A stretch of 64,000 nucleotides of DNA. Origin: Eledone cirrhosa (Eukaryota). The position numbers and the translations under genes are program-made. A model generated the notes under the pieces. It did not search any database and was not told the origin of the DNA. It saw nothing but the letters and a program-made list of their open reading frames with translations. Every line of letters begins with the position of its first letter. Position 1 is the stretch's first letter. Below are positions 1 to 64,000 of this stretch, one piece after another. The stretch spans positions 100,440,001 to 100,504,000 of the forward strand of contig OZ024743.1 of assembly GCA_964016885.1 (NCBI GenBank). Reading direction: 5' to 3'.

Positions 1-130
1 ATATCTGGTGTATATATTTGTCCCGTAATTGGACTCTATATATATACTGTTACAATATATCTGGTGTATATATTTGTCCCGTAATTGGACTCTATATATA
101 TATATACTGTTACAATATATCTGGTGTATA
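1..130. repeat. ~57-bp tandem repeat (continues 920-965 after the LTR)
   Basis: Unit atatctggtgtatatatttgtcccgtaattggactctatatatatactgttacaat seen twice, plus a partial copy split by the LTR. Confidence 0.8.
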
Positions 131-919
131 TGTAACGGAATACTCTTATGTTTACCTAGCGAAGATTCGAAACCGAATCTGAGGTTTCTCGCCTCTGGGA
201 CCACCCATTATTGGGAGTTTGCCACCATTGACCTGTCAAGAGACAAGTATGATAAACGTACATACCACTTGACTTGTGACCCCAGGTCCCTGATAGATGA
301 AACACGTATGGCTGTCCATAAATCAACCCATATACACATCCTTCTAGCTATAGGGTTATTATAAATACAAGTACTTAGGGAATCCAGCAGAGAGACACGA
401 AGCAGCAGTCTATGAAAGATTACGATGTAACCAATTCACTTCTACCCTTTCTCTCTCCTGGCCTTACTGGCTCTCACCTTCTCGACCACAGACTACACCA
501 GCAGACATAGTGATAACGCAGACAAGAGAAGAAAGTTCTACTAACACTGTGAAATTTCTCTTCAAGAAAATCAGTTTGTTTACTATGCTCTCACATCTAA
601 TACCAGCCAACAATTTGACTAACTAAAGGATAGGCACCTTCACACACACGCAATAGGTTTACTTACGTTTTTCACTAATCTTTCGTCTTCCTGTTATTTC
701 ACGTCTATTATATGGTTGTATTGATACATGCATACACGCTAGCTCGGAGTAGTTAGTCAGAAAATAGTGTAGTGATAATTGCTGCCACAAGTTTATTACT
801 CGATGCTCAATGTACCAACAAGTGAATATTGTTATTGTAAAATAAATATTGTCAACATCACAATTCTGGCATTATTCTTTTTATCATTCATCCCGAAAGG
901 TATACATTTATCCACTACA
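131..919 (+). mobile_element. Solo LTR (Ty3/Gypsy-like)
   Basis: Starts TGTAAC, ends CTACA; 4-bp TSD TATA (127-130, 920-923); internal TATAAATA (~360) and AATAAA (~840); interrupts a ~57-bp tandem repeat that resumes at 920. Confidence 0.7.
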
Positions 920-1375
920 TATATATTTGTCCTGTAATTGGACTCTATATAAATACGGTTACTATATCGGAGAAACAATAACAATGGCAACAACAAAATA
1001 GAGAAAGGAGGAAATGGGGAAAGGAGAAATTTTAGACTTTTGCCTGGACATAGAGATGTACTGACCACAGAAAGAAAGAAAGAAAGAAAGAAAGAAAAAA
1101 AGAAATGACTGCTGTACAAAGACTGAAAGAAAAATAGTAGACGCCTTTGCTGAGCTGTGAAAACACGTCACTGACCACTGACCTTCGACAGTTTTTTAGT
1201 CTGTGTTGTCCAGATGTCCAGGCCAGATGTCAGTGTTGTCCAGATGTCCACACCAGAAAACCCAGTCCGTTTCTGGCTAGATAGTATATTTCATGCTAAT
1301 CTATTTATGTTGTGACTTGCTGTCCATAACCCTCTATATATATAATATAAAGGAGAGATGTTTGTTGGCTAATTA

Positions 1376-1968
1376 TCTATATCTACATATAATATAAAAG
1401 GTTGGAAGTCACATCATCCTTTTGAGAAACCTGGACCCACCGCATCTGTGTAATGACACATGCTTAACAGTGAGTTGGATTATGAACCATCTCCTAGAGG
1501 TCACTATTATTGGAAGCAATCATCAAGGAGAAAATGCATTTATTCCCATGATTCCTCTCATCCCTTTCTCTGCCAAGTTGCCGTTCAAATTCCCAAGACT
1601 TCAATTCCCTGTTAGAACCAGTTTTTCTATGACCATAAATAAAACTCAGGGTCTGAGTCTCAAATTTGTAGGATTGAATATGAGAGACCTGGTTTTTACT
1701 CATGGGAAGTTATAGGTAGGTTGTTCACAAGTGGAAACACCTAGAAATCTTTATGTATTATGCACGAACGGTAAAACGAAGAATCTGGTGTATCTGGAAG
1801 AGTTTTGACTGTTTTGTGTGTGTGTGGGGAGGGGGGTATTTTTGTCCTCACACACCATGGTCTCGCCTCATCTTTTAAACCAGTCAACGCATCCAATACA
1901 GTTGTTTTCTCTTCTACTTGTCTTCTATTATCATCTGTTAACCCAGGTGAAGCTGGGGCTTCAGCTAG
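1376..1968 (+). mobile_element. Non-autonomous Helitron with degenerate PIF1 helicase C-terminus
   Basis: Translation LRNLDPP..CN..FIPMIPLIP..LPFKFPRLQFPVRTSFSMTINKTQG.SL..VG..VFTHGKL (helicase motifs V-VI, with stops); 3' hairpin cccagg..ctggg then CTAG|T at 1965-1969; TC-start in AT-rich 5' end (approximate). Confidence 0.85.
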
Positions 1969-2329
1969 TAATATATATATATAGTAAACTATAAATATTT
2001 GTTAATGGAAAATAAATATTTAACTTTAATAAAGATGATAAAGAATATTAATGTTAATTTTTATAACAAATGGACATTGGCATCACCGTCTGTAAACATA
2101 CATACCTTATGTTCACGGATCTCAAGAGCTACATTATGTATAAGCGTATAAGTTAATGTCACTTCATATTCACTTGACAATTAATAGGAATCCCAGTGTA
2201 CAGCTTTGCCTGGAGCCCTACACTGCTGTTGAGACGGCTAGGGTCGGATTTCACCTGCTGAGGCCCTAAGCTATATGAAATTTAAGGCCAGTCTCTAAAA
2301 AGATTCAGGTAAAAAAATATTTTTCTATT

Positions 2330-2500
2330 AATATAGATAATAAATGAAACAACAAACACAAGAATGTAAAAGTAAACAGTTATATTAGGTTCACGCTTGG
2401 AGGAGAATTATATATATTTTCGATCCTCCGGTCACTCGCCTCCTCAGTGTCTTCTGGCTCGCACATTGTGCCGAACCTTCTGAGTTGCGCTGGCGTAGAG
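2330..2500 (-). mobile_element. Probable Penelope-like terminal fragment with weak hammerhead-like core
   Basis: Minus strand has CTGAGGA...GAAA-atatatat; flank ccaagcgtgaacctaatataactgt is shared with the fold-back at 14515-14645; helix I not convincingly paired. Confidence 0.35.
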
Positions 2501-3189
2501 AACAGCCAGTGCTGGATTTACCATTGTGCTTAGGTGTGTTTACAGGGCCCTGTTGGCCAGGGAAGGGGGTATCTTCCTACCTCAAAAGATTTTTTTAATC
2601 TATTTTTTTTAATGTTTGAGGCCTCGTAAATTAAAGAGCACAGGGCCTCATTTGTGCTAAATACGGCGCTGAGAACAGCAACTTATATGTTCTTTACAAA
2701 CCTTTCATTCCCTTAGACTTAATTCCCCACCCATCCTGTCAGCCGGGACCCAGAGGTGGAGTGCAAGTTAGTTGGTGAAGGAGGATACTCGTTCGGACGT
2801 CACTTCTACAACTAAAATGTATTTACACTTATACAACTGTGAAACTCAAAGTTAAAACAGAAACAACACAGAACCTAAGTACACAGAACTGTGTTTGGAA
2901 ATATAGTGACAGCACTTAATAAAGATAGGTTGAGTATTTCAGGGAGAAGTGGGGTCAGATTCCTGGATTTAAATACCTTGCCTTTCACTTGAATGGTAAC
3001 ATCGTATTTTTGGTAAATTATTTCTAGATGTGTGTGTGTGTGTAAGCATTTGTACGTATATGTATGTATATGTATGCGAAGTGTAAAAGACAAAGAAATG
3101 ACTATTGACAAAGAAAAGGAGACAAACTGGTTCAAATATATGGATGGATGGGTTGTAGGTATGTAAGTAGACAGATATATATATATATA

Positions 3190-5109
3190 TATATATTTCT
3201 TTATTTGCCACAAGGGCGCACAAGAAAGAGGGACAATACAAAGACACATGCCGGGGATTTTACATACAGCCGTGTAAAAAATATAAAACAAACAATTATA
3301 ACAATCGAAATCCCCAATAGGGGGGAGCGCCACTAATGGGTTGTTTAATACCCCGTCGAATTTAGGAGCGTGTTGTGCAAGTGCTCCCTTCTTCCTTTTG
3401 CTCTCTTTAACCTACAGGCTTATAAACAGAGAAGGCCCAATCACTCGGCCCATTTTCGCTTCATTCACCCACCTTTCAGTAAATTTACTGGGGTGCAGTG
3501 CCTCTCTCTCCACTCTGATTCTCCTTCTAAAGTGATACTTAAAGAAGGGAATCAATTGTTGTCCGGAGAGAAAGGCATCTGACCTCAGTCCTCTCAATCT
3601 CGTCCACCATATAACTTCTTTCACCATAGCCACTGTACAGAGGAAAACCGCCTCTCTTTCGTTTTTGAAAGAAGTTGGCGGTTTGATCCTTACTATGGAC
3701 TCGGCAGTCAACTGGATTTGTCCCATATGCGACAGCAGTTGTTCCGCGCAGTTCCACAGGTCGGTTACGCCCGGGCAGTGTACAATTGCGTGCAGGACGG
3801 TTTCAATGTCCTGCGCGCATCTTGGACACGTCCTCTTGGAAGGATCCCTGCCGGGGCGTCCGTGCCTGTAGATCTTGTCACGAACTGGTAGAGCTCCTCG
3901 GTAGCACTGCCAGGCCAGGGACCTCTGGAAGTTGTCCATAGCACCCGGGCGGAAAGTCCTACCAAACAGTCTGGTGAGCTCATCGTCTTCGACGCTCAGA
4001 GTCTCTCCGAGCACGTCGTCGCCCTTGTAACGTACAATCCCTCTGTAGAATGTAGAATTAGAGTCTCCACTGATTGCTGTGCTCGCTTGCCAGAGGACTG
4101 TGAGCGCCTGAGTGCATTCAATGTGCCAGGCGTCCATCGTTTTCGGTCTTTTCTTGACCCAAGACTGCAGCTCCGTCAGCGAGCCGAGCTGCGGGAAAGC
4201 CTGTCTCACAAACGGTGCCCACGCCGGTTGGGGGTCGGTGAGGAATACCTGGAGATGCCGCAGCCTCAGCGCATGTTTGCGCATCATCAGCCACGGCATT
4301 CCCAACCCTCCGTTGGAAGGATGCTGACAGCAGACGAATCTCCTCACCAGCGGAGCCTGCTTCTTCCACAGACACTGGAAGAGCATGCGTTCCATCTTGG
4401 CGAGGTGTTCACGGGGACAAGGCACGACAGTCAAGCGGTAGTAGATGACGGACGCTATGAAAGTGTTCGCCACCTCCGCTCGACCTTTCAAGGACAGTTT
4501 GCACTCTGCCCACTTCTGGCTGAGCGCAAACACCTTGGCCGTGACCGCGTTCCAGTTTTTCTCCATCTGGGGTCTGGACCGAACCAGACCCCGAGCAATT
4601 TCACCGGTCCGTCCGTCCAGCGTCCAACGACGCTGTCGGACGTCATCGGTTTGCCTCTCCACGTACCGAGCTGCAAAGTGACAGACTTGTCCGGGTTTAG
4701 TTTTGCTCCCGTCAGCGTTTCTTATTCTTTCAGTAAGTTGCCGATCACCCCGATATCCGTGGTGCTCGACACCATTACCGTCACGTCGTCGGCATAAGCC
4801 GACGCCGCTTTGCGCAGTCCCTGTTCTAGAGAGATGCCCTGCAACAGCTCCAATTTCCGCAGTATTGGCTCTAGAGTCAATACATACAGAATGGTGAAGA
4901 GAGGGCGTCCCTGTCGAATGGAACGCGTGATTGCGAATGGCTCCGATGGGTGGCCGTTCACCTTGATCCTCGCGCAGATGCTGGTATGCATCGCCTCGAT
5001 CCAGCCTCTGAAAACGGGACCGAAACCGGCCGCCATAAGAACCGCTTCCAAGTATCGATGGTCGACCCTATCGAACGCATTTGACTGATCTAAGTTGATC
5101 AGAGCCATA
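3190..5109 (-). mobile_element. 5'-truncated Tx1/L1-type non-LTR retrotransposon (RT + zf-RVT), frameshifted
   Basis: LDQSNAFDRVDH, SIRQG.P, YADD, GGLG and CPRC..ET..H...C motifs in ORFs 4722-5171 and 3412-4662; 3' UTR ends AATAAAGAAA + (TA)n; GC-rich relative to flanks. Confidence 0.9.
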
Positions 5110-5110
5110 G

Positions 5111-5141
<31 letters not shown>

Positions 5142-5149
5142 GATAAATA

Positions 5150-5281
5150 GATATATTTCTTTATTAGCCACAGGGGCACAAAAGAAGGGGACAAATACAA
5201 AGGGGGAAGTTTACATACAATAAAAACGTGTAAAATGTTATCACAGATGGAATTTAAAAGTTAGTCGATTTTCCCCAATAG
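5150..5281 (-). mobile_element. 3'-end fragment of a related Tx1-type element
   Basis: Homologous to 3190-3320 (atatttctttatt.gccaca.ggg..caaa.gaagggac); tail merges into (TATC)n. Confidence 0.7.
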
Positions 5282-5441
5282 AGAGATAGATAGATAAATA
5301 GATAGATAGATAGATAGATAGATTTAGTAAAAGAATAAATAAATCCAGTTAAATGATTATCAGGATGGCCATCACCGGAGAAACAAACGTTCTTATAACT
5401 TAGACCAGTTAATAGACTGTAATAGAAGAGAAGGGTTGTTT

Positions 5442-7018
5442 CATGACCCTAACGACACTACACACATGACCCTAACGACACTACATACATGACCCTAACG
5501 ACACTATACACATGACCCTAACGACACCATACACATGACCGTAACGACACCATACACATGACCCTAACGACACCATACACATGGCCGTAACGACACCATA
5601 CACATGACCCTAACGACACTACACACATGACCCTAACGACACCGCACACATGACCCTAACGACACTACACACATGACCCTAACGACACTACACACATGAC
5701 ACTAAAGAGACCATACACATAAACCCTAACGACACCATACACATGACCCTAACGACACTACACACATGACCCTAACGACACTACACACATGACCCTAACG
5801 ACACTACACACATGACCCTAACGACACTACACACATGACCCTAACGACACTACACACATGACCCTAACGACACTACACACATGACACTAACGACACTACA
5901 CACATGACCCTAACGACACTACACACATGACACTAAAGAGACCATACACATAAACCCTAACGACACCATACACATGACCCTAACGACACTACACACATGA
6001 CCCTAACGACACTACACACATGACCCTAACGACACCGCACACATGATCCTAACGACACTACACACATGACCCTAACGACACTACACACATGACCCTAACG
6101 ACACTACACACATGACACTAAAGAGACCATACACATAAACCCTAACGACACCATACACATGACCCTAACGACACTACACACATGACCCTAACGACACTAC
6201 ACACATGACCCTAACGACACTACACACATGACCCTAACGATACTACACACATAAACCCTAACGACACCATACACATGACCCTAACGACACTACACACATG
6301 ACCCTAACGACACTACACACATAACCCTAACGACACTACACACATGACCCTAACGACACTACACACATGACCCTAACGACACCGCACACATGATCCTAAC
6401 GACACTACACACATGACCCTAACGACACTACACACATGACCCTAACGACACTACACACATGACACTAAAGAGACCATACACATAAACCCTAACGACACCA
6501 TACACATGACCCTAACGACACTACACACATGACCCTAACGACACTACACACATGACACTAACGACACTACACACATGACCCTAACGACACTACACACATG
6601 ACACTAACGACACTACACACATGACCCTAACGACACTACACACATGACACTAAAGAGACCATACACATAAACCCTAACGACACCATACACATGACCCTAA
6701 CGACACTACACACATGACCCTAACGACACTACACACATGACACTAACGACACTACACACATGACACTAAAGAGACCATACACATAAACCCTAACGACACC
6801 ATACACATGACCCTAACGACACTACACACATGACCCTAACGACACGACACCGCACACATGACCCTAACGACACTACACACATGACCCTAATGACACTACA
6901 CACATAACCGTAACGGCACTACACACATAACCCTAACGGCACTACACACATGACCCTAACGACACTACACACATAACCGTAACGACACTACACGCATGAC
7001 CCTAACGAAACTACACAC
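5442..7018. repeat. 23-bp minisatellite containing CCCTAA
   Basis: Unit catgaccctaacgacactacaca, about 68 copies, with recurring variants. Confidence 0.95.
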
Positions 7019-7544
7019 AATATATATATATAGAGAGAGAGAGGGGGGGATATAATTAGATACATAGATAGATATGTATATTTGTATGTACGTACATACA
7101 TACAAAGAAGAAGAAGAAGAAGAAGAAAGGGCGATGATAAAACAGAAAAAAATGTCGAATGAAGCAGCAGTCTTTTGTAGAAATCAAAAGGAAGGCGTTC
7201 TCCAGCATCCACGAATATCCACGGAGATTGGATAAGAAACGAGAGAAATAAATTACTATTACCTCAACGGTGTCATCACCGCCATTTTGAATTGTATTTG
7301 TTGCACAGCGCAATTTATGTAGACGTTGTGAAGGAGACAGTGTCTTGGTGAAACGGTAGATGGAAAGGGTGAATTGAATTGAGTGATAGTATGAGTATGT
7401 ATGTAAGAAAAAAAGCCACCCATTACCTATTAATGTAACATGTGTGTCTGGTGCGTGGGGGGAGGGGATTGTAGTGAGTCTTCATATATATATATGTGTG
7501 TATATATATATATATATATACGTGTGTGTATATATATATATATA

Positions 7545-7732
7545 ACAAAGGAATTGTGGTAAGGAACCAGATGGACCATAACGCACCAGAGTACTCAATA
7601 CTTAGGGTAGTAGAGTGGGAAATAGGAAAAAGTATGACCCCGACGGCAGAGCTCAAGCCGTTTCGACGGCTATTTCAGTCCAGAAATAGCCGTCGAAACG
7701 GCTTGAGCTCTGCCGTCGGGGTCATACTTTTT

Positions 7733-7737
<5 letters not shown>
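7545..7737. mobile_element. Penelope-like terminus with perfect 55-bp fold-back and hammerhead 3' half
   Basis: Arms 7622-7676 / 7683-7737; GAAA-cggc-loop-gccGTC-ggggtc at 7695-7723; flanked by (TA)n; homologous to 22777-23003 and 23049-23109. Confidence 0.6.
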
Positions 7738-7807
<70 letters not shown>

Positions 7808-7894
7808 TTGTGTGTATATATATACACACACCCGTGTATATATATATACACACATACACATATATATATATAAACACACATATATATTCTTATT

Positions 7895-8232
7895 ATTATT
7901 ATTCCTGGAAGGGTCGTAGGGGAAGAGCCGTCAAACACTCCCTCCAGAAGCAACCGTCTCCAACAAGTCCGGCTGGATCCCCATGCAAGACCAACCAAGT
8001 TCATAGATGTTATCCAACCATCTTGCTCGGTGTCTACCCCTGGGTCTCATGTCGGTTGGTTTTGCCCACAAAACCTGTTCAACAATTCTTTCCTGAGACT
8101 ACCTATTACCACATACACACGCATTACCCCTATACTAAAGGCGTACATACCTACAAGGTATTTTCACAAGGGAGATTCTACACACCTACTTTCTAGCACT
8201 TCAACAATCTTTCCAGACCTCCCTATTTTTGT
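7895..8232 (-). mobile_element. RTE-type LINE 3' fragment
   Basis: Reverse complement resembles the 3' end of the RTE copy at 36950-37200 (GRRPRGRPRARW-like region); (AAT)n tail. Confidence 0.65.
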
Positions 8233-8514
8233 GCCTACTTTAATACTTGCAGCACTGAAACTTCGGACCTGATGAGAAAAGGGTGACTCGCTCGTTTTTC
8301 TGAATACGAAATAAGGTCTGTGCGGTCGCTTGACGGCAGGGGAGGGGGGGGGGGGGGCACCCCACAGATGTTTGGTTGTTCAAACGTGATTTAATGTTAA
8401 TATATTGTTACTTTGTTTTATATCTCCCGTACTATTACCAGAGGGCTACCATTTATTTCGAAATAGCCATCTACTTTAAGGAATAGAGATCAATTTTATG
8501 CGAATGTTGCATAT

Positions 8515-8875
8515 GCAGGGCGACTAAAAAAACTGGCCCATTTTAATGTTTGTCTATATTATTCATTTTTCGACAAAAACTGATGAAACTCCAAATATAT
8601 TTTGTTCAATCCATTAAAAAGCCATAAAAAATTCACTCTCTTGTGATGTTTCTGTCCATAGACATGATCCAAGTGATACCCATTTGAATCTATGCATGTT
8701 TGTAGTCACATGGTGAAGTTTAACATAACGTCTTTACAAACAAACACAGGGATGGCTCTGATCTCCTCCCTGATGTTTTCCTTTATTTCAGTGATGGTCC
8801 TGGGGTTTTTTACATTTAACCTATACTTCAGATAACCCCAAAGAAAGAAATCTGGGGGCTTACAAACTTTAAAAA
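8515..8875 (-). mobile_element. Tc1/mariner transposase 3' fragment with TIR
   Basis: Minus strand reads PPDFFLWGYLK.....PRTITEIKENIREEIRAIP...CI...G.HL.H; TIR-like CAGGGCGACTAAAAAAACTGGCCC at ~8516. Confidence 0.8.
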
Positions 8876-8964
8876 AAGCTAGAAGTCAAAGAAGTAAACT
8901 TTTGTTGTTGTTGTTGTTTTTTAAACAATTAATTAGAAAGAAGGACTTCTTTTTCTTCTTCTTT

Positions 8965-9300
8965 CAGACACAACTTCCAGAGGGACTATCGAAAGAAACC
9001 GTCTCCAAATGATCCGACCGGATCCCCAAACAAGACCATGTCTACCCCTGGGTCATCCGCCGGTTGGTTTTGTTCGTAAAATCAGTCCTGCGGTTCTTTC
9101 CTAAGACATTCTAACCACATATCCGTAATATCGGAGCTGTGATCTTTCAATTCGGAGAATTAGCGGCTCTACCTGGAGCAACTCCCTAATCTCTGAGCTA
9201 CGCACTCTGTCGAGTAACGTTATTCCAAACACCCTTCGGAGGAACCCCATTTCGGTTGCTTGTATTCGCGGTCATATTCTTTCGGTCACTACCCAAGATT
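8965..9300 (-). mobile_element. RTE-type LINE 3' fragment
   Basis: Similar to 7895-8232 and 36900-37200; minus strand encodes IQATEMGFLRRVFGITLLDRVRSSEIRELLQVEPL. Confidence 0.7.
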
Positions 9301-10029
9301 CCCTTCTTCTGGTGACACCTACCTCCCTTCTTCTGGTGACACCTACCTCCCTTCTTCTGGTGACCGAGTGCTAAAGAAATGAATGACTGAAATATTTTGA
9401 ATGGAAAAATTGGAATAAAATTTCATGGCTACATTCGATTTATTCTTGTTGCTGTTGTTGCTGTTGGGAGGTGAATTGGCAGAATTGGTAGAGCGTCGGA
9501 TAAAATGGCAATGCAGTAAAGTTAGACGGAAATGAAGAGAAAGAAATTTAGAGATTCGAAAAGAGGGGAGAAGGTGGAAGTGCGGAGGCAGTGGGGGTGG
9601 GCATACAGGTATACAGGAGGAGAGGGAGGGGGAGAAGGAGGATGAGGGATGGTGGGAGGAGGAGGAGGGGCTAAACGACAAAAGCAGAGATTCAAATGGA
9701 GAAAAGGAGAAAGTGATACAAAAGGGGGACAAAAGCAGGAATATAAAAAAGTGAGGGGGGGGGATAAAGAGAGGTGTAGGTAGTGGGAGGAGGAGCTGAC
9801 AGAAGGGAGGAGCAAAGAAGGGAATTGATATAAGGAAAACAATAGGGGGGAGGGAGATGTCGTCTGCTTTTAACGATTTCAATACTGTATCGATATGTTC
9901 TTTGTCGTCTGGTCATAATTATTTTCATTGTTGATGACGACTACACTGATGATGAGGAGGAGGAGGCGGAGGAGGAGGAGGAGGAGGAGGAGGGTAAAGG
10001 AAAAGTAGAAGGGGGACAAGGGTGACGAC

Positions 10030-10420
10030 GACGATGTGGGGTTGACGGTGGTGGTGGTGGTGGTTGTGGGGTTGACGGTGGTGGTGGTGGTGGTGGGGTT
10101 GACAGTGGTGGTGGTGGTCGTGGTGGGGTTGATAGTGGTGGTGGTGGGGGGTGGGGTGGGGGTGACAGTGGGGGGGGGGTTGACGGTGGTGGTGATGGTG
10201 GAGGGGTTGACGGTGGTGGTGGTTGTGGGGTTGACGGTGGTGGTGGTGATGGGGTTGACAGTGGTGGTGGTGGGGTTGATAGTGGTGGTGGTGGTGATGG
10301 GGTTGACGGTGGTGGTGGTGGTGGTGGTGGGGTTGATAGTGGTGGTGGTGGTGATGGGGTTGACAGTGGTGGTGGTGGTGGTGGGGTTGACAGTGGTGGT
10401 GGTGGTGGGGTTGACGGGAA
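10030..10420. repeat. G-rich minisatellite GGGGTTGAC(GGT)n
   Basis: Variable-length units of ggggttgac/gat followed by GGT runs. Confidence 0.9.
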
Positions 10421-10695
10421 GGGGGGGACGATGAGAGGAAAAAGAAGAAAAAGGAGAATGACTGCTGTTGGTGTTTACAATAACAGAAATACATTCATAT
10501 TTGACATATATATACATATATACATACATATATACATATATACATACATATATACATACATATATACATATATACATATATACATATATACATACATATA
10601 TACATACATATATACATACATAAATACATACATATATTTATACATACATACATACATATATACATATATATATACATACATACATACATACACAC

Positions 10696-10980
10696 ATGGT
10701 GGCTGCCAACTCGTTTTCGAGTACGGCCACTACTTTATATCCATGTAGGAGAACCCCTACCGATGCGCTGAACGAGTGTGACTTTTCAGTCCGGCCAGCG
10801 ACTTGAAAACCCCGGTACAAACACTACACATGTGACAATTATTGACACATAGTGCTGGGCCCATGGTGCCATGTGACGACAAGTGCAGAGAGATCTCCAG
10901 ATATAAAGCAATGCCTGTGCCGTGAAGTTTTTATAGTGAGCAAAGGCACTGCACAAAGCCAGTCCCACTCTCTTAACCAA
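10696..10980 (-). mobile_element. RTE LINE 3' end with C2H2 finger
   Basis: Minus strand [25 protein letters not shown], then a short UTR and (ATGT)n tail; embedded in (CATA)n. Confidence 0.65.
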
Positions 10981-11315
10981 TATACACACATATATACATA
11001 CATACATACATATATACACACACACACATACATACATACACACATACATACACACACACATACATACATACATACACACATACATACATACATACACACA
11101 CATATACATACATACACACATATGCATACTTACACACACACAAGGATACATACACACACACACACATAGAAACGGACATATAGACATAACTATAGTCTAA
11201 TATACATACACATATATTTACACATGCACATTTGCAGACACACGTACACTCACAAACACACTGAGGTACACACATGGATACATACATACATACATACATA
11301 CATACATACATACAT

Positions 11316-11346
<31 letters not shown>

Positions 11347-11415
11347 TACATACATACATACATACATACATACATACATACATACATACACACACACATA
11401 CATACATACATACAT

Positions 11416-11450
<35 letters not shown>

Positions 11451-11479
11451 TACATACATACATACATACATACATACAT

Positions 11480-11510
<31 letters not shown>

Positions 11511-11583
11511 TACATACATACATACATACATACATACATACATACATACATACATACATACACACACACATACATACATACAT

Positions 11584-11614
<31 letters not shown>

Positions 11615-11687
11615 TACATACATACATACATACATACATACATACATACATACATACATACATACACACACACATACATACATACAT

Positions 11688-11718
<31 letters not shown>

Positions 11719-13460
11719 TACATACATACATACATACATACATACATACATACATACATACATACATACACACACATATACATACATACATGCATACATA
11801 CACACAGACTCACACTTACACACACTGATCTACACACAAGCATACATACATACGTACCTACACACACACACACTTACACACACTGATCTACACACAAGGA
11901 TACATACATACATACATACCTACACACACACACACTCACACTTACACACACTGATCTACGCACAAGGATACATACATACATACCTACACACACACACACT
12001 CACACTTACACACACTGATCTACGCACAAGGATACATACATACATACCTACACACACACACACTCACACTTTCACACACTGATCTACGCACAAGGATACA
12101 TACATACATACCTACACACACACACACTCACACTTTCACACACTGATCTACACACAAGGATACATACATACATACCTACACACACACACACTCACACTTA
12201 CACACACTGATCTACGCACAAGGATACATACATACATACCTACACACACACACTCACACTTACACACACTGATCTACACACAAGCATACATACATACGTA
12301 CCTACACACACACACACTTACACACACTGATCTACACACAAGGATACATACATACATACATACCTACACACACACACACTCACACTTACACACACTGATC
12401 TACGCACAAGGATACATACATACATACCTACACACACACACACTCACACTTTCACACACTGATCTACACACAAGGATACATACATACATACCTACACACA
12501 CACACACTCACACTTACACACACTGATCTACGCACAAGGATACATACATACATACCTACACACACACACTCACACTTACACACACTGATCTACACACAAG
12601 GATACATACATACATACATACATACATACATACCTACACACACACACACTTACACTTACACACACTGATCTACACACAAGGATTCATACATACATACATA
12701 CATACATACCTACACACACACACACTCACACTTACACACACTGATCTACACACAAGGATACATACATACATACATACATACATACATACATACATACACT
12801 TACACACACTGATCTACACACAAGGATACATACATACCTACATACATACATACATACCTACACACACACACACTCGCACTTACACACACTGATCTACACA
12901 CAAGGATACATACATACATACATACATACATACATACCTACACACACACACACTCGCACTTACACACACTGATCTACACACAAGGATACATACATACATA
13001 CATACATACATACATACATACATACATACATACATACACACACACACACTTACACTTACACACACTGATCTACACACAAGGATACATACATACATACATA
13101 CATACCTACACACACACACACACTCGCACTTACACACACAGATCTACACACAAGGATACATACATACATACATACATACCTACACACACACACACACTCG
13201 CACTTACACACAGATCTACACACAAGGATACATACGAATATTGTCCTCCCCAAAGTACATATAAACATACATATAAACAAATGGAATACATATAAACATA
13301 CATATAAACATACATATAAACAAATGGAATACATATAAACATACATATAAACATACATATAAACATACATATAAACATACATATAAACAAATGGAATACA
13401 TATAAACATACATATAAACATACATATAAACAAACATATAAACATACATATAAACAAATG
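10980..13460. repeat. (CATA)n/(CA)n microsatellites, ~50-bp composite minisatellite (11805-13235) and 12-bp catataaacata repeat
   Basis: Unit ctgatctacacacaagga(taca)n cc(ta)(ca)n ctcacacttacacaca repeated more than 20 times. Confidence 0.9.
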
Positions 13461-13835
13461 GAAAAGTATTCCTAGTTAGAAAAAGTTGAGTCTCTGTAAC
13501 CAAAAGGCGACATTTCCCGTTTGGTTCCACCTTGCCTTAGTCCATCCCATAAAAGTATTGTCTATACAAGGTCAGGGCGTGTCCATAATGTGATAAGCAG
13601 GTATAAAAGGAAGCTATATCCATCAGTATGTTACAGTACAGTCAAGAAACTTACCTGTCAACCAGACCTCAGCATATATTGTAGTTATATACAACAGAAT
13701 CTAACACCAATCTTGGTGCAAAACAATTTTCAGTTTCCACTTTTTGGTTACGGACAAGCTTCCACCAGCTGTGATAACAAGTATTTGCAACTCTTTGGAC
13801 AGAGCTGCTAGTAAGTTTTTCATTTTCTCTACATA

Positions 13836-14738
<903 letters not shown>

Positions 14739-14742
<4 letters not shown>

Positions 14743-15141
14743 ATTAAGTCAAATATTTAAAATTTGGCTTCGTTTGTTAAAGATGTACTGCTATATATAT
14801 TTTGGTGACATCTATCATTGGCTGTGACCTCTTCAGGCAGTCCGAATTGGTGTGGTAGAGACAGGTACACATGTTGTTGAAGTGTTTTACTCCGTCAATA
14901 CTCCGATATGTCCAGCTCCTGGTTGGGTTGTTATTTCTCTGAGGAACTGGAATCATATCTAGTATAGACGGAGTATATTGGAGTATTGACGGAGCAAAAC
15001 ACTTCAATAACATGTGTACCTGTCTCTACCACACCAATTCGGACTGCCTGAAGAGGTCACAGCCAATGATAGATGTCACCAAAATATATATAGCAGTACA
15101 TCTTTAACAAACGAAGCCAAATTTTAAATATTTGACTTAAT

Positions 15142-15145
<4 letters not shown>
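14739..15145. mobile_element. Penelope-like fold-back element, 171-bp arms
   Basis: Arms 14739-14909 / 14975-15145 with about 3 mismatches, 65-nt spacer, flanked on both sides by (TA)n. Confidence 0.7.
15043..15097 (+). ncRNA. Type I hammerhead ribozyme (GAAA mutated to AAAA; mirror copy on - strand in left arm)
   Basis: Helix I ACTGC/GCAGT; CTGAAGA 15048-54; helix II GGTcACA/TGTcACC; AAAA 15081-84; palindromic helix III ATATATAT; AUA cleavage triplet. Confidence 0.65.
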
Positions 15146-15182
<37 letters not shown>

Positions 15183-15862
15183 TTTTCAATTGCTATTTTA
15201 ATTTTTTTAAATTCTCTGTATCAAATTGTTCGTATATATCAAATTGAATTTCAAATTTTGTATGTAAACTTTCGGGATTTTCAATTAAATATATTTTTCA
15301 TGTAAAATTGCATGCTGGCTATTTTACATGAAAAATGTAGAATTGTACTTTAGTCCTTGCTCATTACCCCTTTCATTGCCATATTTCTATCGAAATGCCC
15401 TACCTTTGACTTTCAAATAATTTTGAAAATACTCAAGAATTTGGAAGGGATTTATTAATATAACAAATTTTCTCATTATTTATCTCATTATTTAGCTTAC
15501 ATAAACTTATAAGAAAATTTAAAGAAATAAATATAACCATTTTAAATCAAATGATTTTCTATCATCGAATCAGAGCCGGTTTGAAGCGGTTTGTTATCAG
15601 AAGGGGTTAGAAATCATGAACCATTAACAAGATGTGTATTAATTCCACAATATTTGCCAGAGCTGGGACGGAACATTAAATTCGGTAGATAAAGAATTTT
15701 CTGATGGTCCTTTATTTTAGAAGATACGATTTTAAGTTTCTCTTTTCATTGGGTCTTGCATAAAAACCCGTGACTATTTAATGAATAAATTAAATATTGA
15801 CTTTATTATGATTTGACTGACCTTAACGCTAAAGTTTTATCTTTTGGTTCCAGTTCGAATTA

Positions 15863-15940
<78 letters not shown>

Positions 15941-16144
15941 ACGATAAGTTAGTGGCATCGTTATTTGTTCCGGTTGATTGCACTCAAATCCTGATGAGGT
16001 CAACTTTGCTTTTCATTCTTTCGGTGTCGATAAATAAAGTACCAGTCTAGGGTCAGTGGATTGGCGAAATTATTAAGTTGGGTGGGTTGTTTTGTGATAT
16101 CCTATCCGGGTCTATGCGTTTTGAGTTCAAATCCTGCCTCCTTC

Positions 16145-16395
16145 TGCCAGGAGTTACAAACGGTAAATCCTCACTGCTATTGGAGCGGAGTTGGTTGTCC
16201 GCAGGTGCGAACACCGTCAGGTGGAGTGGCTGTCCAGCACATCTCATTCACCATCCTCCAGGGCAATGTCTTCTTCCTGTCAGCCAGGATCACGAGGCAG
16301 ACGACATATTAGGGTAGGAGTAGGGTGGCAGTCTTCAGACGAAAGGGTTAACAATACTGACACACTCACAACTCAACTTAACATCAAATAAAACA
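16145..16395 (+). mobile_element. CRE-like non-LTR element 3' fragment
   Basis: QHISFTILQGNVFFL resembles the QRLSIAIQRGNA motif at the end of RLE-type elements; degenerate. Confidence 0.45.
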
Positions 16396-16809
16396 TAAGA
16401 CATAAGTTCAAATTGCAGCAGTTGTATCAGCAATGGAAAGACCGATGGAAACATTCTTTCCTTGGTCTTATCTAGCGATCATAGTTTCCTTGGTCTTATC
16501 TAGCGATCAGTTTCTGTTCTTTCATTTTTAACTGTCTTCCATTTCAGATTATTTGTATGCAGAAAGAAAATGTTTCACTTTTCCAAATTTGAACATATTG
16601 AAAAGTGAAGATGTGTAAAGGTTTCTTGTCTCAGTGAAACAAATCTGGTTCATATTTCTAGATGAAACTGCTTCTATGTCATGTATATAAGTATTGTATT
16701 GGGAAAGATGTAAATGCTACGCTGTTCCATCTTCTCTCTCTAATAATTGTGAGACTAATCAAAAGAAATTAATACTTTGATCGTATTTATGATATTAAAT
16801 CTTTTCCTA

Positions 16810-17430
16810 ATATTGATTTCTAATGTAAGCAGAGGGCCAGTAGTTTATGGGGAGGGGAAAATCTATTGCATCGACTTCAGTACTTGATTGGTACTTTATT
16901 TTATCGACACCGGAAGAATAAAAAAACAGTTCCCTCGGTGGAATTTGAACTCAGAACGTAAAGAGCCGGGACAAGTGCAGCAAAACATTTTGTCCGATGC
17001 TCTAATGGTTCTGCCAATCCACCATACTCCAAATCTCTTCCTGATATTCTAATCTCTTAGGGTGGTGGGTTAACAGATTCGTTAGGGCGGCGAATAAAAT
17101 GCTTTATGGCATTTAGTTACGATCCTTTATGTTCTGATTTTAAATCCCGCTACGTCCAACTTTGCCTTTCCCTCTATCAGGGTCGATAAAATATAATTGT
17201 TTCTACTTTTGGCACAAGGCCAGCAATTACCCAGTGCATCACCGGTACTTTATTTTATCGACCCCGTAAGGATGAAAGGCAAAGTTAACCTCGACGGGAT
17301 TTGAACTTCAGACCGTAAAGGTCCGTAACTCTGTGCTGCAAAGCATGGCGTCGAACCCTCTACCGTAAACATAATCGACTATATCCCTCCTCCTAAACAA
17401 TTGAGACCTTGTACCTATGTTAGAAATCAA
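16810..17430. mobile_element. Cluster of nested tRNA-derived SINEs (family A)
   Basis: Repeated GCCTTTCATCCTT..GGGGTCGATAAAATAAAGTACCAGT core and B-box GTTCAAATCC in both orientations. Confidence 0.8.
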
Positions 17431-17923
17431 TATATTTTCTTGGTAAAGTCGTTAGAATACCAAACAAAATGTCAGTATTTAATTCTTTACACTCTCAATT
17501 CCAGGTTAATATTGTCTTTCTTCCGGTGTTGATAAAGAAATGATCTGGAATTGTTTATTTTGTGGTTTTTGTTCCGGTTCTCTGCGTTCTGAGATCAAAT
17601 TCGGTGGGATTCGAACTTATAATGCAGAGCCGGAACAAATACAACAAGGCACTCTGTCCGATGCTCCAGCGCGTTTCTTTTATTTTCATTTTAACTATTT
17701 TCAGAAATTCTTATATAAGAACTTAGAGACATTGGTACGCATCCCCGGACCAATGATTCTAAGTTCCTAGACAATAATTTATGTAAATAGTTTAAATTGA
17801 AATAAAAGAAACAAGTAGCGTAGCCAGAGGGAGGGGGGGTGCTCCGAGTGACACTTTGGGGTCTGCTGTAGGCTATAAACGTTCTTTTAATGCTACAGAA
17901 TAATATTATAAGTGGACACAGAC

Positions 17924-17969
<46 letters not shown>

Positions 17970-17975
17970 CTTTAA

Positions 17976-18196
17976 CCCTTTAGCATTTAAACTGGCCATA
18001 TTCGGCCAGAATTCTCTCACCTCTTTCTTTTCAAACCGGCTGTATCCAGCCACTCATACTGATGTTAAGGTATCGTTCTCAAAATAAATAATATCAAAAT
18101 CTCATAGTTTTGATATTATGTAAGATAGTTATGTGAAAAAAAGCATTTACTGTGAAAATACAATAGTATATATCAAGTAATGTAAATACTGAAGGG
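17976..18196. mobile_element. piggyBac-type MITE
   Basis: TTAA TSDs; TIRs CCCTTTAGCATTTA / TAAATACTGAAGGG; nested in an older CAGTGGCGTA-type element (~17815-18297); sister copy at 44110-44291. Confidence 0.8.
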
Positions 18197-18663
18197 TTAA
18201 GAGTGAGTCACTGAGCAATATGTATTTTTTTGTGGGGACCCGGGGCGGAGAACTGAAGGGCTGCCCCGGGCGGCACAGACTCCAGTTACGTCACTGACAT
18301 CGGAATGCCTTGCTAGTGTTTGAAGGATGTGGCATAAACGGTAGAATACAGGTCTAATTCTTTAGTTACATTCTTTTGTGTTCTGATTTCAAATACAGAT
18401 ATTTGTCTTCTATCTTCGTGGTATCGATTTTAGAAGTACTAAAAACAGACCTGCCAACCTCTAAAATCCCAAACGGGAAGAAATGAGGCAAAATGGGGAG
18501 ATTTACAAAATGAAGGCTATACCCATTTTCACAAGAGAAGACATCTCTCACCCACCCACTCTTATTTAGTGTGGAGCTTAGAGCTTCAGTTACAATTATG
18601 TTATGTCGGTAAAGATTGTATTATCATCCCATTGTTATTTTTTCACTTCAGATCTTGTAGAAG

Positions 18664-21600
18664 ATGAGGAACTCTGTACCAATATTTACCTCTATCTGCT
18701 GCTATTTCCTGTTCCTTCATGGTTGTCATAGCGAACATGTTCTTAGTAGGAATGCACGTGAGTTACCAGGTGGAACTGAACATGATTATTCACCAGGGAA
18801 ACTAGCCGCAAAAGAAGAGACCACTTCCCAAGTACCGCCATCGACAGCTGTCTCATCCAATTCAAATGTTTTAAGAAATACAAAGCGTACTTCATCCAGA
18901 GTATTCAACCAAGAAAATATAAGAAATAACAGAATGAATGATGGAAGACAAAACACAAGGTCAACTCCACAAACACGACGTTCCTCAACTGAAAATGTTT
19001 CTTCGAGAAGGAATAGTGATTCTAGTAGGATATTGCAGGAAGTTCGTTATGATAAATCAAACACAAGACGACAAACTGACAGCGCACGACGAAATTCCCA
19101 AACACGTGACGTTTCAGTAGTTTCAGTACTTTCTAGGTCAAGAAGATCTAGATCCGTTGAAGGCACCAGTAGAACTCAAGAAACCCGTAGAGAAATATCA
19201 AATGGAAGACAAGTAGATCACGTACGCCGAAATTCACTGAGACTTGACAATTCTGTAGTTACCAGCACACGAAGATCTAGAAGTGTTGATTCTGGCCGGA
19301 AAATACGAGAAATCCGTAGAGAAGTATCAGATACCAGACGACATATGGACGACACTAACCGAAATTCACTGGCAGTAGTTTCAAGAAGACAGAGTTCTAG
19401 ATCTATTGATTCTAGAAGGAGAACACAGGATACTGGTAAACGAAATACCGACAACACTCGCAGAAATTCCTTTACACGCGAATCCTCAATAGATTCTCGA
19501 ATTCAAAGGTCGAATTCTGTTCATGCTACCAGAACTAGAATACAAGAAAATCGCAAAGAAATATCTAATGGAAGACGAGAAATGGACAACACTCGTAGAA
19601 ATAATCTTAGGCGAGACTCTTCAGTAGTTTCTAGAACTGGAAGGTCCAGGTCAGAAGATGCCACAAGAAGAATGAGGGAAATTAATAAAGATGTATCAAA
19701 TACAAGACGGGAAATGGACAGCACTCGCCGCCACATTCTTACACGGGATACCCAGGATGTCATTAAAAACCAAAGGTCCAGATCTTTAGACTCTGGCATC
19801 CCAAATACAAGACGACAAATCGTTGATGCTCGCAGAATTTCCCAGACCCGTGATGCGTCAGTAATTTCTAGAACACGAAGTTTAAGATCAGTTGACTCAA
19901 ATAGGAGAGTTCAAGATACTCGAGATGTCGTTAGAAACCAAAGGTCCAGATCTTTAGACTCCAGCAGAAGGACACAAGATGTTCGTAGAGAGATCCCAAA
20001 TACAAGACAACAACTAGATGACGTTCGCCGAATTTCCCAGACCCGTGATGCTTCAGTGCTTTCCAGAATACGAAGTTCAAGGTCGATTGATTCCAGTAGG
20101 AGAGTTCAAGATACTCGTACAGAGATATTAAGTACTAAACGACAAAGAGATAATACACGCAGAAATTCACTAACACGCGATTCTTTAGTAGATTCTAGAA
20201 CTCAAAGGTCAAGGTCTGTTGATTCTGCCAGAAGAGTGCAGGAATTTACTCCTCGAGTTTCGAATACAAGACGACAGACGGACAACGCTCGCCGAAATTC
20301 TATGACACACGATTCTTCAGTATATTCCCGAACACGAAGATCTAGTACTGTTGAATTCAGCAGAAGACGAGACGTTAGCCAAGAAAGATTAAATACAAAG
20401 CGACGAGTAGACGAATCTAACCGAAATTCAATGACTCGTAACACTCCTTTAGTTTCTAGATCTGAAAGGTCTAGATGCGTTGATTCCAACAGAAGATCAA
20501 GGGAAATTGTTAATGAAATATCAAAAACAAGACGCCAGATAGATAATATTCGCAGAAACATTCTTACACGTGATATCTCAGATGTTTCTAGATCTCGAAG
20601 GACCAAATCACTTGATTCCAGCAGAACACAGGATCTTCGCACAGACATGTCAAATACGATGCGACAGATAAGCAACTATAGAAGACATGCTGTAACACGT
20701 GATACTTCAGTTTCTAGGGCTCAAATGTCCAGATCCATTGATTCCAGCCGAAGAATACAAAATACTCACAGAGAAATATCAAACACAAGACGAGAAGTAG
20801 ATAACACACGCAAAGAACCTTCCAATACAAGGCGTGTAATAGATTCCGCACGGCGAAATTTAGCTGTTCGTGATAAAAAAGAATATATGTCTCGTTCAAG
20901 TGATTCTGAAAGAATGAGGCACAGTATTCGCCAAAATGTACACTATCGTAAATCTCGAATGGATTATGAAAACCAGAGACCCATTTCAATTGATTCTCAC
21001 GTGAAATTAGGTCGAGCAAGATTAACTCGGGGTGTTCGCGACGGACTAACTAATACAAGGCGACAAGTAGACAGCAGTCGTCAAATGGCATTGCTTGGTG
21101 AATCTAGAGATGTTTCAAGAAACCAGAGATCTAGATCTGTTGATTTCAACAGAAAATCAAGACAAGTAAGAATAACGTCTGATAATGGAGACAGTACGTC
21201 ACACACCAGACGACATGTAGATGATATAGATCGACATCCAATGGCACGTAGGTCTATTGAATCTAACATAAGGGCGATTCGTAAGGAAATGTCCAATAGC
21301 AGGCGTCGGGTAGATGATACTCGTCGAAATAGCGTGATTCATGAATCCCGTGGTGTTTATAGAAGACAAACATTCAGATCCGCTGATTCTGATACCAAGT
21401 TAAATCAAGTAAAAATGACACGGAACGCTCACGAAAACTTTGCTAATATCGCGCATCAAGTGAGAAGAACCAGTCAAAACGATTTGGCTGACGTCTCCCA
21501 AAAAGCTTATAGAAACCATAGATCTATATCTAAGTCGCGTCAACAAATTCGCGAGAAAAGATCAGAGACTCGCCGTCAGATAGATACACCACATCAACAT

Positions 21601-22247
21601 TCAATTAGAAAAGTTTCATTACTAGGCTCGGAAAATCAGCAAACCAGGTTTGTTGATTCAAACCAAAGGTTGCAGACATCACACACTCGTCGTCAAGTTG
21701 CTAATACTCGCCAAAATGCTATACCTCATAAATCTAGAACTCGACAATTCCAGCGCTCAAGAGTGACTATCAGAATTGCAAAAATAGTTGATGAAGAGCC
21801 TTTAAATAAACAAGAAATTAAAATATTTGAAAGCCTGAAACAATCTTTAGTTTCAGATATATCTTTCTTCTTGTCAAGAAACTTTGGAGCTATTGTCGTT
21901 ATAAATCTGGAAAATAAACCATCATTTGTAACGCAGTCTTCAAACAACACTCTATTCGACTTGACGTTGCCTTCATTAACTCCATCGAACCAAACAGTTG
22001 GATGGAACAGTAAGATATCGCTAGAAGGCCCGGAGAAGAGTATTCATTTGGCAGATAACGAATATACTCGACTAACATTTCCATCACCTTCCATTCTTTC
22101 TAGTCACAGTATGACACAAAAATATAATGATAATGGCGTCAACGACGAAGTATTATCGCCAATGGGAAAAATAAATGCTTTATCAAAAGACATTGTTACA
22201 TCGTCATCAAACAATATGCAGCAATATATACCACAAGAACACGCGAG
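18664..22247 (+). CDS. Novel secreted Arg/Ser-rich tandem-repeat protein, coding exon 1 (gene model join 18664-22247, 24229-24295, 25863-25951, 27593-27725; ~1290 aa)
   Basis: 3.6-kb uninterrupted ORF in AT-rich DNA; acceptor tttttcacttcag just 5' of ATG; signal-peptide-like MRNSVPIFTSICCYFLFLHGCHS; ~44-aa repeats; phase-2 donor AG|gtttgt at 22247. Confidence 0.88.
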
Positions 22248-22716
22248 GTTTGTAAACTTAAATCTTATTTCTCTTTCTATGAAATTCATAGTTTAAAGAC
22301 GGAAAAAACAATAATGAAATTAGTTTTAACATATTTAATGTAAGGGACATTAGGAAGCCAACAAAAAATATTTATATGGTGAAGAAAAAACTATATTAAT
22401 CAATGACTAATATCATTTTTATATTTTCGGCAAATACGGGAGACAATTCTGGACATATTTCGATATTATTCTGATTATATAACTTTCATTATACTTACCG
22501 AAGTGTTGATGAAAAAGAATCACTCAGTAAAGATTGTGCACTGGTTGGTGTAAGGAAATAGTATTGTTTAGAAAATATATTTAGCGATGTCATCAACATA
22601 GACAAAACAATAGAGATGTCAGTATTAGTATGTTTAAACAATAGATATGTCAGTATTAGTATATTTATTGCAAGGAATATATAAAAATACTATTTAAAAT
22701 ATTTATGTGGTGAGAA

Positions 22717-22776
<60 letters not shown>

Positions 22777-22779
<3 letters not shown>

Positions 22780-23007
22780 AAAGAATGTGTGGTAAGGAAG
22801 CAGGTGGACCATAACACACCTGAATATTCTATACTTAGAGTAGTAGAGTGGGTAATAGGAAAAGAGTCAGGACCCCGATGGCTGAGCTCCGGCCGTTTCG
22901 ACAGCTAGATCCGAACTAACTCGACAGATTGCCGGGTTAGTTCGGATCTAGCTGTCGAAACGGCCGGAGCTCAGCCGTCGGGGTCCTGACTCTTTTCCTA
23001 TTATATA

Positions 23008-23045
<38 letters not shown>

Positions 23046-23105
23046 CATATAGGAAAAGGTTTAACCCCGACGGCAGAGCTCAAGCCGTTTCGATGGCTAT
23101 TTCTG

Positions 23106-23109
<4 letters not shown>
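22777..23109. mobile_element. Penelope-like fold-back (22853-23003) plus second terminal fragment (23049-23109)
   Basis: ~74-bp arms; GAAA-cggc..gccGTC-ggggtcc at 22957-22986; same family as 7545-7737; in (TA)n. Confidence 0.6.
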
Positions 23110-23169
<60 letters not shown>

Positions 23170-23284
23170 TAATAAAAGGAATTCCAACTTTGTCTGATTT
23201 ACTCGTTTTATTTACAATCCTTTAAAATTTATAATGGTATTAGAATGAAATAGTATGGTAGAATATTAAATGTTAAGTGTTAAT

Positions 23285-23323
23285 TGAACAAGTACTTTCA
23301 TGCTTTCGCAATCTTCCGGTTCA
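23285..23323 (-). ncRNA. Compact type I hammerhead ribozyme (core CGGAAGA here; intact CTGAAGA in mirror arm 23592-23598)
   Basis: Minus: TGAAC-CGGAAGA-tTGC-GAAA-GCAt-GAAA-GTACT-T-GTTCA; helix I TGAAC/GTTCA, GNRA-capped helix II, palindromic helix III AGTACT. Confidence 0.65.
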
Positions 23324-23395
23324 TATTATGTGGTGACAGTCAAGTTTGCAATTTTCAACTGTTGAAAATTGCAAACTTGACTGTCACCACATAAT

Positions 23396-23576
23396 TGTTT
23401 CTACTTTTGGCACAAGGCCAGTAATTACCCAGTGTATTACTGGTACTTTATTTTATCGACCCCGTAAGGATGAAAGGCAAAGTTAACCTCGGCGGGATTT
23501 GAACTCAGAATGGCAAGGGCCGTAACTCTATACGTCAAAGCATTGGGTCCGACCCTCTACCGATACTGCCAATTCA
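23396..23576 (-). mobile_element. Young tRNA-SINE (family A) inserted in a palindrome arm
   Basis: Highly similar to 34717-34900, 60324-60514, 61603-61788; TSD (tca)ccacataat. Confidence 0.85.
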
Positions 23577-23652
23577 CCACATAATATGAACCTGAAGATT
23601 GCGAAATATTAATATAATCTTCTATACACAATCATACACACCCGTGTATATT

Positions 23653-23686
<34 letters not shown>

Positions 23687-23695
23687 CGTGTGCGT

Positions 23696-23731
<36 letters not shown>

Positions 23732-24228
23732 AAAAGGTAAACAAAAATAACAACACGATCGGTATATGTTGGCTATGAATCGAAGTTGCAGCCGCCATAT
23801 AGCAGGTAATAAATAAGAAGCAATTGTTTTCCAAGATGTACGGGAGACAACTCCCAAATTTAAGCTACTTTCCAGAAAATCATCGCATTAGAAATCCCAT
23901 ATTTATGAACGTACACTATACAATTACCCACCCCATCCCTGTTATTTGAGACCCCAGAGTACATACAGTATCCACCTTTTGGTTTCATTCAACTTAAAAA
24001 TAGTAGCCATATCTCCCGTATAAAATATTGTATTTCCTTTTTTAAAAAATCAAATGACGTTCGTAATTACTATTGTACTCTATTGTATTCTAGTTTCTGT
24101 ACTTTACGATTAAATTTATTGCCTTAATATGAAGAACCACCAGAAAGTTCTGGAATAATGAGTCTTGTTCAAAAACACAATATATTGTACGTTATTGGTT
24201 CTTTAAAATCATTATGTTCTGTTTTCAG

Positions 24229-24295
24229 TGAAATTCTTTCCACGACAGAAGCTGATACTAACCTATTTGATATAGCCAGCATTGCAGCATTAAAG
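24229..24295 (+). CDS. Novel Arg/Ser-rich protein, coding exon 2
   Basis: ttctgttttcag acceptor, AAG|gtaaat donor; phase 2 to 0 fits; EILSTTEADTNLFDIASIAALK. Confidence 0.65.
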
Positions 24296-25280
24296 GTAAA
24301 TACTATTAGTTTTTCTACTAAGACAACAAAGCCAGTTTGTGTGGAAGGGAGATAGATACTTGTATCAACACCAGTATATTACTGGTGTTTATTTTATGAA
24401 TCTTGGGACAATGAACAATAAAATTGATCCTGATGAGATTTGAACTTGAACCTGAAAAATGAAACTAAGTACTATATTGTCTCAGCTACAAAATATAAAG
24501 TATTGAGTTGTTTTTTAATATTGTTTTATACCAAGTCAGCTCTGATCAAACAGACCTATGATCAAAGGGTTCCAGCCATGACCACCCCATGTTATTTCCA
24601 GACAAAGTATCCAGAACTACATTATTTAATGTACACTTACTTTTGTTTATGATGGCAAGGTGTACTCTGAGGGGATTTTGGCTGCTATTTCTAGCAGGCA
24701 AAACGACTACTTACATGTTCCCTCATTTTCTCATGACTCATATGAGTTACAACATCTACACCTTTTCTTTTTATTACTCACCACACTCCTATGCTAGAGC
24801 AACTTATCAGAGTTTCTATGTGTAAAAACAAACATTCTCAATTTTCAGTAAGTGAAACAACTAATATTTTCAAAAATAAACAACATATACAAACCCCACC
24901 GCCAACACATGTTTCTTTCCCCCTAACTTTCTTAGTAACGAAGATATTTTAATAGAATTTTGCAGAGAAATATTTCCCATGACACAGACAATGATTATGT
25001 TAATAAAATATTTTTTTAATTAATTTTTTTTAAATACTTCCATTATTGTATACCATTCTGTTCGTAAATACTTCCATTTACTGAATTCTTGTTCTTTCTA
25101 GTTTCTCTCCAAGTGTCCAACACAAAATATGGATTCCTCATATCTTCCCTAAAATGGCAGTTTCAGCTGTTTGATTCTACCCCAACTACTGCTCATCTCA
25201 GGTCGGTGATCAACTCAGTTCCAATCAATGGACAATCACCGAACTGAAGGCCTTCAACACCAAATTCAACGAATTTGACA

Positions 25281-25560
25281 TGTATTTTATCATGGCACCA
25301 GTACTACCACTTTACAGGGTGTACTGGGTGTATTTTATCATGGCACCAGCACTATCACTTTACAGAGTGTACTGGGTGTATTTTATCATGACACCAGCAC
25401 TACCACTTTACAGAGTGTACTGGGTGTATTTTATCATGACACCAACACTACCACTTTACAGAGTGTACTAGGTGTATTTTATCATGACACCACACTACCA
25501 CTTTACAGGGTGTACTGGGTGTATTTTATCATGACACCAGCACTTACATCTAACAGAGTA
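25281..25560. repeat. 48-bp minisatellite
   Basis: Unit tgtattttatcatgacaccagcactaccactttacagagtgtactggg, about 6 copies. Confidence 0.9.
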
Positions 25561-25680
25561 GACATGGTATCTTTTATTGAAATCCCAGCACTAACTCTTT
25601 ACTGAATTTAGCAATAAATTTTTATACTTCAGTAAACTTATAATCTTTAAACATTTCTTTTATTATTGTTGTTGTTGTTA

Positions 25681-25832
25681 GGGCAGTGGATTGCCAGTAT
25701 CTGAGTTCAAATCCCTTTGCCTTTCATCCTTGCGGGTCAATAAAATAAAGTACCAGTCATGCACTGGGGTCAATTTAATCGACTTTCCCCTCCCCCAAAA
25801 TTGCTGGCCTTGTGCCTAAATAAGAAATCATT
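25681..25832 (+). mobile_element. tRNA-SINE family A (internally deleted)
   Basis: Head gggcagtggattg, B-box gagttcaaatccc, core gcctttcatcct; tail abuts the exon 3 acceptor. Confidence 0.75.
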
Positions 25833-25862
25833 ATTATTGTTGTTGTTGTTATTTATCATCAG

Positions 25863-25951
25863 ACTCCGTCACTTCCAAAATCTGAAGAATCATCAAATGA
25901 TGAAACTCTTGGAAAATATTTCTTAGAAATCTTGGGAAATATGACAAACAG
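25863..25951 (+). CDS. Novel Arg/Ser-rich protein, coding exon 3
   Basis: ttatcatcag acceptor, AG|gtatgt donor; phase 0 to 2; TPSLPKSEESSNDETLGKYFLEILGNMTN. Confidence 0.65.
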
Positions 25952-27169
25952 GTATGTATAGTTTCTACACATATTTTAACTAATACCAAAGTAGTTGGTG
26001 ATAGAAATGGAAGGTTGTCAGACTAAATCTCTTTTTTGCTGAGGAGGCATTAGTGGGAAAGATTTTTCCTTCAAGGTTGAGAAATTTACTAGTAATATAA
26101 TTGTTTTTACAGCTCACACTTGCATAGATTTAGCCTCCTTTCAGATTGTATCTAACAGGTTTCTTAGGTGTTTTAAAAATATGTGCCCCAACCCTATTAT
26201 GTCAACATTTTTCTAGTGACAGGAAGCAAGATATCCAGTTTAATGCTCTATTACCCAATTCACCACCCTATGTGTTTGGTATTTTATCAACCCCAAATTG
26301 GTGAAAAGAAAATACTGACTTGAGCAGTACCAGCTCAGGGTTGGCAGATTGGCAGAACTGTAAGATCATTAGAGGTAATGTTTTGCAGTGATTGTGCAGA
26401 CTCTCTAAGTTTGAGCAGCAAATTAGCAGTCATTAGAATATCAAATAAAGTGCTTTGTGGCATTCTTTCAAGCTCTTTGCATTCTGAGTTCAAATCCTGC
26501 CAAGATCAAATTTGTCTTTTGACCTTTTGAGTTCAATAAAGTATTGGGATCGATTTTTCTTCTATATCTCTTTTTCACTTCCTCTTCTTCTCTGTAAGAA
26601 ACTGGCTGTGTTCACAGCTGAGAGGAGAGGCTTCAGCAGGATTTACAGGTTCATACATACTATGTTCTAAGTACCCAGGTTTGTGTAGTTAGATTTTCTG
26701 TATCTGACTAATAGGGTGTCAATTAAACAAACACCCAAAGGAAAGCAGTGGGAAACCACCATTGTATTTCCAATGGAAATTTCAAGAAAATCCCAAAGTA
26801 TTTATCAATATTGTCATGTAGAATCATCCTTTGGTCTGATGTATCAAAGATTGAAGAAGAGGCAGCTACAGGGTGGTAGAATGGAGGGCAATAGACTATT
26901 TAGGTGTGTTACTTTCAAATCACACTGTCATCAACTTTGTCTTTCATTCTTCCAGAACAAAACACTACCAGTCATACACTAGGGAAAAATTAACTTTTTT
27001 GATACCAAATATCATTTCTTTTATTGCACTTGTTGATACCAAATCATCCCAGATTTTATATAAAACTTTGTTTTAAAGTGTTTATATTTACCTAGAAAAC
27101 ATTGGTCATATGTTTATGTAATAAGTTTATTCTCAAAACACCAGCTTAATAATGAAAAAATTAAGTATA

Positions 27170-27469
27170 CAGTGTAACCCCAGCATTCGCAGTCCCGGTT
27201 ATTCGCAGAATTTTCCTTAGAACCTAACTAATAATTGTTGATGGAAACTACCACATATTCGCAGAATCATAAATATCTTTTTTAATGACATTTTTCCTGG
27301 CAATATATATTTTTTCATGCTTTTTAACACTAAATTATTAATAACAATATACCGTATGTTTTGACGTTTATAGGCATTTTTATGGACCACATCCAATATT
27401 CGCAGTTTCTCACTCTTCACATTCTAGGAATGTAACCTCCGCAAGTACTGGGGGGGGGGGGGGCAACTG
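27170..27469. mobile_element. Tc1/mariner (pogo/Tigger-like) MITE
   Basis: TA|CAGT...ACTG|TA termini with imperfect TIRs. Confidence 0.6.
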
Positions 27470-27592
27470 TATTACTAAATCCCACCAAATTTTTCATTAT
27501 TTTAAAAATGATTTGAAAAATGACAGGCAGTATCTTTCATTTGATGACAGTGATGGTAGTCATGGTGATGATAGTTATTTCTTTATTCATAG

Positions 27593-27725
27593 CTTCAAGT
27601 GGCGTAGAGAGATGCCTAGAACCATTTTGATCAGCCTGATGGCCTTTATAGGAATAAGAAGCAGCAAAGACACCAACAAACCAATTAACAGACAACTGAT
27701 TCCAATTATGCCATCAATCTTCTGA
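27593..27725 (+). CDS. Novel Arg/Ser-rich protein, last coding exon
   Basis: tttctttattcatag acceptor, phase 2 fits; FKWRREMPRTILISLMAFIGIRSSKDTNKPINRQLIPIMPSIF*; AATAAA candidates near 28530-28556. Confidence 0.6.
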
Positions 27726-27973
27726 AAGATGTATTGGTTTACAAATCACCTGAATTGAAGAATACTGAGACCAACTGACTTTGGCACCAAATGAAATTGA
27801 AATTTTACTTGATAATCTACCACCTTAGATGAGCTGCTTTTCGCAATCAAATATCTAAAACTGGCTATCTTTATTCTTTAATCAATGCTTTAAACTACTT
27901 TGTAGTGTTAACATCTGACAATGGTATGACACCTATATATCTAGAGAGGGACTCTTGGAGCAGGACTACATAG

Positions 27974-28004
<31 letters not shown>

Positions 28005-28789
28005 CACACATTTATTTAAGTGCAACTAAATATTCACACACACACACACACACTACATATTCACATGCATGAAAAATATATATGCATACATTCAATCATG
28101 TATATATGCATACATATACATGTGCATACATAATACATACACACATACAAAAATATAAGCATAGGTCATTCATTTTTCATATATATATAAATATAATCAC
28201 ATATATACATATATGTATGCACACACATACACTCATACATATACATCTTCACATGTGTATATATATGTACCCACAAAATAACATATATACATATAGAGTA
28301 TAAACATCATTCACATACATAGTAATTAGAAAAACAAAGTACACCTACACACATAAACACACATACACACACACACATACACACATACACACACACACAT
28401 ACTTTGTTTCCAAGATGTTAAAGAATACATTCCAATAACATTATATTTTCAACATTTTCTTGTTGCTGCATTGTTGTAAGAATTTGTGACTGAGAAAAAA
28501 AAAAGATATATATACATATATATAAAGAAAATAAAAGTATTATTTGAATAAATAAAATCTTTTGTGTCTTATTTAATAAGAAATGTTATATAAAAATATA
28601 TCCGAATGTTGTTGTTATTTAGCTCCAGGTTGGTCCTGATTGAGCATTCCACTCATGACCACGCTATAGGATATCATTTGAGGAAGGTTTGGCTACTATT
28701 TCTAGGAAGTCAAGCAACCACATAAAACAGGAGTAATAAATCCATTTATTTATCTGCAAATTTTACATGCATTCAAATTTGGAGAGAGC

Positions 28790-29130
28790 ATCATCATCAC
28801 TGTTTTACTTCCATTTTTCCATGCTAGCATGGGTTAGACGAGTTGTCCTGTTGTGCTGTCAACTGACCATGTCTTGTTCATACAGAACTGATTTGGGCCT
28901 GGTTTCTACAGCTGGATGTCCTTCTTAACACCAACCACATTTACAGTGTGGACTGGGCGCTTTTTGTTGTGATACCTACACGACCACTTTACAGTGTGGA
29001 CTGGGTGCTTTTTGTCGTGACACTTATATGACCAATTTACAGTGTGGACTGGGTGCTTTTTGTCGTGACACTTACATGACCAATTTACAGTGTGGGCTGG
29101 ACATTTTTTACAGTGTCACCATCACGACCA
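28790..29130 (-). mobile_element. SINE family B (V-domain-like, RTE tail) with internal tandem repeats
   Basis: TTTCTACAGCTGGATG.CCTTC.TAACACCAACC motif and (CAT)n tail, as in 53462 and 59515 copies. Confidence 0.7.
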
Positions 29131-29149
29131 CTGTACAGAGCAATACAAA

Positions 29150-29470
29150 CCATATACAGGGATGCTGATAGTAGTGAGAACAGGCAAGGAATTTAATGAA
29201 GAATTCAGTGTGCTGGTCACTATTCATCAAGGCTTAATACTTAGCACACTCCTGCTTATTATACTTCATGCCATACCAGAGGAATTTAAGGTCAACTGTC
29301 TATGGGAACTCCTATATGCTTATGACCTAGTACTTATTACTGAATTTTTGGAAGATTTAGAAAACGAATTTCAGACATAGAAACAAAACTTAGAATCAAA
29401 GGTCTTCAGAGTGAACTTAGCAAAGACTAAAGAATTAGTAAGTAGGAAATAAGACAGGACAATGTGCCAG
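29150..29470 (+). mobile_element. RTE LINE RT fragment
   Basis: HQGLILSTLL...WELLYAYDLVL..E..LESKGLRVNLAKTK. Confidence 0.75.
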
Positions 29471-29589
29471 CAGTGACAGCACTGTGGTCAATATATAGAA
29501 GACAGTGATATGGCTGTGGTCAATATGTAGAAGACAGGACCATGTTGCCAGCAGTGACAGCGCTGTGGTCAATATATAGAAGACAGGAC

Positions 29590-31025
29590 GTTCTCAAACA
29601 AAAGGATGTCCCACCTGAAGACAAAGCTTTCCTTGAAACACAACAGGAAAATCAGATGTCTTCATTCCTGGCTGGTGTTGACATGTGAGAGCCAGCAGAA
29701 GGAAAAGAAGATTGATATGAAAGAAAGAGAAAATAGGATAAAGTCAAGATGTCCGAGAAAGTAACTCTCGAAAGTTTGTCATCCATCTTAGCTATTGGTG
29801 ATGTTGATGATGAAATCTTCAAGTCACCACTGCCCCCCAAATCACCACGAATAAAGCCGACTCTCGATGCCACTCTTGTTGCCTTGTGGGAACGTAAGAA
29901 ACTATCGGTATGACAAGCAAGTACTTCTTACATTACAATTGTGAAAATCTTGGTCATGATGTGTCTGAATTCTCGGTTTCCCCCTCAACTGTTTATCAAG
30001 CAAGAACCAGTCATGGTGAGAAGATGGCTCAGGAAATCGAGTTGTCCACTTTCCCACATAAAGACAGATCCTGGCTAGTCCTTCACTGGGATGTGGGATT
30101 ATTATCATCAGCTTCCCAATCCAGCAGACTCGAAGATTGGATTGCAGTGTTCTGATCGCAAGAGAGGAAACTGGACAACAAATCACTGAAGTTGATTTGA
30201 GGGGAATTCAACAATTGAAAATTGAGGATAGAATAATTGGTATGTCCTTCAACACTACTGCCAGTAACACCAGCATGTACCAAGGGGCTAATACAAAAAT
30301 TGAAGCAGCTCTAAAAAAATCCCTTTTGTGGTTGGCTTGCCGCCATCATCTTCTTGAACTGGTTTTGAAGAAAGACTTTCAGATCTTTTTCTCATCTGGT
30401 CCTGGTATCTCAATGTTCAAATAATTCCAGAAATGTTGTGACTACATCGATAAGTTCTATTATAATAATGAAATTATTGTGTACAGTGCTCAGGTGCACT
30501 ACAACTCATCTAAGGTGCATGTATAGTACATAGAATAATGAACAAATGTCAGGAAAATGAACAGTGTATGAGTCATGAAATACATGTGTGTGTGTGTGTA
30601 TGGAGAGGGGACATCAGGTGTAGTGTTGGCGAATCTCAGTAAGCATGGATGTTTTAAAGGATGCAGTGTATCGACAGATAATAACTGATGCAGGTAGTTT
30701 GTTCCATTCTTCAGCAACTCTGAGTGTGAAAAAATATTTCCGAAAGTCATGGGAACTGTGCTGTTTTCTGACTTTGTATCAAACTATCCTGGATGATGAG
30801 CCCATGGTAGATTTTTACAAGCAACAGAGGGAGGAGATGGTTGAATATCTACTGACTGTACTGCTTTCTAGAGATCATCCCCGAGAAGACTATGCCGAGT
30901 TTATAAAGCTCTCCCTTCTCTGTCTTGGTGGTTGGCTATCTTCCCAGTTCTCCTTCTCGGTCTCAGGGGATTACCACCAGACTCGTTGGATAGCTGAGGC
31001 CATATGTGATCAAGATAGAACAACT
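29590..31025 (+). mobile_element. Degenerate hAT-superfamily (hATm-like) transposase, interrupted by CR1
   Basis: MSFNTTASNT..GA...IE..L...LLWLACRHHLLELVLK, PREDYAEFIKL, YHQTRWIAEAI motifs with stops and frameshifts. Confidence 0.65.
30455..30777 (-). mobile_element. CR1/L2-type LINE 3' end
   Basis: FFTLRVAEEWNKLPASV motif, (ATT)n tail; sister copies at 39445-39733 and 63265-63494. Confidence 0.8.
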
Positions 31026-31233
31026 TAAGTTTAGACTTTGTGAGTCGAGAGATCTAGAAACATTGTTTCAGGTTAGAAATTTCATTCATAAAAAGTGTTT
31101 CTTTCATTAACCCGAATATTATTGTGTATTTAGGTCTTCTTTCTGCTTATTTTCATTTCATTTGTCTGCTTACTATCATTTCAACAAGTCCCCCAGAAGA
31201 CAAAGGGAGCTGCTTCTGGTAATAAATTTCATC

Positions 31234-31568
31234 TATAGCGAGGCACTGGGTTGTATGAATGTAACAAGGAGACATGGTTTGTGTGTATAATATTTAATCA
31301 ACAATTTAACAGTATAGTTGACATGTCAATGAATAAACGAAAGAATGAAGCAAAGTTAGTAGTTACCGTTTTGATTGCCAGGCAAACGCAGGCTGGCAGA
31401 AGACGCCTGGCGAAGGCCAGGCGCCGGAAGGGCAAATGAGAGGGAGAGAGCCGAAAGCTATTCGTTTTATAGGGCTCTGCCGGAAGTTACAGAAAGGGTT
31501 CTACTTCCCGTCTAGATGTTGTTAATCTATTGGGGTTGTGAGTCACAACAAGGGAGGCTACTGCTACA
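31234..31568 (-). mobile_element. Solo LTR
   Basis: Minus strand TGTAGC...GCTATA (decayed CA end); 4-bp TSD CATC (31230-33, 31569-72); CTATAAAA and ATTAAA inside. Confidence 0.7.
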
Positions 31569-31829
31569 CATCCATAAAAAGTGTTTCTCTATTTAACTCC
31601 AATATTATTGAGTGTTTAAAACATATTCCTCCTCCTTATTTTCATTTCATTTCCTTCTGTCATAGTTTCTTCATTGGATTCAGTAAAGTGAACAGAAGGA
31701 CAATATACCACAGGCCAGGTCCAAAAGAATCATCAGAAATAAAAAGATGTGAAAGTATGCAACCCCTGAATATTATTCCATTGACCTATAATTCAACATA
31801 CTTCATTATTTTATCAACTCGAACACAGG

Positions 31830-32430
31830 CATAATCAACATGAAATGATTGGTGAATAGTTTACAAAATAGAACACCCTAGTGAACACATCGTAAACTAC
31901 AGGTGCACAAGATATGTAGTAGAATCATAGACAGATTAAGAGACAAAATAGATTTTGGATATGGCAGATGCACAGGGGTTGTTAACACTAACAGCACAAG
32001 TGAAATAAACTATTTCCAATCCAAAGAAAGCTCCACAGAATTAGTTGATAGCTTCTATTACCTAGGTGACGCAATTGTGCTCTGAAATGATAGTAGCCAG
32101 AATAAGAACTGGGTAGGAAAAGTTCAAAGAACTATTACCTCTGTTGGCAATTAAGGGATTCTCTTTCTAAGCAAAGGATAGATTATATGATTCCTGTATA
32201 TAAAGTAAAATGTTGTATGGTAGTAAGATATAAACATTGAATGTAGAGAATATGTGAAGGCTAGAAAGAAGCACAGAAGAGCTAAGAGAAAAACTGAGTA
32301 TAGATGATGAACAGGAGAAAAGACTGCACTGGTACAGACATGTTATATGTATGGGTGATGATATCAGATGTATGGTTGATATATTAGATGAAAAGCGGGT
32401 ATATGATGATGATGATGTTGATGACATTTA
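31830..32430 (+). mobile_element. Degenerate RTE LINE fragment
   Basis: ELVDSFYYLGD, KGRLYDSC-like and RLHWY.HV motifs; (GAT)n tail. Confidence 0.65.
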
Positions 32431-32982
32431 TACATATATATAGGGTTTACCCCTTAAATTCGTCATCAACATCAATATCCAATTTGTCAACTTCAATTTT
32501 GTAGTCAATTTTTATTATGAAGAGTGAAGGATGGACATCAGTAATTACTTGCCACAGAATTGTAAGAATGTAAACATTTTAAAGTTTTGCAAACGTTTAA
32601 AAAAATCATTACACCCAACATTACCATAATTATACAAACCTTTAAAACTATATACTACACTATATACAATATAACAAAGACAAAAGCAAACATCAGTTTA
32701 ACCTTTTATTCATTATTCACATTTCTTAACATTCTGTCAGGTATTAATCAAATTATTTAATGTAAATAATTTGACTGATTGTGTTAGTTTTTTTAGGAAT
32801 ATGTTAAGAAAATTTAGAAATGTGTAGCAGTAATGGTGGTGCTCCAGCATGACTACAGCCCATGGGCTAGAACAGGTAAAAGAGTATATATATATATCAT
32901 CATCATCATTACCATTTAACATATATTTTTCCATGCATATATATATTTAACTTATTTCCTTATACAAAACAATGAAATTCAA

Positions 32983-33341
32983 TCATTTAGTTGATCTACG
33001 TTTAGATACTTTAAATTTTCGGGGAAGATAGTCTTCATCTTTAGATGGTTCATGTGCCAGATACGGTCGCAAAGGATAATCTGGTTGCTTTGGTTGATTA
33101 ATAAAGAACTTAATCAGCTGCTTTAAAACATTGTCATTGAAGTTGTGGATTTGACCATCCTTAATTTCATACAGATTCTCTTCTTCAGTGTGCCAACAGA
33201 TGTTCTTCAGTTTGTTGCCATCATCATCCTTCCATAGCTCCAATGTGTTAAGTTGATAAGCAAAGAAAGAGAACTTCTGACCATCAGTGATCACTGTTTG
33301 GGTGGTGAGAGGATAAGTTAGCTCTACAAATGAGCTAAAAC
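32983..33341 (-). CDS. MRPS30: Mitochondrial ribosomal protein S30 (mL65), exon 4
   Basis: GFSSFVELTYPLTTQTVITDGQKFSFFAYQLNTL..NICW...LYE...FNDNVLKQLIKF matches the PDCD9/MRPS30 C-terminus; ttgttgtag acceptor, phase 1, TGA. Confidence 0.93.
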
Positions 33342-33603
33342 CTACAACAAACGGGAGAAATACAGCATTAGAACAGACAGAATGTAAGACAAAGCTTCAC
33401 AATATTTTTCTTTTTACAGTTTTCAGTGATTGGATGGCATCCATTGAAATACTGCCTTTCAGAGGTTTTTCTCATATTTATCCATCTGTAGATAAATCAA
33501 CCTGAACATAAAGAAACAACCTTTCACCACACTGTATTTTTGTTTGATGCTCCAAATCTCCCATCCTTCATATATTTTTCTCTCTCTCATATATATATAT
33601 ATA

Positions 33604-33862
33604 TAGTTATGTAATAAACAACATAAGACAATTATTCCATTTACTAAAGGTTTCACAAAGACAGACAAACTTGACACAGACGTCTGAAATCACTCATCAG
33701 AATGAAATTTTATTTGAAGTGGATAAAAGATATGGATTTAAAAACAAAGGCTATCTTTTATCCACTTCAAATAAAATTTCATTCTGATGAGCGATTTCAG
33801 ACGTGTGTCAAGTTCGTCTGTCTTCGTGAAACCTTTGGTTTATGTTGTTTATTACATAACTA
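33604..33862. ncRNA. Fold-back element with two mirror-image type I hammerheads (complete layout on -, 33635-33707; + copy 33784-33839 lacks helix I 3' strand)
   Basis: CTGATGA-helix II (cagacg/cgtctg)-GAAA-CC TTT (G/A)GTA-AATGGAA pairing with TTTCATT; arms 33604-33732 / 33752-33862. Confidence 0.7.
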
Positions 33863-33925
33863 AATAGCTCTGTAGCTTACATAGAGCACTCTCTTTTCCT
33901 CTACCTGTCCTACAGAAACACTTAA

Positions 33926-33984
<59 letters not shown>

Positions 33985-34716
33985 TACATATATATACACA
34001 TATATAAATTATGATGGAGGATTTTTAGATAAATATAAATACTTTAAAACAGTTTTGTATGATAGAAACAGAGGCAGCTTCAGGCAGTATCAAAAGGTTT
34101 AAAGATTATCTGGCCTGGCCTGGTCTCTAACCTTCATTGCTGAAGGTTAGAGACCAATGTTAATCTATATGACACTATGTCCATAATTCTCAGTGGGTTC
34201 TGAATCCTCAGCTGACCATTACTCAAAATCTGGCTACCAAGCTGCAGCTAATCTACCTTCACCATAACAACTAAGGCATTGGCCACTTGAAATGTTTTCA
34301 CCAAGGTGAATAAGGAGTTCCATTTACCCCAAGTTTTGAAATCAGACTGATCTTTCTCCTATACAGACTGCCAACCAAGGCTAACAAGCTTTGTTTACTT
34401 TTTTCTTTCCTTTTCGGGTGATGGCTGCTCACTCTCCTGATTTCCTCCACCTTTTGTCAAGTTTTGTTTCTCGTCCTGCAGAGTGTCTAAAAATCACCTT
34501 CCTCACCAAGCTTGGCAGGGTTGCCAGTTTAGTCGCTAGTGACCCAACCATGTAACATGTTGTACTGGGCTACATGTTACCAGTAGTACTCACGAGCAAC
34601 CTGACATAATAAAAGCTATCACATTTCCCAAAAAGTGAATTGTCTTTCCTCAGTTGAACACTACAGAACTTAACAACCAGCCAAACCCATATGGTAAACA
34701 GATGTTTAATGATAAT

Positions 34717-34900
34717 TGTTTCTACTTTAGGCACAAGGCCAGCAATTACCAGTGCATTACTGGTACTTTATTTTATCGACCCCGTAAGGATGAAAGGCAA
34801 AGTCAACCTTGGCGGGATTTGAACTCAGATGGTAAAGGGACGTAACTATGCTGGAAAGCATGGAGTCCGACCCTCTACCGATACTGCCAATCCACCGCCC
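34717..34900 (-). mobile_element. Young full-length tRNA-SINE family A
   Basis: A-box TGGCAGTATCGG, B-box GAGTTCAAATCCC; 16-bp TSD gatgtttaatgataat. Confidence 0.9.
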
Positions 34901-35835
34901 GATGTTTAATGATAATGACTTTCTCAAAGCACAGGTGTCAAAAAAGGCTGTGCTTTGAGAAAGTCATTATCATTAAACATCTGTTTACCATATGAATTTG
35001 GCTGGTTGTCATGTTCCAAGATGGGTTGGAGAGACATGGCTTGCTCATACATTCCAAATTTTTTCTTCAGTTGGATGCCCTTCCTTACGTCAACCACTTT
35101 ACAGAGAGGACTGGGTGTATTTTATTCCAGCACTGGAGAGGTTGATTAGTCCACTGCAAGGCTATGAAGGACTTTTCTACTACATGCAGTCTCCATTCTC
35201 TCACCACAACTAACTTTGAACATCACAGTGCTTGTACTTGTGGGCAAATCTTATAACATCATATTTTCTCTAGATTGATAACTATCTTAAGTGTTGTTGC
35301 TAACAATAGAGGAGAGAGTTACTAGGAAAATACTCTAAACTGCCAGCTATGGCTCTCACTCTATGATATACTAACATGGAGAAATTGATGTAAAACAGTT
35401 ACTATGCATACTCAAATATAAGCCACCCCCACCACTATTTTATATCTGAGAAATGGGTAAAAGTCCAATCACCATTTATACACTGAAGCAACTAATCAAC
35501 ACATTGTTTAGATGGGGTATATAAGCTGACCCCACTATTTTACCATCGATTTACTGGTCACATATTCCTCAGCTTATATGACAGTATATATACACTATAT
35601 ATATATATATTATATATACTCTATTTACAGCTTATATTCAACTATAGACAGTAACCCCCCCCCCCCCCCCCCTAGTTCATCATTAAATTTCTTTACGGTT
35701 TCATCAGAAGAAAAACAGAACAAAACTTTTTTGTAAAAATAAATATAAAATCATTGACAAAAAAAAATTAAGGAAAGAAAATCATTAACTTTTTGGTTTT
35801 TTCTACTAAAGAAAAGTTGAAGAAACAAAATTTAC

Positions 35836-36003
35836 CTTGGAAATAAGCTTGTGCTACTGTCCAAGTAAAGGATGTGATTAAACCAAGACCTTTCTGGAAC
35901 TCATAAGCAATCTCAGGACCAAATTGTGCTGCTCTTGAATCCAGTTGAGTTGGACAATGAAATGATACTAGGCCAAATTCACATGGATCTCCATAAAAGA
36001 ATC
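35836..36003 (-). CDS. MRPS30: MRPS30 exon 3
   Basis: GFFYGDPCEFGLVSFH...GLITSFTWTVAQAYFQG; cag acceptor, G|gtaaat donor; 168 nt, phase 1-1. Confidence 0.9.
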
Positions 36004-36169
36004 CTGTTTTTTTTTTTAAAAAAAAAAGGCTTATTAATACACAAATAGTGTAAACATTCAAAAGTTCTACACACCAAATTTTATTTATATGTTTAACCAT
36101 TTCATTACCATATTTCTAATGAAATCCACTGGCTATGATTTTCAAATCATTTTGGAAGGTTCTGAGTAT

Positions 36170-37220
36170 GAGATCAATGGACAACTTCTTGCTGACCTAA
36201 TGTCTCTATACTATACCCTAGTATTTGTGTTCAGATAAATGGTGCTATATTGAAACCATTCAATGTGGGAGTCGGATTCTGCCAAGGGTGCAGACTTTTG
36301 CCTCTCCTGTTCATAATCTTTATGAACTGGATTGACATGCACAACAATGTTGGATGTGGTATCAACACTGATGGCTGTAGGATCAGTTGGCTGGAACTTG
36401 CAGATGACATGGTATTCCTTAACTTGCCAGAAGGTGATTTCTGACATGAAACTGATATGGTTGATGCTGAATGTTGCACGCCTGTATTGAAAATCAGAGC
36501 CTCAAAAACTGAGACACTCGCCCTCTCAAGCAAGCCTGTGCAGTACACCCTACATGTGAGTGGAGTTCCACTGAAGTAGGTGAAGTTCAAGTATCTAGGG
36601 ACCATGTACACAAGTGATGGAAGGAGGGGGAGTGGAGTTCCACTGAAGTAGGTGGAGAAGTTCAAGTATCTAGGGACCATGTACACAAGTGATGGAAGGA
36701 GGGGGAGTGGAGTTCCACTGAAGTAGGTGGAGAAGTTCAAGTATCTAGGGACCATGTACACAAGTGATGGAAGGAGGGGAAGTGGAGTTCCACTGAAGTA
36801 GGTGGAGAAGTTCAAGTATCTAGGGACCATGTACACAAGTGATGGAAGGAGGCTGGAGTGCAAGAGTAGCAGGAGCTGGTGCAGTAATGCATCAGCTTCG
36901 GCATTCAGTAATCAGAAGTCACTCCAGGTAGAGCTGTTATTTCTCCGAATTGAGAGATCACAACTCCAACACTATGGCCATGTGGTTAGTATGTCCCAGG
37001 AAAGAATCCTTGGATAGATTTTACGGGCAAAACCAGCCGGCAGGAGACCCAAAGGTAGACTCCGAGCAAGATGGTTGGATAACATCCATGAACTTGGCTG
37101 GTCTCGCTTGGGGATCCAGCCAAATCAATTGGAGATGTTTGCTTCTGACAGGACCTACTGGAAGGAGTGTTTGAGGACTCTTCCCCCATGACCCTCTCAG
37201 GAATAAGTGGGCAAAGAAGA
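36170..37220 (+). mobile_element. RTE LINE fragment with 4x 75-bp internal tandem duplication (36558-36850)
   Basis: GVGFCQGC.L.PLLFIIFM, LADDMV, VEKFKYLG, GRRPKGRLRARWLD. Confidence 0.85.
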
Positions 37221-37560
37221 TCCTAAGGCTGATATGAGTGGATGGTGGTGCATAGTGAAGTGATCCCTGCAGTTAAATATCATTAACAAGGTGACTTGTT
37301 GTTTCACCTCAGTGTTTATCTTGAGGTTTACACATCGTCCAATGACAATCCACTTTGATTGTTATTAAGGAAGATGTGGAAAAAAGTAGTAAGATTAGAT
37401 CCCAGGATACAGTGTGTTACTAATGAGATAATGAAAAACTGCAATAAACACTGTACCACAGACTTGTCCAAATCATGCCAGCATAAAAAATAGACATTAA
37501 AACAGTGATGCATCTGCTGTTGAGGATGATGATTGTAGAAATATAAATTTATTACATTAC

Positions 37561-37672
37561 CTGGTACACAAGTATTCTTTATCTTTATATACTTTTGAGA
37601 TAAATCCACAGGCCAGTAGCAATACTGGGAATATTCACTTTCAGTACACAGAGGGCTGTCACGAGGAACAAA
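37561..37672 (-). CDS. MRPS30: MRPS30 exon 2
   Basis: ttttactttctag acceptor, G|gtaatg donor; FVPRDSPLCTESEYSQYCYWPVDL...VPG; phase 0 to 1 joins exons 1 and 3. Confidence 0.85.
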
Positions 37673-38033
37673 CTAGAAAGTAAAATCAAAACATTGGAGA
37701 CTCATATTAAATAATAGATATTACTTAGATTATACATTATTTATGATAAGATGGATAACTATGAAGATAGGGTACTGGACAACCAGCTGAGAAGTTAGTG
37801 GTTCATATACTGCCATTGGCACTATATACCATTGTATTTCTGAGTAGAACACTTTATTCTACATTAGCTAAATAAATCTAGATGTACCAGACCATCCAGG
37901 AATGTTGATACACTGTTATGCTCTACAGGGGGAAATTATCTCATTTACTTCAGACCATAAAACCAAAGCTAAATATTGCCTCTTAAAAACACCTCAATAT
38001 TTGTATTATGTGTCATTACTTAAGTGTATAAGG

Positions 38034-38250
38034 ACAGTGGATTGGTGGAATCATTAGAATGTTGGACAAAATACTTTGTAGCATTTAGGTATGGCTCTCT
38101 ATGCTTTGAGTTCCAATTCCACCAAGGTCAGCTTTGCCTTTCATCCTTTTAAGGTTAATAAAATAAAGTTCTAGTCAAGTACTGGGGTCAATTTAATCAA
38201 CTTTCCTCTCACCAAAATTACTGTCCTTATGCCTATGATAGAAACAATTA
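38034..38250 (+). mobile_element. Older tRNA-SINE family A copy
   Basis: Diverged head, B-box, gcctttcatcct core and agaaacaattatt tail. Confidence 0.75.
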
Positions 38251-39019
38251 TTCATGTCTATACCATTTGGTTTTGGATATAAGGAGCTTTCAGAATTGTA
38301 CATTAGTAACCACTGCATCCCATCATCTACCTGTACCAAACAAGGTTACCCTTTCAATACCTCATTCTTTGCCCATACCCATTAACGATATTGTGAAAGG
38401 AACTTCATCATAATAGAACACCTGATATTTAGATGGATGGAGAAGATGCTGACGTTGTTTTGGATCAAGTGGTCGAGATTTCTAATTGCTTGTGGGATAT
38501 AGGCTTCAATATTAATAATGTGAAATGCTAATTCTAAATGTTTAACTGTTTACTTTCTGAAAGAAACATGATACATTGATTTCAGTCGTAATTTCTGTCA
38601 ATTTGCTTTCCAAATCTTGTTGACTAGGATCTGAATGGTGACTCCTGACCAGAGATTCTATCACTCCTCTTTTAACACTTTTTTTATATTTCTAACGAAA
38701 GACACCACCTATGATTTTCAAATAATTTTGAATATAATCAAGAATTTGGAAGGATTTAATAATATAATTTTCTCATTATTAAGCACTTACATAAAATTAT
38801 GATGGAAGAATTTTTGATAATAATAAACACTTTAAAATAAACAGACTTGTATCAGAAAACTAAGGACAGGTCAATGTAGTTTGGTATCAAAAGAGTTAAC
38901 TGATAAATAAATTTAAAGTACCTGACAAATGAAATCCCAACAAACGTTGTTCCTCCTTCTCCCAAAGTTGTATTTCTTATTAACATGCTTTTGCTTACAT
39001 GCTGAAGCCACACTAAACT

Positions 39020-39220
39020 ATTTTGACTGCACCATTCAAGATCCCCTATCAGCAATTTGTGACAGAACTTATGGACATATGCTGGTCAGAAGCAAACCTT
39101 CCCATTAATTTTAAGGGCATAGGAATTAGGTCTGCTTCTCACTTTGTTCTACTATGCTCCTTGCCATCCTTATCGGTTCCACTTCTATTTACTCAGATGT
39201 TTTCTTCCTCAGCTAATTTA
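39020..39220 (+). mobile_element. CRE-like non-LTR RT fragment
   Basis: WSEANLPINFKGIGIRSA resembles W.QA.LP...GGLGIRSA. Confidence 0.4.
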
Positions 39221-39444
39221 TAAACAGATATTTAGAGACATGACTTTTCCAAAAGGACTGTAGGTGGGGCTAGGACATTTTAAAGAGTAACCATTCTCTG
39301 GTTCAGTTAGCCGTATGCTGAGAAATATGTGACAAAAAAAAAAAAAAAAAAAAAATCGATCATAAAATGGGAGGTAAACTTATATTGAAGGTCAGTATTT
39401 TGTTGATTTTCACCAACTTCAATATCTACATAAAAAGATGCCAT

Positions 39445-39733
39445 ATTTTCACGCTCAGAGTTGCTGAAGCATGGAACAAACTACCTACACCAGTTGTTAG
39501 CTGTCGAGACACTGCATCCTTTAAAACCTCCATGCTTCCCGAGATTCGCCAACACTACACCTAATATTCTCCCTCCATACACATACACACATGTATATCA
39601 TGACTCATACACTGTTCACTTCCCTGACATTTGTATATTATTCTATGTACTATACATGCACCTTTGACGAGTTGTAGTGCACCTTAACACTTTACACAAT
39701 AATTTCATTATTATTATTATTATTATTATTATA
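39445..39733 (+). mobile_element. CR1/L2-type LINE 3' end
   Basis: FTLRVAEAWNKLPTPVVSCRDTASFKTSML; (ATT)n tail. Confidence 0.85.
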
Positions 39734-39910
39734 TTATCTGGAGTGACAGCTTTACAATGAAACACTGTTTTACTATATTCAGAAGATGGTGCTATTATTT
39801 GCTTAAAAGTGAACAAAAATTTGAAAAACTTGTTGAATCTTTATAAAACAGATGAAATGGTAAAAAATGATTATGTGATGGAGTTGTGAAACAAAAACTA
39901 TACTCTAAAC

Positions 39911-40251
39911 CAGTGCTACTCAAAGTGGTGGTCTGCGGACCAGTGGTGGTCTGCGGACCGGTGCCGGTATGCGAGCCATCAGCTACCGGTACGCGGCCAG
40001 TGTCCAGGCCATGCTAAGGAATCATTTTTTATTATATTCATTATATATATCGTTTCCAGTATAAATTAATTGTTTCTACTTTTGGCACAAGGCCAGCAAT
40101 TAACCGTAAGGATGAAAGGCAAAGTTAACCTCGGCCTTTCATCCTTACGGGTTTCCAGTATAAATTAATATTACTACGAAATATTAGCGGTACGTGGCAC
40201 ATTGAAAAAAAAAATGCCGGTCCGCCACATCAGATAGTTTGAGAAGCACTA
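39911..40251. mobile_element. hAT (Charlie-like) MITE containing a rearranged SINE
   Basis: TIRs CAGTGCTACTCAAA / TTTGAGAAGCACTA; exact 8-bp TSD CTCTAAAC. Confidence 0.85.
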
Positions 40252-40830
40252 CTCTAAACGATACTTAAAAACATTTTAGATAACAAAATATTGTTGTTGT
40301 TTTTTTTGTGCTATCAACTAATCTAATCTCCAAGATGCTGGCAATCAACTTTTTCCCTGGTGAACAGAAGGGGTGAGGTGCTTACAATAGACTTTTTTCA
40401 GGGTTAGGGTTAGAGTTACCGTTTTCCGGGATAAAGGTCGATTGTAAGCATCTAAGAGGTCCCAAAACAAAACAAGGAAAGATAATTATTTCCCACCAAA
40501 CGTGAGAGGTGTGAAGATCTGAGAAACTCGGTCTTTTCACTCCCTTTCATTCTACTTTTTCTAGATCTAATCGTTTCCACTGGTTGGGAGATCATATTCG
40601 TTGATAACACGCGATAGAGAAAACTCCGGGGAGGCGGGGAACACTCAACCCTTCCGTTCTCCGGGAAAAAAGTTGATAGCACAAGAGGAAAAAAAAAACA
40701 AAAACGAGGAAAACATTTTTTGTCACTAAAATCAAGAGAGGTGTTCTATAAATCTACCTTCAAAATATTACGCCTCAACAATAGCCTTCAGAAAAACGAG
40801 TAAGAGAGAACCTGTGGAGGAAATACTTAC

Positions 40831-41604
40831 CGGCATGAGAGGCATTTCTGTGCGGATTTGTGAAGATATGAATTTTGTGTTAAAACGACTGTACATTTTA
40901 TGCAAAAACTGATCCTCCTTTTTTAGCTCTGAAATCCAGGCCTCTCTAGGGATACCATAACGGTCCCAGAATGCTTTAACTCGAACATCTTCAGCAAACT
41001 GGCTAGATAATAGGTGAGGGATCTCTGGTGCCAACACCGAGAGCAAGCAATTGATAATTTGTTCAGTTTTAAGAAATGTCACTTTTTTCATATTGTATGT
41101 CTTGTATTTAAGAAGTGTTCTGTCTATGTGACAATTTTCTAATAAAATACTTCTTTCGACTAACGGCTTTATACGCTCCAAATAAGCCATCGCCTTTTCT
41201 TCTAGCTGGTCGTAAACTTCGGGCATTCCGGGAGCCATGTGGGTCTTCGTCACATATTGTTGATATTTGAAAGACCTGGGATAATTCTGAACTGGTGGAC
41301 ATATCCAAGTATTTTCTGGATCTGGTGATAACATTTTGAAACGCTTTTTTAAATTCAAATTTGTATCTTTTAACAAGTTTGATTGTTCCCAGATTGACCA
41401 GCATCGCTTTTCCTTCATGTTTCCCCATGATCCTGGTGGCCACCTAGGTTTTACAGGTGGATATTGGACTTCTTCTTCAGCAACTTCTTCCGAAGCATTT
41501 AGTGGTACAACACTGCTAACATAACGATTATTTGAACGGAGAAAAGAGGAGAGTATATAGCAAGATCTACACGACCTCGAAATTCTGAACGTATGAACCG
41601 CCAT
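40831..41604 (-). CDS. MRPS30: MRPS30 exon 1 (gene join 41604-40831, 37672-37561, 36003-35836, 33341-32983; 470 aa)
   Basis: ATG in aaaATGG context; Arg/Ser-rich mitochondrial presequence; YPP, YQQYVTKTH, AFW, QIRT..PL motifs; CCG|gtaagt donor. Confidence 0.9.
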
Positions 41605-42779
41605 TTTGACATTGAAATAAAATATTTCAAGGCCCGTAACTCTCAAAGACTTTTAAACAACTGTTTTGTTTATTTCTTTTTACATATGTCAAGCACCGAC
41701 AAATAAATACCTGGAGATATTTTGTTCTGCGTGTTGAGGTAAATTTACTCCCTAATATTTCCGATATCTAAAACAGCTTAAAATATAGTCACGACCAACA
41801 TCAAAAATCATCTGGATGCTTATAAAATTATCAATGCATGTCAACAAAGTTTTAGAGCGCCTCGTACCAGCGAATACTAACTAACGATAGTATAAGACTT
41901 GAGAGAAAAGAGAGACAAAACATTGCCCTAGACATTATAGTACTAGATTTCCCAAAACATCGCTATAGATATTATAGTACTTTGACCACGCTATCCTTTA
42001 GTAAACTAATACATATGTAAACACGACTGATTGAACACGAAACCCTTGAATTGATAGGGCGCAATAATGAACTTTAAAGGATCAGTTTTAAACAAATTTA
42101 TATAGTTAAATTAAATATATCATAATTTCCTATGTTTAATAAAGAAATCACTAAGCATCTTTCCTCCTAGCAGTGGAGTGGGTTTTATGGTATTGCGATT
42201 TGTCACACGATTTGGTGTAGGTGATAGTGATCTGTGTAGGGGAAAATGCAGGCTTAGTAGAATTCTCAGTGTAGTCAGAACAAAAAATATCAAAAACTAG
42301 ATTCGTCAGTTTATCAAACTGTAAGTTGAAATTATTTTATTTGGTAGAAGGAGAAACATATTGTGGAACTAGCCGAACTACCCAGTTGCTGGATCTGAAT
42401 ATATAGCAAATAAAATGTAATGCCATTAAATGTGTAGTGGTGGCAATTGGTCAGTGAGAACATGACTACCCATAACTGAATAATATGCATCAGACAGAGT
42501 TAACAAATTTAAATATCTTGGTGTTACCATTACTCATGACCTAAGATTTTACTTACACATTACCTTAACAATAAAGGTTTATACATGCTGATAAGATCTC
42601 TCAGAAAAATCCCAACCAAAACCAAGAGTCTTTGCAAACCCATCATGGAATATTCTAGCCATGTATGAATGCCATATAAAAAGAAAAACATCAACAAATA
42701 TAAAATAAAAAAAACTTTCAGGTGGACACATCTCATACCTAGAACACACTAGTGATAGAATAGTGACTGAAGGATACAA

Positions 42780-43275
42780 CATAAGATCTTTTTCCCTGCT
42801 AAGGTAAGGGTTAATCATGCAGGCCTCATGATAAGCTTCTCTATTTTGCCCAATCATCTGTTTCTCCCTCACTAACACCCTGGATTTTATTTCCTCCCCC
42901 ATCATCTTTAGCAATGTCTTTCTTGGTCCTCCCCTTCCTTTGCTACCTTCTGCCTTCATTTCCATCACTTCTATCACTGTCACATGACCCATTTCTCTTC
43001 CCAACATTCATCACTTGCTCTATTCCCATCATTCTCTGTAATTCATTGTATGTATTCTTCTCTCTATGTGATACTCCACTCATCCATTCTCATTTCCATC
43101 CTTTCTATAGCTCCATATTCATCACCTGTGTCTTGCTCCCAAAAAATCATAGTATTTCTCACACAAGCAGTATACACTGTTTCCTTCAGTTTTGGTGACA
43201 TTCCCTCCCTCTTTACATGCCACACACTTCCCAGAACATGAAACCAAGTGGTTGTGAAGTACACCACACAGCTAC
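42780..43275 (-). mobile_element. Degenerate RTE LINE 3' fragment
   Basis: KLKETVYTACVR..M, EMRM, GHV, GRGGPRKT motifs. Confidence 0.7.
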
Positions 43276-44109
43276 GCCTATGACTATAAAACCAAAATCA
43301 AAAATTGACCTAAGTAATTGTTTCTACTTTAGGCACAAGGCCAGCAATTACCCAGTTCATTACTGGTACTTTATTTTATCGACCCCGTAAGGATGAATAA
43401 AATAAAGTACCAGTAAAAATTGACCTAAGTAATGGTCTCAGAGTTAGTCTTATTACCATTATGCATCACTGAGGAACAATCCTCATATACTCATTCAAGG
43501 ATGGAGTTGCTTTGCAACTTCTGATGGGGGTCATAGGGACACCATTAAAACAGATGACACACATCCCTCTCAATGTCTGAGTACAGCCAATTTCTTCAAT
43601 AGAGAGGGGAATAGAAAGAATCGACTCCAGTGTTCAACTGGTACTGTATTTACCAATCACAAAACTATGAAAAGGCAAGTTAATTTCAGATATTTAAACT
43701 CAGAGAACAAACAGCTGAAATTATGCAAAGATTTCTATCTGACACTATGTATGTGTGTTGATGTGTGTGTGTATGTGTCTTATGTTGAGGTGTTATCAGT
43801 GTCTGGAGGTGAGGTCTTGGTCTTACCTTTTGTTGCTGTCTTCAAGAATAACTGAGATGATGTTGAGACAGCTAGCACCTGACAAGATGAAGCAACAGTT
43901 ACATAACATTGTGTTGGTTACTAGCTGGTTTCATACCCGGTGCTGAATATTGTAGATAATGTATCTCTACATGTGTACAGTAATGTACAAACTTTAACAA
44001 ATCAAACTTTGAACAATTTTATTTTCTCCTGTAAAGTCTTAATGTGAAACTAAAATATCTAATTCTACAGTTTAGATGCATTGGTTTTGACTAATTTAAG
44101 CATGTTTAA

Positions 44110-44291
44110 CCCTTTAGCATTTATACTGGCTGTATCCATCCAGAATTCTCACTTCTTTCTGCTCAAACTGATGTTAAGGTATTGTTCTCAAAATAAATAT
44201 CAAAATCTCATAGATTCAATATTATGTGAGATAAAGCCTTTATCACAAAAATACAATTGTATATATATAGAGAAATGTAAATGTTAAAGAG
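44110..44291. mobile_element. piggyBac-type MITE
   Basis: TTAA TSDs; same family as 17976-18196. Confidence 0.75.
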
Positions 44292-47200
44292 TTAAAAAAA
44301 AAAAAATAGTTGTTGATTAATGCTTCATATTGGATTTAGAATATCTATTTTCACTGTAATATGTCTTCTGGGCTTAAATAACTGCATGGTTTTTGTTGTA
44401 AGGTTGTAACTTCAAGTCAACTACTAAATCTTTTGAATCCCATAAATTTGCAATTTCCATTTCAAAGAATGTGTGCTCTTTTCTATTTACCTAGCCATTC
44501 TTCACATCTTAAAAGTGAAGAAGACAATCAGGAACAACCATCATTCCATTTATCACTGAGTGTTTTGTCTCTTCTCAGCAACTATATATTTCTGTAGATC
44601 CAGATCAGCTCTCATGTAACAAACCAGTGTTCAATCATCCTTGAAAACACCGTCACTCTTGATATCAGTAAAACCTTTCATTGTATATGACACAAGAAAT
44701 CTTGTAATTATGTAGTTACGTAGTTCACCCACCCAGCCCTGAACAAGCAGATGTATAATCAAAAGCATTCCAGCCATGACCATCATGTCTTTTTCTAATG
44801 TGCAAGGAACCTAGGATCATATATGTGTTTTTAAAGATGATAGGTATGATTTGAGGAAAACTTGTCTATTATTTCCAGCAGGTAGACTAACCATATAAAG
44901 GCTCTTTCCTTGGCTCATTACAGCTTTGTTGCTACCCATGGAGATTATTCTGTTTCCCCACTACAGGGGATATGTTTGGTATGACCACCTCATAACTATG
45001 TTGCTGCCCATGAAGAGGATTGTGATTAAACAACTCACCTGTTAGGCTACTCTAATAAGGATACAAAACTGACCACATTCCAACTTTTAAACTCACAGAT
45101 ATCGTCTCCTCGCACTGCTTCTGCATTTCAGAGCTAGTTACTTGTGAAGCATGCTAGATGGAAGTGGTATACAAGTTCCCACACTAATTTCCAGTCCTTC
45201 CCAGAATGTTAACCCTCAGGAATTCCTTGTAAACATGTTTTTTTCCTACAATTACCAACTACATCAATTTGGCCAGTATTATAAAGGGTATTTGAAAAGC
45301 ATGGGCATAGTTTCTTTCTTCTGACAAATATATACTGACAGATGCACCTCAGTGTCAACAGTTGATCGATAAGATCCCAGACCTCATTCACTTAACGAGT
45401 GGGGTGGAGCTCATCAAATCAGACCAATGAAACAATGTTTTCATTGGTCTTTCCAATTACTAGTACTATCTATCGATCGCAAATTTAGGCAGAAGGAGCA
45501 ACGTGAAATAAAGTGTCTAGTTGAAGGACATAACACATCGCCTGGTCCGGGAATCAAAATCACAAGCTCATGATTGTGAATCCAAGTGTCTAACCAATCA
45601 GCCACTCACCTTCACCTCAGTATATGACAGGTAAATCAGACAGTCTCTTGAATTGATAATACTTCTCTAAATATCCTCCTCATTGTCATCATTTTACATC
45701 TGCTTTCCACACTTGCATGGATTAAACAAATTCGCACAGCTTGAAACCAGATCAGTTAGATCAACTCATCTTGCCCATATACTCCATATTTGACAGTTTC
45801 TCTCACTAGGTCCTCTTCCTAATACCAACCACCTTACTCAGTGCATTATTCGTGACAACAAAGTGTTTGGCAAAAAAGAAAAAAAAACCCAAAGCAAAAG
45901 AAAATTGAATATTTAATTCATGTTTAGCCCCAGGTCAGCTTGATTCAGCAGGCCCATGATGAAAAGTTTCCAAGAACATTATCCAATGTGTGTGTTTCTT
46001 TTTCAACATAGTAAAATGCAATTGATGAAAAATTTTGTTAATTTTTAATAGGTCAAGCCAATAGTCAGTCTCCATTTGCTCAGAAATATTTAGTTATATA
46101 ATATCATGGAACAAGAAATCAGGCTCCAGGCATGATGAGAATGCAACAGGGTTTTAATTCATACTTAAAGTAATGCTCCTTACTTGAAATCCCTCTGAGA
46201 AAGGCATGATCATCACAACATAGTTTCCTTTAAAATATAGAATAACTTGGAATCTGGGGGTCCAGTCATTAATGCCATCAACGTTGATTCAACTGCATGT
46301 CCTTTACAAATTGGCTTAAAGGTACCAATACTTAGAGTAGCATGCTTTACTCACTCCAGTCTTTATACAAAAAAACAGATTGTATACAAATAATGAACAC
46401 TTTTATAGATGACCATACTTCACTTCTATTTTAGATTACCTTCAGTTCTTAAACAATCATTATTATGTATTACCATACATAATAATGGCCCTAGTGTCCA
46501 ATAATGAAATTATTATGTATTTGTTACTATTAAGCACCAGGTTGAGAGATGCTGCAGTTGCTGAATTTCAGCCACTACAAGAACTGGAAAAAAAAGTAAC
46601 CAATATGAGACAAAGACACACCCACGCACACAAAGTGAGAGAAGCATCTGTAGTTTATGATCTTTCTAAGCTGACAAAAAAAAAAAAAAAAAAAATATCG
46701 TAAAAGGATTTATGGGGTGGGAGGATAATTTCACTTCAACCCCACTGATACCAAACTGCCCCAGAGTCTAATATGTAAATTTGCATATTTTAATATGTTA
46801 ATATTTATCTAAAAACCTTCCATCATAATTTTATGTAAGAACTTTTAAGTTATGTCCCAAACACTAGCTTAATTAGAAAGTTAATTATACTGCTTAATCC
46901 CGCCAAATATTTTCAAAATTATTTTTAAAGAAATCAGTGATTTTCATTATGAATATGGTAACAAAAAGACTTAAAAGTAAAACAATCTTTTCAACAAACT
47001 TAAATTATAAAGATATAAACACTAAATTATACTTTGTTTTTAGATTGAAATTCTAAGGTGTTCAGTTGATGACATAACTTTAGAAAAAGTTTTCAATCTG
47101 TAAGATTTCATTTGAATATTCAAAAATCTTATTAAATTGTTCAAAAGGGAGAAATGAAATAAATAAATAAATAAATACAACAGCTAAAATAATAAAAAAA

Positions 47201-47322
47201 AGTTTGCCTAGACTTTTCATCCATTGGCTTTATTTTATCAGAAAGGTATATATTATATTGGTAATGGCTAAGAATAAAAACGATAAAAATTCCGTTTATC
47301 TGATAATTATTTCAAATGTAAC

Positions 47323-47353
<31 letters not shown>

Positions 47354-49098
47354 AAAAAATGTTTCAATGTTTAATGTCAGGTTTTATGATGGAATATTAA
47401 CTTTTTATCATATGCTTACAAAAGCAATATTATACATTTTGCTTAATAGCAAAAAAAAAATTTCCCAAAGAGATTAATTCCTTTGAGTAAGAATTTAAAA
47501 AAAATAATAATAAATCTATTTTCAAAATATTTTTAAGGAAAAATATTTCTTTTAATTATCAGAACAAAAAATATCAAAAGAAATCAATTAATTATGAATT
47601 TTCATTTGTTAATATAAAAAAAATGATCAAAATATACTTTACACTCACCCATCCACACTTAAATTCTGACATATTTCCTTACAATATATTTCTTCATCAT
47701 ATATATATATATATATCTCGCAAATTTAGGCTGAAACTCAAATAAAAATGGAGCTTGCATAGGGGTTTTTAGTTAAAGAGGCATGTGTCTATTTCCAAAT
47801 AGGACACAGTACATTCCTATTGCTTACTTTCAGAAGACTAATAAAATTCAATTACTTTGAATTTCGTTTTATATAAATTTCTATCAATTACATAATTTTT
47901 CATAACAGGCAACAAAACTATTAACATCATTGCCGTACACACATGATGTACCTATATGCTTAAACATAGAGAGACAACAACAGACTTAAGGAACAGTATG
48001 CAACTAGATTTCACTGGTATGATTTGGAAGGGACTGTATGTTTAATGTCTGAAACTCACTGGTAAATCTACTTGGATCACAAAAACTTATCTTTTCTGAA
48101 AAATAAACGAAAACAAATTTTAAGATACTTTTTTGTTGTTCTTTAAATATTTTCTACTCAGCTTTAAAAAAAAAAAAAAAAAATGAAGGGAAAAAAATTC
48201 TGAATTGATTTTTCTTCTTTTATTTATTATTTATCGATCAATCAGCAAGACCCCAGGCCTCATTCGCTTACCGGGTGGGGTGGAACTCGTCAAATCGGAC
48301 CAAGGAAATGTTCTTAGAATATATAAAAAGCTTTTATTTTTTCATAAAAGTTTTAAACAGCATGAAAGTTATCCATAGAGTGTTTCTTTGTTTCATTTGA
48401 AATTTTTTAAGTATAATAGAAGAATTGGTATATGTTTGTAGAATTATGGTCTCTCTCTTCACACCCCTTTCTCTGTATTTCTTAGTCTTTCACTGATACA
48501 TAGTTCCTCTTGCTAATGATTAGTTTTGCATTTACTGCCTCACTATAGATTGCCAACAGAGTTAACCTTTTCAATACCAAAACCACCTGAAACCTTCCCT
48601 AGTTCTATAAGACAAAGATATTATTTTATTTATCTAAAAACCTTCCATCATAAATTTATGTAAGAACCTTTAATTTATGTTCCAAATACCAGCTTAATGA
48701 GAAAATTGATTATATTACTAGATTCCTCCAAATTCATGCTTATTATGAAAATGATTTGAAAATTGTAGGCAGTGTTTTTATAAGTAATATGGTAATGAAA
48801 TGGTTAAGATATGGATCTTATTTCATGCCTATTTTAGAAGCTATTCCTTGCCAGCAAATCTTTAAAGGGTTTAAATTGTTATTTTGTTATATTTTTTCCT
48901 TCATTTTTTGCTTTTAAAGGAATAAAGAAGACTTATTTATTTTAATTTATTTAAGTTTATTGGTATTCTATAGTAAAAGGATTCAATAGACTGAGAGATT
49001 AAACATCTGTTGCTCTTATAATTAGTTTTTAGCAGTGAAAAACTCAAATTCAATTAATAGATTTGACCTGCTAAGAACTGTCAACAAAAACATTTTAA

Positions 49099-49542
49099 CT
49101 CTTAACAACTTGTACTGCATGAACCCACATTAACAAGACATTCTTGAAAAGTATAAAACACTGCCTGCATCACATTAAAAATATAAAGTCTTTAGTTTAC
49201 TGTAAATTTTCACACCAATCAGTCCACTAGTAAAGATACTATAAACATTTTAATTAGTAAATCTGCTTTTAAACATTTTCATCATTACAGAATGTTAAGA
49301 GTTAATGTCCCACCTTAATCATCCTCTTTAACTCCTTACTCCTCAAATGATTTAGTAGAAAATATCTAAAAACATGTTAATTCAAATGTTTATAGTATCT
49401 TTACTAGTAGATAGATTGTTGTGAAAATTTGCAGTAAACAAAAGTAAAGATTAATCTTTAATATGATGCAGTCATGGTGCTGTTTTGAACAGTACAAGAA
49501 AGTCTTGCTAATGCAGTTTCGAGTGCTACAGGACGTTAAGAG
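49099..49542. mobile_element. Two TTAA-flanked MITEs in inverted orientation
   Basis: Copies 49099-49301 and 49332-49542, ends CTC(T/C)TA...TAAGAG, shared core ctagtaaagatactataaacattt in reverse complement. Confidence 0.65.
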
Positions 49543-52500
49543 TTAATCTATTTGTTACCGAGTCTTTCTACTACAAAATCCACCAATAAACTTTCATAAT
49601 AATATATATATATATATATCTTATAGTCTAACTTGATAGATAATATTTTTATATTAACAATATATAATCTCAAAAATTTAAACCCCATAAAGGATAGGAA
49701 ATAGATTCTATTCTATTATAGTCTGAAAATGAAAATCCATATCTGGATATTAACAAGTTACTGAAATATATAGTGTTGCTATATACAACACCACTGCCAC
49801 CCCAACACCATATACACAAAGAAACCTGGTATTCATTACAAAGAAGACAAAATGTCAGAGAAAGAAATAACATGAAATACACAGAGTGAGAGAGTGAAGT
49901 TGACAGATTTTATAAGCCTTAAATTCAATAATAGCACATATTTTGGTAAAACTAAGACATTGAAATAGGGAAAACATTTCCTGCCTGTAATGTAATAGCC
50001 CACAAACTTATCAAAGCATACTGTAGAATTACAGTCTTCACAATAAATTGTAGTAGTTGCTTTATCATCATCTTGATGTGCAGGCATATTTAACTTCCCC
50101 ACCAAACATGGAAACAAAGCTACTGGAATTATCTAGTGAAAAATTCAACTATCTATACAACACACACACATATGTAAGTGTGTGTGTTGTATGAATATGT
50201 GTATGTGTGTATACATATATATATAGTTTTTGCTTATTTTGTGTTGTAGAAATGTACTCAATATACCCTTGCATTGTAAGAAGTATGTAGTGTCTTATGA
50301 CACCCGTCTGTTCGCATGGTTTTTAATTGTAGTTTGTTTTAGCCATCCCAGATAAGACTATAGTGAGGTACTACCTTCTTAGATAAGGTGAACACCATTA
50401 CAATTATACAGTTCCATTCAATAGGTATTTCAGTCAACTATACACATGACAGGATTGAGAATAAAAAGAAAATAATCCACAGGTGCGCACAGATAACCAA
50501 AAGGCCTATGAAGAAATGAAGTTATGATTCAAATAATTATGTAATCTTGCAAAACTTACATATAAGCATTATACACACACACAAACATATGTATAGACAT
50601 ATCCAGTGATAGAAACCATGTCAAAATGAAAGATATAAACAAGTTGCAAACATTTGACATACCTCAGAACATGACAACCTGTCTAACCCACACAGAGCTG
50701 TGATGATTATATATGATGGCAAACAGTGAAATAAGAGGATTTCATTTCAATTTGTTTAAATAATTTCTTTGTCATTTCAGTTGTGCTATATTTCAATTCT
50801 GGCAAGAGATTTTGACGGGAACCAGTCCATGTAGGCAATACATTGGTATGCCAACCATCTCAATGACTTAATAGTATTTAAAACAATATTGAATATTGAA
50901 GGGGGAGAGTAAAATAAACAAAATCTAGTACCTATATCTATCAAAGAAAAAGAGGGAAGGATAATATATGTACACATATATGCATATATACATATGTATA
51001 TACATACATGAATGTGTATATACATATATATATATACATATGCACACACACACACACGCATATATATATTACAGACAGAAACAAACTGAATGAAAAGTAA
51101 TCTGCGGAACTCAATTTACAAAGAGAAAGTTATCTCTTGTTTTGGTATTTTCTTCAGAAATAATAACTAGATTCTTGAAAGAAAAAACAGAAAAAAAGAA
51201 GCAAGGTATCATCTTAATATTATTTTGCAGTTGTATGTATAGAGTCTATCAAGCATTAAAGATGGACAGGGGGGAAAAAAAAAAATAAAAAAAAAAATAA
51301 AAATCACCTTTGATAAAATGCACTGTAAATCTTCAAAATTATGTACATTATTATATGTATATATAATGAATATATAGATATAATGTATATATAAATATAT
51401 ATATATATGTACATATATATATATATGTAAATACGCATAATATATATACTTTTATTTACATACATACTTTTATATATACACACACCATATCTATGTACAT
51501 ATGCACACACACAAACATATTAAAAAAATTTTTTCACTTGAAGGGTATGCAATATTCATGCACAACCTAGGTGTGCTTCATATCGTTATATGCATCCAGA
51601 CTAAAATGTTTAGATTAAAAGGGTAGAAAATATGAATGCAAAACAACAAATAAAGGGGAAGAGAGATTTGAAGGGCAATTAAAATTGATGTAAACCCTCC
51701 CCTTGATGACTTTTTTTTTCTGTCTTCCAAGATTTAAGATGAAAGGTCACCGATGGCTTTTTTTTTTAAAACAGTCTAACATGCTACTTACTTACATAAT
51801 CACAAGTCCAGGAGAGATAGTAAAAAAAAAAAAAAGAGAAAGAAACCCCGCCAAAAAAATTTGGTACATTTAAAAATGGAAAAAAAATCCAGTAAAGAAT
51901 GTAAGTCTATTGCCGAACCAATAGACTTTGATTTTAGTCCAAAAGCAGAAAATAATATATAAGAGAGTTATGTGTGTTTGTGTGTGTGTGTCTTTTCTGT
52001 AAATTTTTTTTAGTTTAAGATTTAAAAAGTGTTAGAGGCGGAAGGGGAGAAAAGAAAAAGAGGAAGATTTACAAAAGTTGCAAAAGGCATGTGTGCGTGT
52101 TTGTATTTACATGCACACAAACTCACACACACACACACACACACACATATATACACACAGAAATACAGACATACACACAGTAGTATTATTATCTGGCAGT
52201 AGCCAAAAGATGATCCAAACACCTAAAAAACATCACTTTTTTTTTTTTTTCAATGACTTCTATCCAAATGCAATGATGGAATATTATAGCTATCTCTGAT
52301 TAGTTTAAATGTATCTCATAGCTCACATCCATGTTTATATCAGTTACATTTGTATAAAGATCACAGGAACCACTGCCCGGTCAATATCTTGCACATACTA
52401 TACATTCGGTAAATGAGTATTGAATGTGTATGTATGTGAGTGTCTGTGTATATCATATATATATATATACACACACACACATATATATACGCACACACAC

Positions 52501-53108
52501 ACACGTATATACATACACATATATACATACACATATATATATACACATACATATATGTATACACGTATGTATATTATATATATCATCATATATATATGTA
52601 TGTATACACGTATGTATATTATATATATCATCATATATATATGTATACACGTATGTATATTATATATATCATCATATATATACACGTGTATGTACAGTAA
52701 AGGTAAACATAGTCCTTCATATCAAAGTGGAACTCTTAAGTCTTCTGAAAAAATATTTTATACACTGCAGGTTGCCATACAATTAGTGTTAGTACCGTTA
52801 GAAAATGTACAACTAACAACCAATAATGGAATAAATTGTGGTCTTTCGTTTGGTTCTAGGATAAAAAATGTCTTCCATTTTTAACCTTTATTAATTTTTC
52901 CCCCTTCTGTTCAATTTTTAAAAATTTATTTTTCATTTTTTTCTTTTCTTTTTGTTGTTACAGTCATAGTATGTATGGTTTTGGCAGCATCATATTTTAT
53001 TTGTTGATGTTGCTATCATCATCATCATCATCATCATTATTATTATTATTATTATTATTTTTATTAAAATTTAACCAGCATCAGCCCTAAAATGAACCAA
53101 TTGCAGAA

Positions 53109-53204
53109 TTACGTCATTGAGCCAAACACAGGGTTATGGCGACATATACTAGGCCCATGTTCATCGTAATCGGCTTTGGTATGGCATACTTGGTAGAATT
53201 CCGG
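53109..53204 (-). CDS. ACTR3: Actin-related protein 3, last exon
   Basis: [31 protein letters not shown]; tctcttttctag acceptor. Confidence 0.96.
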
Positions 53205-53461
53205 CTAGAAAAGAGATACAAACTATATTGTAAACTGTATAACATTTTCGTCTATCTGTCACACACCTCGTCAGCAGCATCATGTGTGTTTTCCATGTTT
53301 AATGCGATGATTTGTAAAAGAAAAAAAAAACAGTTCTTACACAAATGTAAGCCTTAAAAATTCTGGTGGTGGGTTCTAAATAATTTTAAATACTTTTATT
53401 CATGCCAGAAATTAGCATTCTCTGCAAAATGCTGTCTATCTGTGTCTTGTATATATATAAT

Positions 53462-53782
53462 CATCATCATCATTTTACGTCCATTTTTCCCTGCTTGCAA
53501 GGGTGGGACGGGAACTGATTCTGGCTTGATTTCTACAGCTGGATGCCCTTCCTAACACCAACCTCATTTACAGTGACTGCTGGGTGCTTTTTTGCCCGTG
53601 GCACCTCCACGACCACTTTACAGTGGAATGATATGGACCCCAGTCCCTATCATCTCATTTCTACAGCTGAGTAAACTGGAGCAATGTGAAATAAAGTGTC
53701 TTGCTCAAGGAAACAACACATCACCCGGTCTGAGAATTGAACTCACAACCTTTCGATTGCAAGGCCAATGCTCTAACCACTA
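53462..53782 (-). mobile_element. SINE family B (tRNA head, V-like domain, RTE tail)
   Basis: Near-identical to 59515-59852; head tagtggttagag..gagttcaattctc; tail GGACGTAAAATGATGATG. Confidence 0.85.
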
Positions 53783-53986
53783 ATATATATATATATATAT
53801 ATACGGGATAACAAATTATCGTCATAGGTAGTCCACTTAGATGTACTCTATTTCTTACTTAGATTGATGTTGTGATTGTTTTAACTATTTACTATCTAAC
53901 TAATTTATTTGAGTATTATTATTGTTCTGATTTAATACCACTACTATATATAGAAGTCATGCCTGTGTATATCCTTCATTCTCGCA

Positions 53987-54094
53987 TGCTTTGATGAATA
54001 GACTGGTTATAACAAAGTATTGGTGATCGATTGACGCAAAATCAGGCGGGTAGCGATCTCTAGACCTACCAGTTCAGAGAAACAATTGTCAGCA
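53987..54094 (+). ncRNA. Degenerate type I hammerhead in a Penelope-like terminus (~53800-54152)
   Basis: TGCT-TTGATGA-long helix II (actggt/accagt)-GAAA-CAATT-GTC-AGCA; palindromic helix III ACAATTGT; AATAAA follows; flanked by (TA)n. Confidence 0.6.
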
Positions 54095-55388
54095 ATGTGA
54101 ATAAAGCCCTTATTGTATAGCAAACCATGTCACTCTTCTTTCTTGATTTATTATATATATATATATGTTAAAGTTTGGTGAGAAAAAATATATTCCATTC
54201 ATAAAACAATAGATTATACTAGTGTGATTGTGTATATATATATATAGTTTCAGAAGATCTCGTTAAGGGTGAAAGCAGCAATTCTTTGCTTAAACTTGTT
54301 ATTTTAATAAATATATATATACACACACAATCAGTTCTCACATTTTATCAACAACACAGTTCAAACTTTATTACTGTCACAATATGCAATACTCCTCCTC
54401 TAATTCTCATTTACATCTCCCTTCACATTTGGAAATTTGCCAGCTCTCAGAGCAATTGTTTCCATGGTCAGATGTATTCTTGGTAAACTATCATGGCAGA
54501 TTGCATAACCTTATGAGCCTTGCTCAAGGGAACCAAGAGACTGTAACAGAGTTTGACCAAATGAATGTGTGGTCAGGAGTAACACATTGACACTGGTCTT
54601 TCTAATTTATTCAATTATTGCCTTGACATGAAGGCATGTCGTTTAGAGGTAAGGGTGTTCGGCTCATAATTGTAAAATCATGAGAATCCCAGCAACGTGT
54701 CTTTGAGCAAGACTGCACCTGTCCACACTGCTGGAAAAAACGGGTTATACCTATACCATTGTGCTATGTTGAATCTACCTATTTATATATAATATATACA
54801 TATATATATATGTTGGGTGTTTGTATTACTATGTACACAGTAATGTGACAAAGTAAAAGATAAGAGTAAATATTTAATATAGAACTTTATAGTTCTAACT
54901 TACAGCATTTTATTACAGTTTCATATTTGCGTCCTTAGACAATCCTGGGGACAGGTAATACAATATTTCTCACAGTTTTATGAGCATGGTTGTGTTATAG
55001 ATAGTTTACTCCTGTACATATAATGCATATTTATGTCATTAAATTTTGTCTCATTGGTTCCAATTTTTTTCTCTAATGTTTCTAGGCTAATACTAATCTA
55101 ATATATTTCTTTACTTACATCAGCAGCTGAGTGAGGAAGAGCATTATAACCCCCTTGGTTGCCATTATCCTTAATTTTGGAATAAAGTTCCTAGTATGAA
55201 TCCAGTCTGGTGCTATGTTCACTTCCAGAAATATGACGATTATGATTAGAGATCAAACCTATTGGAAAATCATGTAATTTAAGTGCTGGCTCTGTCTATA
55301 ACAACCTATCCAACCCATGCCAGCATGGAAAATATACATAGAATGATGATGAGCTGAAGAGTTAAAGTCATTAAATCAAAGTACTCAC

Positions 55389-55472
55389 CGTTGAAGCTAG
55401 CATACTACCACCAAACCAGACTGCATAACGTTGCATGTGATGAGATATGACCTGGCAATCAATTGGTTTTGG
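55389..55472 (-). CDS. ACTR3: ACTR3 exon (84 nt)
   Basis: [28 protein letters not shown]; cag / gtgagt. Confidence 0.96.
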
Positions 55473-55502
55473 CTGTGAAATATAGAACAGGTGTGTAGAA
55501 TT

Positions 55503-55543
<41 letters not shown>

Positions 55544-56411
55544 TGATATTAGTTGCACATTCAAGTAACTATCACTTTCATAGATATTGTTACAAAGGCA
55601 CATATTCTCCATTATCAGAAATTGTATGTAAATCTTGTCATTCATCATCAGTTAAATGCAGTAGTAGAGGTTAATGTGGGGTTACAGATTTATAGGTATA
55701 AAAATGACAAATATTTAATGAATGGGGAACTTGAGGCATGTAGCAGACTCATCAGATTATATGTTATATAGATCCGAGATAACTGGTACTCAAGTCAAGT
55801 CTACCCACAAGTCAAAGGTTCACTCAGCAAAAGTCAAGTACCACCTAATCAAGATACATATAACATGTGTATGTGTATTCTTATATTGTGTTTTACACAG
55901 GGAAACATAGTTCAGTCTATGAAATGATATACTCCTGGACTTTTGTAAATGTTATTATTCAATATCATAAAACAAAATTTGTGAGAGGTTCCTGTTATGA
56001 AAGTTGTTTGTGAAGTGATACAAATATTTGTAATCTGTAGAAACTTTTGCAACAAGCATTTCCCAAGACCTTTAATTGCATATATAGAGCATTGATTAAT
56101 ATACTGTGGTTTTTTTAAAAAAATAGTGGTGTCTTTCATAGACACTCATTTATTTCATTGATGTCCATATATATAGAACAGTGGTTAATATAGTGTGTGT
56201 GGGGGGGGGGGGGGGGGGCTTTTTTAAAACTGGTGGTGTCTTTCATTGACTTTAGCCCATGGCTTCAAGAAATGCAGCCTCTTCGTTAAATTGGGATTTA
56301 ATTTTCCTTCTTACATTTTCACTTACTGGTAAAAATCTTACTTTCATTTTTTTCTCTTCAAATGCACATACCACATAATATGCATTAAACCATACATACA
56401 TTCATATAATA

Positions 56412-56630
56412 TACCGCTGGGTAAAGAAGTGCAAAGAAATCCCAGTGGAAGGAAGACGCAGTAAAGGAAGACCACGAAAAACATGGGCGGAGGTGGTGAG
56501 AGCACACTTCAGATTGTTGAAGCTCACGGAGGAGATGACAAAGGACCGTGACGAATGGAGAGATGCTGTGTTGAATAGGACCTGTCCCACCCTTGCAAGC
56601 AGGGAAAAGCGGACGTAAAATGATGATGAT
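56412..56630 (+). mobile_element. RTE LINE 3' end
   Basis: WVKKCKEIPVEGRRSKGRPRKTWAEVV..D...LKL..EMTKDRDEWR; (GAT)n tail. Confidence 0.85.
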
Positions 56631-56718
56631 ATACACACACACACACATACATACAGGCAGGCACATACATAGATAATATATATATATATCAAATATTTTA
56701 AAATCTCATGAAACCTAC

Positions 56719-56844
56719 CTTTAATCTACCTCCACCAAGTTCTTCACTAGCTTTCAGACGAGCATCTACAATTCTCTTCACGTCCCTCTGTAGCTTGCGA
56801 CCAAAATCTCTAAACATAGTAGAACCTCCTGACAAAACAATATT
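56719..56844 (-). CDS. ACTR3: ACTR3 exon (126 nt)
   Basis: [42 protein letters not shown]; cag / gtaggt. Confidence 0.96.
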
Positions 56845-57720
56845 CTGAAAAGATTTTAAGGAGAGAATCAGATATAAAATTTACTTAGTATCATAGAATG
56901 ACTTTAGAATCAAAGAAACACTGTTTTATGGAAAACCAAATAGTAATTATTAGATTTATGAAACATCAGAAAATAACCTTTTAATATAACCATCACGCCT
57001 GTAAGTATAAAACCTTTTCCAAACTAAAGTGATACATGAGATAAATGTTTCGGCCTAGTTTCAGGTGTAATATCAAATACAACATAAATTATTTTTATGA
57101 AGAAATGGAAAGGAGCCATTTGTCAGATCGTACCAAGGAAATTATGTTTACATTGGGGTTTTTTCCACTGCTGATACTATCTACCAGTTGCATTTGAACT
57201 GAGATCACACAGAGCCAGTATATATACCACAAAACATGCCACCCACCAACAAGTGGTACTTTGTTGACTCCAAAAGGAGTACAGAGAACTGAAACGTGCT
57301 CTAATGACTACCAACTAGTCAGAGAAACATAGGCAGTTTATTTCATTAGAAATACAGTAACTTATTAATATTTGCAAATTAAAAATTACATGATTGCTGA
57401 TATTGTTTTAAAGTTAAGCTACAGGTAAACCAGGTCTACAATCTAGTTTTGAATCCCAATTGTTACCTTTTCAATTTCCTCATTCATAGTTGTAATGCTC
57501 TCCTGAAAGATCTGAAAGTCCCTCAATCTTATTTCCACTCAATTGTGCCAAAGAAAGAAATTATAACTAGATTTAAGTGTTTCATTATTCCTACACCAAA
57601 GGCACATGTTAACATGGATAATTTAATGGCAGTCCATGTACAATAAAAATTAAACCAAGTCAATTTTCACATAGGAACTTCAATTTTCTAATATTTTGAA
57701 AATATAAAATGTCAGCTTAC

Positions 57721-57813
57721 CCGATATAGACCTCGACGTACATCAATAGGACAATTCTGGATGACAGTGTCCACTACTTCAGAAATTGGAATGGTAAAGT
57801 CAGGGTTTGAAAA
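57721..57813 (-). CDS. ACTR3: ACTR3 exon (93 nt)
   Basis: [31 protein letters not shown]; cag / gtaagc. Confidence 0.96.
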
Positions 57814-58129
57814 CTGAAGAAAGAAAAAACAAAGGATTTCAATACAAAATTGTTTAACTTTTTCAGTGTTATGCTATACACATCCCAGGCTGATGCACAA
57901 TTGATGAAAAAAACAACCTTTGGAAAATAAAGATCATTGGCATTTCTGACAGCTCACAAAACTAAACATGGACATATTTTAATAGACTGGTATTCATTTT
58001 GATGAGGTCTCAATTACATTGTATGGCACCATAGGTGTCTATTGTAGACTCAGGTCAATCCAAGCCATGTAAGTAAAATTGGTAGACAGAAACTGAATGG
58101 AAGCCTGTCATTTGTATGTATGAAATAAT

Positions 58130-58756
58130 TTGTGTACACAACTTCAGAGAAGGCTACGTCGGTATGGTCACGTGATGCGCATGAAGGACGATAGCTGTAT
58201 AACAAAGTGCAGGGCAATAAAGATAGACGGTAGCCACGGAATAGGCAGACCCAGAAAAACCTGGGACGAGCTGATAAACTCCGACCTCACACACTTACAC
58301 CTCTCCAAGACAATGTCACAGGACCGAGACCTTTGGCGGTACTCAGTAATAGAGAAGACCCGCCTTACCTAAATACAAAGTAAAACCTACTACAGTCAGT
58401 AGGCATCTCTAACAAAATACACCCCCGTCCCACCACCCCCACCCCATCCACACCACCCCCTTCTATGTAAAGTTATGTTGGTGCCACACCATCCAGTCCG
58501 AAACATGAGATCGTGTAGGTGTCACGACAAAAAAACACACAGTCCACGCTGTAATGTGGCCGTGTAGGCAACACGGTAAAAACCTCCCAGACCCACACTG
58601 TAAATGTGGTTGGTGTTAGGAAGGGCATCCAACTGTAGAAAACCTGCCAGACAGTCCTATGCGAGCAAGACAATCACTCTTGCCTCAAGTGGGAAAACCC
58701 CCGTCCAAACCCATGCAAGCATGGAACACGGACGTTAAACGTTGATGATGATGATG
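58130..58756 (+). mobile_element. RTE 3' fragment (58130-58372) followed by SINE family B fragment (58480-58756)
   Basis: RRLRRYGHVMRM..GRPRKTWDE..D; GGTTGGTGTTAGGAAGGGCATCC motif and (GAT)n tail. Confidence 0.75.
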
Positions 58757-59514
58757 AACTTCACATCCATAAACGCTGGTGAATCTTTACCATACTGAAA
58801 AGTATGAAATGGGCATCCAGTTGTTGAAATATGCCATGAATAAAGCTGACAGAGGGAATCTAAGTTTAGTTGACAATAGTAAGTAAAATCATGGCTCCCA
58901 GCATCTTATAATAAACTTTGAAGGTTTATTATAAAAAAGCAAAGATGTTTAGATGAAGAGGAATCGACAAAGAAATAGTTTTACTGTAGAAAACTTTAGA
59001 TAATTTGTAATATGAATGGCAAGAAATACATTGAAATATTTAGATTAGTGATTCAGATCTGGCTGTTTTCTGTTTATATAAATTAATATGTATTTCCATG
59101 ATAAAACACATCAAACAAGACAGCAACAATCTAAATATATCTTTCATGTATACTGGACATATGAATAATAAAATAATAAAAACAAAATATGTAAATACAT
59201 TGATTTCTAAGACTTTAAAATGAAACAAAATAGTGAAATAAAAGAAAAAAATCATTTGTAGTAAAATTACAGATTTCTAATCTATCACCTTAACAGGACA
59301 GTAATCTAAGACTGGCATTTATCAATAAATGAGTTTTGGGATCAGGCCCAAATAACGATAAGGAAAAAAAATTTTCTAAATACAAAAGGGAGTTAAATAT
59401 GCACTGGTGCAGACACACAATACATTTGGACGATGATCATTAGATTAAGAAATGCCAGGAATTCCAAATGAAAGAAAGCTGCAAAAGAAGAAAACCCAGG
59501 AAAACCAGAGCAGC

Positions 59515-59852
59515 CATCATCATCATCATTTTACGTCCACTTTTCCCTGCTTGCAAGGGTGGGACGGGAACTGATTCTGGCTTGATTTCTACAGCTGGAT
59601 GCCCTTCCTAACACCAACCTCATTTACAGTGAATGCTGGGTGCTTTTTGCTGTGGCACCTACATGACCACTTTACAGTGGAATGATAGGGACCCCAGTCC
59701 CTATCATCTCATTTCTACAGCTGAGTAAACTGGAGCAATGTGAAATAAAGTGTCTTGCTCAAGGAAACAACACATCACCCGGTCTGAGAATTGAACTCAC
59801 AACCTTTCGATTGCAAGGCCAATACTCTAACCACTAAGTCATGTGCCTCCAT
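59515..59852 (-). mobile_element. Full-length SINE family B
   Basis: tRNA-like head with A/B boxes, V-like motif, RTE-derived tail. Confidence 0.85.
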
Positions 59853-59995
59853 GGTGAGAGTTAATCCCCGACAGAGGAGATGATGAAGGAATGTGACAAG
59901 TGTAGAAAAACTGTGCTGGAGAAAATTTTCCCATCCCATATAAGCATGGAAGAGCAGGTGTAAAAATAATGATACAAATTGATGCCAATCCTTAC

Positions 59996-60169
59996 CTCTG
60001 GATGGAAGAAAATTTCTGGTCCAAGAAATCGTTCATAACCAACATCTACACTGAAAGGACTCTTGTTTATGCTGTTTAAACCATCAAATTTTTTTATCCA
60101 CTTCGTAGGATCTTGATCATACTTGTTGAATTCTTTAGCTATATCGGGACAGACGTAGCAAAATCGCTC
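59996..60169 (-). CDS. ACTR3: ACTR3 exon (174 nt)
   Basis: [58 protein letters not shown]; tag / gtaagg. Confidence 0.96.
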
Positions 60170-60323
60170 CTAAAATATATACAATAGTAGTGAATACAGC
60201 CCTTACTATAGACGATAAAATCAGTAATATTTGAATGTAAGGTGTATTATAAATGAGCAAGAATTCATTCAAGTACACAAATGTAAATACAATTCATTTT
60301 TATTATAAAACACACACCAATCA

Positions 60324-60514
60324 AGGGCGGTGGATTGGCAGTATCGGGAGAGGGTCGGACGCCATGCTTTCCAGCATAGTTACGTCCCTTTACGATCTGA
60401 GTTCAAATCCCGCCGAGATCAATTTTGCCTTTCATCCTTACGGGGCCGATAAAATAAAGTACCAGTAATGTACTGGGTAATTGCTGGCTTTGTGCCAAAA
60501 GTAGAAACAATTAT
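60324..60514 (+). mobile_element. Young full-length tRNA-SINE family A
   Basis: gggcggtggattggcagtatcgg head, B-box, core, agaaacaatta tail. Confidence 0.9.
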
Positions 60515-60705
60515 TAAACACACACACTATATATATATACACACATACAGAGAGAGAGAGTGTCTGCAGTGCTGAGACCGGGGATACCACTAACCATGGG
60601 AATATTCCCTGGGGAATGTGGAGTGGGTATAGAGAGGAGTAAAATCGCCAGGATTTTACCCCTCTCTCTCTCTCTCTAATATATATAAATATATATATAT
60701 ATTCT

Positions 60706-61033
60706 TATACTTTGGGAGGGTCATGTTGCCAATAAAAACATGTACTAGTTGGGTTTCATTTCAATTTATTATCATAATTTCCCAGTTGATTAGTTTAATA
60801 ACTGGATGGTTGTTTAGTTGTTGATTGTTAAAGCTCTTTTGTCACACATTCTGTAACCTCCTCAGTGACTACTTTAGTTCTTATTTTGTGTCTCCTCTTT
60901 GTTGTTTTACACCATCTTGTCTTTGCGAGCAGTGTACTTGGGCTCCAAGTACACTGCTCACATAATAATAAATTGTAATGAAACCCAAAAAGTGAGCATG
61001 TTTTTATTGGCAGTACGACCCTCCTAAAGTATA
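60706..61033. mobile_element. MITE with ~70-bp imperfect TIRs
   Basis: tatactttgggagggtcatgttgccaataaaaacatg... / ...catgtttttattggcagtacgaccctcctaaagtata. Confidence 0.7.
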
Positions 61034-61213
61034 ACAATATCTGTTTCAACACACATTTTCAGATAAAAAATCTTGCAATACAAAAACGAAGTATATATAA
61101 TATATAAACTAAAACAATAGATGGATGTGTCTTCACATGGTTGCAATCCAATGGCTGAAACTAGTAAAAGAATACAATAAATGAATAAATAGTTAAAAAT
61201 GAAAAGATCTTAC

Positions 61214-61357
61214 CTTAATAGCTTTAGCTGTTTCTAAAGATTGTTCTGGAGGAATTCCAGCCTCACGTTCTCTCAATAATTGTTGAATAAAGTAACTAAT
61301 GTCACGACCAGCAATGGGGATGTGTTTGATACAGCTACCGATCACATAACTTTCAGC
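61214..61357 (-). CDS. ACTR3: ACTR3 exon (144 nt); upstream exons lie beyond the window end
   Basis: [48 protein letters not shown]; tag / gtaaga; exon sizes 144/174/93/126/84/96 match my recollection of the vertebrate ACTR3 exon structure. Confidence 0.96.
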
Positions 61358-61397
61358 CTAAATTAAATAAATTCATATTTAAATTATTTTTATATTA

Positions 61398-62170
61398 TAA
61401 TAATTGTTTCTATTTTAGACACAAGGCCAGCATGGGGGGGGGGGGGGGGGGGGATTAAATCGACCTCATTGCATTACTGGTGCTTTTATTTATTGACCCC
61501 ATAAAGAGGAAAAGCAAAGTTAACTTTGGCGGGATTTAAGCCCAGAACGTAAATGGCCACAACTCTATGCTAAAAAGCATGGTGTCTCATTTATATCATA
61601 ATAATTGTTTCTACTTTAGGCACAAGGCCAGCAATTACCCAGTGCATTACTGGTACTTTATTTTATCGACCCCGTAAGGATGAAAGGCAAAGTCAACCTC
61701 GGCGGGATTTGAACTCAGATCGTAAAGGGACGTAACTATGCTGGGAAGCATGGCATCCGACCCTCTACCGATACTGCCAATCCACCGCTATATATTTATA
61801 TCATAATTGTTTCTACTTTTGGCACAAGACCAGCAATTATTCCAGTGTATTACTGGTACTTTTTTTTATCGACCCCGTAAGGATGAAAGGCAAAGTTCAT
61901 CATCATCATCACCGTTTTACGTCCGTTCTTCCATGCTAGCATGGGTTAGACGGGTCGTCCTGTTGTGAGCAATGTCTGGTCGGCTGACCATGCCTTGCTC
62001 ATACAGGAACTGATTTTGGCTCGATTTCTACAGCTGGATGCCCTTCCTAACACCAACCTCATTTACAGTGAGTGCTGGGTGCTTTTTTTCCGTGGCGCCT
62101 ACACGTCCACTTTCCAGTGTGGGCTGGGTGCTTTTTTGCCGTGGCACCTCCACGACCACTTTGCAGTGGG
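61398..62170 (-). mobile_element. Three stacked family A SINEs followed by a family B SINE
   Basis: Copies at ~61400-61590, 61603-61788 (TSD atttatatcataat), 61804-61898; family B at 61898-62170. Confidence 0.85.
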
Positions 62171-63061
62171 AGGGTGTGGGGGCATATTGTCTATATGCTT
62201 CAGCTTGTACCCATGGGAGGTCGGGTACTCTGTATTACTGCGTGACGCCAGAGGTCACAGTCGAGAATTTCTAACATTAATAGCTTTGATGTATAGTTAT
62301 AGATATGAAAATAAACACCTATTGAATGGGTGACTCAAAGCAGTCAAACAAGTTTTACATAATCAACCAAGATAAATATGACATTATGATAATAATGTCT
62401 AACATCAACTATAACAAATTATAAAAAATAATGAAATGAAAAAAGGATAAATTAATAAGAATTTAGATATTTTTTTAATTATTTCACCACAATTCAAAAA
62501 TGTTATAAAAATACTAACTGCCAACTAAATATTTTAGAACTACTTCAGAACAAAATCTAAATGTTTTGATTTTGCTTTTTATAAATCAGTTGCTGGATGA
62601 AAAGTTCAACAATGAAATAAAAGAGATTTTAGATATAATTTTATACATGCTTAAATTCTACATTTTAAATAGTATTTAGATTTCTAGTCAGCTCACACTA
62701 TGACATCTGGAAACCAGAGAAGAAAAAGTTGTTTATAAAACTACTTTAATACCAACAATGTCAGGTTACACAGAAGAGAATTATTAAAATATCATGACAA
62801 AACAAGAGAAGGAATAAAAGAAAGTAAAAGTTAAAGTGTGAAAAGAAATGAGGAGGAGACAAATTCTAAGCCTTGCAGATAAGATGGTGAAGAGCCAACA
62901 ATATCTGTGCTTCAACAATTCCACTTTGTGGGGCTCCTTCCTTTGGCATGATACGGGCTGTCTCAAGACCAAAGACACCAGAGATCTCAATGACAAGTGG
63001 CATAATAAACAACAGTCAATGCCCAACATTTTTAAAATTGTTTCCAAGAACAAAAAGACAC

Positions 63062-63260
63062 AGTTTAGATTATACAGCACTACCTTTATAGTCTTAAGTT
63101 TAGATTATACAGCGCTACCTTTATAGTCTTAAGTTTAGATTATACAGCGCTACCTTTATAGTCTTAAGTTTAGATTATACAGCACTACCTTTATAGTCTT
63201 AAGTTTAGATTATACAGTGCTACCTTTATAGTCTTAAGTTTAGATTATACAGCGCTACCT
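63062..63260. repeat. 35-bp minisatellite
   Basis: Unit agtttagattatacagc(a/g)ctacctttatagtctta, about 5.7 copies, last copy split by CR1. Confidence 0.9.
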
Positions 63261-63264
63261 TTTT

Positions 63265-63494
63265 TTTTTTTCACGCTCAGAGTTGCTGAAGCATGGAACA
63301 AACTACCTGCATCAGTTGTTAGCTGTCGAGACACTTCATCCTTTAAGGCCTCCATGCTTCCCGAGATCCGCCAACACTACAGCTAACACATACACACATG
63401 TACTTCCCTGACATTTGTGTATTATTCTATGTACTATATTGACGAGTTGTAGTGCACCTGAGCACTTTACACAATAATTTGATTATTATTATTA
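63265..63494 (+). mobile_element. CR1/L2-type LINE 3' end
   Basis: FTLRVAEAWNKLPASVVSCRDTSSFKASML; (ATT)n tail. Confidence 0.85.
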
Positions 63495-64000
63495 TAGTCT
63501 TAAGTTTTCTTTTCACTTAACTGAGATAAAAATTTGAAGTGTAAAATGCTTTAGAACTGCCATTTTTCATTTATTTTTTTCCATTTGAATTTTCTGTAAG
63601 TTCTGTCAGCAGCCAGCTGTTTTATTCCAGGTGTGAGATCATTGGGTATTTCAAAATAGAGAATGTCATATTTCTTAACATCATTGAAAAACACCACTGG
63701 TCAATCGTGTTTTATATGCAACAGATGCCAACTCTCCATTTAGAATTATCTTTGGCAAACAACCAGCTATAATTCATGACATCTGCCAAACTTAGGAGGA
63801 TGGCACATAACTGTGTATACCTGTTCATTATCCCTCTCAATATTAACATCTAATCAAGTTCAAATGTGCAGCTTACATTTGACCACTGGTAGCAAAACTG
63901 TAAGATATTGAGTCTCCATTCTTATAAATGGTCCAAGTTCGCTGTCACACAGGATAATATGGCCTTAGTGATACACAACCTATTTTTAGTGAACAACAAC

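Follow-up and report, generated by a model that had tools for sequence, protein, structure and literature searches.

A spliced Eledone cirrhosa gene for a probably secreted arginine/serine repeat protein shared with Argonauta hians

The window analysed here is a stretch of 64,000 nucleotides from Eledone cirrhosa (contig OZ024743.1, positions 100,440,001 to 100,504,000), within which a four-exon gene model of 3873 nt, with one stop, encodes a protein of 1290 amino acids (Table 1). Its three introns measure 1981, 1567 and 1641 nt, are bounded by GT and AG in all three cases, and have phases 2, 0 and 2. Only one frame is open through coding exon 1, each of the other five being interrupted by 34-123 stops. 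A pyrimidine-rich acceptor precedes this big exon, with its AG at 18650-18651, and an in-frame TAG lies at 18658-18660; an additional exon upstream is likely.

Table 1. Features of the locus, in positions of the window
Feature	Position	Strand	Basis or remark
Predicted 5' non-coding start of the big exon	18652..18663	+	sequence; outside the X4 contig pieces listed
Coding exon 1, residues 1-1194 plus 2 nt, phase 2 end	18664..22247	+	ORF, X4 pieces, Argonauta alignment
Predicted signal peptide, residues 1-23	18664..18732	+	hydropathy by eye, Argonauta conservation
Near-invariant N-terminal cap, residues 24-47	18733..18804	+	23/24 identical in Argonauta; net charge -1
Arg/Ser/Thr/Asp/Asn array, degenerate ~44-aa repeats, about 19 units	19048..21768	+	repeat, composition and column analyses
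9-nt tandem duplication, in-frame 3-residue length variant	19111..19119	+	in assembly; absent from X1 and X4 contigs
Non-repetitive tail within exon 1	21769..22247	+	Argonauta alignment
Coding exon 2, 67 nt	24229..24295	+	70-letter gap in X4 contig 12; Argonauta tail match
Coding exon 3, 89 nt	25863..25951	+	X4 contig 12; alignment
Coding exon 4 with stop, conserved C-terminal cap	27593..27725	+	X4 contig 12; Argonauta alignment
3' UTR, to the limit of the X4 contig	27726..27963	+	X4 contig; contig end adjoins a genomic A-run, true end may differ

Contig 12 of X4 matches the window in pieces at 20159-22245 (record 1-2087), 25864-25949 (2158-2243) and 27591-27963 (2244-2616), whose joins agree with the exon joins of the model, and the 70 letters between the first two listed pieces resolve as 2+67+1, exactly exon 2 and its flanks. 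Because this contig is spliced we infer that X4 is RNA; the X1 contig, by comparison, runs continuously from exon 1 into intron 1 (18531-22708). Over exon 1, X4 supplies four pieces, leaving 19569-19604 uncovered and with none listed for 18664-18704, and therefore no single contig joins the start to the tail. Exons 2 and 3 together match the tail of the Argonauta protein with a score equalled or bettered in 0.001 of 2000 shuffles. An unspliced read-through ending at 22296 was rejected, as it scores 14 against that tail and the RNA contig is spliced. The gene is real and spliced, and the spliced contig and GT-AG introns bear out the original prediction of a four-exon Arg/Ser repeat protein with phases 2-0, 0-2 and 2-stop. 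It is single-copy and common to Argonauta hians; searches of its own genome, and of 100 kb on either side of the window, returned no paralogue.

Word searches and a full HMMER scan of the databases searched yielded a sole homologue, the uncharacterised 1129-aa A. hians protein GAB1606502.1 (pairwise E 5e-114), auto-named 'serine/arginine repetitive matrix protein 2-like', a name that appears to reflect composition alone. The two proteins share the start Met, signal segment, N-terminal cap, ~44-aa repeat and C-terminal cap, and the best window match is colinear for 8 of the 15 Argonauta units; they differ in that the Argonauta array has about 15 units rather than 19, more decayed, and in that tail residues 1101-1194 barely align. 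Judged on this alignment, GAB1606502.1 is the orthologue, and the gene is not the orphan it was first taken to be, while its description as lineage-specific holds, with one homologue only from the word searches and HMMER scan. Neither of these searches found an orthologue in the genus Octopus. The HMMER scan, over 1.84 billion representatives, returned only the self-hit and no SRRM2; Pfam placed no family above its cut-off for either protein (CdaS_N, E 0.017, and DUF2970, E 0.21, fall below it). The gene is not a transposon ORF. Neither the window protein nor the Argonauta tail had a usable match in ESM Atlas, a PDB sequence search gave a single match at the level of chance (E 0.5), a literature search found nothing on the window protein, and a label search of supplements found nothing in PMC9635652 (1 file) or PMC8976471 (5 files). 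Our verdict is a new octopod-restricted family inside a known broad class.

The whole protein is 17.7% Arg and 15% Ser, with a pI of 11.6 and a net charge of +124 (+106 in Argonauta). Its repeats are regular over residues 129-703 and decayed onward to 1035, with recurring NTRR, RRNS and SRSVD motifs and a hydrophobic spot about every 7 residues. The original prediction described about 950 residues rich in R, S, T, D and N with few aromatics or Cys, and this is upheld over residues 133-1035, which contain 25.1% R+K, 11.8% D+E, 23.8% S+T and 2.5% P+G, and have only 15 aromatics (7 of them Tyr) and 1 Cys. The balance of 25% R+K with 12% acidic residues holds over these 903 residues and over 816 in Argonauta, and in both species the charges are mixed more evenly than in shuffles (z -3.4 and -2.6). 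Its charges being evenly mixed, the array is a polyampholyte with a net positive charge: the predicted highly cationic character stands as a net charge of +120, but not as that of a pure polycation. Tryptic peptides of 8-35 aa cover 20% of the array, against 51% and 92% of the tail segments. Among 12 core units (66 pairs pooled) pN is 0.335 and pS 0.575, giving an omega of about 0.41 from protein-guided alignments near saturation; the repeat units are under purifying selection. Fold prediction yielded no confident fold: it gave a pLDDT of 34.9 for the Argonauta protein, whose model shows weak helices, three of them C-terminal and the rest spanning part of each repeat, and a pLDDT of 50.6 (pTM 0.11) for two repeat units, from alignments of 2 and 8 rows respectively, at which depth low pLDDT is weak evidence of disorder. 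The repeat protein is likely disordered.

Conservation is concentrated at the N-terminus, where 43 of the first 47 residues are identical in the independently annotated orthologue, compared with about 45% in the repeats. The signal segment, 20 of whose 23 residues are identical and whose start Met is common to both species, has a hydrophobic core at residues 7-18 with a charge of +2 before it and 0 after; by eye, cleavage is likely after Ser23. Each species has Cys at 12, 13 and 21 plus one more. In the cap that follows, an RxxR site has residue 32 as its last position, and an acidic Gly/Pro stretch containing Asp-Tyr42 comes after it. Judged from their motifs, these are a candidate furin site and a candidate tyrosine sulfation site, making trimming at RxxR and sulfation of Tyr42 possible.

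Passage through the ER is independently supported, because N-x-S/T sequons are strongly depleted in both proteins: residues 24-1035 of the window protein contain 1 where 17.6 are expected, and residues 24-910 of the Argonauta protein 2 where 12.8 are expected. Shuffling within repeat columns still leaves 2 against 8.3 +/- 2.2 expected (0.001 of 5000 shuffles), figures that are optimistic in that the repeat units are related, while D-x-S/T, S/T-x-N and N-x-x-S/T lie at expectation in the column shuffles. Four sequons remain per protein in both species. Sequon avoidance is purposeless outside the ER. With the conserved signal-like segment, this depletion in both species suggests that the protein is likely secreted, as was first proposed. 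Two further patterns were considered and set aside. Apparent avoidance of furin sites is present in plain shuffles and vanishes in column shuffles. Fam20C phosphorylation was rejected, as S-x-E sites are not enriched in either protein (4 vs 5.4 expected in the window protein, 3 vs 7.4 in Argonauta) and the conserved motif is mostly S-x-D, while Fam20C strictly needs Glu (PMC12650399).

The same segment and sequon avoidance weigh against the intracellular function that the NCBI label implies, that of an SR-type or protamine-like nucleic-acid-binding protein, which would account for the high Arg and Ser. RRxS/T, a PKA motif, does occur 16 times in the window protein against 10.6 expected (z 1.8), but it is not enriched in Argonauta (8 vs 7.7), no RS/SR run is longer than 4 residues in either protein, and the absence of any Pfam family above cut-off or of SRRM2 from the HMMER scan tells against it too. 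We consider such a function very improbable, in keeping with the original view that this is not a nuclear SR protein.

Among the secretory alternatives, the protein could be a precursor from which cleavage at RR pairs releases short cationic defensive peptides, antimicrobial or antifouling, or the carrier of one conserved N-terminal peptide (residues 33-46) freed at RxxR. There are 55 RR pairs, the near-invariance of the cap is common among bioactive peptides, and cationic cuttlefish egg-case proteins are antimicrobial, according to the portion of the work on them drawn on here (PMC4500399). RR nevertheless occurs at about its composition level (52 vs 46.0 expected), dibasic pairs fall slightly below column shuffles (85 vs 93.1), KR is found only 5 times, and Gly-dibasic signals for amidation occur 3 times in the window protein and are absent from Argonauta. 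The units, moreover, are mostly 40-60% alike, and their 44-residue register is kept across the cut sites. Multi-copy neuropeptide and antimicrobial precursors differ from this, as their near-identical peptides sit between enriched dibasic sites and often carry a Gly amidation donor. The suggestion of a peptide precursor, part of the original prediction, is weakened by these counts and now seems doubtful.

Beyond the array, identity to Argonauta is 41% over residues 1036-1100 and 20% over 1101-1194, and then 25 of 44 in the C-terminal cap, where a hydrophobic stretch of 12-13 residues from residue 1257 is kept in both species. This stretch could instead indicate a cell-associated protein of the secretory pathway, either a cationic matrix for packing anionic cargo, whether in granules or in the acrosome, or a stalk on the surface anchored by the stretch with the acidic Tyr cap as its recognition tip. 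The order of signal peptide, RxxR, acidic Tyr motif, long repeat, hydrophobic stretch and short tail is consistent with this, the evidence for the ER fits it equally well, and the middle diverges fast, as fits reproductive or surface proteins. Yet the stretch is short for a membrane span, its best 19-residue sums on an insertion scale (+9.9 and +7.5) are worse than that of the signal peptide, and basic residues flank it on both sides; its distance of 20 residues from the end excludes a GPI signal. We regard cell association as rather unlikely.

Anatomy is best fitted by an extracellular material, and we place moderate confidence in a secreted, disordered, net-positive repeat protein, capped by conserved ends, which forms a cement, coat or cuticle matrix by condensing with sulfated glycans or acidic proteins. 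In such a material the chain would enter the ER and lose its signal peptide, and a furin-type enzyme may trim it at residue 32, so exposing the invariant acidic cap to act as a tag for sorting or for binding a partner. The ~900-residue array would stay unfolded and largely without N-glycans, presenting about 200 guanidinium groups with its regularly spaced hydrophobic spots; once released it could bind polyanions via complex coacervation, and assembly would be nucleated or cross-linked by the conserved helical C-terminal cap. Octopod egg cement is one candidate setting; the part of an account used here presents it as a protein secretion cured by sulfonated polysaccharide (PMC8976471, citing Froesch and Marthy 1975). 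The protein of the cement is described as a mucoprotein carrying heavy O-glycosylation, which the Pro-poor, Arg-rich window chain does not resemble. Conserved caps flanking a repetitive core count in favour of a material; against it count the lack of the usual cross-linking chemistry and the RR pairs, which leave the chain very open to convertases, and the absence of a match from the genus Octopus would be odd for a core octopod cement protein. A role specific to the argonaut eggcase is unlikely. Of the 33 A. hians entries in the eggcase lists, 31 have known domains.

A more specific version, which we offer only tentatively and think improbable, makes this protein the first of a family of polycations built in blocks and restricted to octopods, forming the protein half of an octopod two-component glue such as egg cement: an invariant, possibly sulfotyrosine-bearing N-terminal cap, about 20 Arg/Ser/Asp repeats kept N-glycan-free by selection, and a self-associating helical C-terminal cap, cured with sulfated polysaccharide. 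If true, it would be a wet adhesive working by arginine-sulfate coacervation rather than by DOPA, disulfides or His-metal links, and one overlooked because trypsin shreds the protein and databases name it a splicing protein. Should it instead be an ordinary protein of a gland or gamete coat, it would add one more to the lineage-specific repeat proteins. In either case there is now a confirmed gene, with an orthologue, for an undescribed and likely secreted cephalopod protein; the misleading label 'SRRM2-like' is corrected, the old histological account of octopod cement becomes open to direct test, and sequon avoidance can flag secretion among low-complexity proteins. Suckerins, beak His-rich proteins and reflectins are cephalopod material proteins, and the arginine-rich polyampholyte chemistry seen here, nearly devoid of Gly, Pro, Tyr, Cys and His, sets the protein apart from all of these and from the cuttlefish SepECPs.

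SRRM2 and SR proteins are likewise Arg/Ser-rich, large and probably disordered, but the window protein has no RS dipeptide tracts (RS 33 vs 31.0 expected), no RRM or cwf21 match, no homology to them, and a predicted signal peptide. Spidroins and fibroins have conserved non-repetitive ends around a long repeat core, with a hydrophobic helix in the C-terminal cap; the window protein shares this block layout without homology, its core being charged and not Gly/Ala-rich. Mlig-ap1 of Macrostomum lignano, on the description used here, provides a precedent, being a cohesive protein that is secreted, is rich in Lys/Arg, binds sugars of negative charge and is poorly seen by tryptic proteomics (PMC6410801), and the likeness would lie in being a large secreted protein with long basic regions. 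We found no homology between the two, and the window protein is without C-type lectin, vWD and Cys-rich domains; its Arg is far above its Lys (8.9:1) and it has 12% acidic residues, whereas the KR regions of Mlig-ap1 are given a pI above 14. SepECP1/2 of Sepia officinalis (PMC4500399) are similarly cephalopod, secreted and cationic with a strongly conserved N-terminus, but in the portion of that report cited they have 50-55 Cys spread over three Cys-rich domains, N-glycosylation and no repeats, while the window protein has 1 Cys after the signal, is sequon-poor and is built of repeats. Finally, although its Arg/Ser/Asp chemistry, very low Gly, Pro, Tyr and His and lack of a family match set it apart from the molluscan secreted RLCD proteins, as far as these are characterised in the part of the source relied on (bioRxiv 2021.07.10.451900), it resembles them in its signal peptide (here predicted), its low-complexity repeats and its narrow taxonomic range, that is, one homologue within the sequence collections searched.

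The studied gene is real and transcribed, and it is under purifying selection. Its four coding exons translate into a 1290-aa product (the window protein) ending at a single stop, GT-AG borders flank all 3 introns, and the long exon has one open frame, the remaining five carrying 34-123 stops each. A 2651-nt contig from run X4, which we infer to be RNA, was placed on 20159-22245, 25864-25949 and 27591-27963. Junction 3 is seen directly in this contig, and junctions 1 and 2 are supported because the 70 letters separating the first two placed pieces equal exon 2 plus flanks exactly, so the spliced model with fitting joins originally predicted is borne out by the junction check it called for. Run X1, from the same study, continues unspliced into intron 1. 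The contigs listed leave the first 41 coding bases and a hole at 19569-19604 uncovered, and a 9-nt duplication at 19111 of the assembly is missing from both X1 and X4, an in-frame variant. An in-frame TAG lies 6 nt upstream of the ATG, a position inside the exon should splicing use the 18650-18651 acceptor; a weaker predicted acceptor at 18659-18660 is a possible alternative start of the first exon. The gene is single-copy in own-genome searches, with no paralogue within 100 kb on either side of the window.

Features in and around the window (window coordinates except L015, a DNA record beyond it)
Feature	Position	Strand	Details
LINE-type element, broken	2875-5210	-	551-aa frame matches zf-RVT, E 8e-6
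Satellite	5442-7019		23-nt, 68 copies
Inverted repeat, MITE-like	14705-15179		3.5 kb upstream of studied gene; 205-nt arms (partly TA microsatellite), 98% complementary; 65-nt spacer
Very high-copy short repeat	17209-17360; 23391-23580		Two copies: upstream; intron 1
Studied gene, coding exons	18664-22247; 24229-24295; 25863-25951; 27593-27725	+	
Near-perfect palindrome	22853-23003		Intron 1; 74-nt arms, 96% complementary; 3-nt spacer; TA microsatellite flanks; similar letters near 7530-7730 and 23030-23110
Minisatellites	25281-25544; 28934-29138		48-nt, units related
Mitochondrial ribosomal protein S30/PDCD9, large exon	40768-41652	-	Pfam PF07147, E 8e-12; convergent with studied gene
Actin-related protein 3 exon	59996-60169	-	PDB match, E 1e-26
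LTR retrotransposon-like fragments	L015 4402-7633	-	gag, protease, RT, integrase; several broken frames (by eye)

Among the repeats, the palindrome is likely a hairpin-type element, and the short repeat, whose read placement shows cross-joints and a very high summed depth, is likely a SINE. A fuller relative of the LINE-type element lies just upstream of the window (record L018).

The gene had been taken for an orphan, a claim that no longer stands: with residues 130-760 as query, the single match among 7982 candidates scored was its orthologue, Argonauta hians GAB1606502.1 (1129 aa), a gene model from an automatic pipeline according to the accessible text of PMC12682272. The orthologue suggests an octopod source for the window. 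Shorter proteins gave 0/7994 matches to residues 130-760, and residues 1-50 against proteins of 89-2000 aa returned the orthologue alone (1 of 7 candidates). When all 1.84 billion representatives were scanned by HMMER, the Argonauta protein recovered no sequence but its own, although relatives clustered beneath it would stay hidden; Pfam, PDB and the ESM Atlas yielded nothing. The pair makes up an undescribed two-member family, and the window protein is likely secreted; no paper on the window protein was found in a literature search outside which most subscription journals lie.

Conservation is concentrated at the ends. Identity is 20/23 over residues 1-23, 23/24 over 24-47 (the N-cap) and 25/44 over 1247-1290 (the C-cap), against ~45% of aligned positions in the repeats and 20% over 1101-1194. 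Cleavable signals have a hydrophobic core with positive charge ahead of it, and residues 1-23 (core 7-18, charge +2 before, 0 after) form a putative one, as expected. In the N-cap, residue 32 closes an RxxR site and Tyr42 sits in an acidic stretch; a hydrophobic stretch of 12-13 residues, short for a membrane span, is conserved in the C-cap.

Between the caps runs an array of period 44; the window protein gave 22 unit matches by iterated HMM and the Argonauta protein 18 (34 units aligned after dropping 3 partial matches per protein). Most of it is older than the split, since best matches are colinear for 8/15 Argonauta units. Across 12 core units (66 pairs), pN (0.335) is below pS (0.575), giving omega ~0.41 in a protein-guided comparison near saturation. 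Residues 133-1035 have net charge +120, Arg:Lys 8.9, 11.8% acidic residues and 2.5% Pro+Gly. Both species mix charges more evenly than shuffled sequences do and place a hydrophobic residue every 7.2-7.5 positions; no fold was predicted confidently by AlphaFold.

An array that is 7% Asn and 24% Ser+Thr should contain many N-x-S/T sequons, yet the window protein has 1 (17.6 expected) and the Argonauta protein 2 (12.8 expected). Because repeats alone can create such gaps, we shuffled within aligned columns: 2 sequons were seen against 8.3 +/- 2.2 expected, with 0.001 of 5000 shuffles as low, an optimistic figure given that the units are related. Three control patterns were at expectation, and of the 9 patterns tested only dibasic pairs were also low (85 vs 93.1, 0.028); the tails show no sequon depletion. 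Sequon avoidance would make sense solely for a chain passing the ER and, together with the conserved signal segment, argues that the window protein very probably enters the secretory pathway. The predicted secretion of an Arg/Ser-rich protein is thus likely, whereas a nuclear SR or protamine-like protein is highly improbable: the longest RS run is 4, and the database searches gave neither a domain nor homology. The clear hit to a nuclear SR-type protein named as a refutation did not materialize.

Our best reading, by analogy and at roughly even chances, is an exported, disordered, net-positive chain whose array would condense with polyanions into cohesive material after export, while sorting and assembly would fall to the conserved caps. 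This reading is modelled on Mlig-ap1, a Macrostomum lignano adhesive protein whose K/R regions, in the accessible text of PMC6410801, bind negatively charged sugars and which yielded few tryptic peptides; basic regions are shared, as is poor tryptic coverage, predicted for the window protein from sequence (20% of the array falls within tryptic peptides of 8-35 residues). A candidate setting is octopod egg cement, which PMC8976471, citing Froesch and Marthy 1975, presents as a secreted protein hardened with a sulfonated polysaccharide. Against this reading, an octopod egg cement protein is described, in a partial source, as heavily O-glycosylated, usual cross-linking residues are scarce, and our searches found no orthologue in the genus Octopus. 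Its boldest form, an arginine-sulfate octopod glue, is doubtful. A granule, acrosome or surface matrix, which would accommodate the hydrophobic stretch near the C-terminus as well as the evidence for ER passage, is a similarly slim prospect. A peptide or defence precursor, kept alive by the invariant N-cap, is equally unlikely, as RR pairs are numerous but not enriched and amidation signals number 3 in the window protein and 0 in Argonauta. Fam20C phosphorylation is unsupported, S-x-E showing no enrichment and the kinase requiring Glu (PMC12650399, in the part available).

On the features tested, the window protein belongs neither with SRRM2 and SR proteins, nor with multi-copy peptide precursors or Mlig-ap1, nor with the Sepia officinalis egg case proteins as the available text of PMC4500399 presents them. 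For the argonaut eggcase proteome, 31/33 A. hians entries have known domains in the portion of the preprint available (bioRxiv 2021.07.10.451900). The window protein does carry the sequence features of a broader class, the molluscan secreted low-complexity repeat proteins.
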